Source of the DNA: an uncultured bacterium
Lineage (GTDB): Bacteria > Chloroflexota > UBA5177 > JANWHV01
Length of the DNA: 64,000 bases
NCBI GenBank assembly: GCA_963729625.1
Contig: CAVSOU010000010.1
Span: 256,001 to 320,000, forward strand
Direction of reading: 5' to 3'
Of the stretch, positions 1 to 64,000 are shown piece by piece. The notes beneath the pieces are model-generated. The model did not search any database, was not told the DNA's origin, and saw nothing but the letters and a program-made list of their open reading frames with translations. The position numbers were made by a program, and so were the translations under genes. How positions within the stretch are numbered: the stretch's first letter is position 1; each line of letters starts with the position of its first letter.

Positions 1-783
1 ACCGGCCTCGTGATCGTACTGTTCTGGCTGCTGATCTCGCTGCTGTCGCCGGTGCTGCCGCTTCTCGATCCGTACTTCGAGGACCTGTCGCACCGGCTCC
101 AGGGACCTGGGGTCGCCGGACATCTGCTTGGCACTGACTCGGTCGGCCAGGACGTTCTCAGTCGCCTGCTGCACGGTGGCGCGACATCGCTGGAGCTCGG
201 CGCGCTGGTGGTCATCCTGGGCGGCGTGATCGGGCTTACGATCGGCGTGGCGGCCGGCTACTACGGCGGGGTCGTCGACGAAGTCCTCATGCGCATGACG
301 GAAGTTGTGCTTGCGTTTCCAGTGATCGTGCTGGCTATCGCCGTGGCCGCTGGATTGGGCGCGAGCGAGAGGAACGCGGTGATCTCGCTGATGGTCGTCT
401 GGTGGCCTTCGTACGCGCGGCTCGGCCGTGGCCTTGTGCTTGGCATCAAGGAGCACGAATACGTGACGGCAGCGCGAGCGCTCGGTCAGGGGACACGCGG
501 AATCATGTGGCGCACGATCCTGCCGAACATGATCAGTCCCGTTGTCGTGTATGCGACCATCGATCTGGGCAACGCGATCACCACCCTTGCCGCGCTCAGC
601 TTCATCGGCGTGGGCGTGCCGCCGAACACGCCCGAGTGGGGCGTGATGATCAGTCAGGGCGCCAACAACTTCGATCAGTGGTGGATTTCCGTGTTCCCCG
701 GCGTCGCGCTCTTCAGCGTCATCGTCGGTTGCAACTTCTTCGGGGACGGGTTACGCGACGCTCTCGACCCTCGTGCGCAGTAA
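1..783 (+). CDS. Peptide/nickel ABC transporter permease (OppC/DppC family), 5' end cut by the window
   Basis: LGTDSVGQDVLSRLLHG N-terminal motif, EAA-like loop EYVTAARALG, C-terminal GDGLRDALDPR; the frame is open to the window edge. Confidence 0.93.
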   Translation, partial: TGLVIVLFWLLISLLSPVLPLLDPYFEDLSHRLQGPGVAGHLLGTDSVGQDVLSRLLHGGATSLELGALVVILGGVIGLTIGVAAGYYGGVVDEVLMRMTEVVLAFPVIVLAIAVAAGLGASERNAVISLMVVWWPSYARLGRGLVLGIKEHEYVTAARALGQGTRGIMWRTILPNMISPVVVYATIDLGNAITTLAALSFIGVGVPPNTPEWGVMISQGANNFDQWWISVFPGVALFSVIVGCNFFGDGLRDALDPRAQ

Positions 784-842
784 AGGAGCTTCCTGTGCTC
801 GGCGAGGACTCGGGAGCGTGAGTGGCGCGGGAATCGGGAGGT

Positions 843-929
843 TGGTGCCGAGGAGGAGACTCGAACTCCCATGAGCGCGATGCTCGCTAGCCCCTCAAGC
901 TAGTGCGTCTGCCATTTCGCCACCTCGGC
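843..929 (-). tRNA. tRNA-Leu(GAG), CCA encoded
   Basis: Reverse complement folds as a cloverleaf: anticodon arm CTAGC-TTGAGGG-GCTAG, long variable arm, GTTCGAGT T-loop, ends ACCA. Confidence 0.97.
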
Positions 930-940
930 TTACCTCCGGT

Positions 941-969
941 AGTATAGGGGTCACCTGGCAAGATGTCAA
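941..969 (-). promoter_or_regulatory. Sigma70-type promoter of tRNA-Leu
   Basis: Minus strand TTGACA (969-964), 17-bp spacer, TATACT (946-941). Confidence 0.9.
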
Positions 970-1770
970 ACTCCCTGCGGGCTAGATAGATAGGCACCGG
1001 CAAACGTCCGATTCCTGCCTCAAAAGCCTGTTTCCTGCTTGAAACAGGAATAAGTTATCCAGCGGGCTTGCGCGGCCACACACTGTCGTCGCCGCGGGGA
1101 GTCGTCGCGGTTGCGGCCGGTCGTTGCGGTCGTCGCGGGCGGGAGCCGGCGCCATGCCTTTCGCGGCTCGTTGTCGCGTGCCGAGGTTGCCGCCCTGCCG
1201 GCCCAGGCGTAGAGCTGGGGCTTAGCACCCTGCGCGCTGGACGATTATCCAAACGGCATGGACAAGCCCGCTTGATCGGACTAGAATGGGCCGCCAGGCG
1301 AGGAGGCGACCTCCCGCGCCACGCGCCGAGCGTGATTCCCGGCCCGTTTGAGAGTCCCGTAGAGTGTTTGGCCTGGAGTTGCGAGCGCTTCGACTGTTAG
1401 TCTGGGCGTGTGGAAGGGATGAGTGCCTGCAACGGCGATAACCCGATTCTCAGTTCGTGGAGCGGGGCGCGAACATGACAACGATTCTGAGCAGAGCGAG
1501 ACGTGCCTTGATCATCGCCCGGGTCGGGACCGTGCTGGTAGCAGCAGCGTGTGCCACTTACGCCGCGGGCTTACGGTTGCTTGATGGTGGTTCCGGCTTC
1601 GGCGCCAGTCTTGTCAGCCCCGGCACAGGCACAAGCCCACTTGCGTTACAGTCTGCTCTTCGCGTTAGGGGCGGTGGTGACCAGCGCAACGTTATGCGTG
1701 GCTGTTGCACGGATATCTCGCGCAGTGCGATGATCGCCGCAGTGGAACAGCGTTGCCGTCGGAGGTGGGC

Positions 1771-2792
1771 ATGAAAGGCAAAATGCCCGGCGTGAGCCGA
1801 AGTACGGCGGCTGCGACCTGCGTGTTCTTGATTCTTGCGGGCTGCGCGGTGGTCGCGGCTCACGTCCTTGATGACAAGATTCCCGTATCCGCAGATCGCT
1901 ATGATGCGCTAGACATAACGCCGCCCTATTGGCTGCTCCTCGGCTGGGGGTAGTACTTCTGCTAGTGTTCGCCGCTTCGAAAGCGTGGATGGCCCCCATC
2001 AGCGGAGGTGTCAGCCGGGCTCTCTTCCGACTGGCCGGCGCAGGGACGTTCCTCGATGGCCTGCTCATGGCATTCGGTGATTGGAATGCGATTACCAGAC
2101 CATGTGCACCCGGAGAGGACTCAATCTGCTTCATCGGATGTACCTGCAGTAGAATCGATCAGGCGGATTGGGCGAAGTGGGTGCACTGAGACAGACTTCA
2201 GATCCCCCTGCACCTGGGGGCCTGCGTGCTGCTCGTCATCGCATTCCGCTTTGCAGCCCTGACCTGGAGGCAGCTGCGAAGCAGCACCGTCAAAGATCAA
2301 AGATCGAGACACACACCAAGCCCTGCTGACAGAGCAGTTCAGTGCCTCGATGCGATGAACGGGCGACCTGAAACGCAGCGCTTGGACGGCGGCGAATGCG
2401 CCATCTTGGCGGCCCGGCTGCTCAACTACGATCGTGTTCCTCCCTGGCAGGCGCTGCCTGACGACGACGCGCTACAACTGTCCGAACCGTTCCTCGACGT
2501 CGAGTGGGAGGACGTGCTTGGCGCGCTGTATGACGCGATGGCTGAGGGAAGCAGGCGATTCGTCATTCGCAAAGAGGGCTTGACCGCGCATGCACCATAC
2601 AACGCGCTGGTGGCGTATCGGCGCCCCGAGCGTCGCAGCTTCTGGGTCAGCCTGCTCGTGGAATTCGCCGCTCCCTCGTTGCCCGATGCAGTCAACGAGC
2701 GACCCGAAACGCAGTGGCCGGATGGCAGCGAATCGCTAGTGGTCTCCCCTCCTGACACGTCGACTGAGGTGCCAGTAACTTACTACTACTGA
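1771..2792 (+). pseudogene. Disrupted membrane-protein gene (frameshift at G5 tract 1946-1950, in-frame TGA 2187-2189)
   Basis: Hydrophobic segments continue across ORFs 1771-1953, 1929-2189 and 2226-2792; the last two are in the same frame, and one extra G joins the first two. Confidence 0.5.
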
Positions 2793-3302
2793 TTCTCGTG
2801 GGCTGCTCAATGGTCGCGGCTCACCTCAGCATTTCCCGGCTTGGGCAAGCAGGAATCGCAGTATTGACGGTCCGCGCCGTGCACAGGTTGACCGCAACGG
2901 GTACATGTGGGCGAAAACGCGGGCCGCGGGAAAGATGCCGGCTTTGGCGGCTTGGTGCGCACGCCAGCCCGGCCGCACTGCACCTGCTCTGGGTCAACAG
3001 CGTAGGAAGCGCTGAGGGGTTTGGATCCGGCTTCTTGGGACTGCCAGCACGACCGCCGTGCGCGGATTCGTCACGGGTGCTGGCGCCGACCCTACACTAC
3101 CCGCCGTCGTGTGTGCCGATGCCTCCCGCAGACTGCTGGCCGTCGTGTCCACCTGCCATGGGGCGCCCGCCTCATCGCCGCTCGTACCGGTTCTACGGCC
3201 TGCCCTCGCGTTCGGCCGCGACCTGTGGTGCGGCAGGCCTAGGCAGCTCGCAGCCACCAGGCGCTAGGGCGGCACGTGCTGCAACCAGGGAAGAATGGCT
3301 TG

Positions 3303-3524
3303 CTATAAGCTGCTGGAGACGGTATTCAACGTCGTCGAAATCCGGGGCTGCAAGTACTTGAGAGCCACGATCACAAGAATCGCGATCAGGGCGAGAATGA
3401 GCGCGTACTCGACCAGCCCTTGCCCCTTGTGCGTATCGAGCAGCCGTGCGAACCACTGCTGGAATCTGATGGTCGCCAGCTGAACTCTGTCGGCAAACCG
3501 TGCCTTGGTCGGGTCCGATTCCAT
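3303..3524 (-). CDS. flp: Flp family type IVb pilin
   Basis: KG|QGLVEYALILALIAILVIVAL Flp motif; AAGGAG RBS upstream. Confidence 0.92.
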   Translation of the reverse strand: MESDPTKARFADRVQLATIRFQQWFARLLDTHKGQGLVEYALILALIAILVIVALKYLQPRISTTLNTVSSSL

Positions 3525-3631
3525 CAGAGATCTTCTCCTTGCGCTCCGCGGGAGTACCGAAACCGCACCAAACCGTGGAAACTGCTTCTGCCTCTATGCC
3601 ACATTCTCGCACGGTTATTGCGGTTCGCTGA

Positions 3632-3660
3632 TACCCGAATGGGTACTACCCGAAATGGGT
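3632..3660. promoter_or_regulatory. Tandem palindromic operator-like sites upstream of flp
   Basis: TACCCGAATGGGTA (3632-3645) and TACCCGAAATGGGT (3647-3660). Confidence 0.55.
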
Positions 3661-4334
3661 GCCGGAGGGCTGGAAGCCGGTTGAGCGACGCGAGGGCACG
3701 CGCAATAGTGCTGAGGCCGCGACCGACGCCCTTGGCGTCGCACTGACAGTTCGGCAGGGTCCTTGCTCTGTCATTGCGAGAGAACTCTCGCTGCTGCTCC
3801 AAGCGCCGGCCTCCTGGCTCCAGCGTTCGACAGTCGCCTCGGAGCACCAGCTGCTCTAGCTGGAACGCGAGCTGAGCAACAATGGGCTTTTTGACGGATG
3901 TTCTGCCGCAGGCCGCACCGTGAGCATATCGGTGGCGAGAAAGCTGCCGGACCGGGTTCACAGCACAGCGGCAGTGGAGGTGACGAGATGCAAGCCTTCA
4001 GGCCGGCGACAGCCGGCGAAAACCCATGCTCGCGACCACATATGGTGGTGTCTTGCGGCTTGGTCGGCGAGAATCAGGTAGGCCCTGCACCGCCCGAGCC
4101 ACAATTGACAGGTCGGCAACAAGCGGTTAGACTCCTCAAGGGAGCCATAGCCACTGGCTGCGTTTTGGTGTGCCCAGAATCCGCGAAATGTGCCTGGCGG
4201 CGCAGTGGGGCTTCGTGGTGTTCTTGTGCGTGCAGGAAGCGCATTCGACCAAGGCTTGAAGGGAACCAACGCGTAGCAGCAAAAGCGCAGTAGGCAGGGC
4301 TTAGCAAGCCGGCGTGATCGCTGTCACGGCGTGG

Positions 4335-4360
4335 AGAAGTGGGCACGATGCCCACTTCTT
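4335..4360 (+). promoter_or_regulatory. rimP/nusA-leader-type attenuator hairpin
   Basis: Perfect 11-bp stem AGAAGTGGGCA-cga-TGCCCACTTCT ending 65 nt upstream of nusA; resembles the GTGGG..CCCAC hairpin known upstream of rimP-nusA operons. Confidence 0.65.
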
Positions 4361-4424
4361 GCTATCTGGGGACGTTTTCGCGAGGTTCGAGGTTGGGCAT
4401 CGAGCAGTAAGGGCGAGCGACACA

Positions 4425-5513
4425 ATGAAAAACGATTTTCTCACTGCAATCCTGCAGATCACGGACGAGAAACATTTGCCCAAAGACGTCGTGGTCCAGG
4501 CGATTGAATCGGCGCTCACCGCGACATACAAGCGAAACCTGGGTCCCGTGCCGGAGGTCCACGTACGGCTGAATGAGCATACCGGCGAGTTCAGGATATT
4601 CGCCGAGAAGCGCGTCGTGATCGACGTCAAGGATCCCAAAGTCGAGATCTCGCTCAAGGACGCGCAGGAGCTGCCCGAGACGGCGGGGCTGGACGCAGTC
4701 GTGGAAGTGGAAATCGTGAAGCCCGCGGACTTCGGGCGAATCGCCGCACAGACCGCTCGGCAGGTCATCATGCAGCGTATCAACGACGCTGAGCGCGACA
4801 AGCTCTACAGTGAACTCGTCGGGCACGAAAACGACCTGCATGGCGGCATTGTGCAGCGGATCGAACCAGGGCGAGGAGTAGTCCTGGACCTCGGAAAGGT
4901 CGAAGCCCTGCTCCCTCCTCAGGAACAGGCCCCCGGCGAACACTACCGAGTAGGGCAGCGTCTGAAAGTCTATATGATGGAGATCGCCAAGTCGCCGCGT
5001 GGACTGCAGGTTACAGTCTCCAGGACGCATCGGAACCTTGTGAAGCGGCTCTTCGAGCTTGAGGTCCCGGAGATCTTCACTGGTTTGGTGGAAATCAAGG
5101 CAATCGCCCGCGATCCGGGAGTGCGTACTAAGGTTGCGGTAGCGGCACGACAGGAGAATGTCGATCCCGTCGGCGCGTGCGTGGGGCAGCGAGGCGTGCG
5201 TATCCAAAACGTGGTGAACGAATTGAATGGCGAGAAGATCGACGTTGCGCAGTGGAACAGCGATCCGGCAACTTTTGTTGCGAACGCACTCAGACCGGCG
5301 ACGGTGCTTCGGGTCACAATCGATGAGAGCACGAAGAGCGCGCTGGTCGTCGTCCCAGAGCGTGAGCTTTCCCTGGCAATAGGCAAAGACGGACAGAATG
5401 CGCGTCTCGCCGCGCGCCTGACCGGTTGGAGGATCGACATCAAGCGCCCGTCCGAGCAGGCGGTTACCGAGCAGACCGGCCCGAACGTAGCGAGTGGCGG
5501 GCACAAGAGATAA
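4425..5513 (+). CDS. nusA: Transcription termination/antitermination factor NusA
   Basis: DFGRIAAQTARQVI, S1 domain, KH motifs VGACVGQRGVRI and LAIGKDGQNARLAARLTGWRIDI. Confidence 0.98.
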   Translation: MKNDFLTAILQITDEKHLPKDVVVQAIESALTATYKRNLGPVPEVHVRLNEHTGEFRIFAEKRVVIDVKDPKVEISLKDAQELPETAGLDAVVEVEIVKPADFGRIAAQTARQVIMQRINDAERDKLYSELVGHENDLHGGIVQRIEPGRGVVLDLGKVEALLPPQEQAPGEHYRVGQRLKVYMMEIAKSPRGLQVTVSRTHRNLVKRLFELEVPEIFTGLVEIKAIARDPGVRTKVAVAARQENVDPVGACVGQRGVRIQNVVNELNGEKIDVAQWNSDPATFVANALRPATVLRVTIDESTKSALVVVPERELSLAIGKDGQNARLAARLTGWRIDIKRPSEQAVTEQTGPNVASGGHKR

Positions 5514-5522
5514 GAGATCGCT

Positions 5523-5852
5523 ATGTCCACGCCCAATCGCCCACAGAAGGCCGCGACTGCGAAGAGAAAGTCCGCAACCAAGCATGTGCCGGAGCGCACC
5601 TGCGTGGCATGCCGGACTTCGCGGCCAAAGCGGCACCTGGTCCGTGTCGTACGTACCGCGGAAGGGAACGTAGAAGTAGATAGAACCGGCCGGAAGGCTG
5701 GAAGGGGTGCGTACCTGTGCCCGGCTCAGGAATGCTGGCGACTTGCCAGGACCAGGAAGTCACTGGATCAAGCGCTCTCCGTGACTGTCACGGCCGATGC
5801 GTGGGCACTGCTCGAAGAATATGCAGAACGATTACCGGAGGCGCGGATTTGA
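5523..5852 (+). CDS. ylxR: YlxR/RnpM family RNA-binding protein
   Basis: PERTCVACR, GRGAYLC motifs; sits between nusA and infB. Confidence 0.95.
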   Translation: MSTPNRPQKAATAKRKSATKHVPERTCVACRTSRPKRHLVRVVRTAEGNVEVDRTGRKAGRGAYLCPAQECWRLARTRKSLDQALSVTVTADAWALLEEYAERLPEARI

Positions 5853-5874
5853 AGCGCCTGCTTCGGAGGTAACT

Positions 5875-7803
5875 ATGGCGGGACAACGACCTGGTGGTGG
5901 CAATAGAGGAGGAACCAGACGTCCAGGTGGTCGCGGCAGTGGCCCGCGACCGGGAGGACGTGGAGGTCAGCGCGGTGCCCCGGGCGGCGTCGCAGTTCTT
6001 GAAGGGCGCGACGAAGGACTGGCATCCGCAGACCGGCTGCAATCGGTTGAGCTTCCATCGGTCATGACCGTCAAGGAACTCGCGGAAACGCTGTCCGTCG
6101 AGCCGGTACAGGTAATGAAGCTCCTGATCAAGAATGGCATGATGGCCACTATCAATCAGGAAATCGACTTTGATACGGGGGCCATTGTTGCGTCAGAGCT
6201 GGGTGTCGAAGCTACCGAGCAAAAGCGTGCCGCGCCCGAAACGGAGCCCCAGCAGGCGGTCATAGAGGGTTCGCTGCCTGTCGAGGACGACCCTGCGAAG
6301 TTGAAGCCGCGGCCACCGGTCGTAACTATTATGGGCCACGTCGACCACGGAAAGACGTCGTTGCTGGATGCCATTCGGCAGACAAACGTCGTCGCGGGCG
6401 AAGCAGGCGGCATTACCCAGCATATTGGTGCGTATCAGGTCGAGAAGACTGGTAAGAGGATTACGTTTCTTGACACGCCTGGACACCAGGCGTTCACGGC
6501 CATGCGCGCTCGCGGCGCGCAGGTAACCGACCTGGTCATTATTGTGGTCGCGGCCGATGATGGTGTGATGCCTCAGACCCGCGAGGCGATCGCGCACGCC
6601 AGGGCGGCCCGCGTCCCCATTGTCGTGGCCATCAACAAGATTGACACTCCGGGCGCCAATCCTGACCGCGTGAAGCAAGAACTGGCGCTGATCGGCGTCC
6701 AGGTCGAGGAATACGGCGGCGACGTGGTGTGTGTCGAAGTCTCGGCGAAGAAGAAGGTCGGTCTGCAAGAGCTGCTCGACATGATTCTGTTGGTCACTGA
6801 GATACAGGACTTGAAGGCAAATCCGGACCGGCCGGCTATCGGCACTGTGGTCGAGGCACGTCTCGACCGCATGAAGGGCTCGATGTGCACGGTGCTCGTT
6901 CGCAGCGGCACCCTCAGGCAGGGCGACACGGTGGTCGTCGGCAGCGTCTACGGCCGGGTGCGGGCTATGTACAACGATCGCGGCAAGCCGATCAAGGCAG
7001 CAGGCCCGTCGTTTCCAGCCGAGGTACTCGGTCTTCTCAACGTGCCGGCCGCGGGTGACACGCTACAAGTGTTTAGCGACGAGAAGTATGCACGCACATT
7101 GGCCGGCGACCGCGCGCGCGAGAAGCGCGCCGAGTCGTTGCAGCCTACCAAGAAGCTTGGACTCGCCGACCTGTCGTTGTTCATTCAAGCCGGCCAGATG
7201 AAGGAGCTGAACATCGTCCTCAAGGCCGATGTCCAGGGCTCGGTCGAGGCGGTCAGGAGTGAGCTTGAGAAGCTCTCGAATGAAACCGTGAAGCTCAACG
7301 TGCTGCTGTCGGACACCGGACCGGTTACCGACTCCGACATTCAGCTCGCGGCGGCGTCGCAAGCCATTGTCGTCGGATTCAACGTCAGACTTGACGCCGG
7401 CGCCAAGAACGCCGTGAGCGCTACCGGCGTCGACGTGCGATTTTATGACATCATCTACAAGCTGACCGAGGACATTGAAGCAGCGTTACGCGGAATGCTC
7501 GATCCGTCGTATGAAGACGTCGTTACGGGCCACGCCGAGGTCTTGCAGATCTTTCCTGCGTCCAAGACCGAGAAGGCCGCCGGATCGAAGATCATCGACG
7601 GGACAGTGCATCGCGCCGACAACGTGCGGGTCCTTCGGAACGACAAGGTCGTTGGCGAGTCGAAGGTTGTTTCGCTGCGCCGCGGTCGAGACGATGCGCG
7701 CGAGGTCAACTCCGGTTTCGAGTGCGGCATCGTACTGGACCAATACAACGATTTCGAGGTTGGCGACATTCTCGAGAGTTGGACGCGAGCGAAGGTAGTG
7801 TAG
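5875..7803 (+). CDS. infB: Translation initiation factor IF-2
   Basis: [21 protein letters not shown] GTPase motifs; GGAGGT RBS before ATG 5875. Confidence 0.98.
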
Positions 7804-7806
7804 TCA

Positions 7807-8160
7807 ATGACGCAGTACAGGTCAGAGCGCCTGAGCCACGCCATCCAGCGTTTCGTGAGCGAGGCACTGCAGTTTGAGCTTCGAGATCCACGCTTGAACA
7901 TGGCAAGTGTTACCAGGGTCGAGGTAAGCCATGACATGCAGCATGCAAAAGTATTCATCAGCGCAGTGACTCCAGAAGACCGCGATGAGGCCGCTAAGGT
8001 ACTTGAGCGCGCCCGCGGATTCTTGCGAAGAGGCCTCGCCGCGCAACTCACCACGCGAACCACTCCTGAACTGCACTTCGTCGCCGATCCATCGGTGGTC
8101 GGCGGTGACCATGTCCTGGCGATCATGCGGGAGATTGAAGCGCAGGAAGGATCGCGGTAG
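7807..8160 (+). CDS. rbfA: Ribosome-binding factor A
   Basis: RDPRL, VTRVEVSHDMQHAKVF, RTTPELHF; follows infB. Confidence 0.96.
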   Translation: MTQYRSERLSHAIQRFVSEALQFELRDPRLNMASVTRVEVSHDMQHAKVFISAVTPEDRDEAAKVLERARGFLRRGLAAQLTTRTTPELHFVADPSVVGGDHVLAIMREIEAQEGSR

Positions 8161-9179
8161 TGCAGGAAGGCGGAAGCGCCCAGGGCGGCGGCAACAATGC
8201 GTCGCTACGTGAGATCGCAGGCTTGCTTCGTGCCAGTCACGATGTCATTGTGCTCACGCACCGGAACCCCGACGGCGACGCGGTGGGTTCAGCCACGGCG
8301 TTGGCCGCTGCACTTCGGGGCATGGGAGCGGGCGTGACATTGGTGTGCCCGGATCCCGTGCCAGGCTACCTGCTCAAGGTACCGGGAGCATCGGACTTCA
8401 TCCATTCCATCGAGCGGACCGACTACGATCTCGTGGTGTCGGTGGACGTGTCGGATCCATCATTGCTCAAGCCGCTTCCCGTTGCTGAGGCTGGGTTCTT
8501 TCGAGACCGCCCCTCGATCAATATCGACCATCATTTCAGCAACCTCTACTATGCGAGCCTCAACTACGTTGACGTCGATGCCGCCTCGGCGACAGAGATC
8601 GTGGGCACCCTGTTACGCGATGAGCTTGGACTGGACTACACGACCGAGATTGCATCCGGCCTGCTGTACGGCGTGGTCAACGACACGCATTCGTTTCAGA
8701 ATTCGAACACGTCGCCAAGGACACTTCGCTTCTCCGCTGAACTGGTCGAGGCCGGCGCGGACCTCGCGGGCACCGTCTTCAATCTGCTGCTGGAGAAGCG
8801 AGTTTCGGCGGCACGCCTGTGGGCAGTGACGCTTCCCTCCCTGCGTTTTGCCGACAACGAGCGGGTCGCAATGCTCACCGTGTCGCTCGACGCCCTGACG
8901 CGTGCGGGCGGCACGATGGAAGATGCGGACGGCCTCGTTGAATTCCTGCGCAACATTCAAGGAGTTGACATGGCTGTGCTCTTTAAACAGACATCGCCCG
9001 ACGAGTATCGCCTGAGTCTGAGGACAAGTCCTGTTGTCGACGCCACTGTCGTGGCCGGAACCTTCGGTGGCGGCGGGCATCAGCGAGCCTCAGGGGGTGA
9101 TGCGCGAGGTACACTGGAGGACATCGAGCGACGTATTATGGCGGTATATAGTGCGACTCGCGCGTCCGACACTACGTAG
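8160..9179 (+). CDS. nrnA: DHH/DHHA1 phosphoesterase (NrnA-like nanoRNase/pAp phosphatase)
   Basis: HRNPDGDAVGS, NIDHH, GGGGHQRASG motifs; rbfA-DHH-truB synteny. Confidence 0.92.
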   Translation: MQEGGSAQGGGNNASLREIAGLLRASHDVIVLTHRNPDGDAVGSATALAAALRGMGAGVTLVCPDPVPGYLLKVPGASDFIHSIERTDYDLVVSVDVSDPSLLKPLPVAEAGFFRDRPSINIDHHFSNLYYASLNYVDVDAASATEIVGTLLRDELGLDYTTEIASGLLYGVVNDTHSFQNSNTSPRTLRFSAELVEAGADLAGTVFNLLLEKRVSAARLWAVTLPSLRFADNERVAMLTVSLDALTRAGGTMEDADGLVEFLRNIQGVDMAVLFKQTSPDEYRLSLRTSPVVDATVVAGTFGGGGHQRASGGDARGTLEDIERRIMAVYSATRASDTT

Positions 9180-9345
9180 ACGAAAGGCGCCGTTTCGGCC
9201 GAACGCGTGGCGCCAGCGGGCCGGAGCGCAAGAGTGCCAGGAGGAGATGGTCTCTCTGCTATGGTAGTTGCGTCTAGACCATGCGAGCATAGTCCCGTAG
9301 CAAGCGGTGTCGGTTGGACGGTACCGGCGAGTCCCTTCTAGAAAA

Positions 9346-10389
9346 ATGGACGGAATACTGGCGGTCGACAAACCCTACGGATGGACCTCCCATGATGTTG
9401 TGGCGAAGCTCAGAAGCCTGGCACATCAAAGGCGAATAGGGCACGCGGGTACGCTCGATCCCATGGCGACGGGCGTGCTGCTTCTTTGCCTGGGTGATGC
9501 CACGCGTGTGAGCGAGATGCTCATGGAGGGCGTGAAATGGTACCTGGCTCGAGTGGCGTTCGGCGTGGCCACCGACACGGACGATGCCCTGGGGACCGTT
9601 CTTTCCATGCAGCCAGCATCCTTCACGGTCGAGCAGCTCATCGCTGCCCTGCGGCAGCAGGTCGGAGCATTGCAACAAACCCCCCCGGCTTTCGCGGCGA
9701 TCAAGAGCGGAGGTGTGCCGAGCTATCGGCGGGCGCGCGCGGGTCAGGCAGTAGAGCTCGCACCGCGATCTGTCACGGTCCACTCCATCACGCTCCTCGA
9801 ATTCGCACCGGCCGGCGGCAAAGTCTCGGCGGGACCGTCAGGCGGGACAAGGCGAGGCGGTGATGCAGATACCACGTCGGCTTCGCGCCCAGGCGGTGAA
9901 AGTCCCGCGCGGGGCGCAATGGGTGCTTTCGCGCGGCCATCAGGGTTGGCCCGGGCAACGATTCTCGTCTCGTGCGGTAAGGGAACATATATCCGGTCGA
10001 TCGCTCGAGACGTCGGCAGCGCGCTCGGCTGCGGAGCGCACCTGTCTGGCCTGCGACGGCTCGCCAGCGGAGGGTTCACCACAAGCGATTGCGCGGAGAT
10101 CGGCGACCTCCAGAGAGTGACGGCCGATCAGGGCCTGACGGCGATTGAACGTCGCCTTGTGGACACTGACGCGGCATTGGCAGATTGGCCCGCGATCGTG
10201 GTGGATGCCAAGCTGGCAGCCGGAATCGCGAACGGCGCGCGGTTCGTGGTCGAGCGCGTGCTTCCCCAACGACGTGCCCGCCTCTACAGCACTCGTGGGG
10301 CTCTTCTCGGCCTCGCGGACGTCGATACACTGCGGGCGGACCATTCCACCGTACAGCCGTACATCGTGTTTGCCGGAGCGGCGTCGTGA
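9346..10389 (+). CDS. truB: tRNA pseudouridine(55) synthase
   Basis: DKPYGWTSHD, GHAGTLDPMATG, CGKGTYIRS. Confidence 0.96.
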   Translation: MDGILAVDKPYGWTSHDVVAKLRSLAHQRRIGHAGTLDPMATGVLLLCLGDATRVSEMLMEGVKWYLARVAFGVATDTDDALGTVLSMQPASFTVEQLIAALRQQVGALQQTPPAFAAIKSGGVPSYRRARAGQAVELAPRSVTVHSITLLEFAPAGGKVSAGPSGGTRRGGDADTTSASRPGGESPARGAMGAFARPSGLARATILVSCGKGTYIRSIARDVGSALGCGAHLSGLRRLASGGFTTSDCAEIGDLQRVTADQGLTAIERRLVDTDAALADWPAIVVDAKLAAGIANGARFVVERVLPQRRARLYSTRGALLGLADVDTLRADHSTVQPYIVFAGAAS

Positions 10390-11288
10390 CGGTGAAGGTA
10401 GCCCGCACGTTTGAGGACGTTCGTCTTGATACGCCAGCCATGCTGTCTATCGGTACCTTCGACGGCGTGCATCGTGGCCACCGATTCCTCTTGGAACAAG
10501 CGCGAAATCGAGCCATTGAGCAGCAGTTCGCGCTTGTGATCGTCACCTTCGACCCGTGCCCTGCCGTGATCCTGCGTCCGGATGTCGGTCGCTATCAGAT
10601 CAGCACGCCGGCGCAGAAGCTACAACTCCTCGACAACCTCGACTCCAGCCTCATCGTGCTGCTGACGTTCACGCCTCAGCTCTCGCGCTTGAGCGCGGAA
10701 GCGTTCATGGATGAGCTGGAGGCACGTCTGCAGCTCAGAGAGCTTTGGGTCGGCCAGGACTTCCGGTTTGGACACGACCGCCGTGGCGATCCGGACATGC
10801 TGGCCGTACGGAGCCGGACGTCCGGATTCTCGCTCCACGTCGTCAGTCGAAGGATGGACGACAAGGAGAGCATATCGAGCTCCCGAATTCGCGGCGTGAT
10901 CGCTCGCGGAGATGTCGAAAATGCGACGCCGCTGCTGGGGTATCCATTTCGACGTGCCTCCGAGGGAGTCGCGGCGGCCACGTGGATCTCCGGCGGGGAC
11001 TGCGTTTCATGTTCGATCGCGCCCCACCTTCTGCTTCCCGCCGACGGCATGTATGCCGTTCAGACTTCCTCGGGAATACAGACCGTTGCTCTCGTAGCCG
11101 GATCGGCGCAGAAAGCGCAGCTCATGGTCAAAGGCACTGAGGCGGGCAGCTCGTTCGAGGTCGAGTTCGTGCACTGGCTAACGACATACGGCGAGTATCT
11201 GCACGACCCAGCACGCTGGGACGTTGCCGCCACTACACTAGTGTCTCGGTGGCAGCGTCCCACCTACGCGCCGATCAGCAGTCACTAG
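10386..11288 (+). CDS. ribF: FAD synthetase (RibF family); FMN adenylyltransferase domain intact, riboflavin kinase domain degenerate
   Basis: IGTFDGVHRGH, GQDFRFG, ISSSRIR present; GFPTAN kinase motif absent. Confidence 0.88.
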   Translation: MTVKVARTFEDVRLDTPAMLSIGTFDGVHRGHRFLLEQARNRAIEQQFALVIVTFDPCPAVILRPDVGRYQISTPAQKLQLLDNLDSSLIVLLTFTPQLSRLSAEAFMDELEARLQLRELWVGQDFRFGHDRRGDPDMLAVRSRTSGFSLHVVSRRMDDKESISSSRIRGVIARGDVENATPLLGYPFRRASEGVAAATWISGGDCVSCSIAPHLLLPADGMYAVQTSSGIQTVALVAGSAQKAQLMVKGTEAGSSFEVEFVHWLTTYGEYLHDPARWDVAATTLVSRWQRPTYAPISSH

Positions 11289-11308
11289 CTTCCGGATCGC
11301 CGAGCAGG

Positions 11309-11545
11309 TCAGTGGCACCCACACGAGCCACATGATCCACCGCTGCAGCTACCGCAGCCGCCCGACGCGCTGGTGTCAGCACTGCTCGAGTCGCCGGCAC
11401 CGACGCTTGCGAAGGTGGACACCAGCTTCTGCACCTTCGGGCTATGACAGTGCCGGCAGACGACTGAGTCTGCTACCGCCCGCATCTGCACGAATAGCTC
11501 GAATCGCCGGGAACAATCAGTACACTTATACTCGTAGACAGGCAT
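11309..11545 (-). CDS. FmdB family zinc-ribbon protein
   Basis: MPVYEYKCTDC...CRHC and a Cys/Gly-rich tail GCGSCSGGSCGSC. Confidence 0.92.
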   Translation of the reverse strand: MPVYEYKCTDCSRRFELFVQMRAVADSVVCRHCHSPKVQKLVSTFASVGAGDSSSADTSASGGCGSCSGGSCGSCGCH

Positions 11546-11679
11546 CGTGACCTCCAGAGCTGCGTGAAGTGGCATGCATTGTACGGACTCGCCCGCCAAC
11601 CGACGGTATGTCTTTCCGGCCGTGGCGAGCGCCAACCGCTCATGACCAGACCGGAATCGAACCTGGCAAGATAGTGTAG

Positions 11680-12507
11680 GTGATGGTAGCAAGTTCTGGG
11701 TTGCCAGCCAACGGCGAGGATCAGATGATGCCGGGCGCCGCGTCGAGAGCGGAGGCGATGCAGGCGCTGCTCGGCATCCGCTTCAACGATTCGCAGCTGT
11801 TGCTACAGGCCCTGCTGCATCGCTCTGCCGTGCTGGAGCGTCAACGCGTGCACGGTGCGCTGCCGCTGGTGGCCTCAAACGAGCGCCTGGAATTTCTCGG
11901 CGACGCGGTGCTCAGCATGCTTGTGGCGGAATACGCGTATCAGCATTTTACAGACTACGACGAAGGAAGGCTTACCGAAGTCCGCGCAGCTCTCGTGCGC
12001 CGCTCCACGCTGGCGATTCTTGCCGACGGCCTGGGAATCGCGGAGTTGCTTTATGTTGGGCGGTCAGAGCGCAAGAGCGGCAGCCGAGGAAGGATGACGG
12101 TTCTCGCCGAGGCGCTTGAGGCTGTTGTGGCTGCGGTGTACCTCGACCAGGGTTTGGAAGTCACTCGCCACATCGTATTCAACATGCTCGCGGGTAGAAT
12201 TCCGTACCTCTTGCACAGGGCGGACGCCCTGAATCCCAAATCTCGGCTCCAAGAACTGGCACAGTCGACCATGCGTTTGCTCCCCACCTACGAGCTGCTG
12301 GGCCGCACCGGACCGGCGCATGACAGCCGCTTTACCGTGACCGCGTGGGTTGGCGAGCAGTGTGCGACCGGACACGGTACGTCGAAACGGAGCGCAGAAC
12401 AGCATGCCGCGCAACTGTTGCTTGAGGTAATTGAATCGACTGCGGCTGAATTTCACGAGGCCGTGCACGCACAGGCCGCCCAGCCCGATGGGCATCCCGA
12501 TGGCTGA
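11680..12507 (+). CDS. rnc: Ribonuclease III (start may be ~11725)
   Basis: NERLEFLGDAVL signature; dsRBD NPKSRLQE...GPAH...GTSKRSAEQHAA. Confidence 0.96.
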   Translation: MMVASSGLPANGEDQMMPGAASRAEAMQALLGIRFNDSQLLLQALLHRSAVLERQRVHGALPLVASNERLEFLGDAVLSMLVAEYAYQHFTDYDEGRLTEVRAALVRRSTLAILADGLGIAELLYVGRSERKSGSRGRMTVLAEALEAVVAAVYLDQGLEVTRHIVFNMLAGRIPYLLHRADALNPKSRLQELAQSTMRLLPTYELLGRTGPAHDSRFTVTAWVGEQCATGHGTSKRSAEQHAAQLLLEVIESTAAEFHEAVHAQAAQPDGHPDG

Positions 12508-13696
12508 CACGCGTGCACGGCGCGAGCGCACGGGATCAGATGATCGTCCGCGCCAGCTCACTCTATTCGACCTGACTGACGAGGCCGAAGCAGCATCCGC
12601 ACCGCTGGCGAAGCGCACCGTGGCGACCGGCACATCGGCTGCGACGGCGCCCGCTGAGTCGCACGAGCGTGATGCGGCGATGGCGTCTCGTGCCGGCCTG
12701 CCAGGCGACTTCGAAAATGACCGGCTGGCAGGACCTTTCAGCGTGACGGCCTCAGCTCCTCGCCCCGGAGCCGCGACGCTACGACCGGCGATCGACGAGT
12801 ACAAGCAGTACCTAGCGGCAATGAACCGATCCAAGCATACGCGCGACAGCTTCGGGCTCGATCTCAAGCTGTTGCTCGAGCACCTCGGCAACGCGCCGCT
12901 TCATGCCATCGGCGAGCGGGATCTGAGATCGTTCATCAGTTGGGTCAGCGTACAACGGGGCAACAGCGCCACGTCAGTGCGGCGAAAGGTGGCAACGCTC
13001 AAGAATTTCTTCGCCTATCTCCGGCGCGAGCGCGCCATACCAACGGATCCTGCCGCGACTTTGATCTATCCAGAGATCTATCCCGCCTTGCCCGAGTTCT
13101 TGGAGGACGACCAGGTCGCGGATCTGCTCGAGGCGGCCGGTGAGCACCTATTTTGGAAAGCGCTCGTGCTCCTCATGCTTGAAACGGGGTTGAAGCGCGA
13201 TGAGGCGGTCGCGCTCGGTCGCACCGATGTGGTCCTGAGCCGCGACGCGCATGCCTCCTATCTCGTCGTACGAGAGACCGAACAGGCCAAACGACTGCGA
13301 TCGCGCAGATTGGACATCGGAGACGACCTGGCCTCGCTTCTCATCGACTTCGTGAACACGCAGCCCGAGCGTGAGCGGTTCTTTGAAGTCTCCGCCCGCG
13401 GGGTCAACTTCATCGTCGAGACATGCGGCAAACGGGCCCATATTGCCACGAAGGCAAACAAGCTCACGCCACAGATCCTGCGAGCGACTTTTGCCGTGCG
13501 TGCGATGCGCGCAATGGTTGCACTAGAGGACGCGCGGCGGAGTGCTGGCGCTGCCGAGTCCGCAGTAAGTGCGATGGCCGACCAGCACGACCTGCAACTG
13601 TTGCGGTTACTTGGCCTGCACGAAGAGCCCGAGTCGGCGAAGAAGTACCGCAAGCTGGTACGCGGCTGGTCGGAGCACACGAGGCTCGGTGGATGA
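12500..13696 (+). CDS. Divergent tyrosine recombinase-like protein (XerD-like fold, substituted active site)
   Basis: SAM-like core-binding domain (NSATSVRRKVATLKNFFAYL, DPAATL); box I TGLKRDE, box II TPQILRATFA, LLGL...KKY. Confidence 0.8.
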   Translation: MADTRARRERTGSDDRPRQLTLFDLTDEAEAASAPLAKRTVATGTSAATAPAESHERDAAMASRAGLPGDFENDRLAGPFSVTASAPRPGAATLRPAIDEYKQYLAAMNRSKHTRDSFGLDLKLLLEHLGNAPLHAIGERDLRSFISWVSVQRGNSATSVRRKVATLKNFFAYLRRERAIPTDPAATLIYPEIYPALPEFLEDDQVADLLEAAGEHLFWKALVLLMLETGLKRDEAVALGRTDVVLSRDAHASYLVVRETEQAKRLRSRRLDIGDDLASLLIDFVNTQPERERFFEVSARGVNFIVETCGKRAHIATKANKLTPQILRATFAVRAMRAMVALEDARRSAGAAESAVSAMADQHDLQLLRLLGLHEEPESAKKYRKLVRGWSEHTRLGG

Positions 13697-13780
13697 CGAC
13701 CCGGCGCGCAGTGCTATCGTCGGCAACCTGGGCGATATCTCGGACGGATCGCCCGCAGTCACCAGCCGTAGCACACCGAG

Positions 13781-14965
13781 TCAGCCAAGCTCGCTGATCG
13801 CATCGAGGACGGCCTCCGCGACATCTCGCTTGCTGGCCATGGGCACCTCTCTCGGCTCCGTTCCAGGCCGGCACAACCAGACGTGGTTGGTATCGGTGTC
13901 GAATCCGGCGCCGGGCTCAGAGACGTCATTGGCCACGAGGAGGTCGGCACCCTTCTGATCCATTTTTTCACCCGCCCGGTGCAATAAGTCTTCAGTTTCC
14001 GCGGCGAATGCGACGATGCGCGTTCCTGGAGGCCGGGATATGGAGCGCAGTATGTCAACCGTAGGCACAAGTGGCAACGACAGCTCTCGAGGAGATCTAC
14101 TAATTTTGCTGGGAGAGGGGTCAGCAGATTTGTAATCGGCGACCGCCGCGGCCATGATCAAAATGGTATTGTCGCTCATACATTTCTGTACCGCAGCAAA
14201 AAGATCATCAGCTGTCCAGATCTGGATTACTGCAGCCCCTGATGGGGGCGCCAACGCGACAGGCCCGGTAATCAGCGTCACGTCCGCGCCGCGGCGCGCG
14301 GCCGCCTCGGCAAGCGCATAGCCCATCTTGCCCGAACTGCGATTCGAGATGTAGCGGACCGGGTCGATAGGTTCCTGCGTTGGCCCGGCCGTGACCACGA
14401 CGTGCCGTCCGGCAAAGTCACGCGGGCGCCATATGCGGGCCAGAATTGCGGACACGATTTCTGCCGTATCCGCGAGACGTCCCACGCCGCGCGTGCCTTC
14501 CGCCAGATAGCCGCTGGCTGGCCCTACAAATCGTGCGCCGCGCGCCTTGAGCGTGGAAACGTGCTGCAGCGTGGCAACGTTTATCCACATCGACGTGTTC
14601 ATCGCCGGCGCGAACAACAACGGTGCGCTGGAAGCCAGTAGCAAGGAGCCAAGCGCATCGTCCGCTATTCCCAGTGCGCATTTGGCGATTACGTTCGCGG
14701 TTGCCGGAACAACGGCCACAAGAGCGGCGGCATGAGCGAGCCGGATGTGGGAGATGTCCATATCTGGCTGCTCGTCCCACAGGCTCGTGAGAACAGGATG
14801 ATGTGTGATACTTTCGAACGAAAGCGGCGCCACGAAGCGCGTCGCATTTTCGGTCATGACCGTGCGCACGGAGACGCCGTTCTGCACGAGTTTGCTGGCT
14901 ACGTCGAGCGCCTTGTACGCCGCTATGCTTCCCGTTACACCGAGAACGACAATGGTCTCAGTCAC
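13781..14965 (-). CDS. coaBC: Bifunctional phosphopantothenoylcysteine decarboxylase/synthetase
   Basis: [48 protein letters not shown]; the longer ORF extension upstream is not credible. Confidence 0.96.
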
Positions 14966-15172
14966 CGCGGCTCCCTCGCAAGAACGTGTTCTGCAACACG
15001 GGCCCCCGAAAAAGGTTGGTTGGCGAACTACTCCGCCAGTGTACCGCTCCAGTGGGCCGTCTCGGTATCCGATTGGCTGGGAACGCGGTCTTCGCCTATA
15101 CTCTATGTGCTGCGGTGCCAACACCGGTTGAATCCGAAGACCGCTCGAGTCCGTAGTTAAGGAGTAGGGACG

Positions 15173-15454
15173 GTGGCTGCCAAGAGTGATGGTGCGATTA
15201 AATACCCTAGCTCGAAGCTGGTCAAGAACCTGAACGTGTTGTCCGCGGGGCTGGGCATTGCCAGCATAGTTCTTGATGCCGTGGTGCCAGTGGTGCAACA
15301 GGTCGGGAAGAAGAAGCAGGCGAAGGAAGGGCTTGAGCGAGCGATCTCTCTCATGATCTTCTTCACTGCGATTCGCACCGTGCCACGCCTCATTCGCGAG
15401 ATTCGCAAGTTGCGCGCGCAGATCGGAACGCCGGTCGCCGGGGAGAACCCCTAA
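15173..15454 (+). CDS. Small hypothetical protein, possibly membrane-associated
   Basis: TAAGGAG RBS before GTG 15173; protein-like composition with two hydrophobic/amphipathic helices; co-oriented with rpmE. Confidence 0.7.
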   Translation: MAAKSDGAIKYPSSKLVKNLNVLSAGLGIASIVLDAVVPVVQQVGKKKQAKEGLERAISLMIFFTAIRTVPRLIREIRKLRAQIGTPVAGENP

Positions 15455-15522
15455 CCGGGATCGGCACATGTGGGACCTGACGTGCACGCATGTCAGAATA
15501 CACAGAGAGTAGGACAGAACAG

Positions 15523-15765
15523 ATGAAGCCAGGTATCCATCCCGTCTACAACCACGACTGCAGGGTTACGTGCGCTTGTGGCAATACGTTTCTGACCGGT
15601 TCAACGGCCAAAGCCGTGCGCGTCGACGTGTGCGCGAAGTGCCATCCGTTCTACACCGGCCAGCAGCGCATTATCGACACCGGTGGACAGGTCGAGCGCT
15701 TCCTGAAGCGACAGCGGCGAACCGAAGGTACCGAGCAACCGGCAAGCGCCGCTGGCAGCTCCTAG
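15523..15765 (+). CDS. rpmE: 50S ribosomal protein L31 (Zn-binding type)
   Basis: [23 protein letters not shown]. Confidence 0.97.
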
Positions 15766-15893
15766 CGCCGATAGGTCCGGCGTAAGGGTTGGCCAGAGAT
15801 GGCGAGGGGCGTAGCGAGAATCGAACATTCATGGCTGCGCCTCTCGCCATGCTGTGGAGCGCGAATAGTAGCCACGGCCGGGAGAGAACGGGT

Positions 15894-16790
15894 ATGGCAA
15901 CACACTATGGAGGCCAAGCCCTCATCGAGGGCGTGCTGATACGCGGCCGTGTCGGACTGTTCGCCGCGGTGCGCGCGCCAGACGGCAAGATTGTTACGCG
16001 CGAGATTTCGCTGCCTTCCCACCGCCGCGGCGTGCTCGGACGTTTGCCGATCATGCGAGGACTGCTGGCGCTGGGTGACACCATTGCCTTCGGCTCTCAG
16101 ATGCTGCTGTTCTCAGCCGACGTCGCGGCCGGCGGTTCTGGCCAGGCGCCAGGCCCCACTGGCAGACGCGCCACCGTCGGCGTGGCGGGTGCGGCGGCCA
16201 TTCTGTTCGCTATCGCGCCCGCCATGGTGTCCGCTCGCCTGAAGAAGCCCAAAGCGAATCGGAAGAAGCAACAAGCGGGTTTTGCCGACCATCTTGTCGA
16301 GAGCGCAACGCGCGTTGGTATCTTCTTGGCCTATCTTTCGGCGGTTGGCCGCCTCAAAGACGTGCGGCGTATTTTCGCCTATCACGGGGCGGAGCACAAG
16401 TCGATCAGTGCGCTCGAAGCGGGGGCAGAGCTTGTTCCAGCATCGGTGCAGGCATTCGATACGGCGCACCCTCGTTGCGGCACGGCGTTCCTCTTTCAGT
16501 CGATGCTGACCTCCAGCATCGTCTACGGCCTCGTAGGCAACCGAACTCCATTGGGGAGGATCGGCACGCGAGTGGCACTCGTACCAGCCGTCGCTGGCAT
16601 CAGTTTCGAGGTGCTGCAGTTCAACGCCAAGCACCTGGATTCACCCATTGTCAGGCTGCTCAACGTACCAGGCATGTTGCTTCAACGCATCACGACGCGG
16701 CAGCCCACCGACGACCAGGTCGAGGTTGCGCTCGCCGCGCTTCAAGGGGCGCTAAGGATGGACGAGAAGAGCGAACAGACTGAGCAATGA
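15894..16790 (+). CDS. DUF1385 family membrane protein
   Basis: YGGQALIEGV, YHGAEHK, HPRCGT motifs; rpmE-DUF1385-prfA synteny. Confidence 0.92.
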   Translation: MATHYGGQALIEGVLIRGRVGLFAAVRAPDGKIVTREISLPSHRRGVLGRLPIMRGLLALGDTIAFGSQMLLFSADVAAGGSGQAPGPTGRRATVGVAGAAAILFAIAPAMVSARLKKPKANRKKQQAGFADHLVESATRVGIFLAYLSAVGRLKDVRRIFAYHGAEHKSISALEAGAELVPASVQAFDTAHPRCGTAFLFQSMLTSSIVYGLVGNRTPLGRIGTRVALVPAVAGISFEVLQFNAKHLDSPIVRLLNVPGMLLQRITTRQPTDDQVEVALAALQGALRMDEKSEQTEQ

Positions 16791-17872
16791 ACGAAGTTAC
16801 CATCGCTGAGCGCCTCGCAGACTTCAAGCGGCGCTACGACGACCTCACGAGCGCATTGTCGGATCCGGCGGTCTTCTCGGATAGTGGGTTGCTCACGACC
16901 TACGGTCGCGAGCAGTCCGATGTGGCGCCGTATGCGGAGCTCTGTGACGTCATGCGCGGGCTCGAGGGAGATATCGCTCTGTACGATGAGCTGCTCAGCT
17001 CTGGGCTGGAGGGCCCAGATTTCGAGGATGCCCGCGCCGAGGTTCGCCGGCTCAGCGCCGAGCGCGCCGAGCTTCTCGAGAGAGCCCGGCAAATGTTGCT
17101 GCCCAAGGATCCGCACGACGACAAGAGCGTGATCGTCGAGGTGCGTGCCGGCACAGGAGGCGAGGAGGCAGCCCTGTTCGCGCTCGAGCTGTTCCGCATG
17201 TACAACCGCTATGCCGAGCGTAAAGGTTGGATCGTCGACCTCGTCAGCCTATCGGAAAGCGGCGCAGGCGGCACGAAAGAAGCCGTATTCGAGATATCAG
17301 GTCGAGGCGCGTATAGCCGCCTCAAGTACGAGAGCGGCGGGCATCGGGTGCAACGCGTGCCGGTCACCGAGTCCAGCGGCCGGCTTCACACCTCCATGGC
17401 TACGGTGGCAGTCCTGCCTGAGGTTGAGGACATCGACGTCGAGGTCAACGAATCCGACCTCCGCATCGACGTCTACCGCTCTACCGGCCACGGTGGCCAG
17501 AGCGTGAATACGACTGATTCGGCCGTTCGCATCACACACATTCCTACCGGCATGGTGGTGACCTGCCAGGACGAAAAATCGCAACTCAAGAACCGCGCAA
17601 AGGCCATGGCGGTGCTTCGGGCTCGCCTCTACGACATTGAGCAGCGCAAGCGCAATCAGGCGTTGAGCGAGCATCGGAAGCTACTGATCGGCAGCGGCGA
17701 TCGAAACGAGCGCGTGCGAACGTACAACTTCCCTCAGGATCGCCTCACAGATGAGCGCCTCGCCATGAACTTCCATAATCTGCCCGTGATTATGGACGGC
17801 GATCTCGACGCACTGCTGAATGCCCTCGCAGCAGTCGACCGCGAGGAGCAGCTCGCGTCGACCGCTTCGTAA
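16787..17872 (+). CDS. prfA: Peptide chain release factor 1
   Basis: RVQRVPVTE (PxT), GHGGQSVNTTDSAVR, RTYNFPQ. Confidence 0.97.
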   Translation: MNEVTIAERLADFKRRYDDLTSALSDPAVFSDSGLLTTYGREQSDVAPYAELCDVMRGLEGDIALYDELLSSGLEGPDFEDARAEVRRLSAERAELLERARQMLLPKDPHDDKSVIVEVRAGTGGEEAALFALELFRMYNRYAERKGWIVDLVSLSESGAGGTKEAVFEISGRGAYSRLKYESGGHRVQRVPVTESSGRLHTSMATVAVLPEVEDIDVEVNESDLRIDVYRSTGHGGQSVNTTDSAVRITHIPTGMVVTCQDEKSQLKNRAKAMAVLRARLYDIEQRKRNQALSEHRKLLIGSGDRNERVRTYNFPQDRLTDERLAMNFHNLPVIMDGDLDALLNALAAVDREEQLASTAS

Positions 17873-17924
17873 CCCGCTGGGTCAGTCGATGCGCGACGCG
17901 TTCGCTTCCGGGACCAACGCGCGA

Positions 17925-18800
17925 ATGAACGGCAAGGACTGGCACCACACCGTCGGCGTGGTGCTGGCAACGGCGCGAGCATCGCTTGCCGCGCGCGAGA
18001 TACCGGAACCCGCTCTGGAGGCTTCCGTGCTGCTTGCCAGTCTCCTCGGCCGCTCCCGCGCATGGCTGGTTGCGCACGCGGATGCAGGCGTTTCCAAACC
18101 CGGGTCGGCCTGTTTCCTCGCGATGGTGGAGCGCCGGTGTCGCCGCGAGCCTACTGCCTACATACTTGGCCAGAAGCAATGGCTTGACATAACTCTTGAG
18201 GTGAATCGCAGCGTGCTGATTCCGCGACCGGAGACCGAGCTACTGGCCGAGGAAGCGATTGCCGCACTGAGCGATCTCCAGCGATCGCTCGCTCGCCCGG
18301 CGATCGCGGTCGACGTCGGAACAGGTTCCGGCGCGCTGGCAATCGCGATGGCTCGCGCGGTCCCCGGCGCGCGGGTGCTGGCGATTGACAACAGCGCGGG
18401 CGCCCTGCGCGTCGCGCGCACCAATGCGCGGCGTCTGGGAGCGCTCACCGTGCAGTTTCTTCTCGGCAACTTCCTCGCGCCGGTTACTATCAAGCCCGAT
18501 ATTGTGGTCGCCAATATGCCCTACGTACCCACGTGCGAAGTCGACACCCTCGAACCGGAGCTCACCTACGAGCCGGTCCGCGCGCTTGACGGAGGTCCAG
18601 ACGGCCTGGATCTGATCCGTGAGCTGCTCCACCAGGCGAAGCACTCGCTTGCGGCTCACGGGCGGCTCATGTTCGAGGGCGGAGCCGGGCAGTCGCACGC
18701 GATCGCCCTTGCGTTGCGTGGACACTGGCCCGATGCTCAGATTCGCATCAGGCAGGATTATGCAGGGTTTGACCGGATTGTCGTGGCGAAGACCGAGTGA
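17925..18800 (+). CDS. prmC: Release factor glutamine methyltransferase (start approximate)
   Basis: LIPRPETE, DVGTGSG, NMPY, ALDGGPDGL; follows prfA. Confidence 0.94.
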   Translation: MNGKDWHHTVGVVLATARASLAAREIPEPALEASVLLASLLGRSRAWLVAHADAGVSKPGSACFLAMVERRCRREPTAYILGQKQWLDITLEVNRSVLIPRPETELLAEEAIAALSDLQRSLARPAIAVDVGTGSGALAIAMARAVPGARVLAIDNSAGALRVARTNARRLGALTVQFLLGNFLAPVTIKPDIVVANMPYVPTCEVDTLEPELTYEPVRALDGGPDGLDLIRELLHQAKHSLAAHGRLMFEGGAGQSHAIALALRGHWPDAQIRIRQDYAGFDRIVVAKTE

Positions 18801-18820
18801 CTCCGCGTGTGGAGGCTGGT

Positions 18821-19795
18821 CTAGATGGCCAGATCTCGCGATACAAGCGCATAGAGTACGGCTTGTCCGGTCGGCAGCCTGTTGGCAGCCTGCTGGAACA
18901 CAATCGACTGCGGCCCATCGATCACCGGAGACGCCACTTCCTCCGACCGATTTGCCGGCAGACAGTGCATGAACACAGCGTCTTCCCCGGCGTAGCGCAT
19001 GAGCGCAGAGTCAACACGATATTTGGAGAATACCTTGGCGCGCGCCGGTCGTTCGTGGTCCGCGTTGCCCATTGAGACCCACAGATCGGTGTAGACGGCA
19101 TTTGCGCTCTTCACCGCTTCGTACGGATCGGCCGTGACAGTCAGGCGGCCTCCCGTAGTCTCGTTCTTCTCGATTGCCCAGGCAGTCACCTGAGGCTGCG
19201 GCTCGTAACTCGGAGGCGAAGCGACCACCATATCAATCCCGATGATCGCGGCTGCTTCGATGAGGCTGTGCGTCACGTTATTGTTGCCGTCGCCCACGTA
19301 GGCAAGCCGCAGCCCGGCCAGGCTTCCAAAGTGCTCCCGCAGTGTAAGGAGGTCCGCCAGGCTCTGGCACGGATGGTGTTCGTCCGTCAAAGTATTGACC
19401 ACCGGAACGGTTGCCGCGGCCGCAAACCGTTCAACGTCTGCATGTGCGAACGTTCGGATGCAACAAGCCGCCGCATAGGCGCTGACCACGCGCGCCGTAT
19501 CCTCGATCGTTTCGCCTTTGCCCATCTGCAGCTCGGCGGGACGTACCGTGATCGGGTGGCCCCCAAGGCGGGCAACAGCCGTCTCCATGGAAATGCGGGT
19601 GCGCGTTGACGGCTTGTCGAAGAACAGGACGACCGAGCAGCCCCCTAGAGCGTCGCGGTGCGCAAGCGGCTCGCGCTTGAAGGCGGAGGCGAGATCGAGC
19701 AGGCCGTAGAGGCTTTCGCCCGAGAGGTCCGCCGTTTGCAGCAGATTGCCGGGAAATGCTGGCTTGGTTTGTGGTACCAGCGTAGCCGCACCCAT
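18821..19795 (-). CDS. argF: Ornithine carbamoyltransferase
   Basis: PSTRT, HPCQ, YTDLWVSMG, HCLP motifs. Confidence 0.96.
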   Translation of the reverse strand: MGAATLVPQTKPAFPGNLLQTADLSGESLYGLLDLASAFKREPLAHRDALGGCSVVLFFDKPSTRTRISMETAVARLGGHPITVRPAELQMGKGETIEDTARVVSAYAAACCIRTFAHADVERFAAAATVPVVNTLTDEHHPCQSLADLLTLREHFGSLAGLRLAYVGDGNNNVTHSLIEAAAIIGIDMVVASPPSYEPQPQVTAWAIEKNETTGGRLTVTADPYEAVKSANAVYTDLWVSMGNADHERPARAKVFSKYRVDSALMRYAGEDAVFMHCLPANRSEEVASPVIDGPQSIVFQQAANRLPTGQAVLYALVSRDLAI

Positions 19796-19975
19796 TCTTC
19801 TCTCCCCGTATGCTACATGCCGGTGTACTACTGTGCACGCGGTCGAGGCCGTCTCGTCGATGCGACATCGACATGTCAGGGGCCTCGAACAAGCAGCGAA
19901 AGCCCTGCGTTGTCCTGCTGCAAGGCGACCAGGCGCGAGACGCGCCCTCGGCTCCCAACTGCACAGCACTAAAGA

Positions 19976-20016
19976 TTTATGATTATGCATTATACTGCAA
20001 TTCCATACGCGATCAA
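19976..20016 (-). promoter_or_regulatory. argF promoter overlapped by ArgR (ARG) boxes
   Basis: AT-rich island; TGCATTATACTGCA (19986-19999) flanked by weaker copies; minus-strand TATAAT (19994-19989) and TTGATC (20016-20011). Confidence 0.75.
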
Positions 20017-20072
20017 GGCGACAGGAAGTCGATAGCTGCGGGCTCCGGTCAGGCGACTCGTGCTACCTCCGG

Positions 20073-21269
20073 TCAGATGAACTGCCGCCACACCTGATTC
20101 GCAAGCAGGTATCCTCGGCTTGCCAGGCGAAGATTCCCATCAGCACATTCGACAAGCCCAAGATCACTCAGCCGGTCGATCGTCTCGCGATGTGCATCGA
20201 GCAGGCTGCCCCCAAAGCGACTATCGAACGTGGGCACGTGAACACCCCTCATCAACCGGAGTCCCAACATTATCGCGTCGGAACGCGCTCTGGCCGCGCC
20301 GATGGTTTCGCTCGACGCTGTGGGCAGCGCTCCCATTTTCAGCCTCCGAATGTAGCCCTGGAGACCTCGAATATTCGCGAATCGTATGCCGTCCACGTAG
20401 CTGTGCGCGGAGAGTCCGACGCCAAGGTAGGGCTCGTGCTCCCAGTAGAGCAGGTTGTGCCGGCAGCGGTGCCCGGGCAGGGCCCAGTTTGATATCTCGT
20501 ACTGTATGAGTCCACGGGCGGCAAGCACTTCCTGCGCCAGTTCATACATGTCCGCGGCGTCGTCGTCCGGCGGCAGCACAGTCGCGCCGGACCGCACCTG
20601 ATGGTGCAGCAGTGTTTCAGGCTCAAGAATCAGACCGTATACGGACAGATGGTCGGGCTTCTCATCCAGCACCGTGCGTAGCGTCGCCTCCCAACCGGCG
20701 AGGTCCTGTCCGGGCAGCCCGAAAATCAGGTCGGCACTGACCGAATCGAACCCCGCCGCACGAGCGCTTTTCAGCGTCGCCAATGCTTGCTCCGCATCGT
20801 GGATGCGGTTCAACCGCCTGAGTATCTCGTCGTCAAGCGTCTGGACCCCGACGCTCAGCCGGTTGACGCCCGCGCCACGCAACGCTCTCATGTGCCCAAG
20901 GTCGAGCGTGCCTGGGTTTGCCTCGAGCGTAACTTCCGCATTCGACGCGAGGCGAAATCGCTCTCGGATAGTGCAGAGAATGCGCTCAATGAATGCGACC
21001 GGCAGCCGGCTGGGAGTCCCGCCTCCAAAAAACACGCTGGTCACAAATCGTCGCGGATCGAGCGGGGCGCGCCGTTCGATCTCGTCGATCAGGCAATCCA
21101 CATACGTTCCCATGTGCGCGTCCTCGCCCGCATAGGTTGCGAAGTCGCAGTACGTGCAGCGGTATTGACAAAACGGAATGTGCACGTAAATGCCGAGAAC
21201 CGCGTCGGCTGGCGCCTGAACGCGATCGACATCGGTCGTCGGCGACTCGAGGGTTTCGTTTTCCGCCAA
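20073..21269 (-). CDS. hemW: Radical SAM heme chaperone HemW
   Basis: YVHIPFCQYRCTYCDF, FGGGTPS, YEISNW, HNLLYW. Confidence 0.92.
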   Translation of the reverse strand: MAENETLESPTTDVDRVQAPADAVLGIYVHIPFCQYRCTYCDFATYAGEDAHMGTYVDCLIDEIERRAPLDPRRFVTSVFFGGGTPSRLPVAFIERILCTIRERFRLASNAEVTLEANPGTLDLGHMRALRGAGVNRLSVGVQTLDDEILRRLNRIHDAEQALATLKSARAAGFDSVSADLIFGLPGQDLAGWEATLRTVLDEKPDHLSVYGLILEPETLLHHQVRSGATVLPPDDDAADMYELAQEVLAARGLIQYEISNWALPGHRCRHNLLYWEHEPYLGVGLSAHSYVDGIRFANIRGLQGYIRRLKMGALPTASSETIGAARARSDAIMLGLRLMRGVHVPTFDSRFGGSLLDAHRETIDRLSDLGLVECADGNLRLASRGYLLANQVWRQFI

Positions 21270-21400
21270 TTCACGTTATCCTTCTGAGGCCCGTGCCGGC
21301 AGCCGGTGACTTGCCCCACCTTGAAGGTGCCACACGGCCCGCGGCCGAGCGAATGCGGTTGCTGTGATGTCCCCATACTGCGACTCTGAGGATCGATAGC

Positions 21401-22021
21401 ATGAAAGTCTTGCTGGCCACTTCGAATAGACACAAGATCGCGGAATACAGGCGGCTTTTCGCCGGATCCGACATCACAGTGGTAACACCTGACGAGGTAG
21501 GCGTGACGCCGCCGGCAGTGGCGGAGGATGGAGCAACATTTGGTGCCAATGCGTTCAAGAAGGCTCGCACCCTTGCACTTGCCGCCGCATGGCCTGCATT
21601 GGCGGACGATTCGGGCATCAGCGTCGATGCCCTCGCAGGTGCGCCGGGACTGCGGAGCGCACGATTCGGCTCGCCGCTGCTGGATGACCGGGGGCGTGTG
21701 CAGTATCTCCTTGAGTGCGTCAAGGATGTTCCGCCAGGCCGGCGCTGCGCGCACTATACGTGCGCCCTGGCGCTGGTGCTTGCAGACGGCACGTCGCTTA
21801 CGGCGCAGGGCAGGCTCTACGGCGAGATCGCGCCTGAAGCGAGCTCGGGCACGACAGGCTTCGGCTACGATCCCATTTTCATCGTGCCGCGGACCGGCCG
21901 AACTGTCGCGGACATGACGCCGGAGGCGAAAGACACGATCAGCCACCGTGGTAACGCGGTGAGACGACTACTGAGATACATGGAGCACCGCCGCTCCAAG
22001 CTGGGTACACTGGAACTGTGA
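21401..22021 (+). CDS. rdgB: dITP/XTP pyrophosphatase (HAM1 family)
   Basis: ATSNRHK, ADDSG, GFGYDPIF, SHRG. Confidence 0.96.
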   Translation: MKVLLATSNRHKIAEYRRLFAGSDITVVTPDEVGVTPPAVAEDGATFGANAFKKARTLALAAAWPALADDSGISVDALAGAPGLRSARFGSPLLDDRGRVQYLLECVKDVPPGRRCAHYTCALALVLADGTSLTAQGRLYGEIAPEASSGTTGFGYDPIFIVPRTGRTVADMTPEAKDTISHRGNAVRRLLRYMEHRRSKLGTLEL

Positions 22022-22962
22022 ATATCCCACGCCCGTGGCGGTCGCCTGAGCCAGGCGACCATAAGCGCGTGAGCCTGGCACAAGAAACGCGCGAAATACT
22101 GCATGCGTATCGCGTGCACCCGCGCCAGCAGCTTGGCCAAAACTTCCTCATCGATCGCGAGGCGCTGCAATCCGTGGTAGAGGCAGCTGAGCTGAGTCAT
22201 GGAGATCAGGTGCTTGAAATTGGCCCGGGAATCGGTACGCTCACGATCGCGCTGGCCGAGGCCGGGGCTGATGTCGTCGCTCTCGAGCTGGATCCGGCGA
22301 TGGCTCGCATTGCGGCCGAGCGTGCGGCTCCCTATTGCAACGTGCGCGTCCGCGAAGGAAACGTGCTGCACACGGATATCGCCGACATTCTCGACACTGA
22401 AAAAGCCTACTCAGTGGTCGCAAACATACCCTACTACATTACGGCTCCCATCCTGCGCTACTTCCTCGAAGCTCCCAGAAAGCCCCGTACCCTGGTGCTC
22501 ATGGTGCAGCGCGAGGTTGGAGAACGCCTTGCGGCCGCGCCAGGGAAGATGAGCGCGCTGTCCGTGTTCGCCCAGGTGCACGCGTCGGTGGAGATCGTGC
22601 GCCAGGTGCCGGCGACGTCGTTCATACCTCCGCCCGATGTGGCATCGGCAATCATCCGGCTCAAGCTCCACGTTTCGCCGCCGGTCCCTGAGATGGAGCT
22701 GCCGTATCTGTTCACGGTCGTGAAGGCGGGCTTCAGTGCGAAGCGCAAGATGCTCCATAATGCGCTGGACCGTGGGCTGCCCAACTCGAGCGTGGTCATC
22801 GACAGCGCGCTCCACGCCACCGGTATCGAGCGCACGCGACGGGCTGAGACGCTGAGCCTGAAAGAGTGGCGAGCGCTCGCCACGGCTCTCCGTCTCGACG
22901 TGGCCCATGTGCCAAAGAACGCGAGGCTGGAGAGCGATTCGGCATCGAGCAGGGCCACATGA
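22018..22962 (+). CDS. rsmA: 16S rRNA m6,2A dimethyltransferase
   Basis: LGQNFL, EIGPGIG, ANIPYYIT, RAETLS. Confidence 0.96.
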   Translation: MNIPRPWRSPEPGDHKRVSLAQETREILHAYRVHPRQQLGQNFLIDREALQSVVEAAELSHGDQVLEIGPGIGTLTIALAEAGADVVALELDPAMARIAAERAAPYCNVRVREGNVLHTDIADILDTEKAYSVVANIPYYITAPILRYFLEAPRKPRTLVLMVQREVGERLAAAPGKMSALSVFAQVHASVEIVRQVPATSFIPPPDVASAIIRLKLHVSPPVPEMELPYLFTVVKAGFSAKRKMLHNALDRGLPNSSVVIDSALHATGIERTRRAETLSLKEWRALATALRLDVAHVPKNARLESDSASSRAT

Positions 22963-23615
22963 CCGAGGAATCTATCAAAGGGCCCGCGACCAAGCTGATC
23001 GTCGGACTCGGCAACCCCGGCAAGCGCTACGCCCGGACACGCCACAATGTCGGTTTTATGGTGGTCGATGAGCTGGCCCGCAGGTTGGGGTCGCGGGGCT
23101 GGCGAGAAGAGCGGCTGGCCTCAACGAGTGAAGCATCGTTTGGCGCCATCCTGCTGTATATCGTCAAGCCGCAGACGTTCATGAATCTCAGCGGACAGGC
23201 CGTGATTCGTTGCGCATCGCGAATCGGGGCGAAGCCGGAACACATTCTGGTCGTCAGTGACGATCTCGACCTTCCGTTTGGCCGGCTGCGCCTCCGCCCG
23301 GGAGGCAGCACCGGAGGCCACAACGGCCTTCGCTCGGTCGCGGCCGAGCTGCAGACCGAAGGCTTTCCTCGCCTGCGAGTGGGAATCGGAAGGCCGGATG
23401 AGGGAGACCCGATCGATTACGTGCTGGCGCCGTTCAGCTCGTCTGAGGTGACCGAGCTGCCCAGACTCTGCGCGGCAGCGGTCGATATGATCACCGTTGC
23501 AGTTGAAGCCGGCCTTCTCGTCGCGATGAACCGATTCAACGGACTTGGCAATGCACTCGCACCGGCAACCGGCGCAAACCCACCTGCACCGCCTGTCCCT
23601 GGCCAGTCGGCTTAA
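22959..23615 (+). CDS. pth: Peptidyl-tRNA hydrolase
   Basis: LIVGLGNPG, TRHNVGF, KPQTFMNLSG, GGHNG. Confidence 0.96.
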   Translation: MTEESIKGPATKLIVGLGNPGKRYARTRHNVGFMVVDELARRLGSRGWREERLASTSEASFGAILLYIVKPQTFMNLSGQAVIRCASRIGAKPEHILVVSDDLDLPFGRLRLRPGGSTGGHNGLRSVAAELQTEGFPRLRVGIGRPDEGDPIDYVLAPFSSSEVTELPRLCAAAVDMITVAVEAGLLVAMNRFNGLGNALAPATGANPPAPPVPGQSA

Positions 23616-23628
23616 GTGGAGGCGAGAG

Positions 23629-26600
23629 ATGCCTAGCCCGCCGGCGAACCTGCATCCACTGACGCGACACCTCGCCGGGTCTCAGTCTATGGCCCGGGTA
23701 CTGGACATGCTGCGACAGACCGGCTTGGTTGCCGTTCACGGCGCGCCACGGTCCAGCCAGCCGGCGCTCGCAGCTGTATTGCAATTGGAGACAAGCGCCG
23801 CGAAGGCGAGGCAGGTGCTGCTCATCACCTCCGATCCCGAACAGGCTGCCATCTGGGCGGACGAGATCCGGTACTGGGTAGAGCCAGCCGTCGAGGTGCT
23901 TCCGTTCCCAGCGCTCGAAGCGCTTCCGTACGAGCGTGCCGCTCCCGAGCCCGGGATCGTGCAGCAGCGCCAGGCTGCCTTGGAGGCGCTTTCGGGTGGG
24001 CGACCGGCCGTAGTGGTGGCGCCGGCGCGCGCGCTGCTACAGCCGTTGCAAGAACCGCGCGGCTTCCGATCTCGCACCCAGGTCTTCGAAGCTCGTGCCT
24101 CGATGGCGGTGTCGGCAGTTGCAGCGAACTGGCAATCGCTCGGCTACGTTGTCACGAGGGTCGTGCAGCAGCCTGGTGAATTCTGTCGGCGGGGCGGCAT
24201 TGTAGATGTCTATCCGGCAGACGCGGAATGGCCAGTGCGGATTGAGCTCGCGGGTTCGGAGATCGATTCGCTCCGTCTGTTCGACCCGGCGACGCAGCGA
24301 TCGATCGGGCCGGTCTCAAGTTTCAAGGTGGGCCCCGTACATCCCTTCACGCTACCTGCACAGGAAAGCGTGTTGCGCGACCTCGCGGCTGTCGACCGCT
24401 CCACGTGTCTTCCGCACGTGCGCGCCCGCTGGGATGAAGAGCTGCGATGCCTGAGCGAGGGCAAGCGCTTCGACGGTCTGGAGTTCTACACGCCCTACCT
24501 CACGCAGCCACAGGTGTCAATCCTGAGCTACCTGGCCGACTCAGCAGTGCTGCTACTCGACGACCGTACTGAGCTCGCCCGTACGATGAACGACCTCGTC
24601 CAGCAGGCGCGGGAACTGAGCGATGAGCTGGTGGCACGCGGCGAAATTCCGCCCGGACTGTTGTTCCCGTTGCTCGCGCCAGAGCAGATCTCGGAGGAGA
24701 TCGACGTGCTGCCGCGTCTTGAATGGCGGACTCGCGGTGGCGCGGGGAGCTTCGATCTCGGTACCCACGACTCGCTGCGCACGTCCCCAACCTACGGAGG
24801 CAGCCTCAAACGATTCTTGGAGGACTGCGACGAGTTCCGCAAGCAGGAAGAGCGAGTGATCATTGTCTCGCTGCAGGAGCAGCGTCTTGCCGAGCTGTTG
24901 CGCGAATCCGGCGTGCCCGTGACTGAGCTGGCGACACTCACAGCGCTTCCGGATCGCGGCACTGTCGTAACCGTTCCCGGGCAGCTTCCTGAGGGCTGGC
25001 TTGCACCAGAGGCCCACATCGTCGTGCTCACCGACGCCGAAGTGGCCGGCTGGGTCCGGCCGCGCGCTGCCGCGCGCTTCCACCGGGATGCCGACGAGAA
25101 CCTCGCGCTTGATTTCCTGCCCGGCGACTATGTCGTGCATATCGAGCACGGCATCGGCCGATATCAGGGTGTCGTCAAGATGGGTAGCGGACGCGCTGAG
25201 CGCGAGTACCTCGATTTGCAGTATGCCGGGACCGACCGCCTCTACGTCCCCACCGACCAGCTCGACAGAATCACGAAGTACCGCGGCATGGGTGAGGAGA
25301 CTCCAGCCTTGAGTCGCCTCGGCACACAGGAGTGGACGCGCGCCAAGGCAAAGGCAAAGGAGTCTGTCGACGCCATTGCTCGCGAGCTCCACGATCTTTA
25401 CAACTTCAGAGAGCATGCCGAGGGACACCCATTCACAACCGACGGGCACTGGCAGCGCGAACTCGAGGCGGCTTTCCCGTTCGAGGAGACTGTGGACCAG
25501 GCTCAGGCGATTCTTGACGTCAAGGCGGACATGGAACGGCCGCGGCCGATGGACAGACTGGTGTGCGGAGACGTCGGCTACGGCAAGACCGAAGTGGCTT
25601 TGCGAGCCGCCTTCAAGGCGGTCATGGATGGGAAACAGGTGGCTGTCTTGGTCCCAACCACGGTTCTGGCCCAGCAACACTACAACACCTTCCGCGATCG
25701 CATGCAGGCCTTCCCCGTTCAGGTCGCTGTGCTCAGCCGCTTCCATGCGCGCCGCGAACAGCTCAAGGTCGTCGAGGGGATCGAGCAGGGTAACGTAGAT
25801 ATCGCCATCGGTACTCACCGGCTGTTGCAGAAGGATGTCCAGTTCGCGAAGCTTGGACTGCTGATCATTGATGAGGAGCAGCGCTTCGGCGTCAGGCACA
25901 AGGAACATCTCAAGCAGATGCGTCGCAGCGTGGACGTGTTGACGCTCTCTGCCACGCCAATCCCGCGAAGCCTGCACATGGGCTTGACTCAGGTCAGGGA
26001 CCTCAGCGTCATCGCTACCGCGCCGGAGGGGCGTCTTCCAATCAAGACGTACCTCGAGCCGTTCGACGAGCACCACGTTCGTGATGCGGTCATGCGCGAG
26101 ATGGACCGCGGCGGCCAGGTGTATTTCGTGCATAATCGCGTACAGACGATTGAAGCGATTGCGGAGCGGCTTCGCCACCTCGTGCCCCAAGCCCGTGTCG
26201 CCGTCGCGCACGGACAGATGCGCGACGATGCGCTCGAACGAATCATGTTCGATTTCGCCGACCGCCGTTTCGACGTTCTGGTGTGCAGCACGATCATCGA
26301 AAACGGTCTGGACATCGCTAACGTGAACACTATGATCGTGAATGAGGCCACGCAGTTTGGCCTCTCGCAGCTGTATCAGTTGCGTGGACGCATCGGCCGG
26401 GGAAGCCGCAGAGGCTACGCGTACCTTCTCTACAATTCCAACGTTCCGGTGAGCAGAACCGCGGAGCGCAGGCTCAAGGCTATCTTCGAATCCACTGAAC
26501 TGGGCGCGGGATTCCAGATCGCGCTGAAGGATCTCGAGATCCGTGGCGCCGGCACCATCCTGGGCAGCGCCCAGCATGGCCATTTGGTTGCCGTAGGATT

Positions 26601-27186
26601 CGACCTGTACTGTACCATGCTGGCCGAAGCGGTAAACGAACAGCGCGGTTTGCCTTCGAGCAGCACAGCTGAAAGGACCGCGCCGGTCATCACGCTGCAG
26701 GTCGACGCCTACATCCCACCGGAATACGTGGAGGACGAGAATCAGCGGCTTCGCCTCTATCAACGCCTGGCCGGCCTGTCGTCGGTGGAGGGCGTCGAAG
26801 ACTTGGGGGCCGAGATGCGAGACCGATTCGGGCCACTGCCGGAGCCGGTTCAAGCAACTCTCGCCATAGTGCGCATCCGTATCAAGGCGGAACTCCTTCA
26901 CATTTCGTCCATAGCTGTCGATCCGATGTGGCTCGTTATGCGCGGTTCTCCCAGCACGACGTACGACCGCGTGAGCCTCTATACGCGGTACGGCATGGCC
27001 GCGAGAATCGATCGCGGAAATCTGCGCGTGCCGCGGTCGAAGATCCTGCCAAGCGGGATCGATGCGGCCGAGGAGATCCTCGATCGCGCGGTTGAGGTAT
27101 CGCGAGCGAGCGCCGGCGGCACCATGGTGAGGCCGCCGCAAACAGACCGCCGTCCCGTCTCGGCCGGCCGCGGCTTTCCCGGGTGA
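23629..27186 (+). CDS. mfd: Transcription-repair coupling factor
   Basis: RGGIVD, GDYVVHIEHGIG, GDVGYGKT, DEEQRFG, QLRGRIGR, DLEIRGAG. Confidence 0.98.
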   Translation: MPSPPANLHPLTRHLAGSQSMARVLDMLRQTGLVAVHGAPRSSQPALAAVLQLETSAAKARQVLLITSDPEQAAIWADEIRYWVEPAVEVLPFPALEALPYERAAPEPGIVQQRQAALEALSGGRPAVVVAPARALLQPLQEPRGFRSRTQVFEARASMAVSAVAANWQSLGYVVTRVVQQPGEFCRRGGIVDVYPADAEWPVRIELAGSEIDSLRLFDPATQRSIGPVSSFKVGPVHPFTLPAQESVLRDLAAVDRSTCLPHVRARWDEELRCLSEGKRFDGLEFYTPYLTQPQVSILSYLADSAVLLLDDRTELARTMNDLVQQARELSDELVARGEIPPGLLFPLLAPEQISEEIDVLPRLEWRTRGGAGSFDLGTHDSLRTSPTYGGSLKRFLEDCDEFRKQEERVIIVSLQEQRLAELLRESGVPVTELATLTALPDRGTVVTVPGQLPEGWLAPEAHIVVLTDAEVAGWVRPRAAARFHRDADENLALDFLPGDYVVHIEHGIGRYQGVVKMGSGRAEREYLDLQYAGTDRLYVPTDQLDRITKYRGMGEETPALSRLGTQEWTRAKAKAKESVDAIARELHDLYNFREHAEGHPFTTDGHWQRELEAAFPFEETVDQAQAILDVKADMERPRPMDRLVCGDVGYGKTEVALRAAFKAVMDGKQVAVLVPTTVLAQQHYNTFRDRMQAFPVQVAVLSRFHARREQLKVVEGIEQGNVDIAIGTHRLLQKDVQFAKLGLLIIDEEQRFGVRHKEHLKQMRRSVDVLTLSATPIPRSLHMGLTQVRDLSVIATAPEGRLPIKTYLEPFDEHHVRDAVMREMDRGGQVYFVHNRVQTIEAIAERLRHLVPQARVAVAHGQMRDDALERIMFDFADRRFDVLVCSTIIENGLDIANVNTMIVNEATQFGLSQLYQLRGRIGRGSRRGYAYLLYNSNVPVSRTAERRLKAIFESTELGAGFQIALKDLEIRGAGTILGSAQHGHLVAVGFDLYCTMLAEAVNEQRGLPSSSTAERTAPVITLQVDAYIPPEYVEDENQRLRLYQRLAGLSSVEGVEDLGAEMRDRFGPLPEPVQATLAIVRIRIKAELLHISSIAVDPMWLVMRGSPSTTYDRVSLYTRYGMAARIDRGNLRVPRSKILPSGIDAAEEILDRAVEVSRASAGGTMVRPPQTDRRPVSAGRGFPG

Positions 27187-27323
27187 GTCAACCGAATTCA
27201 GGTCGCGGTGCTGTCCCCGGTTGCCACTCCTCGATGCGGGTATTGCATCTAGACTGAGCATGGTGGTGAGAGCTGCGCAGGCCGCGGCTCGACCGGCGAG
27301 TTGCAATCAGTGCTGGAGTTGAG

Positions 27324-28373
27324 GTGAGTCAGGTGACACACGGCATCGGGGCGCGGAAACGCCCGACTTCGCCAACCGTCCCCTTGAAGCGCGCGGCCAG
27401 TGCCGTCACCACCATCGCGAACGCCCCGAAGGAAGCTAGTGATTCTGGAGCGAATCAGCAGTCGGCGTTGTCCCAGGCCGCTCACGATTTCCTTGTCGAG
27501 CAGCGAGCGCGGCACGGAGGCCACTCCCACAGCTTTCGCGCGCGATCCTCGGACTTGCGTCTACTCGTCGTCTGGGCGGCGAGCCGGAGTATCAGCGAAC
27601 CCGAGCAGTTGACGAGGACGGTCCTTCGCGCCTGGCTCTCAGACCTGCATGAGCTCGGCTACGCCCGAAGCTCAATGGCCCGAATGCTGTCGACGGCACG
27701 CTCATTCATCCGTTTCCGCGAGCTTGGCGGAGCCACAATCGACCGAGCGGCTCTCACGTTGAGCGCGGGGAGGCAGTCGAAGTCTCTCCCCGACGTGTTG
27801 ACAGAACCGCAGGCCGCTCGGCTGATGGATACTCGCGCGAACGATCTGGCAGGTGGTCTCAAGCCACTCCCATTGCGAGACCAAGCGGCCCTCGAGCTGC
27901 TGTACGGCACTGGTATGCGCGCCGCCGAGCTCTGCTCGCTCCGAATGGGTGACGTGGCGCTGGAATCCCGCGAGGTCGTCATCATGGGCAAAGGCTCGAA
28001 GGAGAGGCGCGTGCTGTTTGGTGCGCCCGCTGCGACCGCGGTGCGGGCATACCTTGCCAGCTCCAGACCGCTGCTCGTCGCCAGGGCGCCTGCCCACGAC
28101 ATGCTGCTGGTCAACTGGCGAGGCGGGCCGCTCAGCGTGCGGGGTCTCGCTCTCATCGTGGAAAAGCGAGCACAAGAGACGGGCCTGTCAGGCGGCCTGC
28201 ACCCGCACACCCTGCGGCATTCGTTTGCCACGCATCTGCTGAACGGTGGGGCGGATCTCCGCACAGTCCAGCTCTTGCTCGGGCACGAAAGCCTCGCCAC
28301 CACGCAGAAATACCTCCACGTTGCGGATCCTCGTCTGCACGACCTGTACCATCGTTGCCACCCACGTGCATAA
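27324..28373 (+). CDS. xerC: Tyrosine recombinase XerC/CodV-like
   Basis: Complete catalytic set: TGMRAAEL, GKGSKER, HTLRH, LLGH, TTQKY; xerC-hslV-hslU synteny. Confidence 0.88.
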   Translation: MSQVTHGIGARKRPTSPTVPLKRAASAVTTIANAPKEASDSGANQQSALSQAAHDFLVEQRARHGGHSHSFRARSSDLRLLVVWAASRSISEPEQLTRTVLRAWLSDLHELGYARSSMARMLSTARSFIRFRELGGATIDRAALTLSAGRQSKSLPDVLTEPQAARLMDTRANDLAGGLKPLPLRDQAALELLYGTGMRAAELCSLRMGDVALESREVVIMGKGSKERRVLFGAPAATAVRAYLASSRPLLVARAPAHDMLLVNWRGGPLSVRGLALIVEKRAQETGLSGGLHPHTLRHSFATHLLNGGADLRTVQLLLGHESLATTQKYLHVADPRLHDLYHRCHPRA

Positions 28374-28475
28374 CGTGCGACCTTGGGCCCTGAGCCAAAT
28401 CCCAGGCGATATTCTTGCCGCCGGCACACATGACGTACACTGAGGCTTGGGGCACCTAGAGTGTGACCCCCCAGG

Positions 28476-29021
28476 ATGGCTCAAGTGACTCGATACAGAA
28501 GCACAACGGTTGTCGCCGTCATGCGCAATGGTGTGGCGGCGCTGGCTGGAGACGGACAAGTCACGCATGGCGAGGTTGCGCTAAAGCACAATGCGCGCAA
28601 GATTCATCGAGTGTACAATGATAAGGTGGTGGTTGGGTTTGCCGGATCCGCGGCGGACGGCATCACCCTCGTCGAGCGGCTTGAGGGCCAGCTCGTGCAG
28701 CATGGTGGTCAGCTTCGGAAGGCGGCAGTAGAACTGGCAAAAGATTGGCGAACCGACAAGTACCTCAGACGGCTTGAAGCTGAGGTGGTTGCGGCGACCG
28801 CCGAGGAGTTGCTTGTTGTCACCGGCACCGGCGATGTGATTCAGCCCGATGAAGGCGTGATCGCGATCGGCTCCGGCGGCCCCTACGCATATGCGGCCGC
28901 GACTGCCCTGCTGCAGCACACCGACCTCAGCGCGCCCGAAATCGCGCGGTCGGCGCTGCTCATCGCCGCCTCACTCTGCATTTATACAAACGACCACATT
29001 ATCGTCGAGACCCTGCCGTAA
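28476..29021 (+). CDS. hslV: ATP-dependent protease peptidase subunit HslV
   Basis: STTVVAV (N-terminal Thr after processing), GDGQVT, GFAGS, AIGSGG, CIYTN. Confidence 0.97.
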   Translation: MAQVTRYRSTTVVAVMRNGVAALAGDGQVTHGEVALKHNARKIHRVYNDKVVVGFAGSAADGITLVERLEGQLVQHGGQLRKAAVELAKDWRTDKYLRRLEAEVVAATAEELLVVTGTGDVIQPDEGVIAIGSGGPYAYAAATALLQHTDLSAPEIARSALLIAASLCIYTNDHIIVETLP

Positions 29022-29122
29022 TGTATGTGGTGCGACCCCACCGTTCCCAGTCGATCGCGCGAGCCGTCGCGGCGGGCGATTCAACGCTTGCCGTGCGGAT
29101 TGACATGTAGAGGGAAGCTCCG

Positions 29123-30547
29123 ATGGACGAAAAGAAGCTGGAATCGTTGACACCCAAGCAGATCGTGCTGGAGCTCGACAAGTATATCGTGGGCCAGGAC
29201 AAGGCAAAGCGCGCTCTGGCTATCGCTCTGCGCAATCGTTATCGCCGTCAACTCGTGCCAGCGGAGCTTCGTGACGAGATCACTCCCAAGAACATCCTGA
29301 TGATCGGGCCGACGGGTGTCGGAAAGACCGAGCTGGCGCGGCGAATCGCCAAGCTCGCCGATGCCCCATTCATCAAGGTCGAGGCCACCAAGTTCACCGA
29401 GGTCGGCTACGTTGGGCGCGATGTCGACTCGATCATCCGTGACCTCGTCGAGACCAGTGTCACTATGGTGCATGATTCCCAGGTTGAGGAAGTGCGCGCC
29501 GAGGCAGAAGGCCTGGCAACGGAGAAGCTGATCGGGTACCTCGTCGGCTCGCTGGACGGCGACAGCGCAGAGACAACTCCCCCGAGCTCGGAAAACGGCT
29601 CGAAGCCGACTGAGAAACCCGTCGTCGCCGAAAAAAAGAAGGCCGGTGATCTGGCGCGCGCGCGAAGGCGGCGCAAGTCGGTCGCCAAGATGCTCGCCGA
29701 CCAGAAGCTCGAGGAACACATCGTGGAGATCGAGCTGGAACCCGAAGACTCCGGCTGGCCTGCCATGGAGTTCACGGCCGGATTAGGCGGTGACGATGTC
29801 GGCGAGGCGTTCCAGGACTTCCTCGCGCACATGCAGAGCCAGAGAAAGCGGTCGCGCCAGGTGCCGGTGCGCGAGGCACGGAAACTGCTCATCCAGGAGG
29901 AGTCCAACAAACTGATCGATTGGGATGCGGTAGTGGATCGCGCGGTCGAGAAGGTCGAGCAAGGTGCGATTGTGTTTATCGACGAGATAGACAAGATCGT
30001 CGGGCGAGGAGGCGATACCGGCCCCGATGTATCTGGGGAGGGCGTGCAACGGGACCTCTTGCCGATCGTCGAGGGGTCGCAGGTTACAACCCGATACGGT
30101 TCGGTAAAGACGGAGCACGTCCTGTTTGTGGCTGCCGGCGCGTTCGTGCGCGTGCGTCCGTCGGATCTGATTCCTGAGCTGCAAGGTCGCTTCCCGATCC
30201 GAGTCGAGCTGTCTCGCTTGAGCTTCGACGACTTTGTTGCCATCCTCGCGAAGCCGGACAACGCATTGACAAAGCAATACCAGGCGCTCCTCGCCATCGA
30301 GGGTGTCAATCTCGCATTCACTGAGGAGGGTCTGCGAGAGATGGCGAGATTCGCATGCGATATGAATGAGCGGAATGAGGATATCGGCGCGCGAAGGCTG
30401 CACACCGTGGTGGAGCGGGTGCTGGAGGGCATCAGCTTCGACGCGAACGAGCACTCGGGCGAGGCCGTCGTGGTAGACGCCGAGTATGTCCGATCGCACC
30501 TCGCCGACGTGCTGGCCAGGCCGGATCTCTCGAGGTTCATTCTCTAG
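29123..30547 (+). CDS. hslU: ATP-dependent protease ATPase subunit HslU
   Basis: GPTGVGKT, EATKFTEVGYVG, DEIDK, GARRL. Confidence 0.97.
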   Translation: MDEKKLESLTPKQIVLELDKYIVGQDKAKRALAIALRNRYRRQLVPAELRDEITPKNILMIGPTGVGKTELARRIAKLADAPFIKVEATKFTEVGYVGRDVDSIIRDLVETSVTMVHDSQVEEVRAEAEGLATEKLIGYLVGSLDGDSAETTPPSSENGSKPTEKPVVAEKKKAGDLARARRRRKSVAKMLADQKLEEHIVEIELEPEDSGWPAMEFTAGLGGDDVGEAFQDFLAHMQSQRKRSRQVPVREARKLLIQEESNKLIDWDAVVDRAVEKVEQGAIVFIDEIDKIVGRGGDTGPDVSGEGVQRDLLPIVEGSQVTTRYGSVKTEHVLFVAAGAFVRVRPSDLIPELQGRFPIRVELSRLSFDDFVAILAKPDNALTKQYQALLAIEGVNLAFTEEGLREMARFACDMNERNEDIGARRLHTVVERVLEGISFDANEHSGEAVVVDAEYVRSHLADVLARPDLSRFIL

Positions 30548-30782
30548 ACCGCAGCTCTCGGGGCGCTACCAGCGTATCCGCATGGATCACGGCGACACGG
30601 TTCGACGCGAGCCGGGGCTGCCGGGAGGATGGCCGCACCTGGACTCCGTCGAGCTCCGGCCGGGGGACGGACACGACAACCGTGAGCGAGTACCAGTCGG
30701 TCCCGGCTGGCCAGCAGTCACCAGGTTCAGGCGCGCCCACAACCCTCCGACATTCCAGCAAGTTGCCGGTGCGTGGGACCTT

Positions 30783-30906
30783 TGCTAAACTCTATAACTG
30801 GCTCCAAATACACACGAGAGCTGACTGCACGGTGGTGGCTTCGTAGAAGCTATGCGTGCGGAAGGACGCTCTCGGAGGAAACAACCACAAGAAGGGTCGT
30901 ACCCAC
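30783..30906 (+). promoter_or_regulatory. rpsB extended -10 promoter and structured leader (S2 autoregulation type)
   Basis: TGcTAAACT at 30783-30791; ACACACG then stem CGAGAGC (30815-21)/GCTCTCG (30868-74) followed by GAGGAAAC. Confidence 0.6.
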
Positions 30907-31824
30907 ATGGCAGTCGCAAGCATGCGCCAGCTCCTGGAGTCTGGCGTTCACTTTGGCCATCAGACCAGGCGCTGGAACCCGAAGATGCGCGAGTACATCT
31001 TCGCCGAGCGCAATGGAATCCACATCATCGACCTGCAGCAGACGGTTCACCTGCTCCAGGAGGCGTACAGTTACTCGCGAAGCCTCGCCGAACAGGGACG
31101 CACGATCTTGTTCGTCGGCACGAAGAAGCAAGCGCAGGAAGCGGTAGCCGAAGAAGCAGCACGCTGCGGCATGTTCTATGTGAATCAGCGCTGGCTTGGC
31201 GGCATGCTCACCAACTTCTCTACGATTCAGCAGCGGCTTCGCCGCATGCTTGAACTTGAGAATCAGGTCAAGAGCGGGGAATTGGCCAGGCGAACAAAGC
31301 GGGAAGGTTTGCATGTGCAGGAAGAGATAGCGAAGCTCAACCGCATACTCGGCGGCGTGAAAGGCATGCATCGACTTCCGGACGCAGTATTCATCATCGA
31401 CACGAAGAAGGAACGGCTGGCAATCCAGGAGGCGACTCGGCTGGAGATCCCGGTCATCGCGCTGCTCGACACGAATTGCGACCCGGATGAAGTCCAGTAC
31501 CCCATCCCGGCCAACGACGACGCCATACGGGCTGTCCGATTGCTCACCAGCAAGATTGCCGATGCGGTAATCGAGGGAAAGCAGGCTCGCGAATCGGCAA
31601 ATGCGGACCTGGACGTCGAGATGCCCGTAGCCGAGTCATACAGCTTCGCCCCGACGCCAGTTGCCTTTGACGCACCCGCGGCGGTCGCGGCGGCGGTAGT
31701 TGCCGAGGAATCTGAGAAGGAAGCAGCCGTGCTGATTGACGAGAGCGAGCTGAGCTTCGCTCCTCCTGCTATCGACGAGGACGTTGCCGAACCTACCGCT
31801 CCCGCGCCTGGAGACGTCCAGTAG
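30907..31824 (+). CDS. rpsB: 30S ribosomal protein S2, acidic C-terminal tail
   Basis: [32 protein letters not shown]. Confidence 0.98.
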
Positions 31825-31878
31825 TTTGTGCCGGCGTGCACCGTGATACCGCTCACCGTACTCGAAGGGAAAACACTG

Positions 31879-32469
31879 ATGGAGATTACTGCGCAGACAG
31901 TCAAGGAACTGCGCGACATGACCGGCGCCGGGATCATGGACTGCCGGAAAGCTTTGACTGAGGCTGGAGGCAATCTGGCCAAGGCCGAAGCCATCCTCAA
32001 GGAGAAGGGTATGCGCGGACCCAAGGATCCCACCCGCGTGACGAAGCAAGGCCTGATCGAACTGTACAAACACGCGGGCGGCCAGCTTGGCGCGATGGTC
32101 GAGCTTAACTGCGAGACGGACTTCGTCTCGAGAACGGACGATTTCCAGAAGCTCGCATACGAGGTCGCGCTCCAGGTCGCGGCCGTCGATCCAGAGTATA
32201 TCGACCGCGATTCGGTGCCTCAAGCGGCCATCGACGCGCAAAAGGCCGCGTTTGCCGAACAGCTGGCGCTCGCGGGCACGTCGCAGGAGGACTTGCCTGC
32301 CAAGCTTGAGGCGCGTCTCGCGGAGTGGCTCAAAGAAGTGGTGCTATTGGAACAGGCCTATGTTCGCGACCCGAAGCAGACCATCAATCAGCTGATACTC
32401 GGCGTGGTGGCCAAGACGCGCGAGAATATTCGCGTCGGCCGATTCGCTCGTTTCAAGGTTGGAGAGTAG
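31879..32469 (+). CDS. tsf: Elongation factor Ts (short form)
   Basis: [33 protein letters not shown]. Confidence 0.97.
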
Positions 32470-32476
32470 GCGGTCC

Positions 32477-33202
32477 ATGTATCATCGCGTCCTGCTCAAA
32501 CTCAGTGGTGAAGCGCTGGTCGGACAGGTTGGCTACGGCATTGATCCTGTGGTCGTGCAGCGCATCGCACAGCAAGTGAGACGGGTTCGCGAGCTTGGTG
32601 TGGAGCTGGCTGTCGTCGTGGGAGGTGGCAACATCTTCCGCGGCCTTGCAGCCAGCACCCTCGGCATGGATCGAGCGACAGCCGACTACATGGGCATGTT
32701 GGCCACGGTGATGAACGCCCTGGCACTGAAGGATGCGCTTAGCCAGGTGGATGTCGATACGCGCGTGCAGACGGCTATTGCCATGAACGCGGTTGCAGAG
32801 CCCTATATTCGGGGGCGCGCTATTCGTCACCTGGAGAAAGGGCGCGTGGTTATTCTCGCCGCGGGTACAGGCAACCCATATTTTACTACCGACACAGCAG
32901 CAAGCCTTCGGGCCATCGAGTTGGACTGCGAAGTCCTGCTGAAGGCCACGAAGGTGGACGGTATTTACACGGCCGATCCAGCACTCGACATTACGGCGAC
33001 GCGATATGCCAAGCTCGACTACTTCACAGCTCTCGAACGTGAGCTTCAGGTCATGGACAGCACCGCGTTCGCGCTCTGCAAAGATAATAAGCTGCCGATC
33101 ATCGTGTTTAACCTCGCTGGACCGGATAACATCGAGCGCGCCGTCCGAGGTCTTGAAGTTGGGACCCTCGTGAGTGCGGGTGAACGACAGGGGAACGCCT
33201 GA
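32477..33202 (+). CDS. pyrH: UMP kinase
   Basis: [24 protein letters not shown]. Confidence 0.97.
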
Positions 33203-33387
33203 GGACTGCCACGCGGGACTTCCCCTGGCCGTAACCCGAAGCCCTCCGACGCAAGTCGACAACGACCGATCGCGGGCGCGCCGCGGCGGTCTACAATGGG
33301 ATCGCCCCCTGTCGGCACGGAGAGCAGCGCGGACCGCGGCAGCAACGGTACACTAGGGATTGTGCGGTTCAGTAGAGGAGCAGATCG

Positions 33388-33945
33388 GTGATTCAGGAAC
33401 TGCTTGACGAAGGCGAACGCCGTATGCGCAGGGCGATCGAGGTGTTAATCGAAGACTTCGCCACGGTGCGCACGGGTCGTGCGTCGACGTCGCTGCTCGA
33501 CAGTGTCCAGGTGATGTACTACGGTTCTCCGACTCCGCTGAATCAGCTCGCTTCGGTTACGGTCGGCGACGCGCGCACGCTGCTCATTACTGCGTATGAT
33601 CGGTCCGTGCTGCCTGAAATCGACAAGGCGATCCGCAAGGCCGATCTTGGCTTCAACCCGTCCAGCGATGGCACGTTGATGCGCGTTATCGTGCCTTCCT
33701 TGACCGAGGAGCGCCGTCGCGAGATGGTCAAGGTCGTGCACAAGAAACTGGAAGAGCACAAAGTTGCGGTACGCAATGTCCGACGTGAAGTCCACGATAA
33801 GCTCAAGGCGCTTGAGAAGGACAAGTCCGCTTCGGCCGACGACGTACGGCGTGCCGCAGAACGGCTTCAGAAGATCACAGACCATGCAGTGGCCGAAATG
33901 GATCAACTGGGCGCGCACAAAGAGGCAGATGTGCTGGCTGTCTGA
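33388..33945 (+). CDS. frr: Ribosome recycling factor
   Basis: VRTGRAS, PLNQLA, LTEERR, AVRNVRR. Confidence 0.97.
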   Translation: MIQELLDEGERRMRRAIEVLIEDFATVRTGRASTSLLDSVQVMYYGSPTPLNQLASVTVGDARTLLITAYDRSVLPEIDKAIRKADLGFNPSSDGTLMRVIVPSLTEERRREMVKVVHKKLEEHKVAVRNVRREVHDKLKALEKDKSASADDVRRAAERLQKITDHAVAEMDQLGAHKEADVLAV

Positions 33946-34081
33946 GTTGGCGCGAGCGATGGCCGACGCCGGTCTGCGCCAGATGCCGATCGCTGGTTCG
34001 CGTTGGCGGGCGACGAACCGGACGACTGTAACGCCGCGGCCAGTCCGTCACGCGGGTTGATGCCGAGATGGGATCCAGTGG

Positions 34082-34894
34082 ATGGCAACAGGCGAGGAAA
34101 CGGCAGTGACTGCTACCGACGCCTCGCCTGGAGTCGACCAATCGGGCGCCCGCCGGTGGGCGGACTCGCCGACCGACGCGCCCGAGTCGGCTGATTCTCG
34201 CCAACTGACTCACATACCCCAGCATGTCGCGATCATCATGGACGGAAACGGTCGCTGGGCGCAGTCGCGGAACCTGCCGCGACTGGAAGGCCACCGGGCG
34301 GGCATGGACAACCTCCACAGGATCGTCCCGTGTGCAATCGACCTGGGAATCAGGGTACTCACAATCTACGCGTTCTCGACGGAGAACTGGGGGCGACCCC
34401 GTGATGAAGTGAGTGGGCTGATGCGACTGTTCGCGCTGGCCAGTCGGCGTGACGCGCAGCGATTGCATCGCAATGGAGTGCGCGTACTCCATGTGGGATC
34501 CTTCGACGGCGTGAGCAAATCTCTGGAGAAAGCGATACGCGGCGCCGTCGAGCTCACCAGGAGCAATACGCGTCTCACGCTCAACGTCGCCTTCAACTAT
34601 GGAGGCAGAGCAGAAATCGTGCACGCCGTGCAAGAGCTGATCCGGGCGGGGGCAGGACCCGAGCAAGTAACCGAGGATGCTATCTCCGGGCGCCTGTACA
34701 CGGCAGGGCTACCGGATCCGGATATGATCATCAGGACCGCGGGAGAGATGAGGCTTTCCAACTTCCTGCTGTGGCAGTCTGCCTACAGCGAGTACTACTC
34801 CAGCCCAAAGTACTGGCCCGAGTTTGGCCCCGAAGAGCTCAATGCCGCCATCGAGACATTTGCCGGGCGCAAACGCAAGTATGGCCGGTTGTAG
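34082..34894 (+). CDS. uppS: Polyprenyl diphosphate synthase
   Basis: IIMDGNGRWA, FSTENW, RTAGEMRLSNFLLWQ. Confidence 0.96.
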   Translation: MATGEETAVTATDASPGVDQSGARRWADSPTDAPESADSRQLTHIPQHVAIIMDGNGRWAQSRNLPRLEGHRAGMDNLHRIVPCAIDLGIRVLTIYAFSTENWGRPRDEVSGLMRLFALASRRDAQRLHRNGVRVLHVGSFDGVSKSLEKAIRGAVELTRSNTRLTLNVAFNYGGRAEIVHAVQELIRAGAGPEQVTEDAISGRLYTAGLPDPDMIIRTAGEMRLSNFLLWQSAYSEYYSSPKYWPEFGPEELNAAIETFAGRKRKYGRL

Positions 34895-34900
34895 GCCCTC

Positions 34901-35710
34901 ATGATGCGTCGTGTCCTGAGCGCCTCCGTGCTCGCACCGATCGCGGTTGCACTTGTCGTACTCGGCGGGTTTCCTTTTCTGGTAGGCGTGCTCGCCATGT
35001 GTTTGATCGCGCTCTGGGAGCTGACCGGATTGCTCTCAGCCGCCGCGGCAAGCGCGCTAGCAAACAGGGCCTGGCGCTATGTGACGCTGGCAGCGGGAGG
35101 CGCGGTGCTTGCCGGCGTCTACTATGACCATTTCCGCAGCGGCACTGCTCAGGTTGCCGCCGCAACCCTGCTTATCGGCAGCCTTGCCACGCTCGTGTTC
35201 GGCGGTGCACCGGCCAAGCGCGTTCTGGCATGGGCAGCCGGCGCGGCAAGCATCGTCTACATCTGCGGTCTCGGATTGCACTTCATCCTGCTTCGCGAGA
35301 CGACTCGGGGCCTGACGTGGACATTGCTCGCCTGCCTCATCACCTGGTGCACCGATATCGGCGGCCTCTTCTGCGGCAAATACTTCGGCACTCACCCGTT
35401 CTTCCCGTCCATCAGCCCAAAGAAGACAATCGAGGGCGCCATAGGCGGCCTGCTCGCCGCGATGATCGTCGCGGTGCCCGTCCTGGCGCTTGGTGACCTG
35501 CACGTGCGGTTGGCGCTGGCTCCGCTCATTGGAGTGTCGGTCGGCGCCTTTGCTCAGGTTGGAGATCTGGTGGAGTCGCTTGTCAAACGCGAGGCAGGCG
35601 CTAAGGACTCGGGCACTATCATACCCGGCCACGGTGGGATGCTCGATCGCATAGATAGCCTCCTGTTTGCCATCGCCGTGACATACTACTGGAGACTGCT
35701 CTTCCCGTGA
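34901..35710 (+). CDS. cdsA: Phosphatidate cytidylyltransferase
   Basis: SPKKTIEG, GDLVES, KDSGTIIPGHGGMLDRIDS. Confidence 0.96.
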   Translation: MMRRVLSASVLAPIAVALVVLGGFPFLVGVLAMCLIALWELTGLLSAAAASALANRAWRYVTLAAGGAVLAGVYYDHFRSGTAQVAAATLLIGSLATLVFGGAPAKRVLAWAAGAASIVYICGLGLHFILLRETTRGLTWTLLACLITWCTDIGGLFCGKYFGTHPFFPSISPKKTIEGAIGGLLAAMIVAVPVLALGDLHVRLALAPLIGVSVGAFAQVGDLVESLVKREAGAKDSGTIIPGHGGMLDRIDSLLFAIAVTYYWRLLFP

Positions 35711-36852
35711 AGCGCATCGTGATTCTCGGCAGCACCGGCTCGATAGGCGTGCAGACGCTCGATGTCGTTCGCAGGTTCCCGGATCGTCTGCAGGTCATTG
35801 GCATTGCCGCGCGCAGGCACGAGCTGCTGGCGCAACAGGTCCGTGAATTCTCTGTCCCTGTCGTGAGTGCGGGCATTGAAGCGCACCAGGCAGAGTTCCC
35901 GCCCGGCACGGCAATCCTGCATGACGTACGTGCCCTCGAGACTCTTGCTACCCTGCCCGATGCGGACGTCATCGTGGTCGCCACCGTCGGCCGCGCCGGA
36001 CTCCTGGCTACGATTGCCGCACTGCGGGCGGGAAAGCGAGTCGCGCTGGCCAATAAGGAAGTGCTGGTCATGGCAGGTGAGCTTGTGCAGCGCACCGCCC
36101 GCGAGCACGGGGGGATGCTGCTGCCGGTGGATAGCGAGCACAGCGCGATCTGGCAATGCCTGCTTGGCGAGGATTACACGACGATCGAGCAGATCATTCT
36201 CACAGCCTCCGGTGGCGCCCTTCGCGACGTTCCAATCGACGCGTTGGGTTCAGTTTCTCCTGAAGACGCGTTGCGGCACCCGACGTGGAAGATGGGCAAG
36301 AAGGTCACCATCGACTCAGCGACCCTGATGAACAAGGGCCTGGAAGTAATCGAAGCGCACTGGCTTTTCGATTGTGCCTACAAGCGCATTCGCATCGCGC
36401 TTCATCCCACGAGCGCGGTTCATTCTTTGGTGCAGTTCACCGACGGATCTGTTAAGGCTCAGCTTGGCCGAACCGATATGCGGGTGCCGATCCAGTTTGC
36501 GCTCAGTTACCCGGAGCGGTGGCCGTATCCTGAGATGAGACTCGACATAACGTCGATTGGCCCGCTGCAATTCATGGAGCCGGAGTGGGAGAGATATCCA
36601 TGTCTGCGTCTCGCGATAGAAGCGGGGCGACGCGGCGGAACCTATCCTGCCGCACTGTGCGCCGCCGACGAGGTTGCGGTAGACCTTTTCATCGCCGGCA
36701 CCATACCGCTCACCGCCATTGCTTCGCTTGTCGAAGAGGTCCTGGACGCGCACGTCAGCATCGCCGCGCCTTCACTCGACGACGTGCTTGCAGCCGACGA
36801 ATGGGCACGCGCCCGGTGTCGGACGCTCTTCACGGCCATGACCTGGCAGTAG
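35707..36852 (+). CDS. dxr: 1-deoxy-D-xylulose 5-phosphate reductoisomerase
   Basis: LGSTGSIG, LANKE, PVDSEH, HPTWKMG, NKGLE. Confidence 0.97.
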   Translation: MKRIVILGSTGSIGVQTLDVVRRFPDRLQVIGIAARRHELLAQQVREFSVPVVSAGIEAHQAEFPPGTAILHDVRALETLATLPDADVIVVATVGRAGLLATIAALRAGKRVALANKEVLVMAGELVQRTAREHGGMLLPVDSEHSAIWQCLLGEDYTTIEQIILTASGGALRDVPIDALGSVSPEDALRHPTWKMGKKVTIDSATLMNKGLEVIEAHWLFDCAYKRIRIALHPTSAVHSLVQFTDGSVKAQLGRTDMRVPIQFALSYPERWPYPEMRLDITSIGPLQFMEPEWERYPCLRLAIEAGRRGGTYPAALCAADEVAVDLFIAGTIPLTAIASLVEEVLDAHVSIAAPSLDDVLAADEWARARCRTLFTAMTWQ

Positions 36853-36858
36853 GCGACG

Positions 36859-37899
36859 ATGACCGCGTTCGTCGACATCGCCTCCTTCGTCGTCCTGCTG
36901 TTCGTGCTGGTGGGCGTCCATGAGCTCGGTCACTTCAGCGCTGCCAAGTTGTTTGGCATCCGGGTGGAGGAGTTCGGTTTTGGCTTTCCGCCGCGCGTCT
37001 GGGGCAGGCGGCGCGGGGAGACGCTCTACAGCATCAACGCGATCCCGTTGGGTGGATTTGTCCGGCTTGCCGGCGAGAACGGGGACGTACAAGGACCCTG
37101 GAGCTTCGCAGCCAAGCCGGCGTGGCAGCGATCGATCGTCCTCGCCGCCGGTGCAGTGATGAACCTGCTGCTGGCCTTCGTGCTGTTCTTCCTCGTGTAC
37201 ACGGTGGCGCCGATACCGTTCGACCAGCCGCGCGTGACGTCCGTGCAGCCGCATTCGCCGGCCGCCGTGGCACTGCGGCGCGGCGATCTGATAACGGCAG
37301 TCAATGGCACCGGAGTTACCACTCAGAGCGATGTCCAGGACCAGGTTGCGTGCTCCGCGGGCAGGCCCACCGTGCTCTCGATCGACCGCGAGGGGCGGCG
37401 CATCCAGGTGACCGTCGTGCCGAGGGTCAACCCGCCTCCCGGACAAGGCAGGGTCGGCTTCTGGGGGACAATCGCGTGGACGGGCACCGACGGATGGAGC
37501 GCGCTCCGCAACACGCTCGGCCAGCCGGGCGTCTTCGTGAGCAACGTCGCCGGCCTGTTTGCCGCGCACAGGTGCAACCCGCAGGATAGTGGCGTGACAG
37601 GCCCGGTGGGCATTGCGCGCGCCACCGGCGATGCCACCAACGCAGTCACCGATCTCGGCGCCGGGCCAGTGCTCTATCTCGCAGCCGTCGTCAGCATGAA
37701 CCTGGCCTTTGTCAACATCCTGCCGCTTCCGGCGCTGGACGGAGGCCGCCTCGTCTTCGTGTGGATCGGCGTCGCTCGCAGGCGCCGCATCAATCCAAAG
37801 GTCGAAGCGATCGTCCACCTGGTCGGCTTCGCGCTGCTCCTGCTTCTGGTGCTGATCGTCAGCTTCCACGATATCAGCATCTGGCTGGGCGGCAAGTAG
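36859..37899 (+). CDS. rseP: RIP metalloprotease RseP (M50, one PDZ)
   Basis: HELGH, PLGGFV, NILPLPALDGG. Confidence 0.93.
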   Translation: MTAFVDIASFVVLLFVLVGVHELGHFSAAKLFGIRVEEFGFGFPPRVWGRRRGETLYSINAIPLGGFVRLAGENGDVQGPWSFAAKPAWQRSIVLAAGAVMNLLLAFVLFFLVYTVAPIPFDQPRVTSVQPHSPAAVALRRGDLITAVNGTGVTTQSDVQDQVACSAGRPTVLSIDREGRRIQVTVVPRVNPPPGQGRVGFWGTIAWTGTDGWSALRNTLGQPGVFVSNVAGLFAAHRCNPQDSGVTGPVGIARATGDATNAVTDLGAGPVLYLAAVVSMNLAFVNILPLPALDGGRLVFVWIGVARRRRINPKVEAIVHLVGFALLLLLVLIVSFHDISIWLGGK

Positions 37900-37914
37900 C
37901 GCCCGGCACGGTAG

Positions 37915-37942
37915 ACTTCACATAACCTAGATTATCGGAAGT
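37915..37942 (-). other. dif: dif (XerC/D chromosome dimer resolution) site
   Basis: Minus strand ACTTCCGATAA-TCTAGG-TTATGTGAAGT, an 11-6-11 inverted arrangement resembling known dif arms (TTATGTnAAnT); intergenic. Confidence 0.85.
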
Positions 37943-38040
37943 TGCGTCGGGAACCGTTCCGTGACTGCCGCTTCTATTCGGACAACATTATCGGAAGTTG
38001 CACCGGGACCCGGCTTCGTGAGTAGAACGGCTATTCGGAA
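37931..38040. repeat. Imperfect ~56-bp tandem duplication including one dif arm
   Basis: ATTATCGGAAGTTGC at 37931 and 37987; CGGGA.CCG..T.CGTGA and CTATTCGGA (37974, 38031) also repeated. Confidence 0.8.
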
Positions 38041-38584
38041 GCGCCAAACGCGATGACGTTGAGCGTGACCTCAGAGGCAAGGTGGCCGACATGATTCACC
38101 AGTATCTCGGCCTGCCAGGAGCCTGCCTGCCGGGTCACCGTTACGGCTACCGTCGGCTCCGCCCGCTCTCCGGCGCCATGGTAGTTGTCAGAGGCTGACG
38201 CCAGCACCGCGGGCGGTTCCTCGCCGCAGAAGCTTCCATCCATGTCCCACGCGTATCGGGCCCAGTGGTAACCGTCGCCGCGCTGGGGTACGACGGTCAC
38301 GCGCGTCGAGACCAGCGTCGGAGACGCTATCCGGCGAGCGCGAACGACCCCCGACGCCGATGCGGCTCGCGCCGCTCCCGTCGCGGCGGGCGCGAGGAGG
38401 CCGGTCCCTGCGAGCGCGCCGAGCAGACCGGCGCCCCTACCAGCAGGCCACGGCGACTGCGTACTCTTCTGGCATCCGGCACTGTCGGTCTGGACTCCCA
38501 TGCCCCGCGCAGGCGCGCGTTCTCAGATTCCAGGATGGCCACGCGCTCGGCGAGCGCCGCGACAGTCTGCTCCAGCTCGGTCAT
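38031..38584 (-). pseudogene. Frameshifted gene for a protein with a coiled coil, a twin-arginine-like signal and a small beta domain
   Basis: AAGGAG RBS, MTELEQTVAALAERVAILESENARL...SRRGLLVG; one extra G in the G4 tract (38434-38437) joins it to GAGLLGALAG...VTLNVIAFGASE. Confidence 0.7.
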
Positions 38585-38929
38585 CTGGCGCTCCTTCTGA
38601 ACTTGCCGGCCGAGAGCCTGCCAGACCTTATCGGACCTGGCAAATAGACGACCGAGTTGATCGTGTGGCCCTCCATCGCAGCCTTGAAGCCGGCCTCCCA
38701 AGCCACCTGCGCCTACGCTCTCTGGCTGGAAATGAAGGACTAACTTGCACCGCATTCGCCGTACAGTCTCGATTATTTGCCTAGTATAGGTCCGCGGCCG
38801 AATCGCCGCCATTGGTAGCCGCACCACTGGGCAACGGCTCGCCGCTTGTATGCCGTCCATCTGAAACGTATACTTGATGGCGATTCACACTGATGGTGGC
38901 TTGTACGTAGCAGCGTTTGGAGCAGCTAC

Positions 38930-39421
38930 ATGCAACGGGGCGCGCTTCAAGGCTATCAGCAAATGCTGGGCGCGATTGGCAGGTATCTCGATCAGCACGC
39001 CTTCGAGGACATTCTGTTGTGTGAACTCGGGGATGGCTTCGTCGGCAGAGTGCTGCAGGAGGGGAGGCTGGTCGCTGCGATACCGTTTCAGGCGAGCGAC
39101 CTGGCAGGCATGGTTCGTGCCGCCGCGGAGGATGGTTTGCGATCGAAGAGCAGTCCTCCAGTTGCTCCGACGCAGAACGGATCGTATATTCGACGCACGC
39201 TTGGCAGCTATCGCGATTTCCTGACCGCGCTCGGCCATCAGCTTGATCGGGTCGAGGCCGCGTCGATCATCGTTGCTGAGCTCGCGGACACCGTACTCGT
39301 CGTGTACAGGCGCCCCGTCGGGCCATATGACTCCGGGTCGGCCGCGGCGTGCGAGTACCTCTATGACGGCGACGGTATTCGCAAGTTGATGGCTGCCAGC
39401 GCGTCAAGCCTCCGGCCGTGA
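38930..39421 (+). CDS. Hypothetical protein with an internal two-fold repeat
   Basis: GGAG RBS; YQQMLGAIGRYLD...ILLCELGD versus YRDFLTALGHQLD...IIVAELAD. Confidence 0.75.
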   Translation: MQRGALQGYQQMLGAIGRYLDQHAFEDILLCELGDGFVGRVLQEGRLVAAIPFQASDLAGMVRAAAEDGLRSKSSPPVAPTQNGSYIRRTLGSYRDFLTALGHQLDRVEAASIIVAELADTVLVVYRRPVGPYDSGSAAACEYLYDGDGIRKLMAASASSLRP

Positions 39422-39457
39422 GGCCACGTCTCCTGTCACATTGAGGGCCGCGCGCCA

Positions 39458-39485
39458 TTGACAGGGCCCGGCTCCGGGTTATGAT
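39458..39485 (+). promoter_or_regulatory. Sigma70-type promoter of the aminotransferase
   Basis: TTGACA-N16-TATGAT. Confidence 0.75.
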
Positions 39486-39508
39486 CAGTGCGGGAGGCAC
39501 AATTCGGC

Positions 39509-40699
39509 ATGAAGATCAGCGCACGGCTCGCGGCGATCGCGCCGTCAGCCACGATGGCGATCGACACTCGCCAAAGGGCTATGAAGCGCGAGGGTCACCC
39601 TGTCATCTCGTTCGGCGCCGGCGAGCCAGACTTCCCGACGCCCGCGGCGACCGCGGCAGCAGGGATATCGGCCATCGAAGCGGGCTACACCAAGTACACC
39701 GCCGTGAGCGGTATCCCTGAGCTGCGCGAGGCAATCGCCGCGCGGCTCAGGGCCGAGCAAGGACTGCAATACAGCGCGCAGCAGATAACGATCACGACCG
39801 GAGCGAAAGCCGCGCTGTTTCACGCCTTTCAAGCGTTGATAGATCCCGGTGACGAAGTTGTCATTCCCGCTCCGTATTGGGTGAGCTATGAGGCGCAGGT
39901 ACTGCTCGCGGGTGGACTTCCTGTTATCGTGCCAACCGCCGAGCAAAACAGCTTCAAGCTCGATCCAGACTCACTCCGGAGGAGCCTGTCGGCCAAGACT
40001 CGCCTCCTCGTCCTCAATTCTCCGTGCAACCCGACCGGTTCCGTCTACTCGGCGAATGAACTTCGGGCGCTCGGAGCCGTGTTGTTCGATAGCGAAATCG
40101 GTGTGGTGAGCGACGAGATTTACCAGCGCATTAGTTACGATGGGCCAAGCGCGAGCTTCGCTTCCTGCGTGCCTGAGCTGGCAGACCGCACGATTCTGAT
40201 AAATGGGGCTTCAAAGTCATACAGTATGACGGGCTGGAGAATAGGTTTCGCAGCTGGACCAACGGACATTATCGAAGCCATGAACAGCATTCAGAGTCAC
40301 AGCACGTCCAATGCAAGTACGGTCTCCCAGTACGCGGCGCTCGAGGCTTTCAGTGGCCCGCAGACGGAAGTTGCCAGGATGTGCGAGGCGTTCAAGGAAC
40401 GCCGCGACATGATGGTGGGCTTGCTCAACGATATTCCGGGATTTCGCTGCTCCCTCCCATCTGGGGCGTTCTATGCGTTTCCCAATGTCGCAGGAGTGCT
40501 CGGCCGGACTTACGGATCGAGTGTGGTCGATACGTCGATGGAACTGGCGGCATATCTGCTTGAGCGTGTCTATGTCGCCACAGTGCCGGGCGAGGCCTTT
40601 GGCGCGCCAGGCTATCTTCGGCTCTCGTATGCATGCGGCACACCCGCGATTCAGGAGGGCATCGGCAGAATTCATCAGACATTGGCCGGCGCGCTCTAG
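39509..40699 (+). CDS. PLP-dependent class I aminotransferase (aspartate aminotransferase-like)
   Basis: GAGEPDF, NSPCNPTG, SDEIY, SKSYSMTGWRIG. Confidence 0.94.
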   Translation: MKISARLAAIAPSATMAIDTRQRAMKREGHPVISFGAGEPDFPTPAATAAAGISAIEAGYTKYTAVSGIPELREAIAARLRAEQGLQYSAQQITITTGAKAALFHAFQALIDPGDEVVIPAPYWVSYEAQVLLAGGLPVIVPTAEQNSFKLDPDSLRRSLSAKTRLLVLNSPCNPTGSVYSANELRALGAVLFDSEIGVVSDEIYQRISYDGPSASFASCVPELADRTILINGASKSYSMTGWRIGFAAGPTDIIEAMNSIQSHSTSNASTVSQYAALEAFSGPQTEVARMCEAFKERRDMMVGLLNDIPGFRCSLPSGAFYAFPNVAGVLGRTYGSSVVDTSMELAAYLLERVYVATVPGEAFGAPGYLRLSYACGTPAIQEGIGRIHQTLAGAL

Positions 40700-40829
40700 C
40701 GCTCCGGACGGCGTCATGCTTGCAGTCGCGTTGGCTGCAAGTTCGGCACAGGTCTGCATCGGAGAGTCCGGCCGGGCACTATACACAGTGGCTGACTAGG
40801 CGAAAGCTGTCAAGGGAGGGCAGAGTATC

Positions 40830-41312
40830 GTGCCCTGGTTCGTGTGGCTTGTCATAGCGGTGATAGCGCTGGCGGGAGAAACCGTAAGCACGGCCTTCGC
40901 GCTCGTCTACGTGGGGGTTGCGGCCGCAGTGACGGCAGTGTTGGCTGCGCTCGGACTGCCGTTTATTCTGCAGATCGGCGTGTTCATTCCGCTCACAATC
41001 GCACTTCTCACTCTTGTGCGCCCAAAGAGTCTCGAATTGCTTCACGGTCATGCGCCGCATCGCCAGCTCACGACACAATCCGCGATGGTTCACCGCATGG
41101 CGGTGGTTGAACAGGAGGTTTCCGACACTGGCGGAATGGTGCGTATTGGCAGCGGGGAATTCTGGAGTGCGAGGGTATACCCGCCCGGATCGTCAATCCC
41201 GGCGGGGTCGAACGTACGTATCATGTTTGTAGATGGGCTCACGGTTCATGTGAGTCTGCCAAAGGCAGACGCGGATGGCCGCGACTCGAGCGAAGGCTTG
41301 GAAGAGCTGTGA
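40830..41312 (+). CDS. NfeD family membrane protein (short, OB-fold)
   Basis: N-terminal TM helices, GMVRIGSGEFWSA, VDGLTVHV; precedes an SPFH gene. Confidence 0.88.
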   Translation: MPWFVWLVIAVIALAGETVSTAFALVYVGVAAAVTAVLAALGLPFILQIGVFIPLTIALLTLVRPKSLELLHGHAPHRQLTTQSAMVHRMAVVEQEVSDTGGMVRIGSGEFWSARVYPPGSSIPAGSNVRIMFVDGLTVHVSLPKADADGRDSSEGLEEL

Positions 41313-41343
41313 GCGCGGACAACTGAAGAAGGGAGTTATGCCG

Positions 41344-42348
41344 ATGGCTGGCCTGGAGGTCGTGCTCGCGGTCATAGCCGCGATACTCGTGGTTATAGCC
41401 GCTCGAACGTGGCGGATTGTGCCGCAGCAACGGGTCGGCGTCATACAGCGCTTGGGCAAGTATCATCGGACCGCCGCTGCCGGATTGCAGGTCGTGGTCC
41501 CGTTCATCGACAAGATGTTGCCGTATATCGACCTGCGTGAGCAGGTGGTCAGTTTCCAACCCCAGCCGGTGATCACGTCCGACAACGTCACGATCAACGT
41601 TACCAGCGTGATCTACTATCAGATTCACGATCCCCATAATGCGACATACGCCGTGGCCAACCTGCTGAATGCAATGGAACAGATCTCGCAGACGACGTTG
41701 CGCAACGTGATGGGCGCGCTCACGCTCGATAAAAGCCTTACGAGCCGGGACGACATTAATTCTCGGCTGCGCGTTGATCTCGACGAAGTCACCGAGAAGT
41801 GGGGCGTCCGCGTAACGCGAGTCGAGCTGAAGGATATCAGCCCGCCCAAAGACATTCAGGTAGCCATGGAGAAACAGATGCAGGCCGAACGCAACAAGCG
41901 CGCGGCGATTCTGACGGCTGAAGGAGACGCCCAGGCTGCTGTTCTCAGGGCCGACGGCGAGAAGAAAGCACTCATATTGTCGAGTGAGGGTCAAAGGCAG
42001 GCCGCGATACTGCGGGCCGAGGGTGACGCGAAAGCGCTGTTGACAATGCAGGAGGCGCAGGCCGAGACCGTCCGCATGCTGTTCGAAGCAGTCAACACAT
42101 CAGGAGCTACTTCGGAGGCAATGCAGTACCAGTACATGCAGATGCTGCCCAAGCTTGCGTCCAATCCGGCCAACAAGGTATTTGTCGTACCCGCCGACAT
42201 GGCCGGGCTGGCCGGACTTGCAACATCAGCGGCCCAGGTTGGCTCGGCCTTCACCGACGCGGCAACTGCGGACCGCTCCGCAGGGCGATCGCTCGGTGAC
42301 GGCAAACGGAACGAGCCCGTGCCTCAATTGAGCTCTACCAGCGGGTAG
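41344..42348 (+). CDS. SPFH/band 7 (stomatin-like) protein
   Basis: IQRLGKY, IDLREQ, VITSDNV, WGVRVTRVELKDI, KQMQAERNKRA. Confidence 0.94.
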   Translation: MAGLEVVLAVIAAILVVIAARTWRIVPQQRVGVIQRLGKYHRTAAAGLQVVVPFIDKMLPYIDLREQVVSFQPQPVITSDNVTINVTSVIYYQIHDPHNATYAVANLLNAMEQISQTTLRNVMGALTLDKSLTSRDDINSRLRVDLDEVTEKWGVRVTRVELKDISPPKDIQVAMEKQMQAERNKRAAILTAEGDAQAAVLRADGEKKALILSSEGQRQAAILRAEGDAKALLTMQEAQAETVRMLFEAVNTSGATSEAMQYQYMQMLPKLASNPANKVFVVPADMAGLAGLATSAAQVGSAFTDAATADRSAGRSLGDGKRNEPVPQLSSTSG

Positions 42349-42377
42349 ATTTTGGCAGCAGAGCCCTGTCCGCAACG

Positions 42378-42406
42378 GAGGCGGCCCCGGCAAGGACCGC
42401 CTTCCC
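42378..42406. terminator. Hairpin between convergent genes
   Basis: GGAGGCGG.CC...GG.CCGCCTTCC inverted repeat; no strong U-tract. Confidence 0.45.
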
Positions 42407-42437
42407 TGTTGCTACTCGGACAAACACTGTGCCGCGA

Positions 42438-43082
42438 TCAACTACCGACGGGTTGTGCCAGCTCCGCCTTGCCGGTGTGCACGATCTGATCGAGAGCGAT
42501 TTCCTCCTCGACCATCACTATCTGCCGGTGAAGCGCATCTACGGTCTTCTGCGCCTTGGCGTGTTCCTCCTTCAACCACTCCAGTCTCTGAAGAAGTCGC
42601 TTGCTGGGGAACTGCCGATCGTTCTCATACCGGCTGGCATGCTCCTGGAGCCGCTGTTGATATGCCTCCGCGTCGCGCTGATGGCCGAGCGCGCTGCGAT
42701 GATAGTAGCAATGGACGTGCGCGCGCACCTCGTGATTCCACACAAGCTTGAAGTGGTGATCTTCGCAGTCGAACTCGTACTCCGACGCATCCTGAAGTTC
42801 AGTAAATGCAGTCTCCAGGACATCCGCAGGTAGCGAGAGAAAGTAGTCTCGAAGTAAGCGCTCGTGCGGATTCGCTTCGTAGTGGTGTTGGGGGCTGGGA
42901 AACTCGACGTGAATACCGTGCCAGGACAGCTTGTACCAAAAGTGTCCATGGTCGATGTCCAGGAGATCAAACTCCTTGAGAAACATATACCGTGAGGCGA
43001 GATGATCCTCGGAGTGAAGCTCACTCACGGTAGCATCGTCGATCTTCGACAGTTCCTCATAACTGAGTTGAGTCTCGGCCAT
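42438..43082 (-). CDS. Hypothetical His/acidic-rich protein with a C-terminal coiled coil
   Basis: GGAGGT RBS; codon usage and composition protein-like; no family recognised. Confidence 0.78.
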   Translation of the reverse strand: MAETQLSYEELSKIDDATVSELHSEDHLASRYMFLKEFDLLDIDHGHFWYKLSWHGIHVEFPSPQHHYEANPHERLLRDYFLSLPADVLETAFTELQDASEYEFDCEDHHFKLVWNHEVRAHVHCYYHRSALGHQRDAEAYQQRLQEHASRYENDRQFPSKRLLQRLEWLKEEHAKAQKTVDALHRQIVMVEEEIALDQIVHTGKAELAQPVGS

Positions 43083-43210
43083 CATAACCTCCAACTACCG
43101 AAACGTTGCCGCTGCTACCACATTGTCGTCATGGTACGCTGCCCCCTAACTGTGGTCAACAGCGCGTGCAGGACGAACGGACCCCCCCGTATGACTGTTG
43201 TCCTATGGAT

Positions 43211-43239
43211 TTGACGGCCGCGCCCAGGGTCCGTATACT
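43211..43239 (+). promoter_or_regulatory. Sigma70-type promoter of tRNA-Val (and probably thrS)
   Basis: TTGACG-N17-TATACT, 9 nt before the tRNA. Confidence 0.85.
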
Positions 43240-43248
43240 GCGTCGTAC

Positions 43249-43322
43249 GGGCGGTTAGCTCAGTTGGTTAGAGCGCTGCGTTGACATCGCAGAGGTCATT
43301 GGTTCGAGTCCAATACCGCCCA
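43249..43322 (+). tRNA. tRNA-Val(GAC), CCA not encoded
   Basis: GGGCGGT/ACCGCCC acceptor stem, anticodon arm CTGCG-TTGACAT-CGCAG, GGTTCGAGT. Confidence 0.97.
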
Positions 43323-43324
43323 CT

Positions 43325-43561
43325 CGGGGACTTTGAAGTAGACTTGCCGGATCGTCTCGCTTCGCCACCGTCTTCAGAGAGGCGCTCGTAGTGCTGGAAG
43401 AGCGCCGGCGGGGAGCGAGTATGGACCGCCGGTAAGGAACTGACAGCGAAAGCTGCAACGCGGCCCGGCGCTATGGGCGCGGATGAAGTGGCGGCGCTTG
43501 CCGCTATGTAGGGTGGAACCACGGGGTAGGCCCCTCGTCCCTGGATGGACGAGGGGCCTTT
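43325..43561 (+). ncRNA. Threonine T-box riboswitch leader
   Basis: AGAGA bulge and GCTGGAA distal loop, T-box GGGTGGAACCACG (43511-43523), terminator stem AGGCCCCTCGTCC/GGACGAGGGGCCT followed by TT; upstream of thrS. Confidence 0.9.
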
Positions 43562-43576
43562 GCGTCTAGAGCAGGA

Positions 43577-45358
43577 ATGGAGATCACCATGCCGGCGGAG
43601 CTGAACATCGAAGGCGATGTGGAGAGCAGCGGCCAACAAGAGCTGGACGCTATGCGGCACAGCCTCGCGCACATCATGGCCGAAGCGGTGCTGAAGCTGT
43701 TCCCGGGCGCCAAGCTGGGCATCGGCCCGTGGATCGAGAACGGATTCTACTACGACTTCGAACTTCCCCGACCGCTCACGCCAGAAGACCTGGCGGCGAT
43801 CGAAACACTCATGCGCGAACGGGTCAATTCGACCAGCCGTTTTGTGCGCGAGGTGGTTTCGCATGACGATGCGGTGCAGCTCTTCGCCGAGCAGCCGTAC
43901 AAGCTCGAGCTCGTCGAGCGATTCCACGGCCAAGAACTGAGCACGTATAAGCACGGCGACTTCATCGACCTCTGCCGGGGACCCCACGTAGAGGATTCGG
44001 GAAGAGTGGGCGCGTTCAAGCTGCTGAATGTGGCGGGCGCTTACTGGGCGGGTGACGAGCACCGCCCGATGCTGCAGCGTATCTACGGTGCGGCGTTTCC
44101 ATCGCAAGCCGACCTGGACGCGTATCTGGAACGGCTTGAGCTGGCACGACAGCGCGATCACAGGAAACTGGGTAAAGAACTGCACCTGTTTACCTTCAGC
44201 GACCAGATCGGACCTGGTCTTCCGCTCTTCCTGCCTCGCGGCGAGATGCTGCGCCACCTCCTCGAGAGCTATGTAAGGGAGACGCAGACTCGATACGGCT
44301 ACGAGCACGTCTGGACCAGTCACATGGTCAAGAAGGAGCTTTATGTAAAGTCCGGACACTGGGAGCATTACAGCGACGTCATGTTTCCCGCCATGGCGGA
44401 TGGCGACCAGGTGTTTTTGCTGAAGCCGATGAACTGCCCGAGCCATATGACGCTCTTCAACACGCAGCTGCACAGCTATCGTGACCTGCCCAAACGCTAC
44501 GCCGAGTTTTGCACACTGTATCGCTACGAGCGCTCCGGCGAGCTCAACGGGCTGACGCGCGTGCGTTCGCTCACGCAGGATGACTGCCACATCTTCTGCA
44601 CCCCCGATCAGGTCGAAGAGGAGTTCGGGCTGGCACTCGATCTCGTGCGTGAAGTCCTCGGCACCTACGGCTTCACAGACTACCATGTTCAGCTGTCACT
44701 TCGCTCCCGAGAAGCCGGCAAGTTCGTGGACGACGACGAAAAGTGGACCCTGGCCGAGGAGGCGCTCCGGCGCTCGCTCGATGGAAAGGGTGTGTCGTAC
44801 GCGGCTGTCGAGGGCGAGGCGGCGTTTTACGGTCCCAAGGCCGACTTCATGGCCAAGGACGTGCTGGGCCGTCAGTGGCAGTTGTCGACCATCCAGGTTG
44901 ACTTCATCCAGCCGGCGCGCCTGGGCGTCGAATATATCGGCGAGGATAACAGGGCACACACGCCCGTGGTGCTGCACCGCGCGGTCACGGGCTCCACGGA
45001 GCGATTCATGGGTGTGCTCATCGAGCACTATGGCGGCGCATTCCCGATCTGGCTGTCTCCGGTGCAGGCGATGGTGCTTTCAATCGCCGATCGCCACGCG
45101 CCATATGCACGGGACATCGCGGCGAAGATGCGGGGAGCCGGGCTTCGCGTCGAGGCTGATGTGCGCAACGAGCGATTGCAGTACAAGATCCGAGACGCGC
45201 AGCTCCAGAAACTGCCATATATGCTCATTGTCGGCGACCATGAAGCTGCCTCCAATACGGTCTCGATTCGCGATCGCGCGGGGGTCAAGCGCGACGGGGT
45301 CGCCGTGGACGCGTTGGTCGCCGAGCTTGTCGCCGTCAGTCGCGCTCGATCAGGTTAG
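43577..45358 (+). CDS. thrS: Threonine--tRNA ligase (no N-terminal TGS domain)
   Basis: RHSLAHIMA, DLCRGPH, RDHRKLG, KPMNCP, AFYGPK. Confidence 0.97.
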   Translation: MEITMPAELNIEGDVESSGQQELDAMRHSLAHIMAEAVLKLFPGAKLGIGPWIENGFYYDFELPRPLTPEDLAAIETLMRERVNSTSRFVREVVSHDDAVQLFAEQPYKLELVERFHGQELSTYKHGDFIDLCRGPHVEDSGRVGAFKLLNVAGAYWAGDEHRPMLQRIYGAAFPSQADLDAYLERLELARQRDHRKLGKELHLFTFSDQIGPGLPLFLPRGEMLRHLLESYVRETQTRYGYEHVWTSHMVKKELYVKSGHWEHYSDVMFPAMADGDQVFLLKPMNCPSHMTLFNTQLHSYRDLPKRYAEFCTLYRYERSGELNGLTRVRSLTQDDCHIFCTPDQVEEEFGLALDLVREVLGTYGFTDYHVQLSLRSREAGKFVDDDEKWTLAEEALRRSLDGKGVSYAAVEGEAAFYGPKADFMAKDVLGRQWQLSTIQVDFIQPARLGVEYIGEDNRAHTPVVLHRAVTGSTERFMGVLIEHYGGAFPIWLSPVQAMVLSIADRHAPYARDIAAKMRGAGLRVEADVRNERLQYKIRDAQLQKLPYMLIVGDHEAASNTVSIRDRAGVKRDGVAVDALVAELVAVSRARSG

Positions 45359-47352
45359 GATCCGCCCGGGGGCACGTCGAGGCGCAGTGTGATGCTGTTA
45401 GCGCCTAGCAACTGTGTGACTTCGGCTTCAAGTGCCGGGGCAAAGGTCACGCCTTGGGCTGGTCCGCGCTCGATCACGCGCTTGAACGTCGAGCGGACCA
45501 GTATGAGCCGCGCCTTCACGGGCCCGGGATGCCTGTCGAGCAGGGCGTGGACAGATGCGATTCGCGCGAGGTCGGCGGCTCGATCGCCTGCCAGCTCTAC
45601 GACAACTTCGGCGACGTACGGCGGCGTGTCGTCGATAAGTCGCCTGCTTACGCCGAGGCGCCAGCCGCTCGTCTCGACCGGCACAATCGAATCATCATGG
45701 CCATGCTCTTGCTCGGTGGCGTCACGCACCTGATTTCCGGTCAACGGGCGATCGGCGCCGGACAGGATGATCACTCCGGCCTCCGATTGCTCGGCCGCAG
45801 CGGCAAGAACGTAGGTCTTGGCCCGGATCGAAAGCGAGCGCGCCTCGACCGCCGATGCTCGGGTTGCTGATTCCCGTGCCATGAGCTTCGCCGCTCCTGT
45901 AGCATGAGATTCTGTTAGCGGTGACCAGCGCCGGTCAAGCGCGACGCGCCAGTCGTCGAGAGCCGGCGCTAGAGCGAGACGGACCTGGCCGGGTTCAGAC
46001 TCGGCGCCGGGTGCATTGGCCGCGCGAAGCACGGAGACAAGCTCGTGTTCCGCATCCTCCGCGGCAAGAAACGAGCGGCAGGCTCCGGAAGCGACAACCC
46101 GGCACAAGGCTTCCGGCTGCTGCGGCAATACAGGAACACGCAAAGCGAGGTCGCTGAGTGAAACGAACGGCGCCGCGGCTCGTTGCTCGGCAAGCAGTTG
46201 CGCCACTGCACCGGACAGGCCGGGGATGGCGATGACCGGACATTGCAGCTCATATCGGCCGTCGTCAAGCTCGAGTCGCCACGAGGTGGCCACGCTTTCC
46301 ACCAGCGGCGCGACAAGGTGCACGCCGGCTTCGCTCGCCGCGCGTGCGCTGGAGAGGACCACGTGTTCATCCGAGCTCATCAGCAGGCCGCGGTAGCCGG
46401 CGGTGGGGTTTCTGGCGGTGATGACGGCAAGCTGCCAGACCAACTTGGCCTGCGAGCGCAGGGCATGTGCTGCGATAGTGTGACCCGGCGTCGAGAGTCC
46501 GGACAGCCAGAGCGTTTCCAGCTCTTCCAGGCTGTCAAGCCGAGCAGGAATCGGGAGCGATGACCGGGACACATCTGGGACCAGGTGGGGCCACGCTGAC
46601 GACATCAGGGCCGCCTGAACTGCGCGGTCCGCAACGAGTACCTTTCCAGACACTGGCGCCGTGTAGTCGTCCATGTCGACTTCCGCCGAGACTGCCGCGG
46701 CGACGGCAAGCCACAGCGCCGAAGAAATCAGGCGCACCGCCGCCGGTCGAATTCCACCTACTGGAAGAGTGAACAGCGGCTGACCGAGGTCAGCCGGAGC
46801 GACGTCGAGCGTGTTGCGCGGTTCGGCCAGGAGCACGGTCGTCCATTCGTCGATTCGTTGCAATCGCAAGCAAAGCACCAGGAGACTGCATTGCACATCG
46901 TGCAGTAGCGTCGCGTCCGCCCCGCGGGGAAGCAGCAGCGTCGGAATGTCGGCATACTCGGTCCCCAACCAGTCGACAAACGGCAATGCAGCTACTTCTG
47001 TTCCCGCATCGAACTCGACACGTGCCACGTCATGCACATCACGCGTAAGCATCTGCAGCGTCCTGGAGGTCGCCCATGGACCGTAGGCCAGCGCGGGTCC
47101 GCAATCGTTGCACGCAGCGGCGCAAATGACGGCGCACGCGAGGGCTGCGGACACGTCCATTCCCGCGCGGGCGACTGCCGATGCCTCGGCTGCCATCTCG
47201 TCACGGTGGTCCTCGAAGCCGGTCCGCGGGTACCGCTCCAGTACCGAAGACAGCAGCGTTGGAAACGTCGGCCCATCCGTTGCAGGCAATGTGGATCCAG
47301 CGCCTGCGTCCGGAGATGTCAGGTCGAGGTCGACGTACTCTTGCTCTTGCAC
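45355..47352 (-). CDS. Degenerate DNA polymerase III alpha (DnaE)-like protein, no PHP domain, catalytic Asp missing
   Basis: Colinear DnaE-like blocks: palm entry, LPFVDWL..PTLLL, AKLVWQLAVITARNP, HhH AIPGLSG..PFVSLSDL..SGACRSF, C-terminal LDRHPG..QLLG. Confidence 0.72.
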   Translation of the reverse strand: MQEQEYVDLDLTSPDAGAGSTLPATDGPTFPTLLSSVLERYPRTGFEDHRDEMAAEASAVARAGMDVSAALACAVICAAACNDCGPALAYGPWATSRTLQMLTRDVHDVARVEFDAGTEVAALPFVDWLGTEYADIPTLLLPRGADATLLHDVQCSLLVLCLRLQRIDEWTTVLLAEPRNTLDVAPADLGQPLFTLPVGGIRPAAVRLISSALWLAVAAAVSAEVDMDDYTAPVSGKVLVADRAVQAALMSSAWPHLVPDVSRSSLPIPARLDSLEELETLWLSGLSTPGHTIAAHALRSQAKLVWQLAVITARNPTAGYRGLLMSSDEHVVLSSARAASEAGVHLVAPLVESVATSWRLELDDGRYELQCPVIAIPGLSGAVAQLLAEQRAAAPFVSLSDLALRVPVLPQQPEALCRVVASGACRSFLAAEDAEHELVSVLRAANAPGAESEPGQVRLALAPALDDWRVALDRRWSPLTESHATGAAKLMARESATRASAVEARSLSIRAKTYVLAAAAEQSEAGVIILSGADRPLTGNQVRDATEQEHGHDDSIVPVETSGWRLGVSRRLIDDTPPYVAEVVVELAGDRAADLARIASVHALLDRHPGPVKARLILVRSTFKRVIERGPAQGVTFAPALEAEVTQLLGANSITLRLDVPPGGS

Positions 47353-47476
47353 GTCCGCACAATCCTGTGAGTAGAAGAAGCCTATGCCTATCGTAACGGC
47401 GATTGAACCGCAACACTATGGTCTTTCTGCATAAAGTCGATCGATAGGTCGGCAGGTCGGACTCGCCTGTCATTCC

Positions 47477-47505
47477 TTGCGGCAGTGGGCCTGCTCGCGT
47501 ATAAT
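47477..47505 (+). promoter_or_regulatory. Sigma70-type promoter of the tRNA-Ser pair
   Basis: TTGCGG-N17-TATAAT. Confidence 0.8.
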
Positions 47506-47515
47506 CATCTAGGCT

Positions 47516-47602
47516 GGAGGGGTCGCATAGCGGCCGAGTGCGGCTGTCTCGAAAACAGCTAGGGGTGCAAGCCCCTCGTGGGTTCGAATCCCACCCCCTC
47601 CG
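47516..47602 (+). tRNA. tRNA-Ser(CGA)
   Basis: Anticodon arm GCTGT-CTCGAAA-ACAGC, long variable arm, GGTTCGAATCC. Confidence 0.96.
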
Positions 47603-47607
47603 TTCAC

Positions 47608-47691
47608 GGAGAGGTCGCCTAGTTGGCCTAGGGCGCGTCACTGGAAATGACGTAGGCGCAAGCCTCGTGGGTTCGAATCCCACCCTCTCCG
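47608..47691 (+). tRNA. tRNA-Ser(GGA)
   Basis: Anticodon arm CGTCA-CTGGAAA-TGACG, long variable arm, GGTTCGAATCC. Confidence 0.96.
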
Positions 47692-47838
47692 CACCCGCCC
47701 TTCGCGGACTTCCCACTGGCCACTCTTTCTCAGTGTTCCCGTATCGGTTCGGCTACATAGAAGTTGGGAGGAAGCGCTGGGCTGGACGAATAACTGTTGC
47801 GGTGGTGCAAGGTCGAGACCCGGGGGAGGGGTGCACTG

Positions 47839-48276
47839 ATGGCCGACCGGAAAATAGAGCAACTCAGGAAGATGCCGATCTTTTCCCGCTGCTCAAAGTC
47901 TGAGATTGAGAACCTTGGGCGAAACGCCGACGAAATCGACTTCGCTGCCGGACGGACGCTCATCGAGCAAGACGTGCCAAACCACACGTTTTACTTGCTG
48001 CTGCAGGGTGAGGTAGAGGTCATGGTTCGCGGGCTCCCGTCTGTTCGCCTGGGACCTGGCGATTTCTTCGGCGAGATAAGCATGATCGAGCCGGGCCCGG
48101 CGACGGCCACCGTTGTCACGTCTACCGCGGTCGAAGCGCTCGTCATGAGCCATGCACAGTTCAACAACGCCATCAGAGCCGATGGGAACATCGCGCTGCA
48201 GGTTCTTGGGGTCATGGCGGAGAGGCTTCGCAGAGTCCAGCGAGGCGATCCTGACCAGCCCGCACACGGATTGTAG
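47839..48276 (+). CDS. Stand-alone cyclic nucleotide-binding domain protein
   Basis: LRKMPIF, LGPGDFFGEISM...ATATV; no HTH. Confidence 0.9.
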   Translation: MADRKIEQLRKMPIFSRCSKSEIENLGRNADEIDFAAGRTLIEQDVPNHTFYLLLQGEVEVMVRGLPSVRLGPGDFFGEISMIEPGPATATVVTSTAVEALVMSHAQFNNAIRADGNIALQVLGVMAERLRRVQRGDPDQPAHGL

Positions 48277-48366
48277 GTTCGCTCACCGTCGACCAAAGCG
48301 AGTCCGCGCTCGTCGAGGGACGTTCGATCGGTTAAGAACTAACAATTACATGTAGTTGATACTGCG

Positions 48367-48717
48367 CTAACTGCGTGCGCTTCCGTCCTCTGAGCGAGGC
48401 ACCTTGTTATCTCCCCTTGGTGCCCCGTAACGCAGTCGCTCGACGGCTCGGCCGTCGATCAAGTGCTCGTGCACTATTTCGTCTACGTCGGCCACCGTAA
48501 CTCCGCAGTACCAGATATCCTCGGGGTAAACCACGACCATCGGCCCGTGTCCGCACTGGTTCATACATCCCGCGTGATTGATGCGGACTCGACCCTTTAG
48601 CCCGGCGCGCGCCACGAGTTCCTTCATACGTGCGTGCACGCCGAGCCCATCGCCGTCCACTCTCGGACACCATTCGCCACTTGTGCAGACGAATACGTGC
48701 TTCTCGTACTGTCCCAT
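48367..48717 (-). CDS. Thioredoxin-like [2Fe-2S] ferredoxin
   Basis: HVFVC...C, GCMNQCGHGPMVVVYPEDIWY, IVHEHL. Confidence 0.92.
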   Translation of the reverse strand: MGQYEKHVFVCTSGEWCPRVDGDGLGVHARMKELVARAGLKGRVRINHAGCMNQCGHGPMVVVYPEDIWYCGVTVADVDEIVHEHLIDGRAVERLRYGAPRGDNKVPRSEDGSARS

Positions 48718-48823
48718 CTGTCTCCTTCACCCTCAAGCCACCAGGCATCGCGTGTGTTCGCCAGTCTCTTGTACGATACAGCAAGGACGAGTCATCCTCA
48801 GCGTGATTCACGAAGGGGGTCAA

Positions 48824-49552
48824 ATGTACATTCCACCGTCTACACGTGTCACGGACAGGACTGTGCTGCACGAACTGATGGAGCGCTTCAGTTTTGGCAC
48901 GCTCGTCACCGCGCGAGATGGATGCCCGAATGCGACACATTTGCCATTTCTTGTCTCCCCCGGCGGAGAGCATGGCCGTTTGGTCGCTCACCTCGCGCGT
49001 GCAAACGAGCAATGGCGTGATTTTAGCTCGGGACGGGAGGTGCTGGCCATCTTCCAGGGCGACCACACATATATCTCACCTGCCTGGTACGAGGATCACC
49101 CGAGCGTGCCGACCTGGAACTACATGGCCGTTCACGCATATGGCGTGCCGCGCGTGTTGGACGACGCGGTGCTGGTCCGCCAGTATCTCGAGTCGCTCGT
49201 CGCCCTGCATGAAGCGCCGTTCGACGATCCGTGGCGGATGGATCTTCCCGCTGAGTATTTATCCGGGATGGTGCGTGGCATTGTCGCGTTCGAGATTCCG
49301 ATCAGCCGGCTGGAAGGCAAGTTCAAGCTGAGCCAGAATCGGTCCGTGCGCGACCAGCGGCGCGTTGTCGACGCATTGTCGCGTAGCAGCGATTCACGCG
49401 CCCAGGGGGTCCGCGCGAAGATGGAAGCAGGTCTTCGCGTCGTGGCTGAGGAAGGCGACAGTAACTCCGATCGACAGACAGGCGATTCTCGCCAGAAACC
49501 AGACAGGGGAGCAGCTGATGAACAGGGAAGCCGGCACCTACCGTCGAGCTGA
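48824..49552 (+). CDS. FMN-binding negative transcriptional regulator (PaiB family)
   Basis: MYIP, HLARAN, YISPAWY, VPTWNY, KFKLSQN. Confidence 0.93.
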   Translation: MYIPPSTRVTDRTVLHELMERFSFGTLVTARDGCPNATHLPFLVSPGGEHGRLVAHLARANEQWRDFSSGREVLAIFQGDHTYISPAWYEDHPSVPTWNYMAVHAYGVPRVLDDAVLVRQYLESLVALHEAPFDDPWRMDLPAEYLSGMVRGIVAFEIPISRLEGKFKLSQNRSVRDQRRVVDALSRSSDSRAQGVRAKMEAGLRVVAEEGDSNSDRQTGDSRQKPDRGAADEQGSRHLPSS

Positions 49553-52500
49553 CATTGAGGAAGCCCTTGCGCGCTTGCGCGACGCCGCCGCCGAGGCCCA
49601 GGCGTGGCCGGCTATGCGCTGGAAGAAGGTGGCGGGCCCCGGGCCTGAGAGCGTGGAGCTCGTGGACGGAGTCTTCCGGGGACTGGCACTTCTGCCAGGA
49701 GAGCAGGTGACACTCGAATGCGAATACGCGCTGCCTGACGCTGTAGCCTCCACGCCGCTGAAGGGTGATGCGCTCGACGTCATGGTCTTCAGCCTGTATC
49801 CCACGGCGCTGTCCTGGGACGGCAGACCACTGCTGGATGAGCAAGTTCCGCCTGTGGCGCTAGGACCGGCCCTGGTCCGCGTCTGCTCCGACCTGCAGCC
49901 AGATCTGCCTGGGGAGCTGCGCCTGACGATCAGTCCTCCCCGCAATCAGATGACCACCTGGTGCCGGCTGTATTTCAGCACTCCGCTCCTGCGCGCGCGT
50001 TTTGCCCTTCTGGACCTGACCTGGGCGCGACTGGCGCTGGCTTTTCAGCTGGCGGTCACGCCTGTTGAGCGCGAGGCGGTGCAGAGAGCAGCCGCGCTGG
50101 TGCCGGCGCGCCCAGACCAGATGAGCGCCGAGAACCTGGCTACGCATCTTCGGGATCTGCCGCAGGCCCTCGCGCCGCTGAGCGCGCGAATCGGGGCTCT
50201 GCAGGTACACGTGGTAGGTCACTCACACATCGACATGAACTGGCTTTGGACCTGGTCCGACACGCGTGAAGTAATCAAGCGCGACGCGCAAAGCGTGCTT
50301 GCTCTCATGGATGACTACCCTGAGATGACATTTACTCACAGCCAGCCTGCGACCTATCTCGTGCTCCAACAGGAAGCGCCTGAACTCTTCGCTCGGGTGC
50401 GGGCGCGCATCCTGGAAGGCCGATGGGAGCCAGCCACAATGACCTGGGTGGAGGGCGACACCAATATGGCGTCGGGTGAGGCGTTGGCCCGACAACTGCT
50501 GGAGGGCGTCGCCTACTCACGTGAGCAACTAGGTAGCCGGCCCAACGCCTTCCTGGCGCCCGATACCTTTGGGCATGCCGGCACGCTGCCGCAGCTCGCC
50601 GTCTCCGCTGGCGCCACCGTGTATTACCACCACCGCTGCAACCCCGGCTATACGTCGCCCGAGGAGATGCTTTGGCCTGCCTATTGGTGGGAAGGTCAGG
50701 ACGGCACGCGACTTCTTGCGGTGTCCACGCCTAGCTACAACGGATTCATCACCGCGGGTGGCCTGGCCGAGGCGATGATCGCCGCCTACCGCCAGGGACA
50801 AACAGTAGCCCTGTACTTCCACGGCGTTGGCGATCATGGCGGCGGCCCAGCCCGGCGCGGCCTGGACAGACTGCGCGAATTGCAAGGTCTGCCGGCCTTC
50901 CTGAGCGCACACTGCAGCACGCTGTCTGCGTATGCCCGGGGCCTTTTGCAGTCCGGGGTTGCACTTCCGGTGCATCGGGGTGAGTCGGCTACCGTTTTCG
51001 AGGGTTGCTACACCACCCAAAGCGAGGTGAAGCGAGGCAATCGATTGGGCGAGAACCTGCTATGCACCGCCGACACCCTGGCTGCGCTCGCCGGTCTCAC
51101 GTACCCGGATATCCTGTCAGACGCCTGGCGCAGGCTACTCTTCCACCAATTCCACGATATTCTCGACGGCTCCGCCATTCACGAAGCGTACGAGTACAGC
51201 GCGGACGAATTTCGGGCTGTAAAGGCAGCAGCGGAGTCCGTTGTCGAGAGGGCGCTGGACATACTCGAGCCGGCGATGGCCGCCGCTCAGATCGCGGTAA
51301 CCAATCCGCTCGGCTGGGATCGCCATGATTTGGTGATTGCCTCGGACATGCAGGGTGAAGGTGTTGTCTGGCTTCACGGCGCTGCCGGCGACCGCACGCC
51401 GGGGCAGTTCACGGCGAAGGGCCTGTGTTTTGTGGCGAACGTTCCCGCCTTTGCGACGGTCGTGTACCAAGTCGGGTCTCCCACAGAGAACCCGCTGCCG
51501 GCCGCGATCGCCGCGGTGCCCGCGCTGGCGCCTGCCGCACTCGCCGCTCGTGACGTCGCCGCCGCACAAGCGACGGACCTTCCATACTACCGGATCGACA
51601 CGCCGCAGTTCCGGGCCTACATGCGGCGCGACGCAGGCATTTTGGTCTCACTCTTTGACAAGCGTGTTGGTCGCGAGATCGTCGGCTATGGGATGCGGCG
51701 CTACAGCGACTACCCGGATACCGCCCGCACCGACCTGGCTCTGAATGTACTGCAAATCCTGGACGAGCTCCCCCATGAAATGTCGGCCTGGCACCTGGAT
51801 GAGGTTCTGCGCGAGACGAGCCTGCTGCGCGGCGCAGCGACGCGCGTAGTGGAGTCGGGGCCAGTGCGCCTGGTCGTTGAGGTCAGGCACAGCATACGAT
51901 CGTCGACCGTCACCCAGGAGATCGCGTTTTACCACGATCTATCGCGAATCGATGTGGAAACAACCATCGATTGGCGCGAACTGGGGGGGACCGAGGCAGG
52001 CGTTGCCAACCTCAAGGTGTCCTTCACTGCGCGACTGGTGGAATCCGAGGCCTGGTTCGAGAGCCCATACGGCGCCGTTCGGCGACCGGCAGACGGCCAG
52101 GAAGTGCCTGCCCTGCGGTGGGGCGACGTCGGCGGCAAAGAGTATGGCCTGGCCATCCTCAACGACAGCCGCTACGGTTACGACGTGTTGGGCAGCCGGA
52201 TCCGTTTGAGCCTCGTACGCAGCGCCTACGACCCCGATGCGATTGCCGACCAGGGTTTGCACGCGCTGCGATACAGTATTCTCCCGCACGCAGGCGACTG
52301 GCGAGATGCGGGAGTAACGCGGCTGGCGGCTGGCTTCAACCAACCACTCATGGCGCGAGCGGTTCGCGAGCGTTCGCAAGGGTCCTTACCGCACGCTGTC
52401 ACACTCGCTTGGCGCCCGCGCCTATCCGATGGATCGGTGCTGATTGCCTGTCTCAAGCCGGCGCATCGCCGGAACGGTACAGTGATTCGTCTCTACGAAA

Positions 52501-52667
52501 GTGCCGGCAGGATGGCTGAGGCGACTCTGAGCGGCCTGCCGCCGGAGGCTCGGCTCAGCGAAATGAATATCGTCGAGGATAGCGTCGCGTCAGTGGAGCT
52601 CGTCCAGGGAACTGCGCGCCTCTTCTTCCGCCCGTGGCAGGTACGCACTCTGCTGGTCGAAGAGTGA
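49518..52667 (+). CDS. Glycoside hydrolase family 38 alpha-mannosidase
   Basis: HSHIDMNWLW, PDTFGH, GVGDHGGGP, FHDILDGS. Confidence 0.93.
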   Translation: MNREAGTYRRADIEEALARLRDAAAEAQAWPAMRWKKVAGPGPESVELVDGVFRGLALLPGEQVTLECEYALPDAVASTPLKGDALDVMVFSLYPTALSWDGRPLLDEQVPPVALGPALVRVCSDLQPDLPGELRLTISPPRNQMTTWCRLYFSTPLLRARFALLDLTWARLALAFQLAVTPVEREAVQRAAALVPARPDQMSAENLATHLRDLPQALAPLSARIGALQVHVVGHSHIDMNWLWTWSDTREVIKRDAQSVLALMDDYPEMTFTHSQPATYLVLQQEAPELFARVRARILEGRWEPATMTWVEGDTNMASGEALARQLLEGVAYSREQLGSRPNAFLAPDTFGHAGTLPQLAVSAGATVYYHHRCNPGYTSPEEMLWPAYWWEGQDGTRLLAVSTPSYNGFITAGGLAEAMIAAYRQGQTVALYFHGVGDHGGGPARRGLDRLRELQGLPAFLSAHCSTLSAYARGLLQSGVALPVHRGESATVFEGCYTTQSEVKRGNRLGENLLCTADTLAALAGLTYPDILSDAWRRLLFHQFHDILDGSAIHEAYEYSADEFRAVKAAAESVVERALDILEPAMAAAQIAVTNPLGWDRHDLVIASDMQGEGVVWLHGAAGDRTPGQFTAKGLCFVANVPAFATVVYQVGSPTENPLPAAIAAVPALAPAALAARDVAAAQATDLPYYRIDTPQFRAYMRRDAGILVSLFDKRVGREIVGYGMRRYSDYPDTARTDLALNVLQILDELPHEMSAWHLDEVLRETSLLRGAATRVVESGPVRLVVEVRHSIRSSTVTQEIAFYHDLSRIDVETTIDWRELGGTEAGVANLKVSFTARLVESEAWFESPYGAVRRPADGQEVPALRWGDVGGKEYGLAILNDSRYGYDVLGSRIRLSLVRSAYDPDAIADQGLHALRYSILPHAGDWRDAGVTRLAAGFNQPLMARAVRERSQGSLPHAVTLAWRPRLSDGSVLIACLKPAHRRNGTVIRLYESAGRMAEATLSGLPPEARLSEMNIVEDSVASVELVQGTARLFFRPWQVRTLLVEE

Positions 52668-52892
52668 GGCGCCGCCAACTGCGCTACCGACCTGCAACCC
52701 GCCTGGGCCGAGTTAGCGGACGCCACAGTGCGGGCTGCTTGGCGATCGCGTCAAACGCGCGAGAGCAACGCTCTTTCACAGGTGCGTTGCTCTGACGCGC
52801 TAGATGAGGGAAGGCCTGCCCTGACAGCCGGGACAGCTCTGGTGCAGGCCCGCCCTTTCTGCCAGCACGACAGACTGGACGTCTAGCGTATG

Positions 52893-53585
52893 CTAGCCGT
52901 TGCTTTGCGGCAAATACGGTAACAACGCGTGGGCCAGGTTGGGAAGCGGCAGAGTCTGCAGCCACACACGACCTGGGCCTGTTAGCCGAACCAGGAATAT
53001 ACCGTCCCCGCCGAACACTTTGTTGGCGATTCCTTTGATCGTCGTGATCTCGAATCGCACTCGGTCCTGGAACAATCCCACGTGGCCTGGATGGACACGC
53101 ATGGACTGGCCGGGGGCAAGGTCCAGCATGACAATCTCGCCTGACAGGCCAACCCACACAGTCGAGCTACCCTCGAGTTTCTGCAGAACGAACCCTTCCC
53201 CACCGAAGATCCCGGCGCCGAGTTTCTGGACCACCGGGTTGATCACGATGCCGGGAGTTCCTGCGAGAAAACCATGCCGGTGCACCAGGTAGCCCGATCC
53301 GGGCTCAACAGTCAGATCCAGGATCATGCCGGGCATCTTGGTGGCAAAGGTAACCGCACCGGGCCCGCCTCGTGCGGTGTATTCCGTGAGGAACAGCGTG
53401 CCGCCGCTCACCGCGCGTTTGATACTGCCGAAGATGCCCTTGGCGCCGCCGCCGGCCGTCGAGGTGTGCATCTCAATTGTATCGGTCATCCAGGACAGCT
53501 CCCCGCTGTCTGCGATGATCGTCTCCCCGTTTCCGAGCTGGATTTCCACCGCGGGCATCGTCGTACCGATGATCTTGTGCTCCAC
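52893..53585 (-). CDS. AIM24/TIGR00266 family protein
   Basis: GGEGFVLQKLEG, LTGPGRVWLQT; GGAGG RBS before GTG 53585. Confidence 0.9.
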   Translation of the reverse strand: MEHKIIGTTMPAVEIQLGNGETIIADSGELSWMTDTIEMHTSTAGGGAKGIFGSIKRAVSGGTLFLTEYTARGGPGAVTFATKMPGMILDLTVEPGSGYLVHRHGFLAGTPGIVINPVVQKLGAGIFGGEGFVLQKLEGSSTVWVGLSGEIVMLDLAPGQSMRVHPGHVGLFQDRVRFEITTIKGIANKVFGGDGIFLVRLTGPGRVWLQTLPLPNLAHALLPYLPQSNG

Positions 53586-54221
53586 GTCGCCTCCACTAGC
53601 CAGGCACTCTCGGCTGGCCACCGATTCGTGAGCTGCTCGTACGTGCAACCCCGCACCTACGACCCTGCGCTTCGGGCCCACTTACCCATCTGCCGCGCGT
53701 CGGCGGCCGCCGGTGCCGAACGCGGCAAGGAACACTTGCGCCTTTCGCAGCATACGCTATCGCCCGGTTTCTGCCCAGCAGTGGACTTCTCGGTGTGACC
53801 TGTCGAAACCAGTCGACGTGGGGGTCAGCACGATCGTATAGTCGCAGTATCACCCAAACGGGTACTGCAATGCGGCAGCTCGTATGCCAAACTGCGAAGC
53901 AAGAGTATCGCATCGCACAGGAACGCACTTCGATTCTGCCGCAACGGGTGTGCGTCACGCTCCGGGCCACGAGCACATGCACGTGGGCAACATCAGGAAA
54001 GGCTGAACATGGCGGGTTCGCTGCGAGGCTTAGGGCGTCCGCGGGTGGGTCCGAGTCCACCAGGTATTCCACGGCCGCCATCGATCGAAGACGCTGCATG
54101 GGACTGCGTTCCGCCAATCCTCTCCGAGAGTGATGACACGCTCGGATCGGCGCCGCGTCCTGCTTTCGCTTCCGTCGCCGCGGCCGCACTGCGCATGACG
54201 CGACCGCCAACTCAGGAGCCG

Positions 54222-55922
54222 ATGTCATTGCGCTGGCTCCTGCTTCCAGACGTGGTTGCGCCCGGCTTCAGCCTGCTGACAGTTTGCGTCTGGCTCACGC
54301 CCCAAACTGAAGCCCTGCGCCTGAGCACGTTGCTGAGCGCGTTGGCCCTGCTCGGCCTGGTCATCGCGCGCCAATTGGTTGCCGTGGCCCATGCCTATTC
54401 CGACCGCGTGCAGAATCAGGCCTTGGCGCAGGCCAACCAACAGCTGGCGACTATGAACCGACACCTCTACCTTCTGGCCACGACCGACTCCCTGACCGGA
54501 TTGAGCAACCGTGCAATCCTAGAGGAGAGCCTCCGTCGACGGTCGAGCGACGCCAGTCATGGCGCCCACGACGCGTTGCTTCTGCTCGACCTAGACCGTT
54601 TCAAAGAAGTGAACGATACGCTTGGCCACCGATTCGGCGACCTCTTGTTGAAGCAGATTGGGCTCCGGCTGGTTGCCGCCCTTGCCGGCAAGGGCCGCGT
54701 CGCGCGCCTCGGCGGCGACGAGTTCGCGATGGTGCTTCCGGGAGCCGACGCTGAACAGGCCTGTGTGGTGGCACGACGCTGCCTTGACGCGTTGGACGTT
54801 TCATTCACCATCGAGGGCCACACCCTTCACGCGGGCGGCAGCATTGGCGTCGCGGTCGCGCCTGAGCACGGTCGAGACATCAGTACACTGCTGCGCTGTG
54901 CGGACGTCGCCATGTACCTGGCCAAACGCCGGCATTGCGGCGTGATGACCTATACTCCGGCGGAGGACCAGTACAGCCCACAACGACTTGCGCTATCCGG
55001 CGAATTGCAGCAGGCAATTGCTCAAGGCAAGCTCTGCCTGGAATACCAGCCGATCGCTCAGCTGGCCAGCGGCGACGTGCTGCGCGTGGAAGCGCTGGTC
55101 CGGTGGCAGCATCCCAGCTTCGGTCGCGTATCGCCCGATCAGTTTGTGCCTCTGGCCGAGCAATCTGGACTGATCGTTCCGTTGACCCGTTGGGTATTGG
55201 ATACGGCCCTGCGACAGTGCCGGACCTGGCTCAACATGGGTCTGTCTATCGGCGTGGCCGTAAACGTGTCCATGCGCAATTTGCAGGACGCGCACCTTCC
55301 GGAGTTGGTTCAGGAACTGTTGCTGCGCAGCAAAGTTCCGCCCGATCGCGTGACATTGGAAATCACCGAGAGCGTGCTGATGGCTGATCCTGCGGTGACA
55401 CTCGGTGTTCTGGCCCGGCTTCACAAGCTCGGCGTCCGCATTGCAATTGACGATTTTGGCACCGGCCATTCATCGCTTGGTTACCTCAAGCGCTTGCCGG
55501 TGCACGAGCTGAAGATCGACCAGGCTTTCGTGTTGAGTCTGGCTGCGCACGATACTGCTGGCTCATCCAAAGACCGGATGATCGTGCGCTCCGTCATCGC
55601 TCTTGCCCACGCACTTGGCCTGGAGGTAGTAGCCGAAGGCGTGGAGACAGAACGAGCCTGGGAACTCCTGCGTGCGTTCCACTGCAATGCCGTGCAAGGC
55701 TTCTATCTCAGTCCGTCGCTGTCAGCCAGAGACTTCGAGACATGGCTTCGAGCGGCCGGGTCTCTCTCCTCCCGCAGCGCGCTCGCGCCGGAGGTCAGAG
55801 GGCAGGCTCTACTGCGCGTGCCGGCCTTGGCGCCTCTTCCTGCATCACCGGAAGATCAGGACCTGCGCAGACTGACTGCTCAGCTGGGCGCCTCTGAACT
55901 TGCAGTCTTCGGGCAAAGCTGA
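54222..55922 (+). CDS. Membrane GGDEF-EAL diguanylate cyclase/phosphodiesterase (start uncertain; frame open from 54009)
   Basis: DSLTGL, RLGGDEF, EALVRW, DDFGTG, EGVE, QGF all intact. Confidence 0.92.
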   Translation: MSLRWLLLPDVVAPGFSLLTVCVWLTPQTEALRLSTLLSALALLGLVIARQLVAVAHAYSDRVQNQALAQANQQLATMNRHLYLLATTDSLTGLSNRAILEESLRRRSSDASHGAHDALLLLDLDRFKEVNDTLGHRFGDLLLKQIGLRLVAALAGKGRVARLGGDEFAMVLPGADAEQACVVARRCLDALDVSFTIEGHTLHAGGSIGVAVAPEHGRDISTLLRCADVAMYLAKRRHCGVMTYTPAEDQYSPQRLALSGELQQAIAQGKLCLEYQPIAQLASGDVLRVEALVRWQHPSFGRVSPDQFVPLAEQSGLIVPLTRWVLDTALRQCRTWLNMGLSIGVAVNVSMRNLQDAHLPELVQELLLRSKVPPDRVTLEITESVLMADPAVTLGVLARLHKLGVRIAIDDFGTGHSSLGYLKRLPVHELKIDQAFVLSLAAHDTAGSSKDRMIVRSVIALAHALGLEVVAEGVETERAWELLRAFHCNAVQGFYLSPSLSARDFETWLRAAGSLSSRSALAPEVRGQALLRVPALAPLPASPEDQDLRRLTAQLGASELAVFGQS

Positions 55923-55950
55923 AGCGGACACGCCCGGACTGCATGTACGG

Positions 55951-58188
55951 TTAGGTTGGTGCATGAGTCGCCTTCGACACGCTCGGCATTGACGGATCGG
56001 GGATGTGTCCGTCATCAGTGATCGCTCGCACAATCTGTGTGGCGCTCAGTTGGCCGGTGTTCTGAAAGATCCACACAGCAGGGTGGTCGTATTCATCGAA
56101 ATCTTCGGACACCCCATCTTCCGTGTCTGTCCAGGGACCGAGCTGGGCATGTTCCGTCACGTGATAGACCAGCGTGAAGCCGAGCGCGTCCTGCACCCCC
56201 TGCTTGCTGCCCAGCAGCAGTTTGTAGAACCGCTGCATGTAGGGGTATCTGGCTCCATCATTCCAGAAGGTAGAAACAGCCCGCTCGCTGTTGATGATGT
56301 AGTACTGTGCCCGGGAGAGCCACGGCGAAAGCCGTTGAACCTTGCCGAGAGAATCGTCTTGATAGTCGATCAGGCCATCTACAGCGAAGGCCAGGAGCGT
56401 GAGAGACGCATACACGCGCCCGTTGTCGCAGCCGTTGGAGCCACCGTCGGGCTGGAGCTCGTCCGGAAAGTCCTGCAAGATGATGGCTCCGGCCGATACA
56501 TGCCGGTACATCCAGCATGCAGCCTGGTTACGAGTGAGTGGCTGGGCGTAGATGTGCTGGTAGGCGATAGCATAGAATCCCGTGAGAAACAACACCGCGC
56601 CGCCGAGTCCGTAACTGGCGCCGCGTCGCCAGCGGCCGAGCCGCGCTTGCCATCGTGAGCAGATGACTTCCATCTTTGCTGCCGTACGCAAAGTGCTCCG
56701 GTTGCTCGTCACGGGATCGTGGGACTGGACGATGACGGCTTCGGCCGGCTGAACGGCAGGCACAACCAAAGACGGCGGGCACGGTGCCGGGCACTTTGTC
56801 CTGGCACGGTCGCCGGCCATGGCCGGAACGAGCAGGGCCGCCAACACGCAGAGAGACGGAACGACTGGCTCCATGTAGCGCAGGTACTGCATGTACAGCA
56901 GTCCGGCGGCGAGAAAGTAGGTGAAGACGAAGAACGCTACCATCGCAGTCCCGCTGCGTCTCGGCAGGAAGAGCGCCACGATGAGGCACCACAGTGGTGC
57001 CAGGGTTTCAACACAAGTCAGGACAATGGTGTCGACGTGAAGTGGACCAATATTGCACTGCACGCTCGAGAGCGGAAAGCTCGCGGCGGCGAGGATGCCG
57101 CACAGAATAAGGGCCAGTCCAGCGCTTGCACCCGCGATTGCGCCTCGAAGCCACTTTCTTGCCGACAGTCGAATGATCTGCCAGGCCAGACCGGCATAGC
57201 CGAGCAGCGCCAGCGGGATGCCAAGCGAGCAGTTTGTGAGTTGTGAAAGCGGGGACAAGAGAGGTGTGTCTCCGCGCCACCTGATGGTGTAGAAAGTCAG
57301 AACGCGGCCAGTCGCGAGATCGTTCTGACTACTCAAGTCGGCTCTGAAGTCGGACCAATCGACGAACATGTAGGGTTGGAAGACGAACAGAGCCACGAGC
57401 GCGATGACCGCGAGCACTGCGCTTCGCCGGACCGTCTCCCAGCTACGGAGCCGCCCGCGCTCCTGTTGCCGCCAGAGCACGGCCATTGCAGCGATGGCGA
57501 CCAGTGGGGCCGCGGACGCCTTCGTCGCGCACGCCGCGGCCAGCCAGATGCCCAGCATCACATAGTCGCGCGCGCGGCCTTCCTGAAACAGCGTTACGCC
57601 GGCCAGCACGGTGCCCGTTGAAAACGTGCCAAGGAAGCTGTCGACGGTGGTGAAGTGGGCCAGCTGAATTGACAGGACGGCGAAACTGGCCAGGGCCGCG
57701 GCAAACAGGCCAGCGCGGTCGTCGGCAAGACGCCGGCCCAACAGGAAGACGAGAGCCACCGTGATCGTGTCGAAGGCGCCCGACAGGACGCGACCGGCGA
57801 GAATAGGATTCGCATGTTGCCAATTGCCGAATATCGAGAAGTGCGCTCCCAGCCAGCTGAGGATCGAGCTGAAGATCTTGATGAGGTACAGAGGCAACGA
57901 TCCGTAATTGAAGCCTGTATGGGGCAAAGATCCGTTCGCGACGCCGGCAAGGTTAGGTACGGCGGCAGGGTTCCACGAGCTGTTGCGATTGAACAGGTCC
58001 AGCGGGCTGCTTGGATAGCCGAGTCCGCCGACGAGGCCGCCGATGTAGTTCTCGTCGGGATGCTGGAAATTCCCCTGGCCCCAATCAAAGCCATGCATGG
58101 TGGGCCCGAAGACCCGCAACCAAAGCGCGATCGCCAGGATAACGGCAAGAACCGCATGGGCAGCGGAGAAGCGGCGCGCCAAGATCAT
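55951..58188 (-). CDS. GT-C fold membrane glycosyltransferase (GT39/ArnT-like)
   Basis: N-terminal R...HPDE, YGSLPLY, GRVLS, AHFTTVD, ATK; many TM helices. Confidence 0.85.
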   Translation of the reverse strand: MILARRFSAAHAVLAVILAIALWLRVFGPTMHGFDWGQGNFQHPDENYIGGLVGGLGYPSSPLDLFNRNSSWNPAAVPNLAGVANGSLPHTGFNYGSLPLYLIKIFSSILSWLGAHFSIFGNWQHANPILAGRVLSGAFDTITVALVFLLGRRLADDRAGLFAAALASFAVLSIQLAHFTTVDSFLGTFSTGTVLAGVTLFQEGRARDYVMLGIWLAAACATKASAAPLVAIAAMAVLWRQQERGRLRSWETVRRSAVLAVIALVALFVFQPYMFVDWSDFRADLSSQNDLATGRVLTFYTIRWRGDTPLLSPLSQLTNCSLGIPLALLGYAGLAWQIIRLSARKWLRGAIAGASAGLALILCGILAAASFPLSSVQCNIGPLHVDTIVLTCVETLAPLWCLIVALFLPRRSGTAMVAFFVFTYFLAAGLLYMQYLRYMEPVVPSLCVLAALLVPAMAGDRARTKCPAPCPPSLVVPAVQPAEAVIVQSHDPVTSNRSTLRTAAKMEVICSRWQARLGRWRRGASYGLGGAVLFLTGFYAIAYQHIYAQPLTRNQAACWMYRHVSAGAIILQDFPDELQPDGGSNGCDNGRVYASLTLLAFAVDGLIDYQDDSLGKVQRLSPWLSRAQYYIINSERAVSTFWNDGARYPYMQRFYKLLLGSKQGVQDALGFTLVYHVTEHAQLGPWTDTEDGVSEDFDEYDHPAVWIFQNTGQLSATQIVRAITDDGHIPDPSMPSVSKATHAPT

Positions 58189-58365
58189 GGAGATCAGGTT
58201 AACAGCGATGGACGGCGACGCACAGAGTGCTATCGATCGCTTCCGCGTCAGTCACGCTGTGACGGGTTGCGCGCGCCGGACACTACTGGACGACTCACCG
58301 CCATTGATCGTAGAATTCGGCGCGAGCAGTATGTTTTAGCTGCCTGCCCTGGCAGTGAGCCAACG

Positions 58366-58800
58366 ATGACTCGAGGGAGCACTGCGATGCCGCCGAATTC
58401 CTCCGCTGCATCCGACCCGCGTGCCGTTCGCAACGGCATTGTGCTCGCGGTACTTGGGCTGGTAGTCGTCGCGATCATTGTTGCGTTGATAGTAACCAGA
58501 CTGCGAGCCGGATCCTCCCTCGATCTGACAGGCGACTGGCGTGCCCAGCAGGGGCCGGTGACCGTCGAGCTGCATCTGACAGGCTCTGCAAGTCACCTTA
58601 CCGGCACGCTTGCGACCAGGAACTCCCCGGTCGCCGTCAATGGCACGGTCGTTGCCCTGGTGCATGGCAACACTGCCGATGTCACGGTGAACGCACTGGG
58701 CCAGTCACTGACAGCTACGTGCACTGTCTCGAGCAGCAAGATGTCGTGTACCGGTGCAAGCGGAAATCAAACGCTCACCCTTACCTTTACCCGACCGTAG
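58366..58800 (+). CDS. Small membrane-anchored beta-rich protein
   Basis: Single TM helix followed by LDLTGDW, alternating beta-strand pattern and two Cys. Confidence 0.72.
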   Translation: MTRGSTAMPPNSSAASDPRAVRNGIVLAVLGLVVVAIIVALIVTRLRAGSSLDLTGDWRAQQGPVTVELHLTGSASHLTGTLATRNSPVAVNGTVVALVHGNTADVTVNALGQSLTATCTVSSSKMSCTGASGNQTLTLTFTRP

Positions 58801-60412
58801 CCTGCGCCGTAGACTTGCTGACGTGGCGAGACGCGCGACTTCCGAGTAACAGAAGCGCGGGCAGCACCGCGAGGGCAGTGCCGGCCGCGGCAAGGAGGAA
58901 GGTGTCGCGCAGCACGATCACTTCCTTGGCCTGGAGCGCTATACCATAGGCATCCATGGCGCGCTTGAACTCCGCCAGCCCGGCATTGGGTGATACCCGC
59001 GGCATGGGCACACGGGCGGCAAGCTGCTGGAACCGCCAGCTACTCCAGCTGGTGAGGGCTGACAGGCCGGCCATCGTCCCGATCACCCGAGCCGTCGTGA
59101 TCAGGCTTGCCAGGACGCCACCATAGTCAAGACCGCTCACTGTCAGCGCACTGGTGGTCACTGGCGCCGCCACCAATCCGATGCCGAGGCCCGCCACTGC
59201 GGGCGGCAGCAAGGCCGGCGACTGCGGCGGACTGACCAGCCAGTCGCGCATCAACCAATATCCCAGCGTGGCTATCAGGAGGCCAATCACTGCCACCGTC
59301 CGTGGCCCCACTCGATCGCAGAGCCAGCCGCCGAGCGCCGCGCCAAGCGCCAGCAGAAGCAGATAGCGTAACAGGAGCAACCCGCCCTGGACCGGAGACA
59401 CGTCGAGTATAGTGGTGGCGTAGACGGGCACGCTGATTATCGCGACGCCGAGCGCCACGCCGACCAGGAGGTTAGTGAGACAGGCTGCAATAAAGGCCAG
59501 GCTTCGAGTCGCTGCGCGCGGCACGATTGGGAGGGGGGAACCACGCTGAATGAGCCAGAACGCCAACACCAGGGCGGCGCTAACCGCAAGAAACCATCGG
59601 TTCAGGCTGCCGCCTCCGATGTCGCTGCCGAATGCACCACTGGAGCTGCAACCGATTACGAGCGCTGCCAGCGCCAATCCGAGCACCAGGGCGCCGCGGT
59701 AGTCCACGGAGCGACTTCGCTTGGCAGCTGGGAGGCGCAAGGTCAATGGCAGGAGCAGCACGACAATCGGCAGGTTGAGCCAGAAGATCGTTCTCCAGCC
59801 CGCTTCACTGTGTTCCGTGACGAACGCTCCGTACAGCGGGCCGCAGACGCCACCAAGCTCAGCGGCGGCCGCGATGACGCCGAGCGTCAGGCCCAGCCGG
59901 GAAGCGGTGACCTGATCCGCGGCAGCGGCAAGTGCGACGGGCAGGAAGGCGCCTGCGCCGAGAGCCTGTACCGTCCGGGCCACCACCAGGACAGGTAGAG
60001 CTGTGGCCTGCGCCGCTACCATGCTCCCGCCCAGGAATATAAGCAGGGCCAGTGTCATTATTTGGCGCCGACCGTGCACGTCACTTACGGCACCCATCAA
60101 CGGCAGCACGGCTACGTAGCCGAGCAGATAGCCCGTCACCAGCCAGCCTGCTCGGTCGAATTGCAGCGCGGCGGTCTTGTGCAAGGAGAACAGCAGGATC
60201 GGCGCCCCAGTGTCGCCTAACATGCGCGGCAGCGCCGTGACGATCACATTCTGGTCCAGTGCGCCAATGAAACCGAAAGCAGCCAGGGCCATTGTCAGGA
60301 ACATCACGCCCCACGGGCGAGATACGTCCGAAGGCTGCGGCGACAGGTCGGCAGCAGACACAATACGTCCAGTCGGTACGGCGGCGCCGGCAATTCCGGG
60401 TAGACGACACAT
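58787..60412 (-). CDS. 14-TM MFS transporter, P55/Rv1410c-like (start uncertain)
   Basis: GALDQNVIVTAL, GYLLGYVAVLPLMGAVSDVHGR, ELGGVCGPLYG, WRTIFWLNLP. Confidence 0.88.
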   Translation of the reverse strand: MCRLPGIAGAAVPTGRIVSAADLSPQPSDVSRPWGVMFLTMALAAFGFIGALDQNVIVTALPRMLGDTGAPILLFSLHKTAALQFDRAGWLVTGYLLGYVAVLPLMGAVSDVHGRRQIMTLALLIFLGGSMVAAQATALPVLVVARTVQALGAGAFLPVALAAAADQVTASRLGLTLGVIAAAAELGGVCGPLYGAFVTEHSEAGWRTIFWLNLPIVVLLLPLTLRLPAAKRSRSVDYRGALVLGLALAALVIGCSSSGAFGSDIGGGSLNRWFLAVSAALVLAFWLIQRGSPLPIVPRAATRSLAFIAACLTNLLVGVALGVAIISVPVYATTILDVSPVQGGLLLLRYLLLLALGAALGGWLCDRVGPRTVAVIGLLIATLGYWLMRDWLVSPPQSPALLPPAVAGLGIGLVAAPVTTSALTVSGLDYGGVLASLITTARVIGTMAGLSALTSWSSWRFQQLAARVPMPRVSPNAGLAEFKRAMDAYGIALQAKEVIVLRDTFLLAAAGTALAVLPALLLLGSRASRHVSKSTAQATVG

Positions 60413-60516
60413 GCAAAGATACTCTATCGTGGCGGATTGCTGGCGTTTGGCTCGTTGTTACGATCCAGCGGCCCGTCATCGTGTTCCAGGCCTGCGATTT
60501 GTCTCCGGATCGCGCC

Positions 60517-60538
60517 TGGTATAATTCGCCACAGGAGG
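60517..60538 (+). promoter_or_regulatory. Extended -10 promoter and RBS of the MMPL gene
   Basis: TGgTATAAT (60517-60525), AGGAGG (60533-60538), TTG start at 60545. Confidence 0.6.
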
Positions 60539-60544
60539 GGCCAA

Positions 60545-62743
60545 TTGTTCTACCGCCTCGGGGGCGCCATCTACTACCGGCGGTGGGTCGTGCTGGCCGT
60601 CTGGCTCGTCGCGTTGCTGGCAAGCATTCCATTCGCGCCGCGCGTGGGTTCGGCGCTCGACGGAGGTGGCTTCAGCAACGGCATCAGCGAGTCCGTTCTG
60701 GCAAACAATCTGCTTGTAACCGATCTGAAATTCAATCCCAGCCTCTCCATTGTCTTCTCCAGCACGAGCCTCCGTGCTGCGGATCCTCGCTTCCGTACAG
60801 CCGTGGATGCGGCACTCGGGCCGGCGGCTGGCTTGCCGCATGTGGTGCGCATCGATACAGAGTGGCAACACACGCTCCATCAGCTTGGCCAGCGATTCGT
60901 GTCGGTTGATGGCCATGCCGCTTTGGCCATCCTCGAGTTCGACAGCCAGCTCCAGAATGCCGACACGCTCGTCTCGCAGGTCCGGGGCGCCGTACGCAGC
61001 TCGACGCTGCGGGTGGTTGTCACGGGTGATGCCGCGGTAATTGACGATCTGCAGGTTATGTCTCAAGATGACCTGCAAAGAGTCGAAGTCTATGCGCTTC
61101 CGATTGCCTTGCTGCTCATAATCTTCGTCTTTGGCACGCTACCCGCATCGAGCTTGCCGCTTGCCCTTGGACTCTGCTCGGTGCTGCCAACCATGGCGCT
61201 GATCTTCGCTATTAGCCACGTCGCGGACCTCTCGGTCTTTTGCCTGAATATCACGACAATGATCGGGCTTGGCGTGAGTATCGACTACACGCTGTTCATC
61301 GTGAGCCGATTCCGGGAAGAGGTCCGGCGACATACGGTGGAAGATGCGATCGCCATTGCGGTCGGCACTGCCGGCCGTGCCGTTCTGTTCTCGGGCGTGA
61401 CGGTAATGGCAGGACTATCAGGGCTCTACATCTATCCGGCGGTGGCATTGCGGTCGATCGGGCTGGCTGGAAGCCTGGTTGTGCTCGTGTCGGTCGCGGC
61501 AGCGCTGACGCTGCTCCCAGCTTTATTGGGAGTCGTGGGCACGCACATCGAATCCATGCCCATCTTCCCGCGGAAGCCGTCCGAAAGGAGCCGGTTCTGG
61601 TTTGGGCTTGCAACGTGGGTTACGCGCCATCCATGGCCGGTGATCGTGGCGACGCTTGCGATTGTCGGCGCCATCGCGTCACCGATCGCGGTGACACGCC
61701 TGGGCATCGTCGACGCCACCATCCTACCTACGTCGGCGCAATCGCGTGCCGGGTTCGACATGCTCAATCAGCGGTTCCTGCAAGATCAGAACAACCCTAT
61801 CCTGGCGGTCGTGCATGCGCCGGACGACCTCTTGTCGCCGGCGCCGATGGGCGCACTATATGACTGGGTGCACGAGGTATCCGGCGACCGGGGCCTTGAC
61901 TCCCGGAGAACCCTTAGCCTGGTGACCACGGTTCCATTTGCGACTCGCGCCCAGTACCAGCGGATCCGCGCGTACATGCGCGCGCCGCAAATCTCTGCCA
62001 TCACGGCATCGTTCACCGGGAATGACAGCACTGTTATCGCGTTTCAGCCCACTCCGGGGCAGACCACTGGTCAGCTCGACGCTCTGGTTCAGAGGATACG
62101 GGCGACCCCTATCGGGGCCGGGCTGGTTCACTACATTGGGGGCACGCAGGCTGCAAGTATGGACTTCCTTGCCGGAGCCTACGCGAAGTTTCCACTCTGC
62201 CTCCTCGTGGTGGTGGCGGCTACCTATGCCGTGCTGCTGGTGTTCCTGCGCTCCGCCATACTGCCGCTGAAGGCGGTATTCATGAATGCGCTCAGCCTGA
62301 TCGGGGCTTACGGAGCAGTGGTCTGGATCTTCCAGCAGGGCCATCTCAATACCTTGTTCGACTTCACTCCAGCGGGCCATATCGACGATATCACGCCAAT
62401 CCTCTTGTTCTGCATACTGTTCGGATTATCGATGGACTACGAGGTATTTCTGCTGAGCCGGGTGCATGAGCAGTACTTGCTGACAGGCGACAATGCTGCG
62501 AGTGTGGCGCGCGGACTCGAGCGCATGGGAAGAATCATCACCGGAGCGGGCGCCATCCTGGTGGTGGTGGCCGGCAGCTTTGCCTTCGCCAACGTCGTGC
62601 TGATCAAAGCACTGGGTCTGGGCCTGGCGATTGCTATCTTCCTCGACGCAACGGTGATACGCTGCATGCTCGTTCCGGCTACCATCTGTGTGCTCGGGCA
62701 GTGGAATTGGTGGCTGCCCTTCCGCTCCTTGTGGCGCCGGTAG
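60545..62743 (+). CDS. MMPL family (RND) transporter
   Basis: GLGVSIDYTLFIVSRFREE, FGLSMDYEVFLLSR, DATVIR, LGQWNWWLP. Confidence 0.94.
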   Translation: MFYRLGGAIYYRRWVVLAVWLVALLASIPFAPRVGSALDGGGFSNGISESVLANNLLVTDLKFNPSLSIVFSSTSLRAADPRFRTAVDAALGPAAGLPHVVRIDTEWQHTLHQLGQRFVSVDGHAALAILEFDSQLQNADTLVSQVRGAVRSSTLRVVVTGDAAVIDDLQVMSQDDLQRVEVYALPIALLLIIFVFGTLPASSLPLALGLCSVLPTMALIFAISHVADLSVFCLNITTMIGLGVSIDYTLFIVSRFREEVRRHTVEDAIAIAVGTAGRAVLFSGVTVMAGLSGLYIYPAVALRSIGLAGSLVVLVSVAAALTLLPALLGVVGTHIESMPIFPRKPSERSRFWFGLATWVTRHPWPVIVATLAIVGAIASPIAVTRLGIVDATILPTSAQSRAGFDMLNQRFLQDQNNPILAVVHAPDDLLSPAPMGALYDWVHEVSGDRGLDSRRTLSLVTTVPFATRAQYQRIRAYMRAPQISAITASFTGNDSTVIAFQPTPGQTTGQLDALVQRIRATPIGAGLVHYIGGTQAASMDFLAGAYAKFPLCLLVVVAATYAVLLVFLRSAILPLKAVFMNALSLIGAYGAVVWIFQQGHLNTLFDFTPAGHIDDITPILLFCILFGLSMDYEVFLLSRVHEQYLLTGDNAASVARGLERMGRIITGAGAILVVVAGSFAFANVVLIKALGLGLAIAIFLDATVIRCMLVPATICVLGQWNWWLPFRSLWRR

Positions 62744-62943
62744 GCTCTTGAACCTCTCCTCGTCATTGCCGCATTTGGTGTCTGCCGTAACTGCACAGGC
62801 ACGCCGCCTGGCGTGCAGCCTGGGCCTGGAGCTCCGGTCACGATAGCACGCGTGCGGTACCCGTTCAGGGCCTCTCGAAAAGCCGGTGACCGTACGCGGT
62901 CAGCCTTGATTCGCCAATCCGGCCACCCTGGGATGCACGTGGT

Positions 62944-64000
62944 TCAACCTGCAATGATCGTTAAGCTCGGCTCGACGGTCGTCATGGGCTCGGCGCCTCC
63001 CTCCGTGACCAGGAAGGCATCCTCGAACCGGAATCCGCCCCAGGGCGCGAAGAACATCGGCACGTCGATTGACATGATCATTGATGCTTCAAGAACTTCG
63101 ACGTTGCTGGGACCGCAATACGGCGGCTCGAATTCCTGCAGGCCGACACTGTGCCCGACTCCATAAGCGCAGTACTTCGCGTAGCCGTGCTCGTCGAGCA
63201 ACGATCGAGCGGCGGCATCAACCACATTGCACGCCACGCCCGGACGCAGCGCCGCCACGCTGCGCCGCTGGGCCTCCAGCGCGACGTCAATGGCCGTGCG
63301 TAGTGGCGCCGGCGGCTCGCCGACGTGCACCAGGCGCGCTATCGGCGCGCAGTATCCTTCGTACCGCGCGGCGAATGTGAGGGAAACGAGGTCTCCGGGC
63401 TGCACCTGCCGATGGCCGGAGCGTGCAATGATCGGTCTCGAGTTCTCGGGGCCGGAAGCGACAATAGAGTCGATCGCGGCGCCCTCCGCACCTTCGGCAC
63501 GCATCGCATGTTCGGCGGCGGCGGCTATCTCGAATTCATAGGCGCCAACGTGGCACGCCTTCAGGGCGGCCAGCATGGCACGCTGGGCGAGTGAAAAGGC
63601 GTACCTCAGCACGGTCACCTCGTCGGCCGACTTGCGTTTCCGAAGGCCGACCAACACCTGATCGGCGCTCACTATCTCCGCTAATCCAAATGCTGGACGC
63701 AGACGCTCCCACACAGCCACCGACATCAGGTTGAGCCCGGCGATACCCACGCGGTGAGGGGTCGCGGCGCCGGCATCCCGCACGATGTCGGCCATGCGCT
63801 GCATCGCCAGGTATGGGTACTCTTCGCCAGGAACCCCGAACTCCTCAATCGCAACGATCTTTGGCGCCTCGGACACGAGAGCCGCATACGCCGCTGTCTC
63901 AGGGCCGGTTACCAACGTAGGATCACCCTGCGGAGCGAGCACCACGCAAGTGGGCTCGAAATGTGCAGGAAAGTTGACGAGGTACCGGACATCTCCCGGC
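62944..64000 (-). CDS. Xaa-Pro peptidase family (M24) protein, 5' end outside the window
   Basis: LRKRKSADE, IVASG, YEGY, GHSVGL, GGFRFED. Confidence 0.85.
   Translation of the reverse strand, partial: PGDVRYLVNFPAHFEPTCVVLAPQGDPTLVTGPETAAYAALVSEAPKIVAIEEFGVPGEEYPYLAMQRMADIVRDAGAATPHRVGIAGLNLMSVAVWERLRPAFGLAEIVSADQVLVGLRKRKSADEVTVLRYAFSLAQRAMLAALKACHVGAYEFEIAAAAEHAMRAEGAEGAAIDSIVASGPENSRPIIARSGHRQVQPGDLVSLTFAARYEGYCAPIARLVHVGEPPAPLRTAIDVALEAQRRSVAALRPGVACNVVDAAARSLLDEHGYAKYCAYGVGHSVGLQEFEPPYCGPSNVEVLEASMIMSIDVPMFFAPWGGFRFEDAFLVTEGGAEPMTTVEPSLTIIAG

Follow-up and report, generated by a model that had tools for sequence, protein, structure and literature searches.

Among described proteins, the chromosomal recombinases XerC, XerD and XerA come closest to the protein reported here (P0001). 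They give its best match in sequence and in fold, and share its two-domain architecture and its single-copy, housekeeping context. Unlike them, P0001 has Lys at the position of Arg I, Gln at that of His I and Leu at that of His II, as well as an insertion of approximately 22 residues; and unlike the canonical Xers of the same genomes it carries a disordered arm of approximately 90 residues with a clamp motif. Since Arg I is Lys throughout its family, we call the family Lys-type.

Lys replaces Arg I in Cre R173K, Flp R191K and Tn1549 Int R225K as well, the last of which was crystallised with DNA according to the title of PDB entry 6en2. Such mutants fold and bind DNA, and their catalysis in vitro is crippled in every system tested (PMC2943603). 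In contrast to these engineered mutants, the Lys of the Lys-type family has been fixed by natural selection phylum-wide, together with the Gln and the Leu.

A clamp motif in a flexible N-terminal segment is also present in Escherichia coli Hda, which docks on DNA-loaded DnaN through its N-terminal QLSLPL (PMC5397184). Hda is however an AAA+ protein without homology to the Lys-type family, and its target is DnaA, not DNA. ImuB likewise combines an enzyme fold with a clamp motif and is characterized in PMC11791113 as a Y-family polymerase adaptor devoid of catalysis; but its fold and pathway are different, and inactivity is established for ImuB whereas for the Lys-type protein it is a proposal. 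Beta-clamp targeting of proteins of the DNA-rearrangement type is described for IS transposases, Tn3 TnpA and a group II intron protein in PMC4549789, PMC11417375 and PMC6698660. Those proteins belong to mobile elements and have other catalytic folds, whereas the Lys-type gene belongs to the host and is inherited vertically.

The streptococcal 'XerD-like' protein is another parallel, and one that we take to be a Xer paralogue of the housekeeping type whose active site is degenerate, existing beside a working dimer-resolution system. To our knowledge no clamp motif has been reported for it. Among the eight NCBIfam families that match P0001 at E≤1 there is no streptococcal XerD-like model. Literature searches turned up no tyrosine recombinase that carries a clamp motif and no account of the Lys-type family.

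Locus and predicted fold

In the window, by which we mean the whole stretch of 64,000 nucleotides that was analysed, the Lys-type gene overlaps the gene for RNase III:

11680..12507, + strand: rnc, RNase III (Pfam Ribonucleas_3_3 4.7e-31, Ribonuclease_3 1.5e-21, dsrm 4.2e-15)
12500..13696, + strand: Lys-type Xer-like paralogue P0001, 398 aa (ORF, Pfam, 91 homologues, AF2 model and Foldseek)

The stretch ATGGCTGA contains both the ATG of the Lys-type gene (12500) and the rnc stop codon TGA (12505-12507), and the two genes overlap by 8 nt. All coordinates in a preliminary description of this DNA were correct (ATG 12500; RQLTLFD 12551-12571, corresponding to residues 18-24 of the protein; K 13193; Q 13472; Y 13646). 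The same description called the gene rnc-coupled, which holds within the genus but not beyond it: rnc is adjacent in 4 of 30 loci, all from the same genus, and a Pfam scan found a Ribonuclease_3 neighbour in none of 19 contexts from other genera. The overlap may couple the translation of the two genes, though only within this genus, and would have no functional meaning for the family. On the same counts, the linkage to rnc was rejected as a functional clue.

The neighbours at the locus are housekeeping genes (DHH, TruB, RibF, Zn-ribbon, rnc, CoaBC, L31, DUF1385 and RF1), as are those of the Lys-type genes in 20 other genomes. Synteny is kept within lineages, contexts differ by lineage, and there is no universal conserved neighbour. 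In family f47 the gene has rluB-cmk-DUF512 upstream and a convergent scpA; in f8 and f32 the convergent gene is tilS; the Ktedonobacteria context comprises comEA-comEC and PMT_2, and that of f26 and f44 a GH113-like gene and Tex. The tRNA closest to the Lys-type gene is 11.5 kb away, and the repeats around the gene are low-identity chance repeats, none of them att-like. Near the gene there was no sign of a recombination site, of inverted repeats or of an invertible segment, and the PADLOC models for anti-phage defence gave no family match to the protein at E≤0.01. The att repeats or tRNA target and the cargo genes that mark a phage or mobile-element integrase are thus lacking, in agreement with the earlier remark that the locus has no cargo or att context.

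The AF2 model of P0001 has a pLDDT of 82.7, with a core (residues 94-395) mostly above 90, and divides the protein as follows:

12500..12778, + strand: disordered N-terminal arm, residues 1-93 (AF2 pLDDT <50 for residues 1-7, 11-14, 27-73 and 75-79)
12791..13030, + strand: SAM-like N-terminal core-binding domain, residues 98-177 (PF02899, 3.7e-12; AF2 helices within 94-176, pLDDT >90)
13097..13693, + strand: C-terminal domain with the catalytic fold, residues 200-398 (PF00589 over residues 200-342; Foldseek matches to XerA, lambda Int, XerH and Cre)
13484..13615, + strand: stretch from Arg II to LGL with a clade-specific insertion of approximately 22 residues, helices 324-348 and 353-371 (spacing; AF2)

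Foldseek matched the model to XerA (5hxy, 1.2e-11), lambda Int (5.4e-10) and XerH (1.2e-8), and also to Cre. PF02899 scored 46.8 bits (cut-off 22.3) and PF00589 26.2 bits, just under its cut-off of 27.1, and PHROG 'integrase' families matched as well; all that the ESM Atlas returned was generic 'integrase' clusters, of Chloroflexota and Thermomicrobiota origin. With its SAM-like domain and catalytic fold P0001 falls within the tyrosine recombinase superfamily, and we are confident in the predicted two-domain fold. Its NCBIfam scores are far from the equivalog cut-offs (XerA NF040815, 83.6 vs 220; XerC TIGR02224, 76.4 vs 335.15; XerD TIGR02225, 71.7 vs 329.6); it belongs to none of these equivalogs and lies outside the canonical clade in the tree. 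The extra helix noticed earlier is real: 45 residues separate Arg II from the His II column in P0001, compared with 23 in the canonical Xer and in the short subfamily, and AF2 models long helices in this region. The arm is unconserved among homologues except for the clamp-type motif.

The active site and the family

The catalytic set of the superfamily (Arg I-Lys-His-Arg II-His/Trp-Tyr) is non-canonical at three of six positions in P0001, which reads K232 / K264 / Q325xxR328 / L373 / Y383. The alignments used XerD (1a0p) and a canonical Xer encoded elsewhere in the window:

13193..13195, + strand: K232 in the Arg I column (TGLKRDE; XerD TGLRVSE, window Xer GTGMRAAE)
13289..13291, + strand: K264 in the column of the beta-hairpin Lys (AKRLRSRR; of 90 homologues, 81 have K and 6 have R)
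13472..13483, + strand: Q325-I-L-R328 in place of HxxR (PQILR; XerD PHVLRH)
13616..13618, + strand: L373 in the His II/III column (LLGL; LLGH in the window's canonical Xer)
13646..13648, + strand: Y383 in the column of the nucleophilic Tyr (aligned to the window's canonical Xer)
27324..28373, + strand: canonical Xer-type recombinase, a comparison gene outside the feature (PF00589 155.9 bits; TIGR02225 252 bits)

A rewired active site with retained Tyr had been proposed, and the alignments confirm the K, Q and L substitutions. The variant residues recur in the homologues, where each count refers to the rows that have a residue in the column, out of 91. The Arg I column is Lys in 91/91 homologues and in 30/30 loci phylum-wide, the His I column is Gln in 87/90, and the His II/III column is Leu in 85/86 (L, I or V in 29/29 loci). 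Arg II is kept in 90/90, Tyr in 87/88 and E235 in 91/91; the hairpin Lys is variable in a distant subfamily. Homologues with these conserved columns reach down to approximately 33% identity. As K, Q, L and Y are conserved across the 91 homologues, the variant site is not due to chance or to isolated decay. A separate observation is that the kept Tyr, hairpin Lys, Arg II and Glu would be hard to explain if the pocket were chemically idle.

In the phylum, one strong Lys-type match per genome was counted by hand in 78 of 301 genomes. A quick tree has one branch that separates 28 Lys-type from 21 canonical rows (SH-aLRT 99). Lys-type is best explained as an old, chromosomal, single-copy family of Xer-type paralogues of Chloroflexota. 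Its homologues are currently annotated 'XerC', 'XerD' or 'site-specific integrase', and members occur in the cultured Ktedonobacteria Ktedonobacter racemifer, Thermogemmatispora and Thermosporothrix, which makes experiments possible.

The canonical Xer at 27324-28373, previously described as a fully canonical XerC, has the full motif set (R / GKGSK / HTLRH / LLGH / KYLH). It is one of two canonical Xer-like recombinases in this genome, and the two could serve dif/FtsK dimer resolution. In the other genomes with a Lys-type gene, 17 of 20 second matches read R..[H/Q]xxR..H..Y. The idea that the Lys-type protein is a Xer partner gained nothing from these data, as the genome already has its two canonical Xer-like recombinases, and that of a stand-in for a missing second Xer is weakened by the same two genes.

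Might the gene instead be what is left of a decaying integrase, from a phage or mobile element, or of a Xer duplicate, i.e. a pseudogene in the making, or encode a protein tied to RNase III? The sub-threshold PF00589 score, the PHROG matches and the overlap with rnc would fit such a history. The frame is however intact, the same variant residues are found in 91 homologues, and the match is single in each of the 78 genomes, with synteny within lineages; furthermore a tRNA, an att site and cargo are all lacking, and adjacency to rnc is confined to four loci of one genus. We regard this explanation as barely credible, and a decaying remnant is contradicted by the conservation data.

An active enzyme is a different matter. 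P0001 might be functional, either as an atypical tyrosine recombinase or as a nicking enzyme, using a K-K-Q-R-L-Y site, with its chemistry licensed or targeted to replicating DNA by the beta clamp, for example in replication-coupled site-specific recombination or resolution. The conservation of Tyr, the hairpin Lys, Arg II and Glu argues for this, and the preliminary label of pseudo-recombinase is not borne out for this subfamily, in which these residues are strongly conserved. According to PMC2943603, moreover, Cre H289Q is near wild type, Cre W315L is weakly active, Cre R173K is active in vivo and Flp R191K still gives covalent intermediates, and its authors suggest that recombinases without Arg I may have alternative active sites. 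QxxR is also found in canonical-clade Xers of one Chloroflexota family, f50. On the other hand, the three substitutions co-occur in P0001, and in the tested systems Arg I to Lys abolishes activity in vitro. In the wider family Tyr is present in 19 of 29 loci, the others having L (7), I (1), C (1) or F (1); according to the loci alignment and the quick tree it was lost in at least two separate distant clades, and the sister clades without Tyr (10/29 loci) keep K, R and G-L. This loss implies that the core function of the family needs no nucleophile. Given also that neither a recombination site nor inverted repeats nor an invertible segment was seen nearby, we find a working enzyme rather unlikely. 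Catalytic death of P0001 is plausible, but no more than that.

The clamp-binding-type motif and its modeling with DnaN

The disordered arm contains the following element:

12554..12568, + strand: QLTLF, beta-clamp-binding-type pentapeptide, residues 19-23 (conservation, codons and co-fold)

The published clamp-binding consensus is QL[S/D]LF / QxxLF, with positions 1, 4 and 5 critical (PMC12309361). QLTLF fits the consensus (QL[S/D]LF / QxxLF or QLxLxL in an accessible segment; PMC12309361, PMC5397184) and lies in a segment with pLDDT <50. Among rows with a residue at the position, the motif columns are Q in 73/73, L22 in 76/77 and F in 73/76. Of the 81 homologues whose N-terminal region is 15 aa or longer, 69 have a strict Q[LMIV]x[LMIV]F; beyond these there are three with QLxLPL, one with QLSFF and three gene calls that start inside the motif. 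The codons of the motif vary synonymously among homologues, which places QLTLF inside the translated ORF. The preliminary description had pointed to RQLTLFD as a clamp-type motif in a disordered N-terminus, and it proved to be conserved, translated and in line with the consensus.

Phylum-wide, Q..LF or QLxLP[LF] is present in 16 of 27 Lys-type loci and in none of 21 canonical Xers. The f50 subclade of the Lys-type family has the hexapeptide type QLxLPL/F. The motif is absent from 11 of the 27 loci, i.e. from two subclades and one further locus, and departures at position 2 were seen (QPSLF, QANLF and QGGLF).

Modeling with DnaN had been proposed in the preliminary description. Neither TIGR00663 nor PF02768 found a dnaN in this genome (assembly 87% complete), and DnaN from another genome of the same genus was therefore used. 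The co-fold of P0001 with DnaN gave ipSAE values of 0.66, 0.64 and 0.66, compared with 0.00 for all three controls; the mark for such co-folds is attained by 116 of 157 solved complexes and by 2 of 215 mismatched pairs. Contact agreement between the runs is 67% or higher, with a partner pLDDT of only 44-47. The interface consists of P0001 residues 15-25 and DnaN 153-178, 246-251 and 280-376, including the C-terminal tail, and residues 15-25 are predicted to lie in the canonical DnaN cleft. The score could be due to memorisation of clamp-peptide complexes, of which many have been solved.

Such memorisation would suit a non-catalytic DNA-binding protein without a tether to the replisome, in which Q..LF has a binding target that is not DnaN or plays no more than a structural or degron part. 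The gene is kept without the motif in the 11 loci mentioned, and the three departures differ from QL[S/D]LF at position 2, both of which also speak for this alternative. However, the positions conserved here are precisely 1, 4 and 5, those critical in the literature, its location in a disordered arm is shared with Hda, and the co-fold puts the motif into the canonical cleft, each of the three controls scoring 0.00. We consider an untethered protein unlikely.

Proposed role and significance

The Lys-type protein is probably a replication-linked DNA-binding protein, neither a normal recombinase nor a decayed integrase, because the Lys at Arg I is invariant and the arm mostly carries the clamp motif. 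To a more specific version we give an even chance, namely that it is a clamp-tethered, Lys-type Xer paralogue whose main part is played in DNA binding or DNA architecture, coupled to replication, or in regulation. By analogy with the N-terminal QLSLPL of Hda, the N-terminal arm would dock in the hydrophobic cleft of DNA-loaded DnaN, and the docking would enrich the protein where DNA has just been replicated. At such places the C-clamp of the recombinase fold may grip DNA through the retained phosphate-binding residues K232, K264 and R328, together with the basic hairpin AKRLRSRR. Cleavage of DNA strands would be strongly impaired or dispensable, and the protein might serve as a DNA-binding or architectural factor or regulator, comparable to ImuB as a clamp-tethered inactive polymerase. 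Its cellular role is a guess, since no DNA target, partner or neighbour conserved across lineages was found.

A bolder proposal, which we consider improbable, is that the protein is recruited by DNA-loaded beta clamps and rides the replisome, and that in the subfamilies with Tyr it still acts covalently through Tyr383 on DNA that has just been replicated, either slowly or when licensed by the clamp. If true, it would be the first protein with a tyrosine-recombinase fold on the replisome, and would provide replication-coupled site-specific nicking or recombination, or a covalent 'bookmark'. Such a replication-coupled covalent step would be without precedent in any bacterium.

Lys at Arg I occurs in approximately 1% of tyrosine recombinases, and the Cre study PMC2943603 left open whether these are dead or have an alternative site. 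The Lys-type family offers a clean natural case of this substitution, being phylum-wide, vertically inherited and single-copy, and existing alongside canonical Xers. For annotation, the labels 'XerC', 'XerD' and 'site-specific integrase' probably overstate the activity of Lys-type proteins. If the clamp motif is functional, the family would represent a new class of clients of the bacterial sliding clamp, and a recombinase fold would have a link to replication distinct from dimer resolution under FtsK control.

Gene, fold and active site of P0001

P0001 encodes an Xer-like paralogue of the Lys-type, i.e. a recombinase-fold protein with Lys in the column where canonical Xers have Arg I. Its upstream neighbour is RNase III (rnc; Pfam Ribonucleas_3_3 4.7e-31, dsrm 4.2e-15). 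The positions that the preliminary description gave for RQLTLFD, K232, Q325 and Y383 were all correct.

Features of P0001 and of the canonical Xer gene in the window
12500-13696, + strand: P0001, open frame, 398 aa
ATG in ATGGCTGA, + strand: start of P0001, overlapping the upstream TGA (12505-12507), as read in the sequence
12551-12571, + strand: RQLTLFD, residues 18-24 of P0001
13193, + strand: K232, in TGLKRDE
13472, + strand: Q325, in PQILRA
13646, + strand: Y383, Tyr column
27324-28373: canonical Xer (R, GKGSK, HTLRH, LLGH, KYLH)

Pfam identified a SAM-like core-binding domain (PF02899, 46.8 bits) and a catalytic domain slightly below the cut-off (PF00589, 26.2 versus 27.1 bits), and P0001 fell far short of the NCBIfam cut-offs for XerA, XerC and XerD (83.6/220, 76.4/335 and 71.7/330 bits, respectively). 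The HMMER alignment with XerD (1a0p) placed TGLKRDE on TGLRVSE and PQILRA on PHVLRH, and in the alignment with the canonical Xer of the window L373 was paired with the last His and Y383 with the Tyr.

An AF2 model based on an alignment of 45 homologues had a mean pLDDT of 82.7, with residues 1-79 lying mainly under 50 and those of the core (94-395) mainly above 90. Foldseek matched it to XerA (1.2e-11), lambda Int, XerH, Tn1549 Int, XerD and Cre. The extra helix noticed before the last box is real, because the spacing from Arg II to the His II column is 45 residues in P0001 versus 23 in canonical Xer, and the wider spacing matches the long helices 324-348 and 353-371. P0001 also matched PDB chain 9i5v_14 (401 residues, deposited as 'Ribosome-associated translation inhibitor RaiA') over a stretch (residues 51-262) that resembles Xer and carries a canonical HVLRH; this chain is either an Xer-RaiA fusion, or the RaiA label fits only part of it.

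The Lys-type family and its catalytic residues

In a search of 5.8 billion proteins, 91 of the 7999 candidates that were scored proved to be relatives. The named ones come from Chloroflexota metagenomes and are labeled XerC, XerD or integrase, and 10 of 10 near relatives are 'Chloroflexota bacterium' MAGs.

Residues per column in P0001 and 90 of the 91 relatives (the window's own longer gene call excluded)
Arg I: K 91/91
Glu: E 91/91
Hairpin Lys: K 81/90, R in 6
His I: Q 87/90
Arg II: R 90/90
His II: L 85/86
Tyr: Y 87/88

With Lys invariant at Arg I, the variant active site is a family trait, not isolated decay.

A profile search of 301 phylum genomes, in which a stricter first look makes all counts lower bounds, gave exactly one hit of at least 143 bits per genome in at least 78 of them by hand count; the weaker hits (126 bits or less) were canonical Xers. 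Several other classes carry the gene, and two families of the window's class, from other genera, gave only weak hits at canonical-Xer level (best 6.3e-27) or none. Either the distribution is patchy, or copies were missed by the stricter first look. Residues were checked in the 30 best loci, where Lys at Arg I and Arg at Arg II were found in 30/30, and Leu, Ile or Val in the His II column in 29/29. The Tyr column held Tyr in 19 of 29, Leu in seven, and Ile, Cys and Phe in one each.

One of these 30 rows, L009, is from genome G226, which carries an unpublished flag, and none of the claims rests on it. In a quick ML tree, from which L004 and L009 (both truncated) and L156 (wrong frame) were left out, a single branch (SH-aLRT 99) separated 28 Lys-type from 21 canonical rows. 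The Lys-type clade comprises two subfamilies: a long one, including P0001, with an insertion of 18-22 residues, and a short one with canonical spacing and only about seven residues past the Tyr column. Losses of Tyr fall in at least two separate Lys-type clades. In the species-genome collection at least 588 relatives of the short subfamily were found; the 80 best are Ktedonobacteria, some of them cultured (Ktedonobacter racemifer, Thermogemmatispora, Thermosporothrix, Ktedonosporobacter).

According to a published study (PMC2943603), replacing Arg I by Lys strongly reduces activity in vitro in all systems tested. Cre R173K, which shows no activity in vitro and is synapsis-defective, still recombines in vivo, and Flp R191K accumulates covalent intermediates. 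The same study describes H289Q as nearly wild type, W315L as weakly but detectably active, and the Tyr and the Lys as essential. It puts the share of tyrosine recombinases with Lys at Arg I at about 1.1%, and its authors leave undecided whether these are inactive or have another site geometry.

The triple site change, together with repeated Tyr loss in sister clades, argues that the core role of the family is not catalysis. These same features weigh against P0001 being an atypical but active, clamp-licensed recombinase, a reading kept alive by the nearly full retention of Tyr, Lys, Arg II and Glu in the long subfamily; we regard it as unlikely, at a level that still deserves attention.

The genome of the window also has two canonical Xer-like genes, one in the window and one on contig 8 (R, GKGG, HSFRH, ILGH, IYTH). 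Second hits were also fetched from other genomes that bear a Lys-type gene. Of these 20 hits, 17 read R..[H/Q]xxR..H..Y; the others were one with Asn in the His II column, one with Gln at Arg I and one wrong ORF. Three canonical-clade Xers of a single family (L150, L151, L152) have QxxR for HxxR with Arg I, His II and Tyr kept, and Gln at His I alone is therefore no sign of inactivity, as it is also carried by Xers of the phylum that are presumably active. The canonical-clade paralogue L160 (G066:C46) combines Gln at Arg I and QTLRQ for HxxRH with an intact LLGH and Tyr, and appears to be another degenerate Xer, independent of the Lys-type family.

Genomic surroundings

In the window the gene lies among DHH/DHHA1, TruB, RibF, zinc ribbon, rnc, P0001, CoaBC (convergent), L31, DUF1385 and RF1. 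Within the first 30 kb there is a single tRNA, at 843-929; repeats around P0001 were low-identity chance matches only, and a PADLOC search gave no match for P0001. Pfam scans of the neighbours in 20 genomes showed different, lineage-specific housekeeping sets beside the Lys-type gene and no mobile-element genes, save an IS605 OrfB about 2.3 kb off in one; the absence of cargo or att context reported earlier thus holds.

The proposed coupling to rnc stood only in part: the overlap with the rnc stop is present here, but rnc adjoins the gene in just 4 of 30 loci, each from the window's genus. With this narrow adjacency and a family-wide active site, it is very improbable that P0001 is a decay product or has a function tied to rnc.

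In another family, f47 (L038 4173-6035, L039 5061-6659, L040 4248-5903), the Lys-type gene comes after rluB, cmk and DUF512 (radical SAM/PDZ) and is convergent with scpA, the 3' ends overlapping by about 60-80 nt, in 3/3 genomes. The streptococcal XerD-like gene also adjoins scpA and scpB.

The mechanically listed ORFs of ribF (10185-11288) and coaBC (13781-15487) are too long at their 5' ends, the Pfam matches starting at residues 83 and 180, respectively; the 200 nt by which truB and ribF seem to overlap are probably an artefact produced by the first-start rule.

The N-terminal motif and the sliding clamp

Clamp-binding motifs follow the published consensus QL[S/D]LF or QxxLF, in which positions 1, 4 and 5 are the critical ones (PMC12309361). 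Across the 45 aligned sequences, conservation in the N-terminal arm is confined to Q19, L22 and F23 (each at least 90%). Strict Q[LMIV]x[LMIV]F was found in 69 of 81 homologues having at least 15 N-terminal residues, and the other 12 include three with QLxLPL, one with QLSFF and three gene calls starting at MTLFEE inside the motif. The motif lies 18 residues past the ATG at 12500, and its Q, L, L and F codons vary synonymously between genomes, so the segment is translated and under protein-level selection; QLTLF is conserved and inside the ORF.

Of the 27 loci across the phylum whose N-terminus could be read, 16 carried Q..LF or QLxLP[LF] (QLSLF, QLPLF, QPSLF, QANLF, QPDLF, QGGLF, QLALPF/L), 27-75 residues ahead of the core. 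The motif was absent from f47 (three loci), f8 and f32 (seven loci) and one Ktedonobacterial locus among these 27, and from all canonical Xers (0/21). Motif loss and Tyr loss tend to coincide in a small sample with kinship ignored (L008, L010-L013, L016, L017, L020, L021, L025, L028): f8 and f32 lack both, and f47, without the motif, has Cys or Phe in the Tyr column in 2/3 genomes. The exceptions are L012, with the motif and Ile in the Tyr column, and L008, with Tyr and no motif.

No dnaN was found with TIGR00663 or PF02768 in the window's own assembly (87% complete, 21 contigs), and DnaN (beta sliding clamp) from an orthologue-bearing genome of the same genus was therefore used; dnaN adjoins recF in three genomes of this genus. 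Two DnaN copies co-folded with P0001 residues 1-45 gave ipSAE values of 0.66, 0.64 and 0.66 (best of three controls 0.00), on a measure whose benchmark mark is attained by 116/157 solved complexes versus 2/215 mismatched pairs. Contact agreement between runs was at least 67% and partner pLDDT at least 44. The predicted interface comprises P0001 residues 15-25 and DnaN residues 153, 156, 173, 175-178, 246, 251, 280-284, 329, 353, 355, 369 and 371-376. What this supports, as distinct from binding, is a likeness to known complexes of the clamp with peptides, many of which are among the solved structures.

A non-catalytic DNA binder whose motif serves another partner would accord with likeness short of binding; set beside the co-fold scores and the clamp consensus, we find it distinctly improbable. 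Our search of the open-access literature found no paper on the Lys-type family or on a clamp client with the tyrosine-recombinase fold. The reading that receives about half of our confidence is that P0001 may be a clamp-tethered, DNA-binding Xer paralogue in which catalysis would be impaired or dispensable.
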